Shown here one piece after another: positions 1 through 33,220 of a DNA stretch of 33,220 nucleotides. The notes beneath the pieces are model-generated. The model was given only the letters and a program-made list of their open reading frames with translations, made no database searches and was not told the DNA's origin. The first letter of the stretch is position 1. The number at the start of each line of letters is the position of its first letter. Made by a program: the position numbers and the translations under genes. The DNA lies in assembly GCA_023262945.1 (NCBI GenBank), contig JALQXY010000123.1, forward strand, positions 1 through 33,220, in the 5' to 3' direction. The DNA is from Rickettsiales bacterium (GTDB lineage: Bacteria > Pseudomonadota > Alphaproteobacteria > Rickettsiales > UBA1997).

Positions 1-154
1 AAAAAACATATACAATCTAAACAATCTGACTTTATCTTTTTGGCTAAAAATTGCAAAAAGCCTTAAATCCTATAGGTATAGGACTTGCATTTTTTACAAT
101 TTTTATCTCAAAAAATATTTTGTCATATTGTTTATTTTTAGATGGGAATTGGTA
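1..154 (+). mobile_element. Type-1 MITE-like palindromic element, copy A (left end cut by window edge)
   Basis: Near-identical to 26950..27122 and 28133..28297, and to the reverse complement of 10051..10218. It ends in the right terminal inverted repeat TTTTTAGATGGGAATTGGTA at 135..154. Only about 15 bp of the left repeat are missing at the window edge. Confidence 0.75.
50..86 (-). terminator. Terminator-like hairpin inside element copy A, downstream of the NRAMP-like gene
   Basis: On the minus strand, a 9-bp stem (65..73 pairs with 78..86; one position becomes G-U in the minus-strand RNA) is followed by AAGGCUUUUUGCAAUUUUU. It lies about 80 bp past the stop codon at 167..169. Confidence 0.35.
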
Positions 155-166
155 TTATAACCTTTA

Positions 167-1423
167 TTACAAAAAAGTTCCTAAATATAAAATCACAAAA
201 CCAATCATGATAAATATGGCAAATTTGCTATATAAGATAAATTTCTTACTTGGCCTATATTCTTTAGGAAAATCAGACTTTGTGACTAGTTTTAAATTCA
301 ACCATGCTATTACTGGTGTCGTTAAAAAAGATATCATGGTAGCAATTAAAACTAACTGTTTCATATTTTCTACTAAAAAAACAATTGTAATTATTGTTAA
401 AACAACACAGCCCGTTAAAACATTTAGATAAATTTTATCTTCGTTGCAATTTTTATTTTTTTTGACATAAAAAAGCAATTTTATCGTTTTTGCCAAAGAT
501 CTTGGATAGCCGTCAGTGCAAGTTAGAACCGTTGAAAACATAGCAATAAAAGCAGTAAAAGCAATAATATAAAATGACCATTCTCCGATGTTTTTGGTGT
601 AAATTTCTAATAATTTAGCAATAAACTCTACACTTTTTACCGGCAATTCTTCGTTTGTATAAAAAAACATAATATACCCAAGAAGCAAAAATAATATTGC
701 TAAAATTGCCGTTATTGCATAGCCAATATTAAAATCCGTAAGAGATTTGTTTAGGTTTATTTTTTCACGATTTTCATTATTTTTTTCAACAATCCAAATT
801 GAGTTCCAAATCGAGCAATCCAAAGGACAAGGCATCCAGCCAATAAAGCCAAGTAAAAATATTAGATCCAAATCATTGATTAAAGAAAAGCTTTTTTTTG
901 ACGAATGCTGCAAAGAGTCTAAAGATTGAAATGATATAGCAAAACTAGCTAAAGAGCTGATCACTAAAAATAAAATAATATATTTTGCCCAACGATCTAG
1001 AAGATCATATTTGCCAAATGTTAATATTATATAGCAAAAAACTATTACAAAAATACTATAAATTTTTATTGAAAAATCTAATTTAAATATATTAGCAAAA
1101 ATACCCGCCGCAACAACGGTTACTGCCGAAAGAAGTGTAAATAATGACAATAAAGTTGCTATTAAATATACATATAAATAGCGGGGATTTATGTCGTAAT
1201 AGCCATGCAATATAGATTGCTTTTTCGCGGCGCTATATCTTGGAGCAATCTCGAAAAAAGGATACTTTAAAACATGTGCAAAAATTATAATTGCAATAAA
1301 TAGCAAGCCATAATTTGCTCCCGCCTGAACTGACTGTACCAAATGAGATACGCCGATTGCCGTTGCCGCCAATAACACGCCTGGACCTAAATTATTAAAA
1401 ATATCGCTTATTTTTTTAATCAT
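167..1423 (-). CDS. NRAMP-family-like divalent metal cation transporter (polytopic membrane protein)
   Basis: 418-aa ORF that is highly hydrophobic, with about 11 predicted membrane spans. The N-terminus LGPGVLLAATAIGVSHLVQSVQAGANYG resembles the first conserved segment of NRAMP/MntH-related transporters, but the canonical DPGN motif is absent. Confidence 0.55.
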   Translation of the reverse strand: MIKKISDIFNNLGPGVLLAATAIGVSHLVQSVQAGANYGLLFIAIIIFAHVLKYPFFEIAPRYSAAKKQSILHGYYDINPRYLYVYLIATLLSLFTLLSAVTVVAAGIFANIFKLDFSIKIYSIFVIVFCYIILTFGKYDLLDRWAKYIILFLVISSLASFAISFQSLDSLQHSSKKSFSLINDLDLIFLLGFIGWMPCPLDCSIWNSIWIVEKNNENREKINLNKSLTDFNIGYAITAILAILFLLLGYIMFFYTNEELPVKSVEFIAKLLEIYTKNIGEWSFYIIAFTAFIAMFSTVLTCTDGYPRSLAKTIKLLFYVKKNKNCNEDKIYLNVLTGCVVLTIITIVFLVENMKQLVLIATMISFLTTPVIAWLNLKLVTKSDFPKEYRPSKKFILYSKFAIFIMIGFVILYLGTFL

Positions 1424-1454
1424 ATTGGAAATTTTTGTATAATTGCGAATACCT

Positions 1455-1627
1455 ATTTAAAATCCCTCAATAGATAAGTTGACTTAGATCATTAAATCCT
1501 GGCATAGAATTTATAATAAAAAATTCTAGCGCACTTTTTGATGCGTAAATCCTTTTCATTATAGTCAGGTATACTATGAGATGATTGATATAAATTAATT
1601 TTCTATTGATGGATTTGGGTTTAAATT
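1455..1627. repeat. Type-2 palindromic element, copy 1 (intact)
   Basis: Terminal inverted repeats: ATTTAAAATCCCTCAATAGATAAGTT at 1455..1480, and AATTTTCTATTGATGGATTTGGGTTTAAAT at 1598..1627. Both ends and the adjacent segment CATTAAAT..GGC are shared with 26875..26948 plus 27125..27157. An internal 8-bp-stem hairpin is TAGAATTT..AAATTCTA. Confidence 0.6.
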
Positions 1628-1651
1628 GAGCGGCCTCTTATAAAAAAACAA

Positions 1652-2626
1652 CTAAAAAGTTAATACTAAAGATCCCATGGTTTTTCTTGATTCAAGATCT
1701 TCGTGAGCTTTTGCTATATCTTTAAAATCGTAAGTAGTTATTTTTGGCTTAACTACTCCTTTCTCAACTGCCGCAAAAACTTCACTTGCTGAAAGAGCTA
1801 ATTCTATCCTTTCTGATTTATACATGGCCATAGATGGCCTAGTTATATAAAGGGAGCTAGAAAAATGACTGTTTAAGTCAATTTTGTCGGCTATTCCTGA
1901 AGATTCGCCATAACTAACGCAAATACCCATTGGCCATAAACAATTTAAAGATTTTTTTAAAGTATCCTTTCCAACGCCATCATAAACCAAGCCAACCCCA
2001 CCATGATTTGTTATTTCAGCAATTTTTTCAACAAAATCATCTTTTTTATAATTTATCACATGATCGCATCCTAGATTTTTGGCAAAAATCATTTTATCTT
2101 CACTTCCTACGGTGCCAAATATTTCTAATCCTAAATATTTAGCCCATTGACATAAAATATGACCAACTCCACCAGCCACTGCATGTATTAATATTTTTTT
2201 AGCTCTTTTAGCAATATAAACACGATGCAATAAAGCATGAGACATTAGACCTTTATACAGAGTGCCAGCAATTTGTATATCGGTTAACTTATTTTGCGCA
2301 CTTACTACATATCTTGCTGGTACAGCCCTTTTTTCACAATAAGACCCTATGCCAGCAGTAGCATAAGCCACTCTTTCACCAACAACAAAATCTTTAACTT
2401 TACTGCCAACAGCTTCAACATATCCACAGCCTTCCATTCCTAAAATTGAAGGAAAATTTGATATTTTATGTTGCCCTTTGCGAAAACATATATCAAAAAA
2501 ATTAACCCCTATAGCTGTTTGTTTTATTAAAACTTCGTCTACTCTTATTTTTGGAACATCGACTTTAACAATCTTTAAATCGTTAGCTTTGCCATATTTA
2601 TCTAAAGAAATTGCTTGCATTTCCAT
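1652..2626 (-). CDS. qor: NADPH:quinone oxidoreductase (zeta-crystallin-like medium-chain dehydrogenase/reductase)
   Basis: 324-aa ORF. It has a GroES-like N-terminal domain and a Rossmann motif AVAGGVGHILCQWAK. The overall layout is typical of Qor-type MDR enzymes. Confidence 0.75.
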   Translation of the reverse strand: MEMQAISLDKYGKANDLKIVKVDVPKIRVDEVLIKQTAIGVNFFDICFRKGQHKISNFPSILGMEGCGYVEAVGSKVKDFVVGERVAYATAGIGSYCEKRAVPARYVVSAQNKLTDIQIAGTLYKGLMSHALLHRVYIAKRAKKILIHAVAGGVGHILCQWAKYLGLEIFGTVGSEDKMIFAKNLGCDHVINYKKDDFVEKIAEITNHGGVGLVYDGVGKDTLKKSLNCLWPMGICVSYGESSGIADKIDLNSHFSSSLYITRPSMAMYKSERIELALSASEVFAAVEKGVVKPKITTYDFKDIAKAHEDLESRKTMGSLVLTF

Positions 2627-2973
2627 ATTATAAAATATTTTAATTTAATAATATTTTCACGTTATTTATTAACCTTCGCATAAACTAGCTATTCTTTTAA
2701 TAAAGAGATATTTCTTAACAAAAGAATTTAGAAAAACCACAATACTTATGCCACTTTGGCTTTGAAAAATTATTTTGCTAAGGAATATGTTAAAGTTAAA
2801 AGACAACTAATTTATGTACGGATTAATATACAAAAAATTCATCTATAAAACTTTTAAAAATTAATTTTTTAATTAATTTGGTGTTATTCATATCTAATAG
2901 CAAGATTCATCTTTTAATTATTATTAAAAAATTAATCAAAGTGTAATTTGGTATAAAACATATCAATAAATAA

Positions 2974-3771
2974 ATGCAACATCAAAATCTTTTCGTATTT
3001 GATATCGAGACAATTCCCGATACTAAGGCAGCTAAAAATCTTTTTAATACACCTAAAGCTTCAGAACAAGATTTACGTCAAGCTTTAACAAAATATCATC
3101 TTGATATCACAGATCAAAAAAATTCATTTTTACGCCAGCCTTTTCATAAAATTGTTGCCATTGGATTTTTAGAGGCGGAGATAATTAGAGATTTTGATGG
3201 TAGTGAATTTTATAAAATAGTTGAAATAAGATGCGGTGGCAATATCGATACGCCAGAAAACGAGTTGGTTTTGGGATTTTTTAACCATTTAAAGAAAATA
3301 AAACCAAGATTTGTCAGTTTTAATGGTCGCAATTTTGATATGCCTGTATTAAAATATGCAGCCATGAAACACGAAGTAGAGGCTGGATGGTTTTATAAAC
3401 TTGGTGATAAATGGAATAATTATAATCAACGCTATTCTTTAGATTGGCATTGCGATTTAGCCGAAGCTTTTAGTGACTTTGGATCTTCAGCTCGTGTCAA
3501 AATGAACGAATTATGCGCCGCTTTTGATTTACCTGGAAAAACTGGAGTTGATGGTTCGCAAGTTACAGAAATGTTTGACAACGGAAAACTTAAAGAAATT
3601 AGAGATTATTGCGAAAGCGATGTTATTAATACTTATTTACTATATTTAATCTATCAGCATCATACTGGGTCACTTTCAAAAACTTCTTTTGACAAATGCA
3701 AAAAAGAACTGCAAAACTTTCTTAAAAATAAAATAAAGGATAAGCCTCATTATATTGACTTTATAAAATAA
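2974..3771 (+). CDS. Stand-alone 3'-5' exonuclease related to the exonuclease domain of family-B DNA polymerases
   Basis: 265 aa with the three exonuclease motifs: FDIET (Exo I), NGRNFDMPVL (Exo II) and YCESDV (Exo III). It has no polymerase domain. Confidence 0.65.
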   Translation: MQHQNLFVFDIETIPDTKAAKNLFNTPKASEQDLRQALTKYHLDITDQKNSFLRQPFHKIVAIGFLEAEIIRDFDGSEFYKIVEIRCGGNIDTPENELVLGFFNHLKKIKPRFVSFNGRNFDMPVLKYAAMKHEVEAGWFYKLGDKWNNYNQRYSLDWHCDLAEAFSDFGSSARVKMNELCAAFDLPGKTGVDGSQVTEMFDNGKLKEIRDYCESDVINTYLLYLIYQHHTGSLSKTSFDKCKKELQNFLKNKIKDKPHYIDFIK

Positions 3772-3776
3772 CAAAA

Positions 3777-4235
3777 ATGTTTCAATTAATTGAGAAAATT
3801 TGCTATATATCAGATAATTTACTTACTAAATATATTTCTCATATATTTCTTTTTACTTTAAGATTATTAATAGCCTGCACATTTTGGGAACTTGGCTTAA
3901 ATAAATTAAATGATATAAATTCAGCGATACTACTTTTTCAATATCAATACAGAATACCATTTGTAAGCCCAGTAATTATAGCTTATAGCGTTGCTTTTTT
4001 TGAAATTATTTGTTCGATATTTTTAATTTTTGGCGTTTTTACTAGACTGTCTACAATTCCTTTGATTGTAATTACTTTAATGACTCATTTTTTAGCTTTT
4101 GAAAATGATCTTCATTTTTATTGGCTAACATCTTTATTAACGATTTTTATTTTTGGCTCTGGAGCCATATGTTTAAATGACTTAATAAAAGTAATAGCTA
4201 AAACCTTTATAAATAAAAATTTAAACAGATTTTAA
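3777..4235 (+). CDS. DoxX-like small integral membrane protein
   Basis: 152 aa with four hydrophobic segments. The pattern LRLLIACTFWELGLNKL resembles the first helix of the DoxX family. It sits 5 bp after the upstream gene, and its stop overlaps the next start codon. Confidence 0.45.
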   Translation: MFQLIEKICYISDNLLTKYISHIFLFTLRLLIACTFWELGLNKLNDINSAILLFQYQYRIPFVSPVIIAYSVAFFEIICSIFLIFGVFTRLSTIPLIVITLMTHFLAFENDLHFYWLTSLLTIFIFGSGAICLNDLIKVIAKTFINKNLNRF

Positions 4236-5746
4236 TGTCTTATTTTTTCAAATTAATTAACCTACTTATTCTTTGTATTTTACCAAATATTGCTGTAGCT
4301 CAAGAAATACAAACAACTATATCAAATATAACCAATGCTCTTGATACAGTAATATTACCCATTACCTCTTTTTTAGCATTTTTATTCTTAGGATCATCTT
4401 ATCAAATTTTTGGCCATGATCTTCAAATTACTATTTTTGGATTTCCTTTGATTGTAATGTGGTTAATTAGTGCCGGCATATTTTTTACTATAAAATTAAA
4501 ATTTGTTAATATTCGCCTTTTTAAACATGGAATCGATGTAGTAAGAGGAAAATATAGCAACAATGATACATCTGGAAAAATTACATCAATGCAAGCTTTA
4601 TTTACCGCTGTTTCAGCAACTGTTGGCTTGGGTAATATAGCTGGAGTAGCTATCGCAATTTCAATTGGCGGGCCAGGTGCGGTATTATGGATGATGATTG
4701 CTGCTTTTTTTGGAATGTCGACTAAATTTATCGAAGTAACTCTTGGTCAAAAATATCGTCGTATCAAAGATGGTCATCTTTTAGCTGGAGCATTTTATTA
4801 TCTAGAAGATGGTCTTAAAGATCATAATAAGCCAAAATTAGGTAAAATATTAAGTAAAATTGCTGCAATTCTTTGCATTTGTGGTGCAATTGGAGCTGGA
4901 ATAATTTTTCAATCAAATCAAAGTATTTCGATAATTAGCGACAACTTTAATTTAAATAGCGTATATCAATCTTTGCTTTCTCTTGTTTTAGCATTATTAA
5001 TAGCCTTTATCTTGCTTGGCGGAATTGTAAGAGTAGCTCAAATTGCTGAAAAAATAGTACCTTTTATGGCTGTAACTTACATAATTATGTGCATTACTGT
5101 AATTATTTTTCATAATGAAAAAATATTAGATTCTATAAATCTTATATTTAGAGCCGCTTTTACTGAAAATGCTGCATATGGAGGAATTATTGGCGCTATA
5201 GTTCAAGGTTTTAAAAGAGCATCTTTTTCCAATGAAGCTGGCCTTGGTAGTGCGCCAATAGCTCATGCTGCTGCCAAAGTAGACCATCCAATACAAGAAG
5301 GCTCTGTTTCAATATTAGAACCATTCATTGATACTATCATAATCTGTTTCCTTACTGGAATTACTATTGTTATTAGCGGTTCTTATTTAAACCCAGATAA
5401 TAATGGGGTATTAATTTCAAAGGCAGCTTTTACATCAGTAACTCCGTGGTTTTCTTATTTACTATCATTAGTTGTGTTTCTTTTTGCATTCTCTACCATG
5501 TTAACTTATAGCTATTATGGCAAACAAGCTTGGACTTACCTAACTAAAGGAAAATATTTAAAAATTTGCTATGCGTTATTTGCTTCTTTTGTATTCGTTG
5601 GCGGTATGTTAAAATTAGATACTGTAATAGATTTAGCTGATATATTATTTCTAACAATGTCTATCCCTAATATAATAGGACTTTATATAATGAGCGGAAC
5701 CATTAAAAACGAGCTAGAAAATTACATAAAGAAAATAAAAAAATAA
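4235..5746 (+). CDS. Sodium:alanine (amino acid) symporter, AGCS family
   Basis: 503 aa and polytopic. It carries the conserved AGCS block SMQALFTAVSATVGLGNIAGVAIAISIGGPGAVLWMMIAAFFGMSTKFIEVTLGQKYR. Confidence 0.85.
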   Translation: MSYFFKLINLLILCILPNIAVAQEIQTTISNITNALDTVILPITSFLAFLFLGSSYQIFGHDLQITIFGFPLIVMWLISAGIFFTIKLKFVNIRLFKHGIDVVRGKYSNNDTSGKITSMQALFTAVSATVGLGNIAGVAIAISIGGPGAVLWMMIAAFFGMSTKFIEVTLGQKYRRIKDGHLLAGAFYYLEDGLKDHNKPKLGKILSKIAAILCICGAIGAGIIFQSNQSISIISDNFNLNSVYQSLLSLVLALLIAFILLGGIVRVAQIAEKIVPFMAVTYIIMCITVIIFHNEKILDSINLIFRAAFTENAAYGGIIGAIVQGFKRASFSNEAGLGSAPIAHAAAKVDHPIQEGSVSILEPFIDTIIICFLTGITIVISGSYLNPDNNGVLISKAAFTSVTPWFSYLLSLVVFLFAFSTMLTYSYYGKQAWTYLTKGKYLKICYALFASFVFVGGMLKLDTVIDLADILFLTMSIPNIIGLYIMSGTIKNELENYIKKIKK

Positions 5747-5747
5747 A

Positions 5748-6161
5748 TTATTCTCCACGATATATTATAGAATTATTCTCCGTTTCTTCTAGTTTTACCT
5801 CAAAAAGACCGGGTAAATGAGGCTTTAACCATCTCCAAATAATTAAAGCCATATTTTCTGCTGTCGGCATCAATACCCCGTTTTTAAATTCATCTACATC
5901 TTCATTAAGATATTTATGATCCATTTTATTATAAACTTCCTCTCTAACAATTTTCTTTAACTCTTTAAAGTTCATTATCATGCCAGTTTCTTGATCTATA
6001 TTAGACCTTACCGTAACAAATAAATTAAAATTATGCCCATGGCAACTTGTGCATTTATCATATATCTTTAAATTCTTTTCATGAGAAAATTTATTATTAT
6101 ATAAACGATGAGCAATAGATAAACTTTCTCTTCTTGTTATATAAGAAATATTGTTATTCAT
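5748..6161 (-). CDS. queD: 6-carboxy-5,6,7,8-tetrahydropterin synthase / 6-pyruvoyl-tetrahydropterin synthase family
   Basis: 137 aa with the catalytic C-x3-HGH motif (CTSCHGHNF). Size and fold-level pattern are typical of the PTPS/QueD family. Confidence 0.8.
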   Translation of the reverse strand: MNNNISYITRRESLSIAHRLYNNKFSHEKNLKIYDKCTSCHGHNFNLFVTVRSNIDQETGMIMNFKELKKIVREEVYNKMDHKYLNEDVDEFKNGVLMPTAENMALIIWRWLKPHLPGLFEVKLEETENNSIIYRGE

Positions 6162-6412
6162 TGTTAATAAATTGTTAATAACTGCAAAAAACTGTTAAAT
6201 AAAAAAAATTGTTAATTTTGTTAACAATTTTATTAACAGATAATAAAAGGTTAATAAAAAAAATAAGATAAATTAAAAAATGTAAATAATTCTATAAAAT
6301 TTTATTTTTAGTGCTATATTTACTTTTTTTATGTTAAAAAAAATGTTAATAACATGTTAAAAAAACTTACAAAATAATTAACAACTTTATTAATATTATT
6401 ATATTTTATTAA
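6162..6412. promoter_or_regulatory. Divergent queD/hemE control region densely populated with GTTAA motifs; candidate CtrA-type sites or replication origin
   Basis: GTTAA on the plus strand starts at 6163, 6174, 6194, 6211, 6220, 6250, 6333, 6345 and 6356. TTAAC starts at 6221, 6233 and 6378. TTAA-N7-TTAA pairs occur at 6164..6178 and 6346..6360. The spacer lies directly upstream of hemE. Confidence 0.45.
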
Positions 6413-7441
6413 ATGAATTATATATTAGAAACTCTTAATAAAAAAAATCAAATAACAAAAAAACCTCCTTTATGGATTATGCGACAAGCTGGTCGTTATT
6501 TGCCAGAATATCGTGAAATAAGAAGTAAAACAGGAAGTTTTTTAGATCTTTGTTACAACCCGAAGCTAGCCTGCGAAGTTACTTTGCAACCAATAAGAAG
6601 ATTTGATTTTGATGCGGCAATAATATTTTCTGATATATTAGTTATTCCACACGCTTTAGGATGCGATTTAAAATTTATCACTGGTGATGGTCCAAAATTA
6701 TCTAAAATATCATCTGATAGTGATCTAAACAGCCTTAAAATTGATAAAATAAATACCTTTTTAAAACCAGTATTTGAATCGGTAAATTTAACTAGATCCA
6801 AACTATCTAAAGATAAATCGTTAATTGGCTTTTCTGGATGCCCTTGGACTTTGGCTTGTTATATGATAGAAGGAGGTGGTTCAAAAAATTTTAATTTAGT
6901 TAGAGAAAAGTCTATTGCGGATGAGAGTTTTTTTTCGTCATTAATAAACATCTTAACTCAATCTATTATTGAATATTTGTCATTAAAAATAGAAGCTGGA
7001 GCTGACATAATTAAGTTGTTTGATTCTTGGGCAGGTTTATTACCTTTAGAGCAATTACAAAAGTGGGTATTTGAGCCAACTAATATAATTGTTAACGAGA
7101 TCAAAAAAAGATATCCAAAAGTGCCTATTATTTGTTTTCCTAAGGGTATAGGATGTAATTATCTAGAGTTTGTTAATTATGTAAAATGCGACTGTGTAGC
7201 AATTGATCAAAATCTTAACCAAGACTGGGTAGTAAAAAACTTGCAAGATAAAATTTTAATACAAGGTAATTTGGATAATTTTTTATTAGCTTTTGGGACG
7301 GAGAAAAGAATAGAGGAAGAAGTAGAATTTATTTTACAAAAATTTGGCAGTAAGTCATTTATATTTAACCTTGGTCACGGTATATTACCACAAACTCCAA
7401 TAAAAAATGTTGAGCTTTTAGTAAGATCAGTAAGAAGATAG
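6413..7441 (+). CDS. hemE: Uroporphyrinogen decarboxylase
   Basis: 342 aa with the N-terminal UROD signature PPLWIMRQAGRYLPEYRE and the downstream FSDILVIPHALG block. Confidence 0.92.
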   Translation: MNYILETLNKKNQITKKPPLWIMRQAGRYLPEYREIRSKTGSFLDLCYNPKLACEVTLQPIRRFDFDAAIIFSDILVIPHALGCDLKFITGDGPKLSKISSDSDLNSLKIDKINTFLKPVFESVNLTRSKLSKDKSLIGFSGCPWTLACYMIEGGGSKNFNLVREKSIADESFFSSLINILTQSIIEYLSLKIEAGADIIKLFDSWAGLLPLEQLQKWVFEPTNIIVNEIKKRYPKVPIICFPKGIGCNYLEFVNYVKCDCVAIDQNLNQDWVVKNLQDKILIQGNLDNFLLAFGTEKRIEEEVEFILQKFGSKSFIFNLGHGILPQTPIKNVELLVRSVRR

Positions 7442-7445
7442 AGAT

Positions 7446-8771
7446 CTAATCTTCAATTTTTGGTACTATTTTTTTAATCTCTTCTTGTACTATTTTTTCA
7501 ACAATATCGGGTAGATATGAATTTATCCATCTTTCAATTTTAGGCTCCATTATTTGTGCGGCAATTTTTAACATCTCTTCGCTTTGCGTAAAATTAGAAG
7601 CTTTTCCAATAATATTCTTTGCATTAGTTAGTTTTTCGAGCGCTTTTGAAGTTCTTGCCAAAGTAGATTCGTAAATCATTGATTTTTTTTCTTCATCTTG
7701 CACCTGTTCGACATATGTATTTTTCATATTATCAAGCTCTTCTAATTGATTGTCATTTTCGTCAATTTCATTATATTGCTCTTCATATTGATCTTCTATC
7801 GAATTTTCTATATCTTGATTTTGTTCTAGATTATCAAGATTTATTTCATTGTTAACATTATTATCTATTGGTAAATCTAGAGATTCTACATCATCTTCTT
7901 TTAGATCGATATCGCTATACTGATCTTCTTCTAATAAATCTTGATCTTCTTCTATTGAATTTTCTACATCTTGATCTTGTTCTAAATTATCAAAATCTAT
8001 TTGATTATTAATTGATACATCTATAGATTCTATATCATCGTCTTGATTAAATATATCTATTTCTTCATCATTTGTAGTTTTATTATCTAAGTACTCATTA
8101 TTTTGATCAGAAGAGACGGAAGTTCGTCTTTGAATAGGTTGATTATCTTTTTCCGATTCTATGTTATCTGTTTTAGAATAATTTGCGTATTCGATATTAT
8201 TATTTTGATCTAAGTCATCATAACTATCATCTATCTCATTACTTAAAGATGAGTTATCTAAATCCAAATCATCACTTTCGATATCATTATTTGTTTTTTG
8301 TACTTTTTCTAGTTCATTTGACATTTCATCGGATAATATGTTATTATTATCATTTAATTGAAATAAATCATCATCTATTGTTGTTTCTTCGTTATCTATT
8401 TCTTCTTTTTTTATATTAAAATTGTTATCCGAGTCTGTTTTTTTTATATATTCTTCATTATTTTTTTCTTCTGATATTTTAGATGTATCACTTTTATCAT
8501 CATTTTTAAAGTCTAAATTATCAAACTCTTCGTCGAAATCATCAAACTCCTCAAAATCATCATCTAATTTTGGTAAATTATTACTCTTATTATCTTCTTT
8601 TTTTGTGCTTTCTTTAAAATCTATTGAGTTATTATTTATCATATTATTTTCTTCTTCCAGATTATTTTCTGTATTTATATCTACAGATTTTTTTTTATCC
8701 TTACCAAGATCAAAATTATTAATCTTGTTTTTTATAGATTCTAAAATTGATAGAGTATTTTTTTGCGACAT
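7446..8771 (-). CDS. popZ: PopZ-like polar organising protein (DUF2497-type C-terminus) with an expanded hyper-acidic linker
   Basis: The N-terminus MSQKNTLSILESIKNKI matches the PopZ N-terminal helix pattern (..MEEILASIRRII..). The C-terminus QIMEPKIERWINSYLPDIVEKIVQEEIKKI matches the PopZ/DUF2497 block (LRPLLKEWLDENLP.IVE..V.EE). The roughly 330 aa in between are D/E/N-rich low complexity and contain a tandem duplication. Confidence 0.65.
   Translation of the reverse strand: MSQKNTLSILESIKNKINNFDLGKDKKKSVDINTENNLEEENNMINNNSIDFKESTKKEDNKSNNLPKLDDDFEEFDDFDEEFDNLDFKNDDKSDTSKISEEKNNEEYIKKTDSDNNFNIKKEEIDNEETTIDDDLFQLNDNNNILSDEMSNELEKVQKTNNDIESDDLDLDNSSLSNEIDDSYDDLDQNNNIEYANYSKTDNIESEKDNQPIQRRTSVSSDQNNEYLDNKTTNDEEIDIFNQDDDIESIDVSINNQIDFDNLEQDQDVENSIEEDQDLLEEDQYSDIDLKEDDVESLDLPIDNNVNNEINLDNLEQNQDIENSIEDQYEEQYNEIDENDNQLEELDNMKNTYVEQVQDEEKKSMIYESTLARTSKALEKLTNAKNIIGKASNFTQSEEMLKIAAQIMEPKIERWINSYLPDIVEKIVQEEIKKIVPKIED
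7791..8039 (-). repeat. In-frame tandem duplication inside the popZ-like linker
   Basis: Protein residues 245-277 (DDIESIDVSINNQIDFDNLEQDQDVENSIEEDQ) recur at residues 293-327 (DDVESLDLPIDNNVNNEINLDNLEQNQDIENSIEDQ). The matching nucleotide units at 7941..8039 and 7791..7895 are visibly similar. Confidence 0.8.
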
Positions 8772-9315
8772 TTATTTTTAAGAAGATTTTAAATTAAAAA
8801 CAAAAATATAAATTAACAACAAATCATATCTTAATTCAGTAAAACCAATGTAAATCAAGCAATTTTGAGGAATTTTTGAGGGAGATTTAATAAAAAATTG
8901 ATTATTAATCATTTTTTTTTTTTTTTATTAAATCGGCAATTATTCTTTAAATTTTAACGTATCAAGATATACGAGAATTTAAAAAATAAAAATAACAACA
9001 AAAATACTAAAATTCTTTGATTTGTAGAGTTCTTTTAGTTTATAGCAAAATATTTTGTTAAAAATACTAATTAAAGATAAGATTTGGCATTATATATAAA
9101 TACAATCTTTAAAAAGAAAAATACCTTTTTAATTAGATTTGCTAAATTAATTTATATTTAAAAAAGATAAATTTTAATAAATTAAAAGATAGTTTTTGAT
9201 ATTTTAACCTATAATAATCAATCAAATTTTATATTTTTATTGGTCAATTTTTTTTTATGATAAATTTAAAAAATAAAATAACGATAAGATTACTAAAATT
9301 GATAATAAACTGAGA

Positions 9316-10014
9316 TTAAAAAATAATATTTTTATAAATATATTCTCTTATTTTTTTTATATTGCTCAAATGTGGTGCATGTCCTGTTTTTGATAATATT
9401 ACTTCCTTAAAATCATATATACGATCTTTAAAATAATCTTTTTGCGATATATAAACAATAGCATCGCTATCACCATGAAAATATAATGTTTTAGGAAAGT
9501 TATTAAAATCAATATCAAAGCAAGAAAACTGACCTAATTCTTCTAACCAATAAATTAGAGATTCTTTTTTAGCATCTTCTAAAACAAGATTATCTATAAT
9601 ATTTTTGCCATTAATATCATTTAATATTGTTAAAATAGCAAATTTTCTAAGAGTTTGATTCGGAGAATTTTTAAAATTATCTAAAAAGTCTTGATAGCTT
9701 TTAACTGGCATTGCCGCCCTGATTCGACGATCTTTAACAAATTGAAAAGGGGGAGATATTAATATTAACAGCTTTGGCTTTATAATTTTATTTGCAATAA
9801 GCCTAATAGCTAACTGACCACCAAGACTCCAGCCAATTATAACATCAAGATCTTGGTGATTTCTAGAAAAGTCGGCAAAGAAGTCATCAATGGATTTATG
9901 TTTTAAATAGTCGTAACTATCTATTTTAACATTATCAATATAATGATCATTAAAAATTTTTTCTAAAGAGTTAAATTTTTGACCCCAACCAGAAAGACAA
10001 ACTATTTTTTTCAA
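9316..10014 (-). CDS. Alpha/beta-fold hydrolase, BioH-like carboxylesterase
   Basis: 232 aa with the nucleophile elbow GWSLGG, an acid residue in HGDSDAIV and a histidine in GHAPHLS. This triad order is typical of BioH-type esterases. Substrate assignment is uncertain. Confidence 0.5.
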   Translation of the reverse strand: MKKIVCLSGWGQKFNSLEKIFNDHYIDNVKIDSYDYLKHKSIDDFFADFSRNHQDLDVIIGWSLGGQLAIRLIANKIIKPKLLILISPPFQFVKDRRIRAAMPVKSYQDFLDNFKNSPNQTLRKFAILTILNDINGKNIIDNLVLEDAKKESLIYWLEELGQFSCFDIDFNNFPKTLYFHGDSDAIVYISQKDYFKDRIYDFKEVILSKTGHAPHLSNIKKIREYIYKNIIF

Positions 10015-10050
10015 CTTAAGATAGCAATATATCGAATAAATTTAGAATTA

Positions 10051-10218
10051 TACCAATTCTCATCTAAAAATGAACAATATGACAAAATATTTTTGAGATA
10101 AAAATTGTAAAAAATGCAAGTCCTATACCTGTAGAACTTAAGGCTTTTTGCAATCTTTAACCAAAAAGATAAAGTCAGATTGTTTAGTCTTTATATGTTT
10201 TTTAGGTGGGAATTGGTA
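10051..10218 (-). mobile_element. Type-1 MITE-like palindromic element, copy B (complete, inverted orientation)
   Basis: Bounded by TACCAATTCTCATCTAAAAA (10051..) and TTTTTTAGGTGGGAATTGGTA (..10218). A TA dinucleotide sits immediately to the left. The interior is the reverse complement of copies A, D and E. Confidence 0.8.
10100..10139 (-). terminator. Terminator-like hairpin inside element copy B, downstream of rpmE
   Basis: The minus-strand RNA reads AAGUUCUACAGGUAUAGGACUU (an 8-9 bp stem with one mismatch) followed by GCAUUUUUUACAAUUUUU. It lies about 80 bp past the rpmE stop codon. Confidence 0.35.
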
Positions 10219-10479
10219 TTATTCGTTCATAAAATCAAGATTGCCAAATTTTTTCTTAAATTCCATAACTCTTTTATCGCTAGAATTAACAAATCCTTGA
10301 TTGTCTTTTTGCCAAGCTGGATGATTTTTAGGATCAATATCTAACTTTAAAACATCCCCTTCTTTACCCCAGCTAGTCATAATTTGAAATTTATAACCGT
10401 CAGTCATTTCAACATTAACCAAATGTTGTTTTGGATGGGTTAATTCTGTATTCTTAGATTTTGTTTGATTAGTAGACAT
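10219..10479 (-). CDS. rpmE: 50S ribosomal protein L31
   Basis: 86 aa. The core VEMTDGYKFQIMTSWGKEGDVLKLDIDPKNHPAWQ matches the alphaproteobacterial L31 pattern (..TRSTWGKEGDTLNLDIDP..HPAWTG). Confidence 0.8.
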   Translation of the reverse strand: MSTNQTKSKNTELTHPKQHLVNVEMTDGYKFQIMTSWGKEGDVLKLDIDPKNHPAWQKDNQGFVNSSDKRVMEFKKKFGNLDFMNE

Positions 10480-10700
10480 TTTTGAAAATATATATTTAGA
10501 AAATTAAATAATTATCGATTAAATCGCCAAAATCAGCCAATTTATGAAAAATGTATAAGATACATATAGCATATTAATGTTAAAGTCAAGTTTTTCAATT
10601 AAAAGACCCTTTTATACTAAATCCAATCTTTAAAAGTTTTGAAAAAATTAAAATTCTAGCCACATGTTTTTAGCTAAAAATCTCTAAAAAGACTCAGCTA

Positions 10701-10755
10701 TACCAATTCCCATCTAAAAATGAACAATATGACAAAATATTTTTGAGATAAAATT
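10701..10755 (-). mobile_element. Type-1 element, copy C (truncated, left 55 bp only)
   Basis: TACCAATTCCCATCTAAAAATGAACAATATGACAAAATATTTTTGAGATAAAATT matches 10051..10106 almost base for base. It is preceded by TA. Similarity stops at the nuoG stop codon (10756..10758). Confidence 0.75.
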
Positions 10756-12783
10756 TTAATTATTTTCAGCGCTACATTTATTAAGTATGCGTGAAGCGCG
10801 AGTAATCGGATTTGTAAGATAAAAATCATAATCTTGAGCCGATATATCGCCGCTAACATTTAAAGAGTTTTGTTTATCTTTTAGCCATTTGCGATCTAAT
10901 TCATTGATTGAGCTTTCTTTAAGATTCAGTTCTTTGATTAATTTTTTTATTAATTCTTGGCTATCGTTAAATCCTAAATCAATATCTAAATATTTTGCTA
11001 AATTTAATATTATTTCAACATCGTTCATTAGGTTAGCTATACCTAAAATTGATTTTTGGGTTTTTTGTATTTTTCCTTCAATATTAATATAAGAAGATTC
11101 TTTTTCGGCAAAAGTCAATCCTGGCAATATAACATCAGCAATATGAGCGCCTTTATCTCCATGAGACCCTATATATACTACAAAGCAGTTCTTGAGACTT
11201 TCAAAGTCAATGTCATCGTCAACGGAATGTAATATTATCATCTTAACATCTCCGGCTTGACATTGCTCAATTATGCTTTTTACAGAATGAGATCCTGTAA
11301 ATTCTAAGGCAAGACCATTAATTAAACCAGACTCTTTGGCTAAAAAGTTAAAACCATTCCAATTATCTTGAATAAAGTTAAATTTATCAGCAATAGCTTT
11401 AATAACTTTTATAATATCAAGGCTATTATATTTATTTACAGCATCGCTACCAACAATTAGCATTGGTTTTTTAGCTTTTTTAAGGTCTTGATTAATTTGA
11501 GATTTTTGTTGTAAAATATCAATAAGAGCCGACGAATCATTGCCAAGATTTTGATATTTATAGCCCAAATCTTTTTCGCAGCCAATTGCTGCTATTTTTA
11601 ACTCGCCACTTAAATATCTTTTACGAATTCTGGCATTAACAATAGGCGCATCTTTTTTTGGATTTACTCCAATTAACAAACAAAAGTCGGCCTCTTCAAT
11701 TCCAGAGATTCTGGTATTAAATAGATATGATTCTCTGTCGCTTGCTGTTAATTTTTCGTTTCTTAAGCGACAGTCAAAGCGACTAATGTTGGCATTTTGA
11801 CATATTTTTTTAAAAGCAAAAATTTCTTCCAAAGAGGAAAGATGTCCAGTTAATAGGGCTATTTGATCTGAATTTAGTAAGTTAAATTGTTTGCTAATAC
11901 ATGAATAAGCCTCTTCAAAAGAAGAAGATTGCAATTTGCCATCAATTTTGATATAAGGCTTGTCGAGTCTTTGATATTTAAGGCCATCATAACAAAATCG
12001 AGCTTTATCTGAAATCCATTCTTCGTTAATATCTTCATTGGCGTTTGGCAAGATTCTCATAACTTCTAGGCCTCGTGAATCAATGCGTATATTACTACCA
12101 ACTCCGTCCATAATATCTATAGAGTTAGTTTTTTTTAATTCCCAACTACGAGCTTTAAAAGAATAAGGTTTTGAAGTCAAGGCTCCAACTGGACATAGAT
12201 CTATAACATTTCCAGATAGTTCAGAGGAGACGGATTTTTCAAGATAGGTGGTTATTTCCATGTTTTCACCTCGACTTACGGCTCCTAATTCGCAAGTGCC
12301 AGCTACATCTTCGATAAATCTAACGCATCTAGTACAATGAATGCAGCGCGTCATGTGGGTTTTTATTAGTGGCCCCATATATTTATCTTTGACAGCTCTT
12401 TTATGCTCATTATAGCAACCCTCGCCTTTACCATATTGATAAGCTTGATCTTGTAAATCGCACTCTCCACCTTGATCACAAATCGGGCAGTCAAGTGGAT
12501 GGTTGGCCAATAAAAACTCCATCACGCCTTGACGCGCCTTAATTACCATATCTGAATCGGTTTTTATTTCCATGCCATCATTTATGGGCATAGCGCATGA
12601 AGCAATTGGCTTTGGAGGTCCGCCAACAACTTCAACTAGGCACATGCGACAGTTGCCCGCAATTGCTAATTTTTCATGATAACAAAAGCGAGGTATCTCG
12701 ATATTCAGCTGTTCGCAAGCTTGTATTATGGTTAAACCTGGCTCAACTTGGTATTTTTTTTTGTTAATAGTTATTTCTGGCAT
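10756..12783 (-). CDS. nuoG: NADH-quinone oxidoreductase subunit G (75-kDa subunit)
   Basis: 675 aa with an N-terminal 2Fe-2S ferredoxin fold (CYHEKLAIAGNCRMCLVEV) and the 4Fe-4S cluster motifs HPLDCPICDQGGECDLQD and CIHCTRCVRF. The remainder is a molybdopterin-oxidoreductase-like domain. Confidence 0.92.
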   Translation of the reverse strand: MPEITINKKKYQVEPGLTIIQACEQLNIEIPRFCYHEKLAIAGNCRMCLVEVVGGPPKPIASCAMPINDGMEIKTDSDMVIKARQGVMEFLLANHPLDCPICDQGGECDLQDQAYQYGKGEGCYNEHKRAVKDKYMGPLIKTHMTRCIHCTRCVRFIEDVAGTCELGAVSRGENMEITTYLEKSVSSELSGNVIDLCPVGALTSKPYSFKARSWELKKTNSIDIMDGVGSNIRIDSRGLEVMRILPNANEDINEEWISDKARFCYDGLKYQRLDKPYIKIDGKLQSSSFEEAYSCISKQFNLLNSDQIALLTGHLSSLEEIFAFKKICQNANISRFDCRLRNEKLTASDRESYLFNTRISGIEEADFCLLIGVNPKKDAPIVNARIRKRYLSGELKIAAIGCEKDLGYKYQNLGNDSSALIDILQQKSQINQDLKKAKKPMLIVGSDAVNKYNSLDIIKVIKAIADKFNFIQDNWNGFNFLAKESGLINGLALEFTGSHSVKSIIEQCQAGDVKMIILHSVDDDIDFESLKNCFVVYIGSHGDKGAHIADVILPGLTFAEKESSYINIEGKIQKTQKSILGIANLMNDVEIILNLAKYLDIDLGFNDSQELIKKLIKELNLKESSINELDRKWLKDKQNSLNVSGDISAQDYDFYLTNPITRASRILNKCSAENN

Positions 12784-12811
12784 TTATGCTTTAAAAAATC
12801 ACAGAATTTAT

Positions 12812-13267
12812 TTAAAATGGAATTTCGTCATCTACTTCTTCAACGGATATGTTGTCGTTATTTAGCTGAGAAGGAGAGTTACTTTGATTTGATGAATATG
12901 GATCGGATGCAGAACCGTCTCTTCTGGAGTCAAGTAATTGAAGCGAAGAGTTATAATTTTGCAAAACAACTTCAGTGGTATATTTTTCGATGCCTTGATT
13001 ATCGGTCCATTTTCTGGTTTGCAATTGACCTTCTATGTAAATTTTGCTACCCTTTTTAACATAATTTTTAACTATGCCTACCAAGCCTTGAGAAAAAATA
13101 ACAACGCGGTGCCATTCAGTTTTATCTTTACGCTCACCAGTTGTTTTATCTTTCCAATTTTCAGAAGTTGCTAGAGAAAAATTGGCAATCTCGCGACCAT
13201 CTTGAGTTGATCTTATTTCTGGATCTTGGCCAACATTGCCAACCAATATAACTTTATTTATAGACAT
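12812..13267 (-). CDS. ssb: Single-stranded DNA-binding protein
   Basis: 151 aa. The OB-fold N-terminus is MSINKVILVGNVGQDPEIR, and the acidic C-terminal tip DDEIPF is the canonical SSB interaction tail. Confidence 0.92.
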   Translation of the reverse strand: MSINKVILVGNVGQDPEIRSTQDGREIANFSLATSENWKDKTTGERKDKTEWHRVVIFSQGLVGIVKNYVKKGSKIYIEGQLQTRKWTDNQGIEKYTTEVVLQNYNSSLQLLDSRRDGSASDPYSSNQSNSPSQLNNDNISVEEVDDEIPF

Positions 13268-13529
13268 TGGATAAAAAATTAAATATTTAATAGTTCAGAT
13301 AAACTAAAAACCTTTGGGCTTTAGGATTGGAAGTCGGCATGATTTAATCAAAACCAATATAATGATTTTTAAGCAAGCCTTTGTAAATGTTAAAATAGCT
13401 GCATAAATAAACAAGAATTAAATCAACTTATCTTTTTGGACTTTTGTCATAGCGAGTTTAATCTTTAAATTGCAAATCAAAATAACAAAATTAACAAAGT
13501 TAACTTGATTTATAAGGTGTTTCTTAGGG

Positions 13530-14639
13530 TTAGTGAGCTCCAAAACTTTGTATAACATCTTCAAACTCCTTGCTAGATTCAAATTCTTTAATAATTGGAT
13601 TGCCAATTGATTTTAAAAGAATGAATCGCGATTTGCCGTTATTGGATTTTTTATCATTTTTCAAGAATTTAACCATTTTAGCCTTTTTCCAGCCACTTTT
13701 TATTTCCTTTAAATCAATATTAAAGCCGCAGTCACTAAGATGGTCTTTTATTTCTTTATAAGCTTCGCTTTTTAATAGGCCTTGATCGCATGACATTTTT
13801 GCTGCCATTAGCATTCCTATAGCAACAGCTTCGCCATGATTTAATAGGTTGCTATAAGCCGTTTCGGCCTCTAAGACATGAGCAAATGTGTGGCCAAAAT
13901 TTAGCAACGCTCTGTCGCCTGCCTCCCTTTCATCTTTGCTGACAATTTCTGCCTTAATTTCGCATGAGCGTTTTATTGCAATTTTTAAATTTTCATTATC
14001 GAGCAGTAATATTTTTGAGAAATTCTTGATTAAAAAATTGTAAAATCTTTTATCGGAAATAAGGGCATATTTAAAAATTTCAGCATATCCTGATCTTAAT
14101 TGGCGCAAAGGTAACGTTGACAAGAAGTCAAGATCGCATATTACTAATTTAGGTTGGTAAAAACTGCCAATTAAGTTTTTACCATTGCCGCAATTTATGC
14201 CAGTTTTTCCGCCAACTGAGCTGTCAACCATAGATAGCAAAGTGGTAGGAATTTGTATAAAATCAACTCCTCGCAATAAAATTGCTGCAGCAAATCCAGC
14301 TAAATCTCCGATTACGCCTCCGCCTACGGCAACAATTAAAGAAGATCGGTCAAGGTTCTGATTTAGCATTCTTTCGCATAAATCTTCAAGGCCAGCAAAT
14401 GATTTTGTTTGCTCTCCAGCATTAGCGATTAAGGTTTCTGCTTGAGGTAGTATACTCTCGATATATTTTAAATGCTGATTAGCGACATTATAATCTGTGA
14501 TAATAAATACTTTGCTATAATTGTTTTTTTTTACAAAATCTTGCAGTTTGTTTATAGCTTTATTTCCTATAAAGATTTCGTAACTTCTATCGCCAAGATC
14601 AAGTTTAATATTTTCTAGATTATTGTTGTCGTTGCTCAT
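13530..14639 (-). CDS. aroB: 3-dehydroquinate synthase
   Basis: 369 aa with the nucleotide-binding motif GGGVIGDLAGFAAA, the block VDSSVGGKTGIN and the metal-binding histidines (FGHTFAH, NHGEAVAIG). Confidence 0.9.
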   Translation of the reverse strand: MSNDNNNLENIKLDLGDRSYEIFIGNKAINKLQDFVKKNNYSKVFIITDYNVANQHLKYIESILPQAETLIANAGEQTKSFAGLEDLCERMLNQNLDRSSLIVAVGGGVIGDLAGFAAAILLRGVDFIQIPTTLLSMVDSSVGGKTGINCGNGKNLIGSFYQPKLVICDLDFLSTLPLRQLRSGYAEIFKYALISDKRFYNFLIKNFSKILLLDNENLKIAIKRSCEIKAEIVSKDEREAGDRALLNFGHTFAHVLEAETAYSNLLNHGEAVAIGMLMAAKMSCDQGLLKSEAYKEIKDHLSDCGFNIDLKEIKSGWKKAKMVKFLKNDKKSNNGKSRFILLKSIGNPIIKEFESSKEFEDVIQSFGAH

Positions 14640-14718
14640 TTTTTTTGTAAAAAATTATTAATAAATCCCATGAATAATCAATCAGCGCAAATTCTCAATT
14701 TAAAATTTTCAATTTATT

Positions 14719-15243
14719 TTAGAAGGCATTTGGATGCTTTGATATTAATCTAATTATTTCTTCAACAATTACTTCAGTATCTTTTTTTCCAATGTCAATT
14801 TTAATATCAGATTTTTGATAGATTGCTGTTCTTTTGTTCATTAAATTAGCCAAAACCTTTCTTTTATCTACCCCGTTTAGCAATGGGCGATTATTTTTGT
14901 TTTTTAGTCGATGGATTATGGTTTCTAGATCAGCGTTTAACCAAACTGTTAAAGCTTTTTTTTGTAGAATCGATCTTGTGTCTTGATCCATATAGGAACC
15001 ACCCCCAAGAGCAATAATAAATTTTTCATCTCGTGACATTATGTCAAGAATAAGATTTTTTTCTATTTGGCGAAAATAATTCTCGCCGTGATCTGCGAAA
15101 ACTTGATTAATTGTTTTGCCTAAAAGATCTTCTATTTCTTGATCGGAGTCTATAAAATAGTAATTTAGCTTGTCAGCCAGTTTTTTTCCGATAGTAGATT
15201 TGCCAACTCCCGTGATACCATTAATAGCAATAACTTTTTTCAT
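14719..15243 (-). CDS. aroK: Shikimate kinase
   Basis: P-loop GITGVGKSTIGKKLA, followed by DSDQEIE and a GGG motif. I placed the start at the internal Met (MKKVIAING, ATG at 15241..15243) rather than at the ORF-track start 15309, because the 22-aa extension has no family counterpart. Confidence 0.85.
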   Translation of the reverse strand: MKKVIAINGITGVGKSTIGKKLADKLNYYFIDSDQEIEDLLGKTINQVFADHGENYFRQIEKNLILDIMSRDEKFIIALGGGSYMDQDTRSILQKKALTVWLNADLETIIHRLKNKNNRPLLNGVDKRKVLANLMNKRTAIYQKSDIKIDIGKKDTEVIVEEIIRLISKHPNAF

Positions 15244-15402
15244 AACCAAAAACCCTTGACTAAGAATTAGATTTATATTAAATTTGTTAATTGATATTTT
15301 ATATATCAAACAAAATTAATTTTTAAAAAAATAAACAGAATTAACACAATAAATTAATTCGTTAATAATTTTGACAATATTAATCAATTTTAAATATAAG
15401 CA

Positions 15403-16125
15403 ATGTCTAATTTTAACAATAAATCTTTTTCGTACGCGTCAGTTGCTAGTAAAGGCGTATCTTACGATTCTTCTTTAAGAGAATATATGCTTAAAGTTTA
15501 CAATCACATGGCTATAGCTCTTGGAATTTCAGGCCTGATTGCCCTTTTTGTAGCCAGCTCTTCTCAGCTTATGCAGGCAATTTTTACAACCCCTTTGTTT
15601 TGGTTGGTTGCTTTAGCGCCGCTTGGCTTTGTGATGTTTTTTAGTTATAAATTAAATTCAATTTCAGCAGCGCAAGCTAAAAAATATTTATATATTTATT
15701 CAGCGCTAATGGGGCTTTCTTTGTCCAGTATTTTTATAGCCTATACCGCTGCAAGTATAACTCGCGTCTTTTTTGTAACCGCTTCGGTTTTTGGAGCTAT
15801 GAGCATTTATGGCTATACAACTAAAAAAGACCTAACTTCATTCGGCTCCTTTCTAATCATGGGCTTGTTTGCTGTTCTTATATCTATGGTAGTAAATATA
15901 TTCTTAAAAAGCCCTGCTCTTTACTTCGCAATATCAATAATAGGATCTTTGATATTTATTGGCTTGACTGCTTATGATACTCAAAAAATAAAGCAGTCAT
16001 ATTATCAATTCGCTGGCAATGGTGAGGCTACAAGCAAAATGGCGGTGGTTGGGGCATTAAGTCTTTATATGGATTTCATTAACTTATTTATCATGATGCT
16101 TCGTCTTTTTGGCGAAAGAAGGTAA
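15403..16125 (+). CDS. Bax-inhibitor-1/YccA family membrane protein
   Basis: 240 aa with seven hydrophobic spans. The N-terminal segment LREYMLKVYNHMAIALGISG and the C-terminal segment ALSLYMDFINLFIMMLRLFG are typical of the BI-1/YccA family. Confidence 0.8.
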   Translation: MSNFNNKSFSYASVASKGVSYDSSLREYMLKVYNHMAIALGISGLIALFVASSSQLMQAIFTTPLFWLVALAPLGFVMFFSYKLNSISAAQAKKYLYIYSALMGLSLSSIFIAYTAASITRVFFVTASVFGAMSIYGYTTKKDLTSFGSFLIMGLFAVLISMVVNIFLKSPALYFAISIIGSLIFIGLTAYDTQKIKQSYYQFAGNGEATSKMAVVGALSLYMDFINLFIMMLRLFGERR

Positions 16126-16139
16126 TTTTGACAAGGTAA

Positions 16140-16433
16140 ATGAAATTAATAATATACCAAAACTCAAAATCCGCCACTCAATCGGGCAAGTCTAATGCTG
16201 GAAAGTGGATGGCTAAAGTTTTTGATAGTGACGATGCTAGATTTAAAGAGCCTTTAATGGGATGGATATCTGCTAACGATACTAGCTCGCAATTAAAGTA
16301 TAGATTTGCGAGCAAAGATCTAGCTGTGAAATTTGCAAAAAAGCATAATTTTGATTATGTTGTGCATGAATTAAATAGTTCGCATATAAAAGCCAAGTCG
16401 TATTCGGCAAATTTTACACGACCAATTCTTTAA
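16140..16433 (+). CDS. ETC complex I NDUFS4-like small protein
   Basis: 97 aa. SATQSGKSNAGKW...EPLMGWISANDTSSQLKYRFASKDLAVKFAKKHNFDY matches the conserved core of the NDUFS4 (18-kDa subunit) family found in alphaproteobacteria. Confidence 0.7.
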   Translation: MKLIIYQNSKSATQSGKSNAGKWMAKVFDSDDARFKEPLMGWISANDTSSQLKYRFASKDLAVKFAKKHNFDYVVHELNSSHIKAKSYSANFTRPIL

Positions 16434-16446
16434 AAATTATCAATCA

Positions 16447-17673
16447 ATGACTCAAATTACAGATTTGCTGGCAAATCAAATTAACAATAAACAAGGGTCA
16501 TTGATTGCTTTTTTTGAGCAAGAGTTCAATAAAACTCCGGCCCCATTATACAACTCAGTTGATATTAGAAATAGTGGTTTTAAAATTTCTGCAGTCGACA
16601 CTAACTGCTTTCCTGCCGGATTTAATAATTTATCATCATCTTCAATTAAAAAAGCGCAGAAGCAAGTTGCTATTTTTTTTGCAAAAAATTTTCCCGAAGC
16701 TAAAAATATTCTTATAATTCCCGAAAGTCATAGTCGCAATCTTAATTATCTACAAAATGTTTACAATTTGCAGATAATTTTGTCAAAAGTGGCCACGGTA
16801 AAAATTGGCACTTTGATTGAAGAAGTAAAGCAGCCTACTAGGTTAAAAACTTTCAAAAATGACGAAATAGAAATTCACCCAATAATCAATGAAGATGGTC
16901 GAGTATTTATTCATAACTTTGTCCCCGATGTTTTAATATTGAATAATGACTTGTCGGAAGGCTTGCCAAATGTTTTAAAAAAATGCAAAACCCCAATAAT
17001 TCCAAATCCAAATATTGGTTGGTATAATCGAAGCAAATTTAATCATTTTAAAGAATATAATAAAATTGCCAATCAAGTAGCTGAAATATTGGAGATAGAC
17101 CCATGGCTTATTTCAACTATTTTTGATGTTTGCGGTAATATAAATTTTAAAGAATCTATAGGCATTGATAACTTGGCGCAAAAAGTTGATGAATTGCTGC
17201 TAAATGTACAACAAAAATATCAACAACTAAATATAGACAAAGACCCTTATTGCTTTGTTAAGGCCGATAGTGGAACTTACGGCATGGCGGTTTGGCAAGT
17301 TAGATCCGCAGCTGATATTTTGGCTATTAACAAAAAAGATCGAAACAAGATGAATGTTACAAAGGGTTCCGTTATTAACACGAAAGTGATGATCCAAGAA
17401 GGCATACCTACGTTGCATAAAATTGATAAAATGGCTGCCGAATCTCTTATTTATATGATAAGTGGCGAGGTAGTTGGAAATTTATATCGAGTTAATAGTA
17501 ATCGTGACGAGATTAGTAGCTTAAATTCTGCAGGAGCTATTTTTTATGACGGTTTAGATGTTGATTCTTCAAGAATAACTCCTAAACAAGAAAAAGATAA
17601 CTTGTTAATTGCCAATAATCTTGTTTCTAAAATCGCATCCTTGGCAAGTGCTAGAGAAATTAAATTAACTTAA
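16447..17673 (+). CDS. gshA: Putative glutamate-cysteine ligase (small bacterial GshA-type family)
   Basis: 408 aa. The N-terminal block LYNSVDIRNSGFKISAVDTNCFPAGFNNL and the later block FVKADSGTYGMAV resemble, from memory, the compact bacterial GshA family. This was not verified by search. Confidence 0.4.
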   Translation: MTQITDLLANQINNKQGSLIAFFEQEFNKTPAPLYNSVDIRNSGFKISAVDTNCFPAGFNNLSSSSIKKAQKQVAIFFAKNFPEAKNILIIPESHSRNLNYLQNVYNLQIILSKVATVKIGTLIEEVKQPTRLKTFKNDEIEIHPIINEDGRVFIHNFVPDVLILNNDLSEGLPNVLKKCKTPIIPNPNIGWYNRSKFNHFKEYNKIANQVAEILEIDPWLISTIFDVCGNINFKESIGIDNLAQKVDELLLNVQQKYQQLNIDKDPYCFVKADSGTYGMAVWQVRSAADILAINKKDRNKMNVTKGSVINTKVMIQEGIPTLHKIDKMAAESLIYMISGEVVGNLYRVNSNRDEISSLNSAGAIFYDGLDVDSSRITPKQEKDNLLIANNLVSKIASLASAREIKLT

Positions 17674-17675
17674 AA

Positions 17676-18428
17676 ATGAAATCCAATAGGCCGGTTATAG
17701 GTATTGTTCCAGATTATAAAGAAGGCTCCAAAGATTCTTATTCGGTAAGAGATTTTTATGCACTAAGGATTAACTATGTTGAAGCGATTAATCACAATGG
17801 AGGTGCGGCAATTATTTTACCTTATGATTATGGCTTAATTGACGATTATCTTAATTCTATTGACGGGATATTGATTGTTGGCGGCTTTTTTGATATTAAT
17901 CCCAGAAGATATGGCGAAGAAACTCATCCCAAGACCAATCTCAACGAAGTGCGTGAAAATTTTGAATACAATATTGGGCAAAAGGCTTTAAAAAAGAATT
18001 TACCGTTTTTTGGTATATGCAATGGTATGCATTTGATAAATATACTACGCAATGGTAGCTCTATTCAGCATATACCAGATCATAAGCAATATATAGATCA
18101 TGAGCAAAAAAATATTCCAGGTTATGACGATTATTCCAAGCCATATCATGAGGTGCTTATAGAAAATGACTCGCAATTATCAAAAATAATAAAAGAAAGC
18201 AAGATTAAAACCAACTCTTCTCATCATCAAGCCGCTAAAAAAATAGGAAATAACTTGCAAATCGCTGCTAAAGCTTTTGATGGAATAATTGAGGCTATAG
18301 AAGATCCCAATCATCCTTTTTTACTTGGTATTCAATGGCATCCCGAATTTGACTCAGCACCAGCTGACAGTAGAATATTTCAATCTTTTATTGCGGCCGC
18401 TAAAATTTATAAACAAAATAATCGTTAA
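17676..18428 (+). CDS. Class-I glutamine amidotransferase-like gamma-glutamyl hydrolase (peptidase C26, PuuD-like)
   Basis: 250 aa with the nucleophile motif FFGICNGMHLIN and the His-containing block GIQWHPE, both typical of C26/PuuD-type enzymes. Confidence 0.7.
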   Translation: MKSNRPVIGIVPDYKEGSKDSYSVRDFYALRINYVEAINHNGGAAIILPYDYGLIDDYLNSIDGILIVGGFFDINPRRYGEETHPKTNLNEVRENFEYNIGQKALKKNLPFFGICNGMHLINILRNGSSIQHIPDHKQYIDHEQKNIPGYDDYSKPYHEVLIENDSQLSKIIKESKIKTNSSHHQAAKKIGNNLQIAAKAFDGIIEAIEDPNHPFLLGIQWHPEFDSAPADSRIFQSFIAAAKIYKQNNR

Positions 18429-18437
18429 CTTTTGACA

Positions 18438-19166
18438 ATGTCTCAAATAAAATCTACAAGAGTAGCTAAGGTTATTGCTGACGCAGGATATTGTTCAAGA
18501 AGGCAGGCAGAATTGCTAATTGCCGAGGGTCGCGTGCAGGTTAATGGCAAAATAATAAATACTCCAGCAACCTTGATTAGCGACCAATCAATCAAAATTG
18601 ACAATAAGCTAATCAACCCCAAACAAGAGGTGGCTATGTGGATTTTTAACAAGCCCGCTGGCTATCTAACAACTAATAGCGATCCTAAAAATCGTAAAAC
18701 CATCTTTGATATATTGCCTTTAGACTTGCCAAGGGTTATAAGTGTTGGCCGTCTTGATTATAATAGCGAAGGATTATTATTGCTTACTACTAGCGGAGAT
18801 TTGGCGCGTCATATTGAGTTGCCAAAAACTGGCTGGATAAGAAAATATCGCGTACGCGTTCACGGAAAAATAAATCAAGCAAGGTTACAGAATTTAGTCA
18901 ATGGTATCACTGTTGATGGAGTTAGGTATAAATTTAGCGAGGTTTTTATAGAGCCAAATTCTGGCGCTAATACGTGGCTTAGAATTTCTTTGAAAGAAGG
19001 TAAAAATCGTGAAATAAGAAAAGTTATGGAAAGTTTAGGATTGCAAGTGAATAGATTGATAAGAGTTTCGTACGGATCTTTTAATTTAGGAAATTTAAAG
19101 CGTGGACAAATATTGCCAATTTCTAAAAAACAGTTGAAAAATTTTATACCAAAAGATTTGCTATAA
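18438..19166 (+). CDS. RsuA/RluB-family ribosomal pseudouridine synthase
   Basis: An S4 RNA-binding domain (RVAKVIADAGYCSRRQAELLIAEGRVQVNG) is followed by the catalytic motif GRLDYNSEGLLLLT. The start is placed at ATG 18438; the ORF track begins at an upstream TTG, 18432. Confidence 0.85.
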   Translation: MSQIKSTRVAKVIADAGYCSRRQAELLIAEGRVQVNGKIINTPATLISDQSIKIDNKLINPKQEVAMWIFNKPAGYLTTNSDPKNRKTIFDILPLDLPRVISVGRLDYNSEGLLLLTTSGDLARHIELPKTGWIRKYRVRVHGKINQARLQNLVNGITVDGVRYKFSEVFIEPNSGANTWLRISLKEGKNREIRKVMESLGLQVNRLIRVSYGSFNLGNLKRGQILPISKKQLKNFIPKDLL

Positions 19167-19220
19167 ATATATGATTTTTAGATCAGTTTTTAGGTGAAAT
19201 TAATTATTAAAATAAATCTC

Positions 19221-21803
19221 GTGACTGTAAAAAAGAATACTACAAATTATAATCATAAATTATCAGAGATCAAGTGGCAGAAAGCTTGGATAGAAAAAGA
19301 TGTATTTAAATTCAACAAAATATCAAATAAGGAAAAATATTATGTTCTTGAAATGTTTCCTTATCCTTCGGGAAGGATACATGTAGGGCATTTGCGTAAT
19401 TATGCAATTGGCGATGCTATTGCCCGCTTCAAAAGAATGCAAGGTTATAATGTGTTACATCCTATGGGGTTTGATTCTTTTGGCTTGCCTGCTGAAAATG
19501 CTGCTCTTGAGCACAAAATTCACCCTAAAGATTGGACTTTAAAAAATATTGAAATCATGCGAGGCAGTCTAAAATCAATGGGGTTGTCAATTGATTGGTC
19601 TCGTGAAATTGCAACATGCTTGCCAAGTTATTTTAAGCATGAGCAAAAAATGTTTATTGATTTTGTCAAAAATAACTTGGCTTATCAAAAAGAGTCAGAA
19701 GTTAACTGGGATCCAGTTGATAAAACTGTTTTAGCCAATGAGCAAGTGATAGATGGTAAAGGATGGAGAAGCGGCGCCTTGGTAGAAAAAAAGAAGCTTA
19801 AGCAGTGGTTTTTACGCGTTTCACAATTTAGTGACGAATTATTGTCTGAATTAAAGAATCTTAAAGGATGGGATAGCCGTATCTTATCGATGCAAGAAAA
19901 ATGGATTGGTAAAAGTGAAGGGTTAGAGATTGAGTTTGATATTGTTGATAAATCAGAAAAGATAAAAATATACACCACTAGAGCCGATACAATTTTTGGC
20001 GCCTCTTTTTTGGCGATCGCTCCAGATCATCCTATGTCCATAGAAATTGCCAAAAATAATAAAGACGCTCAAAAATTCATTGATCAATGCAAAAAATCAT
20101 CTGTTGACACTCAGACAATGGAGACACAAGAAAAAAAAGGATTCAAAACTAATCTTAAAGCTAAAAATCCTTTAAGCGGCGATTATATAGATATTTATAT
20201 AGCTAATTTTGTCTTAATGGATTATGGTTGCGGAGCTATTTTTGGCTGCCCTGCTCACGATGAAAGGGATTTTGATTTTGCTAAAAAATATAATTTGCCA
20301 ATAACTCAGGTCGTTGAAACCAAAGAAAAAGCTCCCTTACCTTTTAACCAAGATGGAAGATTAATAAATTCTCAAATGTTAGACGGGTTAACATCTTTTG
20401 AAGCCAAAGAAAAGGTTTTTGATATTTTGTCAAAAGAAAATAGGGCAACAAAGAAAACAAATTATAAATTGCGTGACTGGGGAATTTCTAGGCAAAGATA
20501 TTGGGGTGCGCCAATTCCTATACTTTACTTGGAAGATGGTCGTGTTGTAACGGTTCCAGACGAGCAACTGCCCGTTGAATTGCCGGAAGATCCAATATTT
20601 GATGGCAATGGCAATCCTTTAGCCAATCACAAAACATGGAAATATACAAATTATATTGATAAAGATGGTAAGGAGTTAAGAGCGATACGCGAAACTGATA
20701 GTTTTGATACTTTTTTTGAAAGCTCTTGGTACTTCTTGCGATTCATTAATCCTGCAAATGACGATATTGCTTTTGATAAGAAATTGGTCAATGAATTAAT
20801 GCCGGTTGATCAATATATTGGAGGTATTGAGCATGCTGTTTTGCACTTACTTTATGCTAGATTCTTTACTAAGGCTCTAAAAAAATGTGGATATTTAGAT
20901 TTTGACGAGCCTTTTAAAAATGTTTTAACTCAAGGCATGGTTTGCCATCAAACTTTTAAGGACAAAAATGGCAAATGGCTTTATCCAGGTGATATTGATA
21001 AAAAGGATGGTAAATTCTATAACATCAACAGTCAAGAAGAGGTCATTGCTGGGCGCAGCGAAAAAATGAGCAAATCAAAGAAAAATATCATCGAACCATC
21101 TCATATAATAGATGCTTATGGCGCGGACACGGCGCGATTATTTGTGCTTTCTGACTCTCCGCCAGAAAGAGATATAGAATGGCTTGATAGTGGCGTTAAT
21201 GGTTGTTGGGTTTATATAAATCGGCTTTGGAGATTATTTTCCAATTTCTTGCTTGATTTGGATGTTAAAAATTTATCTTCTGATATAGAATTTAATAATA
21301 TTAAAGATTCTAAGGCTCAGGAAATTATTAAGTTAACTCATAAAACAATAGCAAAAACTCAAGAAGATTACAATAATAAGTTGTTTAATGTTGTAATTGC
21401 TAAAATTCGAGAATTTTCTAACGCTCTGGAAAAGATTTCTGTGCAAAATAATGAGCAGTCACAAGCAATGTTTTTTGCTTTGAAGTCTTTATCTATAATA
21501 ATTGCCCCAATAATGCCTCATTTGGCTGAAGAGTTATGGCAAAAATTAGGATTTAAAGATTTGGTTGTTAATCAATTATATCCAAAATATGACTCTAATC
21601 TTATTATTGACGATGAAATTGGTATAGCTTTACAAGTTTGTGGCAAATTGCGTGCTGTAATTAAAGCTAAAAAAGATACGCCAAAATCTGATATAGAGAA
21701 AATGGCTCTTGCCAATGAAAATGTTCAAAAATTTATCAATGACAAAGAAATTAAAAAGATAATAATTGTGCCTAATAAATTGGTGAATATTGTTGCAATT
21801 TAA
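19221..21803 (+). CDS. leuS: Leucine-tRNA ligase
   Basis: HIGH-region motif PYPSGRIHVGHLRNY, KMSKS motif, the CP1 editing domain and the LeuS-specific domain are all present. There is no in-frame ATG upstream of the catalytic core. GTG 19221 gives MTVKKNTTNYNHKLSEIKWQ, a typical LeuS N-terminus. The ORF-track alternative is GTG 19194. Confidence 0.9.
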   Translation: MTVKKNTTNYNHKLSEIKWQKAWIEKDVFKFNKISNKEKYYVLEMFPYPSGRIHVGHLRNYAIGDAIARFKRMQGYNVLHPMGFDSFGLPAENAALEHKIHPKDWTLKNIEIMRGSLKSMGLSIDWSREIATCLPSYFKHEQKMFIDFVKNNLAYQKESEVNWDPVDKTVLANEQVIDGKGWRSGALVEKKKLKQWFLRVSQFSDELLSELKNLKGWDSRILSMQEKWIGKSEGLEIEFDIVDKSEKIKIYTTRADTIFGASFLAIAPDHPMSIEIAKNNKDAQKFIDQCKKSSVDTQTMETQEKKGFKTNLKAKNPLSGDYIDIYIANFVLMDYGCGAIFGCPAHDERDFDFAKKYNLPITQVVETKEKAPLPFNQDGRLINSQMLDGLTSFEAKEKVFDILSKENRATKKTNYKLRDWGISRQRYWGAPIPILYLEDGRVVTVPDEQLPVELPEDPIFDGNGNPLANHKTWKYTNYIDKDGKELRAIRETDSFDTFFESSWYFLRFINPANDDIAFDKKLVNELMPVDQYIGGIEHAVLHLLYARFFTKALKKCGYLDFDEPFKNVLTQGMVCHQTFKDKNGKWLYPGDIDKKDGKFYNINSQEEVIAGRSEKMSKSKKNIIEPSHIIDAYGADTARLFVLSDSPPERDIEWLDSGVNGCWVYINRLWRLFSNFLLDLDVKNLSSDIEFNNIKDSKAQEIIKLTHKTIAKTQEDYNNKLFNVVIAKIREFSNALEKISVQNNEQSQAMFFALKSLSIIIAPIMPHLAEELWQKLGFKDLVVNQLYPKYDSNLIIDDEIGIALQVCGKLRAVIKAKKDTPKSDIEKMALANENVQKFINDKEIKKIIIVPNKLVNIVAI

Positions 21804-21830
21804 CTAAATTTCTTCAATTGGAAAAAGATA

Positions 21831-23723
21831 ATGATATTAGATAATGTAAATTTTCCTAGCGACTTAAAGGGTCTCAATATGTCTCAATTGAAGCAATTGG
21901 CTGATGAATTGCGTTTAAAAACTGTAAATTCCGTAGCGCAAACAGGCGGTCATTTGGGTGCTGGATTGGGCGTTGTTGAATTAAGCTGCGCTTTGCATTA
22001 TGTTTTTAACGCGCCTTACGATAGATTAATCTGGGATGTTGGTCATCAAGCTTATCCGCATAAAATTCTTACTGGGCGCAAAAATCAAATAACTACAATT
22101 CGACAAGCTAATGGCCTATCTGGCTTTACCAAAAGATCAGAAAGCGAATATGATCCATTTGGTGCCGGACATAGTTCAACATCTATCTCTGCCGCACTGG
22201 GAATGGCGGTGGCAAAAAAAGGCAAAAAAGGTAGATATAACAATATTGCGGTAATAGGCGATGGTGCTATGTCGGCAGGTATGGCCTTTGAAGCTTTAAA
22301 TAATGCTGGAGCCTTAGACGATAAATTTTATAAAAATAATCGACTAATTGTTATTTTAAATGACAATGATATGTCTATAGCTCCTCCAACGGGGGCCTTT
22401 TCTAATTATTTATCTCGCTTAGCTTCTTCTAAATCTTATCTTAAGATTCGTGATTTTTCTAAAAAATTAATTCACAAATTGCCAAATGCAATTGGCAAAT
22501 ACCCGCGTAAATTTGAAAAAGCGGCCAAGGACTGGTGGATGGGAGGCAATATTTTTGAAGAGCTTGGATTTTATTATATCGGAGTGGTTGATGGTCATAA
22601 TTTAGATGTCTTAGTGCCAATTTTACAAAATATTCGAGATAATAAATCTCCAGATCCAATTTTAATCCATATAGCTACAGAGAAAGGTCGTGGCTATAAT
22701 GATATAATTAAAAGTTCAGATAAATTGCACGCCGTTGCTAAATTTGATCCCAAAACTGGAGAGCAATTTAAATCTAAATCAACGCGCCCTAGCTATTCTG
22801 AGGTTTTTGGTCGTAAATTAAGCATATTGGCTAAAAATGATAAGAAAATCCACGCCATTACAGCTGCAATGCCAAGTGGTACGGGTTTGGATATTTTTGC
22901 CAAAGAGTATCCTGATAGAATTTTTGATGTTGGTATAGCTGAGCAGCATGCTGTAACATTTGCCGCTGGAATGTCGTGCGAAAATATAAAGCCTTATGTA
23001 GCGATCTATTCAACATTTCTGCAAAGAGCTTATGATCAAATTGTTCATGATGTTGCTATACAAAAGCTACCGGTAAGATTTTGCATTGATCGCGCTGGTT
23101 TTGTTGGCGCTGATGGAGCAACGCATGCTGGGTCTTTTGATATCGCTTATCTTATAAATTTGCCAAATTTTATATTGATGGCGCCAAGCAATGGACAAGA
23201 ATTGGTTAAAATGCTTAATACTAGCAATCAAATTGACCAAAATCCTTGCGCCATAAGATATCCGCGTGGCGAATGCGAAAATAATATTAATTATGATGAC
23301 GAAGAAATATTAGAAATCGGCAAAGCTAAAATTATAAAAAAAGGATCCGAGGTAGCAATATTATCATATGGAGCTATTCTATCCAATGTTATTGCAGCCG
23401 TTGAGCAATTAAAGCAGAAAAATATTGCACCCACCGTTGTTGATATGAGATTCGCTAAGCCGTTTGATAAAAAGTTGGTAAATAACCTAGTCAAAGATCA
23501 TAAAGTTATGATAACAATAGAAGAAGGCGCTATCGGAGGCTTTGGTAGCATTCTTGTTAATTATCTTCATGATGAGGGATTGGTTGAAAAATACAATCTT
23601 AGATTGCGTTCTTTATTTATGACTGATAAATTTATCGATCATGATTCGCAGCAAAATATGCAAAAAAAATCTAATCTTGATGCAGATTCAATTGTTAATA
23701 TTATTGAAAAATTAACTAAATGA
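21831..23723 (+). CDS. dxs: 1-deoxy-D-xylulose-5-phosphate synthase
   Basis: 630 aa with GHQAYPHKILTGR, the thiamine-diphosphate motif GDGAMSAGMAFEALNNAG..LNDN and a transketolase-like C-terminal domain. Confidence 0.92.
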   Translation: MILDNVNFPSDLKGLNMSQLKQLADELRLKTVNSVAQTGGHLGAGLGVVELSCALHYVFNAPYDRLIWDVGHQAYPHKILTGRKNQITTIRQANGLSGFTKRSESEYDPFGAGHSSTSISAALGMAVAKKGKKGRYNNIAVIGDGAMSAGMAFEALNNAGALDDKFYKNNRLIVILNDNDMSIAPPTGAFSNYLSRLASSKSYLKIRDFSKKLIHKLPNAIGKYPRKFEKAAKDWWMGGNIFEELGFYYIGVVDGHNLDVLVPILQNIRDNKSPDPILIHIATEKGRGYNDIIKSSDKLHAVAKFDPKTGEQFKSKSTRPSYSEVFGRKLSILAKNDKKIHAITAAMPSGTGLDIFAKEYPDRIFDVGIAEQHAVTFAAGMSCENIKPYVAIYSTFLQRAYDQIVHDVAIQKLPVRFCIDRAGFVGADGATHAGSFDIAYLINLPNFILMAPSNGQELVKMLNTSNQIDQNPCAIRYPRGECENNINYDDEEILEIGKAKIIKKGSEVAILSYGAILSNVIAAVEQLKQKNIAPTVVDMRFAKPFDKKLVNNLVKDHKVMITIEEGAIGGFGSILVNYLHDEGLVEKYNLRLRSLFMTDKFIDHDSQQNMQKKSNLDADSIVNIIEKLTK

Positions 23724-23799
23724 TTTGCAGGAGTCTTTTAAAGTTAAAAATCCAATTAAAGATTAGATTTGGTATTATTAATAATTATTTTTTCATAAA

Positions 23800-24813
23800 A
23801 TGAGTAGAAAAATAGCGGTGGTTGGTGCCACTGGAAATGTTGGTCGTGAAATATTAAATATTTTAGCAGAAAGAAAATTCCCAGCTTCAGAGGTTGTTGC
23901 TTTGGCATCGCAAAGCTCTGCGGGTAAAAAAGTTTCTTATGGCGACAATGAGCTAACGGTGCAAGTTTTAGATCATTACGATTTTAATGGTACCAAGATA
24001 GCTTTATTTTCTCCTGGTGGCAAGGTTTCAGCTCAGCATGCGCCTAGAGCTGCCAAAGCTGGTTGTGTTGTTATCGATAATACTTCACATTTTCGCATGC
24101 ATGATAATGTTCCTTTGATAGTTCCAGAGGTCAATCCGAAGGCTTTAAAAGATTATAATAAGTCAAATATAATTGCTAATCCTAATTGCTCAACAATTCA
24201 AATGGTTGTAGCATTGAAGCCGTTGCACGATATTGCTAAAATTAAGAGAGTAGTTGTTTCTACTTATCAAGCAGTTTCTGGTGGAGGAAAAGAAGCAATG
24301 GATGAGCTTTACAATTCGACCAAAAAAATCTATCATAATGAAATTGTGGAGCCAAAAAAATTTAGCAAACGCATAGCGTTTAATGTTATTCCGCAGATAG
24401 ATGTTTTTATGGATGATGGATACACCAAAGAAGAATGGAAAATGAAAGTGGAGACAAAAAAAATACTTGATCCAGATATAGCTATTGAAGTTACTTGCGT
24501 TAGAGTGCCGGTTTTTAATTGTCATAGCGAGGCCGTTAATATAGAATTTGAAAATGAAATTTCAGTAGAAGAGGCGCGAGAAGCTCTGGAAGAGTCTGAT
24601 GGAGTTTTAGTAATTGATCGTCCCGAGGAGATGAAATTTGCTACTCCAGTCGAATGTTCGACTCAAGATCCAACTTTTGTATCAAGAATTCGCAAAGATA
24701 ATTCTATAAAAAACGGCCTTTCTATGTGGATAGTGGCTGATAATTTAAGAAAAGGTGCGGCATTAAATGCGGTACAAATCGCCGAATTATTGGTAAAAGA
24801 TTACGGTTTGTAA
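23800..24813 (+). CDS. asd: Aspartate-semialdehyde dehydrogenase
   Basis: 337 aa with the N-terminal motif VGATGNVGRE, the active-site block IIANPNCSTIQMV, and the blocks YQAVSGGG and RVPVFNCHSE. Confidence 0.92.
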   Translation: MSRKIAVVGATGNVGREILNILAERKFPASEVVALASQSSAGKKVSYGDNELTVQVLDHYDFNGTKIALFSPGGKVSAQHAPRAAKAGCVVIDNTSHFRMHDNVPLIVPEVNPKALKDYNKSNIIANPNCSTIQMVVALKPLHDIAKIKRVVVSTYQAVSGGGKEAMDELYNSTKKIYHNEIVEPKKFSKRIAFNVIPQIDVFMDDGYTKEEWKMKVETKKILDPDIAIEVTCVRVPVFNCHSEAVNIEFENEISVEEAREALEESDGVLVIDRPEEMKFATPVECSTQDPTFVSRIRKDNSIKNGLSMWIVADNLRKGAALNAVQIAELLVKDYGL

Positions 24814-24815
24814 TC

Positions 24816-25901
24816 TTATAATCTTATAAAATTCTGCAATTCGGATATAACCATTTCATTTTCTTGATTATTGCCAATGGTAATACGAAGAGCGCTAATT
24901 AAGTCGTAAGATGACATTTCACGAACCATGATATTTTTGTTTTGTAGCTCTATATTTGCCTTATCACAATTGTTTTTATCAAAAAAATCAATCAAAACAA
25001 AATTTCCTACGGATTTATGAATCTTAAAATTGGTATTTTGCACCAAGGAATCAAAGTAAATTTTTAGCCATTTGCTGTTATGTTCAATTGATTTCTCCAA
25101 AAACTCATTATCTTGCAAAGCTGCTATAGCTGATATTTGGGCAGGGCCTGAGACATTAAAAGGTCCTCTAATTTTATTGAGAATATCGGCTACATATTTA
25201 CTTCCATAACACCACCCTACCCTCAAAGAAGCTAATCCATAGATTTTAGAAAAGGTGCGCGTGATTACAATGTTATCGTTCTTTGCTACCAATTTTAAAA
25301 TATCTTTAGGATAATCTTTATTGGTAACAAATTCATCATAAGCATGATCAAAAACAATGAGTATATTTTTGGGCGTAAGTTCGATTAGGCGATATATTTC
25401 ATCTTTTGTTAAATAAGATCCTGTTGGATTGTTTGGATTAGCAATAAATATTATTTTGGTTTTTTCTGTAATAGAGTTAATAATGGCATTGATATCGGTT
25501 TTTAGATCTTGTTCTGCAGCCCTAACAGCTTTTGCTCCAACTCTTTTAGCAGAAATTGGATACATTAAAAATCCATGATGAGAGTAAATAATTTCATCTT
25601 CTTTTTGACAAAAGCCTTGCGTTAATAGCGCTATTAATTCGTCAGAGCCAGCGCCACAAACTATTTGCTCTGCATTTAAATTATATTTATTGGCTATAGT
25701 TTCGCGTAATTTTGTACATGAGCCATCACTGTAGCGCCATATATCTTGAGCAATATTTTTATAGGCCTCTTGCACCTTAGGGCTGCATCCCAAAGCATTT
25801 TCGTTAGCTGAAAGCTTTATAGCGTCAGACAGTCCTATTTTAGATTTGCCTGGCTTATAGCTTATTATTTCTTCTAAGTAATTATTGGCTTTTATTGTCA
25901 T
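24816..25901 (-). CDS. hisC: Histidinol-phosphate aminotransferase (class II aminotransferase)
   Basis: 361 aa with KLSANENALGCSP, NPNNPTGSY and the PLP-lysine context TRTFSKIYGLASLRVGW. Its start overlaps the parB 3' end by 20 bp. Confidence 0.85.
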   Translation of the reverse strand: MTIKANNYLEEIISYKPGKSKIGLSDAIKLSANENALGCSPKVQEAYKNIAQDIWRYSDGSCTKLRETIANKYNLNAEQIVCGAGSDELIALLTQGFCQKEDEIIYSHHGFLMYPISAKRVGAKAVRAAEQDLKTDINAIINSITEKTKIIFIANPNNPTGSYLTKDEIYRLIELTPKNILIVFDHAYDEFVTNKDYPKDILKLVAKNDNIVITRTFSKIYGLASLRVGWCYGSKYVADILNKIRGPFNVSGPAQISAIAALQDNEFLEKSIEHNSKWLKIYFDSLVQNTNFKIHKSVGNFVLIDFFDKNNCDKANIELQNKNIMVREMSSYDLISALRITIGNNQENEMVISELQNFIRL

Positions 25902-26799
25902 TTTGTAAAATTTGGATTAGATTTTTTAGTAAAGCTAAATCTTTAAATTTTAAAGTAATTTGCCCGGTGTTCTTTGCATTATTATATTTTATTTTAGCAT
26001 CCATATTGCTTAGATTGTTTATGATTTTTGTCATATCCTCAATCTCGTTAATGGTTTCAGCACTATTTCTTTGAATGGGCTTTAATTTAATCTTGTTATT
26101 AGCTATATTTTCAACGTCTCGTACGGTTAAAGACTTTTCTAGAATTAGATGAGCAACTTCTTCAGCGTTGCTGCAATTAATTAATGCGCGAGCATGTCCC
26201 ATAGTAATCAAATTATCATCCACCAAGCTCTGTACTGATTCAGGTAAGCTTAATAGCCGCATCAGGTTAGCAACATGGCTTCGACTTTTGCCAACTTTTC
26301 TAGCTATATGTTCCTGATTATAAGAAAAATCAGTAGATAATCTTTTAAATCCCTTGGCCTCTTCAATAACAGAAAGTTCAGACCTTTGAATATTTTCGAT
26401 CAAGGCCATTTCCAAAGCTTGATGATTGTTGAGTTTTTTAATGATCGCAGGAATTGTTTTAAGGTTAGCTATTTTTGACGCTCTAAATCTTCTTTCGCCA
26501 GCAATAATCTCGTATTTACCCTCTTTTTCGTCAATTGGTCTTACGATAATTGGCTGAATAACGTCATTTTCTTTTATTGACTGCGCTAATTCTTCTAGAT
26601 CGTTTTCATTAAAATTGTATCTAGGCTGACAGCTTCCAGCTTTTATTTTGTCAATTTCTAGATCAACAACCTCGACTCGTAAATTGTTGTAAAGAATATT
26701 TCTAGAATTATGCTTTTCTGCACTTATTAGCGCAGAAATGCCTTGCCCTAATTTATTGTTAATGTTTTTATTAAATTTGTTTGATGGGGCTGCTTTCAT
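25882..26799 (-). CDS. parB: Chromosome partitioning protein ParB
   Basis: 305 aa with GQGISALI, the ParB box IIAGERRFRASK and the HTH segment QEHIARKVGKSRSHVANLMRLLSLP. Confidence 0.92.
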   Translation of the reverse strand: MKAAPSNKFNKNINNKLGQGISALISAEKHNSRNILYNNLRVEVVDLEIDKIKAGSCQPRYNFNENDLEELAQSIKENDVIQPIIVRPIDEKEGKYEIIAGERRFRASKIANLKTIPAIIKKLNNHQALEMALIENIQRSELSVIEEAKGFKRLSTDFSYNQEHIARKVGKSRSHVANLMRLLSLPESVQSLVDDNLITMGHARALINCSNAEEVAHLILEKSLTVRDVENIANNKIKLKPIQRNSAETINEIEDMTKIINNLSNMDAKIKYNNAKNTGQITLKFKDLALLKNLIQILQNDNKSQ

Positions 26800-26840
26800 A
26801 AATATTTAATTAGTTTGTGTTTATTTTATAAATTTTAAAA

Positions 26841-26856
26841 TGTTTCACGTGAAACA
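26841..26856. promoter_or_regulatory. parS: parS centromere site 1 (perfect palindrome TGTTTCACGTGAAACA)
   Basis: Exact match to the palindromic form of the conserved chromosomal parS consensus (TGTTNCACGTGAAACA). It lies 41 bp upstream of the parB start codon. Confidence 0.85.
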
Positions 26857-26874
26857 TTTTAGAATCTTTAGTAG

Positions 26875-27157
26875 CTTTAAATCCTAACCCGCCAATAGAA
26901 AGTTGGCTTGGTCATTAAATAGGGCTAGATGCGCTATGGCATAATGGTATAATAGCAACTCTTACCTAAAAAAACATATAAAAACTAAACAATCTGACTT
27001 TATCTTTTTGGCTAAAAATTGCAAAAAGCCCTAAGTCCTATAGGCATATGACTTGCATTTTTTACAATTTTTATCTTAAAAAATATTTTGTCATATTGTT
27101 CATTTTTAGATGGTAATTGGTATAAATCAACTTTCTATTGACGGATTTGGGTTAAAT
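26875..27157. repeat. Type-2 palindromic element, copy 2, interrupted by a type-1 element
   Basis: The left arm CTTTAAATCCTAACCCGCCAATAGAAAGTTGGCTTGGTCATTAAAT and the right arm CAACTTTCTATTGACGGATTTGGGTTAAAT are inverted repeats of each other and are homologous to the ends of 1455..1627. The type-1 element 26950..27122 sits between them. Confidence 0.6.
26950..27122 (+). mobile_element. Type-1 MITE-like palindromic element, copy D (nested inside type-2 copy 2)
   Basis: Full-length copy with a somewhat degenerate left repeat (TAATAGCAACTCTTACCTAAAAAA) and the right repeat TTTTTAGATGGTAATTGGTA. TA flanks it on both sides (26948..26949 and 27123..27124). Confidence 0.8.
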
Positions 27158-27235
27158 ACTAAATTCGATGCTATTGTTTAAATTTCATGATTTTTTGGGT
27201 AATTTTAAATAAAATTTGATTATAATTTACAATCA

Positions 27236-28009
27236 TTAACAAAAGTTTTTGGCCAATATTTCCTTTGCAAGCATTTTGTAAGCGATGGATCCTTGGCATT
27301 TTGGGTCATATATTAAAGCTGGCTTTCCATATGACGGAGCTTCAGAAAGTCTAACGTTTCGTGGTACTATATTTTTAAAAACTTTATCTCCTAGGTAATT
27401 TCTTACATCAATTTCAACGGCTTCAGTTAATTTGTTTCTACAGTCATGCATGGTTAAAACTATGCCAGCTATCTTTAATTGATAGTTAAGGTTGTTTTTT
27501 ACCAATTCTAGCGTTGTTAACAAATGACTAAGGCCTTCTAAGCTAAAAAATTCACATTGCATCGGAATTAATACGTAATCTGAGGCAACTAAGCTATTAA
27601 TTGTCAAAACACCCAGCGATGGAGGACAGTCTATTAATATATAATCAAATTCATTTTTGATTTTTTCTAGATTATTTTTTAAGATAAAGTTTTTTCCTTC
27701 GATATTAACAAACTCAAGCTCTATTGCCGATAAATCAACAGTTGAGGTTATTATCTTGAGATTTTTTATTCTAGTTGGTATTATAGAGTTTTTTATTTCG
27801 TAATTTCCTATCAAAACATCATATATGGTATTTTGTCTCTCATTGTAAGCAATTCCCATTCCCGTACTAGCATTGCCCTGTGGATCTATGTCGACAATTA
27901 GAACCTTTTTTTTCGACTTGGCTAGAGCTGTAGCAAGATTTACAGCTGTGGTTGTTTTTCCTACACCCCCTTTTTGATTAACTATAGAAAATATTTTTGC
28001 TAAACTCAT
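27236..28009 (-). CDS. parA: Chromosome partitioning ATPase ParA/Soj
   Basis: 257 aa with the deviant Walker A motif NQKGGVGKTTTAVNLA and the blocks DIDPQGNAS and IDCPPSLG. Confidence 0.92.
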   Translation of the reverse strand: MSLAKIFSIVNQKGGVGKTTTAVNLATALAKSKKKVLIVDIDPQGNASTGMGIAYNERQNTIYDVLIGNYEIKNSIIPTRIKNLKIITSTVDLSAIELEFVNIEGKNFILKNNLEKIKNEFDYILIDCPPSLGVLTINSLVASDYVLIPMQCEFFSLEGLSHLLTTLELVKNNLNYQLKIAGIVLTMHDCRNKLTEAVEIDVRNYLGDKVFKNIVPRNVRLSEAPSYGKPALIYDPKCQGSIAYKMLAKEILAKNFC

Positions 28010-28132
28010 TAATGTTGTCTAAAAATGTTAATTATTGATATCTTCAAAAGATAACTTTGTATTAAAAGCCCTTATAAATCAACGAAATTTGTTAATTTTA
28101 TTTATAATTAATTTATTTTATTTGCAGCAATG

Positions 28133-28297
28133 CTAATTCTCATCTAAAAACATATAAAAACTAAACAGCCTGACTTTATCTTTTTGGCTAAAAATTGCAA
28201 AAAGCCCTAAGTCCTATAGGCATAGGACTTGCATTTTTTACAATTTTTATCTCAAAAATATCTCGTTATATTGTTCATTTTTAGATGGGAATTGGTA
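28133..28297 (+). mobile_element. Type-1 MITE-like palindromic element, copy E
   Basis: Near-identical interior to copies A and D. The left repeat is shortened (CTAATTCTCATCTAAAAA). The right repeat TTTTTAGATGGGAATTGGTA is followed by TA. A perfect 9-bp stem, AAGTCCTAT/ATAGGACTT, spans 28209..28230 and is followed by GCATTTTTT. Confidence 0.8.
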
Positions 28298-28475
28298 TAA
28301 GTTGCAAATTACTTGAAAGCTAAAACTTTCTACATCATTTGTGTCATTATTTTTATTTTTTTAATTCGCGATCTTGATACACTAATTTGAATTTACATAG
28401 ATCTTTTAGATTCTAATCTTGTTTTTGTCTAGAAATTATAAAAAGCCTTAAAATTTGTTAATTAAAAATCATAAA

Positions 28476-28491
28476 TGTTTCACGTGAAACA
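28476..28491. promoter_or_regulatory. parS: parS centromere site 2 (TGTTTCACGTGAAACA)
   Basis: Perfect 16-bp palindrome in the tadA-parA spacer. Confidence 0.85.
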
Positions 28492-28575
28492 TTTGTTGAT
28501 TCGTTTTTAATAGATGCTTGCATTAATTGCGAAGATCTTTTTTTGCGTAAAGATCAATTTTGACAAAAATTACAG

Positions 28576-28591
28576 TGTTTCACGTGAAACA
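28576..28591. promoter_or_regulatory. parS: parS centromere site 3 (TGTTTCACGTGAAACA)
   Basis: Perfect 16-bp palindrome exactly 100 bp from site 2. It ends one base before the tadA stop codon (28592..28594). Confidence 0.85.
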
Positions 28592-29041
28592 TTATCGTTT
28601 ATCTTTAAAAAAAGACTGTATTAATCGTAAAGATTCATTTTCACATAAAGAAGAATATATCTCGGCTTTGTAATAGGATGGATAGTTGCTAAATATGCCG
28701 TTACCATTTTCATAAGCGCCAAATTTTTTATCTGCTAGAGCATAATATACTCTTTTTATTTTAGCTAGAGCTATGGCGGTGGCACACATTAAGCAGGGTT
28801 CTAAAGTTATATAAATAAAACAATCATCCAGTCTCGAGGTTTTTAGTTTTTTGCAGGCTTTTCTTAAAGCATCAATCTCTGCATGTGACGTGCAGTCATT
28901 TTTTTTATGATTTTTATTGTGAGATCTGGCAATTATTTTATTATTCAATACTACTACCGCACCAACGGGAACTTCGTCGATTTTTAAGGCTTTTTCAGCT
29001 TCTATAAGAGCTGTTTTCATAAAATTATTATGTAGTAACAT
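28592..29041 (-). CDS. tadA: tRNA-specific adenosine deaminase
   Basis: 149 aa with the zinc-binding deaminase motifs HAEIDALRKA and PCLMCATAI. Size and layout are typical of TadA. Confidence 0.85.
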   Translation of the reverse strand: MLLHNNFMKTALIEAEKALKIDEVPVGAVVVLNNKIIARSHNKNHKKNDCTSHAEIDALRKACKKLKTSRLDDCFIYITLEPCLMCATAIALAKIKRVYYALADKKFGAYENGNGIFSNYPSYYKAEIYSSLCENESLRLIQSFFKDKR

Positions 29042-29042
29042 T

Positions 29043-29837
29043 TTATATTGCTAATGCTTTAGTAAATAGTTTATGAAAATTATTTGTGGTATTTGTTTTG
29101 ATTGTTTCACGTGAAACATTTTTTAAAGTAGCTATAAAATCAACGATATATTTAGTAAAAGCTGGCTGATTTATTTTGCCACGATTGGGGGATGGAGCTA
29201 AATAAGGGGAGTCAGTTTCGACTAATATTCGATCTAAAGGGATAAATTTAACCAATTCCTGCAACTCTTTAGCGTTTTTAAAGGTAACAATTCCCGAGAT
29301 AGAAATATACATTCCTAGATCTAGAGCTGTTTTTGCTAAAGATTTTGTACTTGAGAAGCAATGTATCAATGCTGGAAACGATTTATTTTTTTGTTCGCTT
29401 TGCAGTATGTCTGCCATATCTTTGTCTGAATTACGATTGTGAATTATGGTAGGTAGTTGCGATTGCTGAGAAGATTTGATATGCTCAATAAAGCTATCTT
29501 GTTGCTTTTTGATAAAGGAGGTATCATGATAATAATCAAGGCCAGTTTCTCCTATTCCAATAATTTTAGGATTTTGCTGGATAATTGACAATATTTGCTG
29601 CGAAGAGTAGATCCCTTCTTGATTAACGTTGCATGGATGAACCCCAACCGAGGCGTAGATATTTTTGTATTTATTAGCGAAGTAGATAATGTTATCAATT
29701 TCAGAAATCTTAGTGCAAATAGTTTGTAACAATCTGACATCATTTTCTTGAGCATTTTTTACAATTTCATCGATATTAAAGCCTTTTTCTAAAATTAGAT
29801 CTAAGTGACAATGGCTATCAACAATATAATTATTCAT
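29043..29837 (-). CDS. tatD: TatD-family metal-dependent hydrolase (DNase)
   Basis: 264 aa with the N-terminal motif DSHCHLD, then GVHP, GETGLDY, IHNR/IHCF and ETDSPYL. Confidence 0.88.
   Translation of the reverse strand: MNNYIVDSHCHLDLILEKGFNIDEIVKNAQENDVRLLQTICTKISEIDNIIYFANKYKNIYASVGVHPCNVNQEGIYSSQQILSIIQQNPKIIGIGETGLDYYHDTSFIKKQQDSFIEHIKSSQQSQLPTIIHNRNSDKDMADILQSEQKNKSFPALIHCFSSTKSLAKTALDLGMYISISGIVTFKNAKELQELVKFIPLDRILVETDSPYLAPSPNRGKINQPAFTKYIVDFIATLKNVSRETIKTNTTNNFHKLFTKALAI
29103..29118. promoter_or_regulatory. parS: parS centromere site 4, embedded in the tatD coding sequence
   Basis: Perfect TGTTTCACGTGAAACA. On the coding (minus) strand, GTT TCA CGT GAA ACA encodes V-S-R-E-T within the TatD segment KNVSRETIK. 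Confidence 0.8.
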
Positions 29838-30336
29838 TTAATTCCCTTATTTTACTTGAAGAAATATTCATTTTGGAGCAGCTGATAATCAGCGGATGTT
29901 TTTGATTTAGAAATTTCCAACATCTTGCTTTTCTAATGTGTATTAAATAATTATCTCTGGCAAATACCGCAATCCTAACATTTTTTATGAACTCTTGATA
30001 TCTGTACCAGTTATGTAAATTTGAAATATTATCAGCGCCCATGATCCAGTAAAAATCAACATTGTTAAATTTTAACTTTAGAGATCTTATTAGATTTGTA
30101 GCATAAAAGTACTTGATATTCTTGATTTTGATATGAGGATATTCTTTTGTTTTTTCTTTGCATAATGTAACTCTGTTATCATAATTTGCTGGCATGTTGT
30201 TCTTTAGAGGATTTTGCAGGGTTGGTATCCACCATATTTGTTTTAGATTTAATCTTTTTTTACTTTCATGGCTAATATATATATGCCCTTTATGAGGAGG
30301 GTCAAAACTGCCACCTAATATACCTATTTTAATCAT
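29830..30336 (-). CDS. nadD: Nicotinate-nucleotide adenylyltransferase
   Basis: 168 aa with the N-terminal nucleotidyltransferase motif GILGGSFDPPHKGHIYI and the C-terminal ISSSKIR motif. It overlaps the tatD start by 8 bp. Confidence 0.85.
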   Translation of the reverse strand: MIKIGILGGSFDPPHKGHIYISHESKKRLNLKQIWWIPTLQNPLKNNMPANYDNRVTLCKEKTKEYPHIKIKNIKYFYATNLIRSLKLKFNNVDFYWIMGADNISNLHNWYRYQEFIKNVRIAVFARDNYLIHIRKARCWKFLNQKHPLIISCSKMNISSSKIRELNE

Positions 30337-30339
30337 AAA

Positions 30340-31185
30340 TTAAGAAAAAATCAAAGATAGTAGCATTATTAAGCCAAATATAATATTGTAATTAAATAAT
30401 TTAAGACAATTTTGCGGATTTTTATAATCGCATTTTTTAATTTTATTAATAATTATTAAGAAATTTATTGCTGTTATCACGAAAAAAATGCTACTAAAGT
30501 TATTTAAGTAACCTAGATAAAATAACATTGCGGCCATTATTATTGCTAGGGTAAGAAAAAATGACTTTGGTGATTTTTGTAATTTTAAAGCCATGGATTT
30601 AACTCCAGCAGATAAATCCCCTTCTATATCTTGAAAGGCGTAAACCGTATCATAGAATATAGTCCACAAGATGCATATAAGATAAAGTAGACAAATGTCA
30701 TACGAAATGACATGATCTAGCGCTAGGCTGGCCATTACTACGCCAAAATTAATAGTAATGCCAAGAAATATTTGCGGATAATATGTTATTCTTTTCATTA
30801 ATGGGTAAATGGCAATAAAAGATATAATAAAAAAGCCACTTAGAATTGTATATTTATTAAATTGTAGTAATATTAAAAATGAAATAAATAGCAAAATAAC
30901 CAATAAAAACATAGCTCTTTTTTTTGATATCTTTCCATTCGCTATAGGCCTGTTTGATGTTCTAGAGATCTTTCTATCAAATTTGTAATCCATGATATCA
31001 TTTATTATGCAACCGGCACTTCTCATTAAAAGCGATCCCAGAAAAAACAATGTGATCAGTTTTGATTCTTGTAAAAAATCAATTTTTTTAATAAGTGATA
31101 TAGCAAACAAGCAGGGTAAGAATAGTAAAAGGGTGCCGGTAGGCTTGTTAAATCTAATTAGCTGCAAATAAGAAATTATTTTCAT
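30340..31185 (-). CDS. ubiA: 4-hydroxybenzoate polyprenyltransferase (UbiA family)
   Basis: 281 aa and polytopic. It has the first aspartate-rich motif NDIMDYKFDRKISRTSNRPIANG and the second motif YAFQDIEGD. Confidence 0.85.
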   Translation of the reverse strand: MKIISYLQLIRFNKPTGTLLLFLPCLFAISLIKKIDFLQESKLITLFFLGSLLMRSAGCIINDIMDYKFDRKISRTSNRPIANGKISKKRAMFLLVILLFISFLILLQFNKYTILSGFFIISFIAIYPLMKRITYYPQIFLGITINFGVVMASLALDHVISYDICLLYLICILWTIFYDTVYAFQDIEGDLSAGVKSMALKLQKSPKSFFLTLAIIMAAMLFYLGYLNNFSSIFFVITAINFLIIINKIKKCDYKNPQNCLKLFNYNIIFGLIMLLSLIFS

Positions 31186-31333
31186 TTGTATTGTAAATAT
31201 TGATTTGATTTTCTTTTATATTAACCTAAAAAATACTTTATTAAAAACTCAATTAAAAACAAAACAATTTTAGTTGTAAAAAGGTCTTTTAAGATAAGAG
31301 TCGTTATAATGATTAAATCAATTAATAATTAAA

Positions 31334-33220
31334 ATGCATAAGTTACTAGTAGCAAATAGAGGAGAAATAGCCTGTAGAATAATAAAAAGTTGCAAGAAGA
31401 TGGGCATTAAAACCGTGGCTATATATTCTGACGCTGATACAAACTCTCTTTTTGTGCAAATGGCGGACGAGGCTTATAACATTGGCCCTTCGCCTTCATC
31501 ACAAAGCTATCTTAATATTGCAACCATAGTTGAGGTAGTAAAAAAGTCTGGCGCTACATTGGTGCATCCTGGGTATGGATTTTTATCTGAAAATAAAAAA
31601 TTTGCCGAAGCATTAGAGAAGATAAAGGTCAAATTTGTTGGCCCGTCAAGAAGGTCGATTGAAATGATGGGCGACAAGATAGAGTCAAAGAAGATTGCTA
31701 TAAAATCAGGAGTTAATACCGTTCCAGGTCATATGGGGGTTATTGCTGATGACAAAGAGGCGCTTAGAATTGCTAAAAAAATAGGTTTTCCCGTGATGGT
31801 TAAAGCTTCTGCTGGTGGGGGAGGTAAGGGAATGCGCATAGTATGGCAAGCAAAAGATATGAAGGAGGCCTTTTTATCAGCATCTAATGAAGCGCGTAAT
31901 AGTTTTTCTGATGATCGTATTTTTATTGAGAAGTTTATCGAAAATCCAAGGCACATAGAGATCCAGATTGTGGCAGATAAAGCTGGAAACATAGTTTGTC
32001 TTGGTGAAAGAGAGTGTTCAATTCAGCGCAATAATCAAAAAGTTATTGAAGAAGCGCCGAGTCCTTTTATTGATGATAAGACTCGTCAAAAAATGTATAA
32101 ACAATCAAAGGCTTTGGCCGAGGCGGTAAAATACCACTCAGCGGGAACTATAGAGTATATAATGGATAAAAATAAAAATTTCTATTTTTTAGAAATGAAT
32201 ACCAGGCTGCAAGTTGAACATCCTGTCACGGAGCTTGTTACTGGATATGATATTGTAGAGATGATGATCAAAATTGCTCTTGGTGAAAAACTTTCTATTA
32301 AACAGTCAGATGTTAAGCTTAAGGGTTGGGCGATTGAATCAAGGGTTTATGCTGAAGACCCGTCGCGTGGCTTTTTGCCTTCTTCGGGTAGAATAAACCT
32401 TTATATCGAACCACAAAATACAAAAAATGTACGAGTCGACACAGGCGTTTACGCTGGCGGAGAAGTTAGTATGTTTTATGATGCAATGATTGCCAAATTG
32501 TGCTCATATGGCAAGAATCGCATGGAGGCTATACAATATATGCGCCAGGCCTTGAGTAACTATGCTATTGGTGGCGTTTCTCACAATATTAGCTTCCTAG
32601 AAACGATAATGCGCAACGAAAGATTTGTTAAAGGTATGCTAACTACTGGTTTCATCAAAGAAGAGTTTCCAGAAGGGTTCTGTGGTAATGAAATTGATGA
32701 TCATTGTCAAGAAGCTTTTATTTCTGGAGCTATGTTCATTTTTCTAAAAAATTATGAAAGAAATGCTTCTACGAGTGGTCAGTTGAGTAATAGAGAAAAG
32801 CAAATTTCTGAAAGATGGGTGGTTAATATTGATGATAGGTCTTATTTGGTTAATATTGTTGAAAAGGGCGAGGAGTATCTCAAATTAGAATGTGATAAAA
32901 AAGAGTTTTCAATTAAGAGTTCCTGGTATCACGGAGAAAAGCTATTTCGGGGCAATTTAGAAAATATGGAGATTGGTATTAGAATAGTAGAAAATAACAA
33001 TACAGGAAGCTACTTGATGCAATATTCTGGTAATAATGCGTCGGTAAGCGTTTATTCGCCGCGAATTGCTGAATTATCAAAATTTATGCCAAAAATTGAT
33101 AAAAATGCTAAACCTAAAAATCTACTATCTCCGATTACGGGAAAAATTATTAGATTTAAGGTAAAAGAAGGTGACGAGGTTCGTGCTGGTCAAGAATTAG
33201 TTGTTATTGAGGCCATGAAA
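31334..33220 (+). CDS. pccA: Propionyl-/acyl-CoA carboxylase alpha chain (biotin carboxylase plus biotinyl carrier domain), 3' end beyond the window
   Basis: It is not in the ORF track because no stop codon falls inside the window. ATG 31334 opens a 629-codon frame running to the last base. The N-terminus is MHKLLVANRGEIACRIIKSC. Other blocks are the ATP-grasp motif VMVKASAGGGGKGMRIV, EMNTRLQVEHPVTE and GWAIESRVYAEDPSRGFLPSSGR (PCCA-like). The window ends on the biotinylation motif EAMK. Confidence 0.88.
   Translation, partial: MHKLLVANRGEIACRIIKSCKKMGIKTVAIYSDADTNSLFVQMADEAYNIGPSPSSQSYLNIATIVEVVKKSGATLVHPGYGFLSENKKFAEALEKIKVKFVGPSRRSIEMMGDKIESKKIAIKSGVNTVPGHMGVIADDKEALRIAKKIGFPVMVKASAGGGGKGMRIVWQAKDMKEAFLSASNEARNSFSDDRIFIEKFIENPRHIEIQIVADKAGNIVCLGERECSIQRNNQKVIEEAPSPFIDDKTRQKMYKQSKALAEAVKYHSAGTIEYIMDKNKNFYFLEMNTRLQVEHPVTELVTGYDIVEMMIKIALGEKLSIKQSDVKLKGWAIESRVYAEDPSRGFLPSSGRINLYIEPQNTKNVRVDTGVYAGGEVSMFYDAMIAKLCSYGKNRMEAIQYMRQALSNYAIGGVSHNISFLETIMRNERFVKGMLTTGFIKEEFPEGFCGNEIDDHCQEAFISGAMFIFLKNYERNASTSGQLSNREKQISERWVVNIDDRSYLVNIVEKGEEYLKLECDKKEFSIKSSWYHGEKLFRGNLENMEIGIRIVENNNTGSYLMQYSGNNASVSVYSPRIAELSKFMPKIDKNAKPKNLLSPITGKIIRFKVKEGDEVRAGQELVVIEAMK

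Follow-up and report, generated by a model that had tools for sequence, protein, structure and literature searches.

The window (the whole stretch of DNA analyzed, 33,220 nucleotides) has a GC content of ~30% and carries alphaproteobacterial housekeeping genes – nuoG, rpmE, ssb, aroK/aroB, an NDUFS4-like gene, leuS, dxs, asd, a hisC-like gene, parB/parA, tadA, tatD, nadD and ubiA. The best relatives of its NuoG share at most 70% identity, and the best ParA relative (79%) belongs to GCA_002335845.1, a marine-metagenome MAG. The host is most likely an uncultured marine Rickettsiales-like alphaproteobacterium, a placement made because some NuoG matches (61-63% identity) are labeled 'MAG: Rickettsiales bacterium' and because virB8/virB9 adjoin nuoG in the closest relative, GCA_030835905.1. 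The same sequence, 99.4-100% identical, was recovered in several independent assemblies from ENA, Logan and JGI, and the repeat described below is carried by ENA assemblies ERZ27267617, ERZ27267624, ERZ2944636 and ERZ27299088 and by Logan assemblies SRR14560419/20 and SRR30352470/1; since these assemblies are independent, the element is no assembly artefact.

A replication origin adjacent to hemE is classic in alphaproteobacteria. In the window, hemE is preceded by a very AT-rich spacer (6162-6412, with 24% GC in the 6-7 kb bin) and the sign of the GC skew flips near 15-16 kb (~15300-16000), where aroK and BI-1 diverge, so that, given also the nearby parS cluster, a replication origin may lie close by. 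The ORF at 7446-8771 (- strand) encodes a 441-aa protein that is extremely acidic, of low complexity and rich in N, D and E; a C-terminal DUF2497 is its only recognizable domain, and the ORF contains internal repeats (7792-7900 vs 7948-8044).

Five copies of a non-coding unit of ~168 bp are present in the window, three of them full, one cut by the window edge and one truncated (Table 1). In the repeat search, the segments 1-155, 26969-27123 and 28145-28299 grouped in direct orientation, and 10032-10220 and 10699-10756 joined them in inverted orientation. The first-pass annotation had described five copies of about 170 bp at these places that align almost base for base. The copies and their positions were confirmed by the repeat search, a MAFFT alignment, a scan with the 20-mer of the terminal inverted repeat (TIR) and nhmmer, and the near base-for-base match was borne out by MAFFT, with identities of 88-96%. 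The TIR 20-mer matched nine times in the window against 0.22 matches expected, a count reached by none of 100 shuffles. Copy coordinates were then refined to a TACC...GGTA register and checked against the printed sequence.

Table 1. Copies of the repeat and associated features; coordinates refer to the window unless a contig is given.
Feature	Coordinates	Strand	Description
Copy A	1-154	+	5' end cut by the window edge; right flank 155-157 = TTA
Copy B	10051-10218	-	Full, 168 bp, both TIRs; flanks TTA at 10048-10050 and 10219-10221 (+ strand), i.e. TAA on the - strand
Copy C	10701-10755	-	5'-truncated; last ~55 bp with right TIR; abuts nuoG stop codon
Copy D	26953-27122	+	170 bp; left TIR degenerate, TAGCAACTCTTACCT; TAA at 26950-26952 and 27123-27125; in the parA-parB spacer, nested in the second inverted-repeat element (26872-27161)
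Copy E	28131-28297	+	167 bp; left TIR TGCTAATTCTCATCT; flanks CAA (28128-28130) and TAA (28298-28300); in the tadA-parA spacer, parA start 122 bp downstream
Central hairpin (copy E)	28208-28231	.	AAGTCCTATAGGCATAGGACTT, 9-10 bp, T-run after it on either strand
Candidate decayed remnant	28420-28451	+	TTTTTGTCTAGAAATTATAAAAAGCCTTAAA, 87% identical to internal segment; nhmmer E=0.05, marginal
Copy F	L026 (ERZ27267624) 12454-12770		Beyond mlaE; outside the window
Copy G	L031 2085-2255		Between purM and an aminotransferase gene; outside the window

The element measures 155-171 bp, with ~168 bp being typical. Its consensus ends read TACCAATTCCCA(C/T)CTAAAAA ... TTTTTAGATGGGAATTGGTA, with 20-bp TIRs (TACCAATTCCCAYCTAAAAA / TTTTTAGATGGGAATTGGTA) around a core that contains a central hairpin. 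The palindromic character extends beyond the TIRs, the entire unit being imperfectly palindromic, with a single long hairpin as its predicted fold (RNA -47.4 kcal/mol, z = -7.3; DNA -23 kcal/mol, z = -4.6). The central hairpin fits a simple intrinsic-terminator pattern in both directions; it is perfect in copy E only and carries one or two mismatches in copies A, B, D, F and G. Among the six full copies, compensatory changes were absent from all 63 predicted base pairs and pairing was disrupted by several substitutions, which speaks against a selected RNA structure and suggests that the copies are neutrally decaying relics of a burst. Coding capacity was likewise lacking, with at least two stops in five of the six consensus reading frames and one stop near the start in the sixth; no called ORF in a 5.8-billion-protein database matched the six-frame peptides of the element. 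Promoter-like matches inside the element were at chance level (12 vs 15.3 expected), and Rfam gave no match at gathering score, a relaxed search returning sub-threshold hairpin look-alikes only.

The family extends beyond the window. Seven copies were found in 47.4 kb of the same genome, a density that should not be extrapolated to the rest of the genome as the window was chosen for its repeats, and an nhmmer profile of the copies run on the merged 47.4 kb recovered exactly the seven loci A-G plus the one marginal remnant. An eighth copy, detected by a 27-mer scan of JGI metagenomes on contig L025, lies in another gene context and comes from another sample; it is only 97 bp long, its center having been deleted between two 7-bp TTTATCT repeats. 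All eight copies are intergenic. Copy A is complete in other assemblies, where it is 155 bp long and situated 12 bp past the Nramp stop codon; a tRNA-Arg(TCG) gene (L026 11429-11505) starts 4 nt after its end. Positions 1-19 of the window differ from the matching bases of copy A in ENA contigs L026 and L027, in which the left end of copy A reads like a second right end (…GATTGTTCATTTTTAGATGGGAATAGGTA), and the left edge of the window probably reflects a contig end at which the assembly ran through a collapsed repeat. Several short-read contigs (L024, L027, L028, L032, L033, L036 and L037) start or stop inside copies, as expected of a multi-copy repeat in de Bruijn assemblies, and the left edge of the window falls within copy A.

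Searches for the element in viral contigs, plasmids, phage records and the literature returned no related sequence. A scan of viral contigs and a blastn search against PLSDB plasmids gave no match, blastn against phage records gave one 40-bp chance match and nothing else, and the degenerate TIR 20-mer TTTTTAGRTGRNAATTGGTA gave at least 22 single chance matches across genome contigs from unrelated taxa; among the matches listed, none carried more of the element by BLAST. Nothing specific on the TIR string or on Rickettsiales MITEs appeared in the searchable literature. The earlier statement that the repeat is not recognizable as a named family therefore holds for Rfam, PLSDB plasmids, phage records and the searchable literature.

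Comparison with relatives and strains showed where the copies are absent. No copy was found in three syntenic relatives (70-79% protein identity; 22 + 12.8 + 17.4 kb around nuoG and parAB). The parA-parB spacer is 83 and 40 bp long in relatives vs 436 bp here, and the tadA-parA spacer 125 and 217 bp vs 582 bp. At a closer distance, JGI strain L030, with a NuoG 99% identical, lacks a ~130-bp segment corresponding to copy C and ~75 adjacent bp, while copies D and E are retained in all sampled strains that are ~99.4% identical in DNA. Since the relatives have no copies and the ~99.4% strains retain D and E, the expansion would have followed the separation from the 70-79% relatives, and most of it would have preceded the divergence of the ~99.4% strains. 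The family thus consists of multiple dispersed copies with presence/absence variation (seven loci in 47.4 kb, the copy on L025, and copy C absent in L030). Taken with the absence of conservation at syntenic positions, the further copies found elsewhere agree with the original description of a mobile repeat as opposed to conserved regulatory sequence. Four perfect parS palindromes (TGTTTCACGTGAAACA) surround parA/parB (26841-26856, 28476-28491, 28576-28591 and 29103-29118), one of them inside tatD; three parS sites are kept at equivalent places in relative L038 (5352, 5932 and 6820), and the extra parS of the tadA-parA spacer may date from the expansion of that spacer.

The bases flanking the TACC...GGTA unit were compared in consensus orientation. 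Specifically, the left and right flanks are TAA/TAA in copies B and D and TTA/TTA in copies F and G, a 3-bp direct repeat T(A/T)A that is perfect in four of seven copies; the pairs in the other three match at two of three bases (CAA/TAA in E, TTG/TTA in A and TAA/TAG in the L025 copy). In all seven copies, the left and right flanks agree at their middle base (A in four, T in three; exact test p = 1/35). This concordance opposes an extension of the TIR or a palindromic target, both of which predict complementary bases. Among other registers and lengths (2-9 bp) outside the conserved bases, none equaled the 3-bp T(A/T)A. The 'TT on the right' of some copies, seen in the first-pass annotation, is explained as the start of a TTA duplication.

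A paralogous site was available for copy D, as the element that hosts it has a paralog at 1448-1632. The paralog reads GATA-TAA-ATTAATTTTCTATTG and so carries TAA just once at the corresponding point; the D-bearing element reads GGTA-TAA-[D]-TAA-ATCAACTTTCTATTG; after removal of copy D and one TAA, the two align without a gap across the junction. Alignments with one or both TAA retained were near-equal (96 vs 95), which is consistent with a duplication and not decisive. Copy F harbors a third, unrelated element and exceeds the family consensus by the length of that element plus 3 bp. The seven flank pairs, which lie in AT-rich DNA, and the one paralogous site point to a putative 3-bp T(A/T)A target-site duplication. 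At copy B, one half of the duplication (10219-10221) is the TAA stop codon of rpmE (L31) on the - strand; the insertion of copy B hit this stop codon, which was regenerated by the duplication. The spacer between rpmE and the downstream hydrolase gene was only ~33 bp long before copy B inserted.

TIRs combined with a short duplication of fixed length are the hallmark of insertion by a DDE transposase. The overall reading, which we hold with good confidence, is that of a family of non-autonomous, non-coding ~168-bp MITEs that recently multiplied in an AT-rich marine Rickettsiales-like alphaproteobacterium; the family is new, but elements of this kind are well known. The initial view of a non-coding, TIR-bounded, MITE-like element, presumably mobilized in trans and expanded in a compact genome, was upheld by the structure, the copy number, the absence from relatives, the strain polymorphism and the flanking duplications. 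In the proposed mechanism, a presumed DDE transposase of a presumed family, encoded elsewhere in the genome or lost, would bind both TIRs, and the unit would be excised or copied and then inserted at T(A/T)A trinucleotides, the cuts being staggered by 3 bp and their repair yielding the 3-bp target-site duplication. TAA and TTA are frequent where spacers are AT-rich, and TAA also serves as a stop codon; copies would thus land between genes and at times exactly on a stop codon, which the duplication would restore, as in rpmE. Subsequent decay would be neutral, through point changes, truncation (copy C), internal deletion (the L025 copy) and nested insertion by other elements (copy F).

As had been stated for the window, no transposase gene was present among the Pfam labels of all called genes across the region, and neither a transposase nor an autonomous element with matching TIRs was found in the ~47 kb examined, implying either mobilization in trans or an extinct partner. 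A relative whose ParA is 75% identical carries a ~1.37-kb IS5-family IS (contig L041, 1-1366) with DUF772, DDE_Tnp_1 and DDE_Tnp_4 domains and the TIR AAGACCCCTGCRAATC, which is found terminally on an ENA contig and also on a JGI contig; its presence shows activity of IS5-type elements in this clade. This IS, the only one seen, was considered as the partner and rejected, its ends being unrelated to the termini of the element (TACCAATT...). IS elements of the IS1031 group (IS5 family) are listed in ISfinder with a 3-bp TNA duplication, and the IS30, IS3 and IS982 families give duplications of 2-4 bp. Because the duplication is 3 bp long, restricted to A/T and of the TWA type, as in Tourist-like MITEs/PIF-Harbinger and in the IS5 family (IS1031, ISL2, IS427), an IS5/Harbinger-like enzyme (IS5/IS1031 or PIF/Harbinger) is the single most likely partner, a tentative assignment held at clearly less than even confidence. 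Enzymes of the IS30, IS3 or IS982 type are possible alternatives and an IS630-type partner is unlikely. Canonical Harbinger elements have 3-bp TSDs and have been grouped with IS5, IS427, IS1031, IS903 and ISL2 (PMC12730594), and elements of the IS5 family, IS1031 and ISWpi1 among them, are common in members of the Rickettsiales, for example Wolbachia (PMC3205602).

The first-pass annotation had suggested a TA duplication of the IS630/Tc1-mariner type, while calling it unproven. On this reading, CCAATT...AATTGG would have been inserted at TA by an IS630-family transposase. TA...TA does bound nearly every copy (2 bp, shift -2: exact in five of seven) and Rickettsiales, Wolbachia among them, carry IS630-family elements (PMC3205602). 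This TA, however, belongs to the conserved terminus TACC...GGTA, where it is as conserved as the other terminal bases and indistinguishable from the TIR, so that it is uninformative; the informative flanks are the 3-bp direct repeats outside it, and these, with their middle base concordant in seven of seven copies, are left unexplained by a TA duplication. A palindromic TA context would moreover predict complementary flanks whereas identical ones were observed, the paralogous empty site of copy D would need five extra bases that are absent, and no IS630 transposase was seen in the region. A TA duplication is therefore not supported and an IS630-driven origin is given a low probability. Also to be weighed is a selfish palindrome spread without a TIR-binding transposase, whether RPE-like, REP/BIME-like via RAYT, or by recombination or gene conversion. 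The whole unit is indeed palindromic and not its ends alone, the host is Rickettsiales-like and Rickettsia palindromic elements (RPEs) likewise have no known partner transposase, and at least three palindromic families co-occur and nest here like pneumococcal BOX/RUP/SPRITE (PMC10969869). The 20-bp TIRs with a 3-bp duplication nevertheless mark DDE insertion and not RAYT or IS200-type chemistry; REPs are 20-40 bp long vs the 168-bp unit here, RPEs often lie in-frame within ORFs (PMC10969869) whereas all eight copies here lie between genes, and the called genes of the 47 kb include neither a RAYT nor a Y1 transposase, making such an origin quite improbable.

A function for the host, with the element kept by selection as a bidirectional terminator/attenuator cassette or as a small RNA family, would fit the central hairpin and T-runs, which match an intrinsic terminator on both strands, and the position of copies after gene ends (Nramp, rpmE and nuoG). 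Known cases of terminators and sRNAs carried by MITEs include SPRITE and the sRNAs derived from QMITE (PMC10969869). The imperfect hairpin in every copy except E, with one or two mismatches and no compensatory changes, runs counter to selection on structure, as do the lack of the element at the same loci in relatives, the near-identical strain without copy C and the absence of any Rfam family match. Copies E, G and F, in addition, occupy promoter-side spacers, and copy D sits inside the parA-parB operon. Copy A lies 4 nt before the tRNA-Arg, so that transcription of this tRNA has to cross the element or be shared with Nramp, and this argues against efficient termination by copy A. A selected host function is accordingly regarded as very improbable, and the MITE reading is retained.

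Several known systems resemble the element in general design. Correia and RUP elements duplicate TA. Prokaryotic MITEs in general (Correia/NEMIS of Neisseria, RUP of S. pneumoniae, QMITE1/2 of Coxiella, ERIC) share with it a size of ~100-300 bp, the lack of an ORF, the presence of TIRs, a short flanking duplication, numerous intergenic copies, strong hairpin potential, nesting with other repeats and presumed mobilization in trans; nothing similar in sequence was found in Rfam, PLSDB, phage records or the searchable literature. The duplication also differs, being a 3-bp T(A/T)A here vs direct repeats of 7-9 bp for QMITE2 (PMC10969869). RPEs are alike in being ~150-bp palindromic selfish repeats without a known partner transposase, of which several families occur within a Rickettsiales-type reduced AT-rich genome; they are set apart, by description, in belonging to the genus Rickettsia and lying in-frame in protein genes (PMC10969869), whereas the present element is intergenic with TIRs and a TSD. 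SPRITE-type terminator repeats share the hairpin with T-run, the clustering and the nesting, but their host and sequence are unrelated and the hairpin of the present element is decayed in most copies. REP/BIME are 20-40-bp palindromes without TIR or TSD and with RAYT, in contrast to a 168-bp element with both TIRs and TSD. A review of prokaryotic MITEs notes that small repeats cluster and nest mutually (BOX/RUP/SPRITE) and that SPRITE hairpins are terminator-like (PMC10969869).

The element itself is biologically ordinary, and its use lies mainly in strain typing, assembly and annotation. With it, a MITE family not catalogued before, and perhaps two others, come to light in a little-known lineage of uncultured marine alphaproteobacteria related to Rickettsiales. 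The family also illustrates that a compact, gene-dense genome can still suffer a burst of selfish DNA. For annotators, the enlarged parAB, rpmE and tRNA-Arg spacers are insertions and not regulatory regions; the element accounts for break points of the metagenomic contigs of this organism, the presence or absence of copies can serve as a strain-typing marker, and the 3-bp TWA duplication provides a lead toward the mobilizing transposase.

In addition to this family, other repeats were evident in the same region. A second inverted-repeat family is represented at 1448-1632 (Nramp/ADH spacer) and 26872-27161 (parA-parB spacer), with ~34-bp arms such as TAGCTTTAAATCCTAACCCGCCAATAGAAAGTTG, and looks like another MITE. 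A third palindromic element of ~145 bp (TIR AGACTTCTTTCG...) is nested in copy F (L026 12571-12714, ERZ27267624). It is missing from the otherwise identical contig L027 (ERZ27267617), which ends in a repeat 57 nt further, so that a chimeric end is possible; the difference between L026 and L027 may be a recent insertion polymorphism. A broader scenario, which we consider rather doubtful, would have at least three nested MITE families recently invading a possibly free-living, early-branching lineage as an independent RPE-like invasion, with a TWA transposase favoring TAA stops and terminator hairpins rewiring operons; if true, a bidirectional terminator would split parA-parB, part rpmE from its downstream gene and occupy the tRNA-Arg leader. 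Finally, an unusually long and very AT-rich intergenic region of 544 bp (8772-9315) has repeats in common with other spacers (8959-9005 vs 28337-28380; 9057-9102 vs 23743-23787) and includes a 48-bp stretch (9047-9094) with 71% similarity to the right end of the element; this region may be decayed repeat debris.

What the first reader, a model, noticed from the sequence alone, without database searches (positions are those of the whole stretch)
26800..27235. parA-parB operon split by a 436-bp spacer containing a nested pair of palindromic elements
parA and parB are normally adjacent or overlapping. Here parA stops at 27236 and parB starts at 26799. The spacer is almost entirely repeat DNA. A type-2 element (26875..27157) has itself been interrupted by a type-1 element (26950..27122, with TA on both sides). 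This gives a relative order of insertion: type 2 first, then type 1. The type-1 hairpin plus U-tract, read on the parA-parB coding (minus) strand, lies between the two genes and could uncouple parB transcription from parA. Repeat invasion of the partition operon, directly beside the centromere sites, is unusual and may matter functionally.
Basis: partly seen in the sequence, partly recalled or inferred. Interest (0 to 1): 0.65.

Follow-up and report, generated by a model that had tools for sequence, protein, structure and literature searches.

The report
Nested mobile repeats between parA and parB
The long gap between the chromosome-partition genes parA and parB is real: one small non-coding mobile repeat sits inside another, in a genome that holds hundreds of such repeats, so this is ordinary mobile-element litter and no effect on the operon has been shown.

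Summary
parA (27236-28009, -) and parB (25882-26799, -) are 436 bp apart. About 282 bp of that (65%) is a type-2 palindromic element (26876-27156) interrupted by a type-1 element (26953-27122).

I refined three points:
- Type 1 is flanked by a 3-nt TAA duplication, not TA. Uninterrupted type-2 copies carry a single TAA at that position.
- The two nearest syntenic relatives already have a 40-83 bp parA-parB spacer holding one parS. The spacer and its parS are therefore ancestral, and the repeats landed between the parA stop and parS.
- Type 1 reaches about 560-780 times single-copy depth in three metagenomes. It targets TWA, and another copy (28131-28297) is present or absent between strains. 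Type-2 arms reach about 26-40 times.

Six of the eleven spacers over 100 nt in the window hold these elements, and a second nested case lies just outside the window. These are MITE-like elements of new families but a known kind.

The terminator idea is weak. The window's copy has a -3.0 kcal/mol central hairpin and fails the terminator scan, and two assemblies disagree at exactly that hairpin. No RNA data exist. The insertion is carried by every population that could be checked, and parA and parB look intact.

The parts
25882..26799 (-). parB (305 aa), intact
   Evidence: It has ParB_N and HTH_ParB domains. The GERRFRAS and ENIQR motifs are present in the translation. Syntenic relatives are 62-66% identical.
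26800..26840 (-). Single-copy parB leader between parS and the parB ATG
   Evidence: It has no repeat match. No promoter-like site was called here on the - strand.
26841..26856 (.). parS site TGTTTCACGTGAAACA inside the parA-parB spacer (ancestral)
   Evidence: The window has 4 exact matches against 0 expected. A parS sits in the parA-parB spacer of both relatives.
26857..26875 (.). Single-copy flank; 26867-26875 (TTTAGTAGC) is half of a 16-nt palindrome restored when the elements are removed
   Evidence: Depth is single copy. Palindrome test.
26876..26949 (.). Type-2 element, left arm plus shortened centre
   Evidence: It matches 1455-1627 at 27/30 positions, with 0 of 2000 shuffles reaching the score. 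It is an inverted repeat of 27128-27161 (I17). This particular copy is single copy at 85% likeness or more.
26950..26952 (.). TAA, left copy of the 3-nt target-site duplication made by type 1
26953..27122 (+). Type-1 element (170 nt): imperfect full-length palindrome with a degenerate left end
   Evidence: It is 90-91% identical to other full copies. Depth is about 560-780 times single copy. As RNA it folds as one long hairpin, -39.4 kcal/mol, z = -3.3.
27123..27125 (.). TAA, right copy of the target-site duplication
   Evidence: Other copies diverge after GGTAT+TA (target TTA) or after GGTA+TAA (target TAA) (loose ends at 27123 and 27125).
27126..27156 (.). Type-2 element, right arm
   Evidence: It matches 1590-1624 at 31/35 positions, with 0 of 2000 shuffles reaching the score. 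Depth is 26-40 times single copy and drops at 27154-27160.
27157..27235 (-). Single-copy spacer after the parA stop; 27157-27163 (TACTAAA) is the other half of the palindrome
27236..28009 (-). parA (257 aa), intact
   Evidence: It has AAA_31/CbiA/ParA domains. The Walker A motif KGGVGKT is present. The C-terminus matches the relatives.
28131..28297 (+). Second type-1 copy, in the tadA-parA spacer, same orientation; present or absent between strains
   Evidence: Copy identified. Empty alleles occur in runs X6 and X3/X5/X7. Its central hairpin is called terminator-like on both strands.
28476..28591 (.). Two further parS sites (28476-28491 and 28576-28591) upstream of parA; a fourth lies at 29103-29118 inside tatD
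1455..1627 (.). Full-length uninterrupted type-2 copy used as the reference
   Evidence: Its terminal 40 nt reach 12-20 times single-copy depth and its centre 5-8 times.
10051..10218 (-). Type-1 copy whose TAA duplication is the rpmE stop codon

Best explanation
**What it is.** The parA-parB gap is an ancestral short spacer that carries a parS site. It was enlarged by about 280 bp when two non-coding, palindromic, transposon-like repeats (MITE-like elements) landed in it.

**History.**
- A type-2 element lies between the parA stop and parS. It is an inverted pair of roughly 40-60-nt arms, and this copy has lost part of its centre.
- A type-1 element of about 168 nt later inserted into a TAA in the right part of that type-2 copy and duplicated the TAA.

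**Shown here.**
- Both elements belong to multi-copy families.
- Type 1 targets TWA.
- Type 1 has been gained or lost recently at a neighbouring site.
- The relatives' spacers are short and contain parS.
- The insertion is present in every population that could be checked.

**Inferred.**
- The insertion is a selfish, near-neutral passenger rather than a device of the partition system.
- parB is still made. The likely route is read-through from parA across a long structured intercistronic RNA, which RNase III may cleave, as it does Correia-containing mRNAs in Neisseria.
- A possible extra contribution is a promoter-like TGCTATTAT box (extended -10 type). It is formed where the left end of type 1 meets its TAA and faces parB.
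- parS function should be unaffected, because the site itself is untouched.
For: **Families are real.**
- Type-1 copies are 88-91% identical to one another, with conserved ends TACCAATTCCCACCT...AGATGGGAATTGGTA.
- Depth is about 12,100 / 26,200 / 3,490 against single-copy 21.6 / 33.5 / 5.1 in runs X1-X3, which is about 560-780 times.
- Type-2 arms are significant against 1455-1627 and reach 26-40 times single-copy depth.

**Target-site duplication.**
- Flanks are TAA/TAA, TAA/TAA, TTA/TTA and TTA/TTA, plus CAA/TAA at 28131-28297, where an empty allele reads TTTG-TAG-TAA-GTTG.
- Dozens of other copies diverge after a TTA or a TAA.
- Uninterrupted type-2 copies have one TAA at the insertion point.

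**Mobility.** The copy at 28131-28297 is absent in X6 and in the X3/X5/X7 strain.

**Ancestral state.** Relatives share the gene order ubiA-coaD-tatD-tadA-parA-parB-hisC. Their spacers are 83 and 40 bp, each with a parS, and hold no type-1 or type-2 DNA.

**Not special to parAB.**
- Six of the eleven spacers over 100 nt hold these elements.
- One copy sits on the rpmE stop codon.
- Another type-1 copy is itself split by a third palindromic element.

**Tolerated.**
- Both strain types carry the insertion: unitigs run from parB into type 1 in X1, X2, X3, X4, X6 and X7.
- ParA and ParB keep their domains and motifs.

**Structure.** The spacer RNA folds as nested hairpins, -99.9 kcal/mol, z = -6.9.

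**Known behaviour of such elements.** Prokaryotic MITEs can carry promoters, undergo RNase III cleavage, form terminator-like structures, and insert into one another (PMC10969869).
Against: - No autonomous transposon with the same ends was found, so 'MITE' rests on ends, duplication, copy number and polymorphism only.
- No target duplication could be defined for type 2. Its left arm and centre at this locus are more than 15% diverged from every other copy.
- The interior of the type-1 copy differs at five positions between two assemblies.
- There are no transcript data at all, so 'near-neutral' and 'read-through' are inferences.
- The promoter-like box was not picked up by the consensus scan. 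That scan found no more sites than shuffled sequence gives (10 against 12.4 expected).
- The insertion is fixed in all sampled populations while the neighbouring copy is polymorphic. That is also what selection for the insertion would produce.
Confidence: 0.75

Rival explanations
1. Regulatory co-option. The type-1 element acts as a punctuation cassette: a central bidirectional terminator-like hairpin plus outward-facing extended -10 boxes at its ends. It now splits parAB into two transcription units, so parB, next to its parS, is expressed independently of parA.
For: - The canonical type-1 centre is called terminator-like on both strands at 28208-28231, at -9.6 kcal/mol.
- The other assembly gives the parAB copy that canonical hairpin.
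- Element ends joined to TWA read TGGTATAAT, TGGTATTAT or, here, TGCTATTAT.
- The parAB copy is present in all populations checked, while the neighbouring copy is polymorphic.
- Correia elements and other MITEs are known to carry promoters (PMC10969869).
Against: - The window's copy has a -3.0 kcal/mol hairpin and fails the scan on both strands.
- On the parAB strand the U-run begins 5 nt after the stem, and in the fold it is paired with an upstream A-run.
- Promoter-like sites are no more frequent than in shuffled sequence.
- Copies sit in spacers of every gene arrangement and in both orientations, as expected for untargeted litter.
- There are no RNA data.
Confidence: 0.17
2. Single event. 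A type-2 element that already carried a type-1 inside it transposed into the spacer as one composite. The nesting would then say nothing about the order of events at this locus.
For: At least three other single-copy-depth unitigs join a type-1 end to a type-2 right arm at the same TAA (records 6-8 and 14-16).
Against: - The left arm and centre of the local type-2 copy (26855-26946) are strictly single copy at 85% likeness or more in three runs. The composite as a whole is therefore not repeated.
- Recurrent insertion into the same TAA of different type-2 copies explains the shared right junction.
Confidence: 0.06
3. Assembly artefact. The repeats caused two unlinked contigs to be joined, or a repeat copy was wrongly placed in the spacer.
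For: - k=31 unitigs break inside the element at 26993 and 27127.
- Several contigs end there.
- Two assemblies differ inside the element.
Against: - Unique flanks run into the element from both sides in independent runs.
- The two type-2 arms lie on opposite flanks and pair with each other.
- parA-parB adjacency is the syntenic order in the relatives.
- Two k=141 assemblies span the structure.
Confidence: 0.02

Closest known systems
Correia elements (CREE/NEMIS) of Neisseria
   Same: - Both are non-coding elements of about 100-200 bp with terminal inverted repeats, over 100 copies, and a position mostly between genes, including inside operons.
- Both duplicate a short A/T target that becomes part of a TATA-like box at the element end.
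- Correia elements are known to supply promoters and to be cut by RNase III in mRNA (PMC10969869).
- Both show presence/absence differences between strains.
   Different: - There is no recognisable sequence similarity. This rests on my recollection of the Correia ends and was not tested.
- The duplication here is 3 nt TWA, not the TA I recall for Correia.
- The host is an AT-rich Rickettsiales-like aquatic bacterium.
- No IHF site or promoter activity has been shown.
Tourist-type MITEs and their PIF/Harbinger or IS5-family (IS1031-group) parents
   Same: They share a 3-nt TWA/TNA target duplication and short terminal inverted repeats. This comparison rests on my own knowledge of these families.
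   Different: No transposase partner was found, so the link rests on the duplication alone.
Rickettsia palindromic elements (RPE)
   Same: Both are palindromic repeats of about 100-170 nt scattered in a small AT-rich alphaproteobacterial genome labelled Rickettsiales.
   Different: - RPEs are known for in-frame insertion into protein genes, and as far as I know lack clear duplications.
- All copies seen here are intergenic and have a TWA duplication.
- The organism is not Rickettsia. Its nearest named relatives are 'MAG: Rickettsiales bacterium' at 64-67% LeuRS identity.
Pneumococcal BOX/RUP/SPRITE clusters
   Same: Different small repeat families cluster in the same spacers and insert into one another. 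One family (SPRITE) looks like a terminator (PMC10969869, PMC3049150).
   Different: The sequences and the host are unrelated.
Chromosomal parABS (Soj/Spo0J) loci
   Same: The locus has a Walker-type ParA, a ParB with N-terminal and HTH domains, and the 16-bp parS consensus clustered around the operon.
   Different: - This clade has a parS inside the parA-parB spacer.
- The spacer is 436 bp, against a median of about 12 bp and a maximum of 232 bp in 80 other loci.

Membership tests
Prokaryotic MITE (type 1) | Small size and no coding capacity | tested here: met
   The element is 167-171 nt. No ORF of 40 aa or more lies within the copy. It has no Rfam match.
Prokaryotic MITE (type 1) | Terminal inverted repeats | tested here: met
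   The ends are TACCAATTCCCACCTAAAAA and TTTTTAGATGGGAATTGGTA. The whole element is 65-69% self-complementary.
Prokaryotic MITE (type 1) | Target-site duplication | tested here: met
   The duplication is 3 nt TWA. It is seen in 4 clean copies and 1 near-match, in one empty allele, in paralogous uninterrupted type-2 sites, and in population-level loose ends.
Prokaryotic MITE (type 1) | Many dispersed copies | tested here: met
   Depth is about 560-780 times single copy in three runs. There is one copy per roughly 7 kb in the 47 kb held.
Prokaryotic MITE (type 1) | Evidence of movement (presence/absence between strains) | tested here: met
   The copy at 28131-28297 is absent in X6 and in X3/X5/X7. 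The parAB copy itself showed no empty allele.
Prokaryotic MITE (type 1) | Autonomous partner with the same ends and a transposase | not testable with these tools
   The full genome is not available. There is no transposase in the window, its extensions or L113. Plasmid and virus collections gave nothing.
Prokaryotic MITE (type 2) | Terminal inverted repeats and multiple copies | tested here: met
   The arms pair with each other and match 1455-1627. The arm reaches 12-40 times single-copy depth.
Prokaryotic MITE (type 2) | Target-site duplication | tested here: inconclusive
   No direct repeat flanks either copy. The flanks of the parAB copy are inverted instead (TTTAGTAGC / TACTAAA).
Correia element | TA duplication and the Correia-specific 26-bp ends | tested here: not met
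   The duplication here is TWA, 3 nt. The ends differ from the Correia ends as I recall them, and no reference sequence was compared.
Rickettsia palindromic element | Sequence membership in RPE-1 to RPE-8; frequent in-frame insertion in genes | not testable with these tools
   No RPE library was available and Rfam holds none that matched. All eight copies or fragments seen are intergenic.
Intrinsic (Rho-independent) terminator, for the type-1 centre at 27030-27060 | Stable G+C-containing stem directly followed by a U-run on the transcribed strand | tested here: not met
   No site was called in the parAB copy on either strand. The stem is -3.0 kcal/mol, and the U-run starts 5 nt after it. The copy at 28208-28231, and the other assembly's version of this copy, have the -9.6 kcal/mol stem.
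Chromosomal ParABS system | ParA ATPase, ParB with CTPase-type N-domain and HTH, and parS palindromes nearby | tested here: met
   Pfam domains. The KGGVGKT and GERRFRAS motifs. Four exact parS sites against 0 expected.

The most novel reading that the evidence does not exclude
Type-1 elements are portable transcription punctuation. Each would carry a bidirectional terminator-like hairpin and, together with its TWA duplication, an outward-facing extended -10 box at each end. Hundreds of copies would then have rewired operons across a small aquatic Rickettsiales-like genome. At parAB, the fixed copy would have made parB an independent, parS-adjacent transcription unit.
Probability: 0.12. Interest if true: 0.55.

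Novelty: new member of a known kind. Interest (0 to 1): 0.3.

Why it matters
- The finding shows how a TWA-targeting mini-transposon can pepper a small genome, apparently without breaking genes. It can even land on a stop codon and inside an essential-type operon next to the centromere.
- It supplies two, probably three, undescribed repeat families for an uncultured Rickettsiales-like lineage.
- These repeats are the reason assemblies of this organism fragment.
- Beyond that, this is expected behaviour for bacterial MITEs. Any consequence for chromosome partition remains to be shown.

Tried and rejected
- **Empty site in a close relative.** The only near-identical contig with overlapping parA/parB (L007) is a chimera. 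It is identical to the window downstream of the GERRF motif and only about 60% identical upstream, at 1.8x coverage. I rejected it as an empty allele.
- **Genome contigs.** An exact scan for the type-1 pattern found nothing. The ParB-based scan found no relative closer than 51%.
- **Metagenome contigs.** Of 23 pattern hits, only L113 (74%-diverged copies between housekeeping genes) and L116 (a 105-nt short form) are real. The rest are chance.
- **Viral contigs.** Two chance hits for type 1 and none for type 2.
- **Plasmid collection.** No match.
- **Rfam.** Nothing at the gathering threshold. The only weak hit, E = 0.87, is a plant miRNA model lying over the two parS sites.
- **RNA evidence.** The only candidate run (X12) is of unknown type, at about 3x depth spread evenly over genes, and looks like DNA.
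- **Empty allele of the parAB insertion.** None was found in eight runs.
- **Cluster names for relatives.** None were given.
- **Insertion at the centre of palindromes.** I considered this as a general rule and rejected it. Type 1 in type 2 and type 3 in type 1 are both off-centre.

Full report
**1. What is in the sequence**

On the minus strand, parA is 27236-28009. It has AAA_31, CbiA and ParA domains and the Walker A motif KGGVGKT. parB is 25882-26799, with ParB_N and HTH_ParB domains and the GERRFRAS motif. The spacer between them, 26800-27235, is 436 bp. The parS consensus TGTTTCACGTGAAACA occurs four times in the window, at 26841, 28476, 28576 and 29103, against 0 expected. One of these sites lies inside the spacer, 41 nt upstream of the parB ATG.

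**2. The repeats are real**

Type 1:
- The copy in the spacer matches 1-155 (cut by the window start), 10051-10218(-), 28131-28297(+), a half copy at 10699-10756, and further copies just outside the window.
- Full copies are 167-171 nt and 88-91% identical to each other. Their conserved ends are TACCAATTCCCACCT and AGATGGGAATTGGTA, and each is 65-69% self-complementary over its whole length.

Type 2:
- Both arms at 26876-26949 and 27126-27156 match the uninterrupted element at 1455-1627. The left arm matches at 27 of 30 positions and the right at 31 of 35. No shuffle in 2000 reached either score.
- The two arms pair with each other (I17).
- The local copy is about 105 nt after removal of type 1, against 173 nt for the reference. 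It has lost part of its centre.

**3. Copy number and boundaries from public metagenomes**

The organism is present in estuary and other aquatic metagenomes. I laid Logan unitigs of three runs on the junction.
- Type 1 plateaus at about 12,100 / 26,200 / 3,490. Single-copy depth is 21.6 / 33.5 / 5.1, so the ratio is about 560-780 times.
- The type-2 right arm plateaus at 567 / 1,353 / 197, which is 26-40 times.
- Sharp depth steps fall at 27123-27126 and at 27154-27160.
- The type-2 reference copy shows 12-20 times depth for its terminal 40 nt and 5-8 times for its centre.
- The 47 kb of this genome that I could assemble from the window and contig extensions holds six full type-1 copies, or one per roughly 7 kb.

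Both estimates put type 1 at hundreds of copies.

**4. Target and duplication**

The flanks of the clean copies are:

| Copy | Left flank | Right flank |
|---|---|---|
| 10051-10218 | TAA | TAA |
| parAB copy (26953-27122) | TAA | TAA |
| Copy right of the window | TTA | TTA |
| Split copy left of the window | TTA | TTA |
| 28131-28297 | CAA | TAA |

 Further points:
- In run X6 a unitig lacks 28125-28297 and reads TTTG-TAG-TAA-GTTG, an empty site with a single TAA.
- Across the population, other copies diverge from the window either after GGTAT followed by TA (target TTA) or after GGTATAA (target TAA).
- The 1455 copy, and the consensus of other uninterrupted type-2 copies, have exactly one TAA where the parAB copy has TAA-[type 1]-TAA. 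Type 1 therefore entered an existing type-2 element at a TAA.
- The left TAA of the 10051-10218 copy is the stop codon of rpmE. This shows how such an element can sit hard against a gene without damaging it.

**5. Ancestral state**

- The exact ParB occurs on 11 contigs. Short-read contigs break 194 nt upstream of parB, inside type 1.
- The two closest relatives have 66% and 62% ParB identity and share the gene order ubiA-coaD-tatD-tadA-parA-parB-hisC. Their parA-parB spacers are 83 and 40 bp, each with one parS, and hold no type-1 or type-2 DNA.
- The spacer and its parS therefore predate the repeats, and the elements landed between the parA stop and parS.
- In 80 other parAB loci my approximate gap has a median of about 12 nt and a maximum of 232 nt. 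55 of the 80 are 20 nt or less. 436 bp is extreme in general, but only about 280 bp of it is new here.
- Removing both elements leaves 155 bp and restores a perfect 16-nt palindrome, TTTAGTAGCTACTAAA, 10 nt from parS. The chance of such a flank palindrome is about 1e-3 before allowing for post-hoc choice. I leave this unexplained.

**6. Is the structure trustworthy?**

- Unitigs at single-copy depth run from parB through the type-2 left part and 41 nt into type 1 (to 26993) in runs X1, X2, X3, X4, X6 and X7. These runs include a second strain marked by SNPs.
- In X12 a unitig covers 27092-27380, from the type-1 end through the type-2 arm into parA.
- Two k=141 assemblies span everything.
- They disagree at five positions inside type 1: 27049 T/G, 27076, 27078, 27112 and 27114. 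The interior of this copy is therefore uncertain.
- L007, which seemed to show overlapping parA/parB at 94% ParB identity, is a chimera.

**7. Not special to parAB**

- Six of the eleven spacers over 100 nt in the window hold type-1 or type-2 DNA: 1-166, 1424-1651, 10015-10218, 10480-10755, 26800-27235 and 28010-28591.
- Copies lie between convergent, divergent and co-directional genes, in both orientations.
- 1.1 kb left of the window, a type-1 copy is itself split by a third palindromic element of about 146 nt. Nesting is therefore common in this genome.
- At least three other loci join a type-1 end to a type-2 right arm at the same TAA. The local left part, 26855-26946, is strictly single copy. 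This favours recurrent insertion at a preferred site over movement of the composite as a unit.

**8. Function**

- As RNA on the parAB strand, the spacer folds into nested hairpins: type-2 arms outside, type 1 inside, and the parS palindrome alongside. The energy is -99.9 kcal/mol, z = -6.9.
- The type-1 centre of the neighbouring copy is called terminator-like on both strands. The parAB copy is not called on either strand.
- The central stem of the parAB copy is -3.0 kcal/mol in the window, against -9.6 for the canonical version. The base responsible, 27049, is one of the positions where the assemblies disagree.
- On the parAB strand the U-run starts 5 nt after the stem and pairs with an upstream A-run.
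- Promoter-like sites are no more frequent than in shuffled sequence.
- By eye, the element ends joined to TWA give TGGTATAAT- or TGGTATTAT-type boxes. At the parB-facing end of this copy the box reads TGCTATTAT. This is a hypothesis only.
- No RNA run with usable depth exists.
- parA and parB look intact, and all sampled populations keep the insertion, so parB must still be expressed.

My best reading, at about 0.75, is a selfish and tolerated insertion. I expect parB to be expressed by read-through, and the long hairpin may be processed as Correia-containing mRNAs are (PMC10969869). I give regulatory uncoupling about 0.17.

**9. Comparison with known systems**

- By size, inverted ends, duplication, copy number and polymorphism, type 1 meets the working definition of a prokaryotic MITE. 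The one missing feature is a known autonomous partner.
- It behaves like Correia elements but is not one, because the duplication is TWA rather than TA.
- The TWA duplication recalls Tourist/Harbinger elements and the IS1031 group of the IS5 family. This rests on my own knowledge and was not tested.
- Membership in the Rickettsia palindromic elements could not be tested.
- Nested and clustered small repeats are known in pneumococcus (PMC10969869, PMC3049150).
- The host is an uncultured AT-rich alphaproteobacterium with 31% G+C. Its nearest named relatives are 'MAG: Rickettsiales bacterium' at 64-67% LeuRS identity.

**10. Verdict**

These are new repeat families of a well-known kind. Interest is modest unless transcript data show that the element really splits the operon.

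Noticed in passing
window 10051-10221: A type-1 copy inserted exactly at the TAA stop codon of rpmE (L31, 10219-10479 -). The duplicated TAA keeps the stop intact.
   Followed up: yes
window 28125-28336: The type-1 copy upstream of parA is present or absent between strains. Run X6 has an empty site (28124->28298 with TAG between). Runs X3/X5/X7 replace 28127-28336 by 33 nt. parA is thus flanked by two direct type-1 copies 1.2 kb apart only in some strains.
   Followed up: partly
L120 about 12449-12771 (1.0-1.35 kb left of the window start): One type-1 copy is split by a third palindromic element of about 146 nt. Its ends read AGACTTCTTTCG...CGAAAGAAGTCT, and it is flanked by AAT/TAAT. Related fragments lie at window 8942-9014 and 28337-28380.
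   Followed up: partly
window 26867-26875 + 27157-27163: Deleting the nested elements restores a perfect 16-nt palindrome, TTTAGTAGCTACTAAA, 10 nt from parS. The chance is about 1e-3. It could be a pre-existing hairpin or operator, a remnant of an older element, or a target preference of type 2.
   Followed up: partly
window 27091-27157: At least three other single-copy-depth unitigs per run join a type-1 end to a type-2 right arm at the same TAA. This suggests a preferred insertion site. The type-2 sequence before the TAA (AATGGTA / ATTGATA) resembles the type-1 end (AATTGGTA).
   Followed up: partly
window 27049, 27076, 27078, 27112, 27114: Two assemblies of the same locus differ at these five positions inside the type-1 copy. 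The other assembly carries the family-consensus bases, including the one that restores the strong central hairpin. This is either strain variation or consensus bleed between repeat copies.
   Followed up: partly
window 29103-29118: The fourth exact parS site lies inside the tatD coding region, near its 3' end.
   Followed up: no
L007 1-340: This low-coverage ENA contig is a chimera. Its first roughly 340 nt come from a different organism with overlapping parA/parB (ATGA), and the rest is identical to the window.
   Followed up: yes
L116 161-271; window joint 27013->27079: A short form of type 1 of about 105 nt, lacking the central 65 nt, exists in a JGI contig and elsewhere in the same metagenomes.
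   Followed up: partly
L113 486-661, 697-795, 3917-4021: A JGI contig with housekeeping genes (glpX, secB, queH, hda, fabD) carries type-1-like elements only about 74% identical. This indicates that the family also exists in a related organism.
   Followed up: partly
L120 11429-11505 (just left of the window start): tRNA-Arg(TCG) lies directly beside the type-1 copy that is cut by the window start.
   Followed up: no
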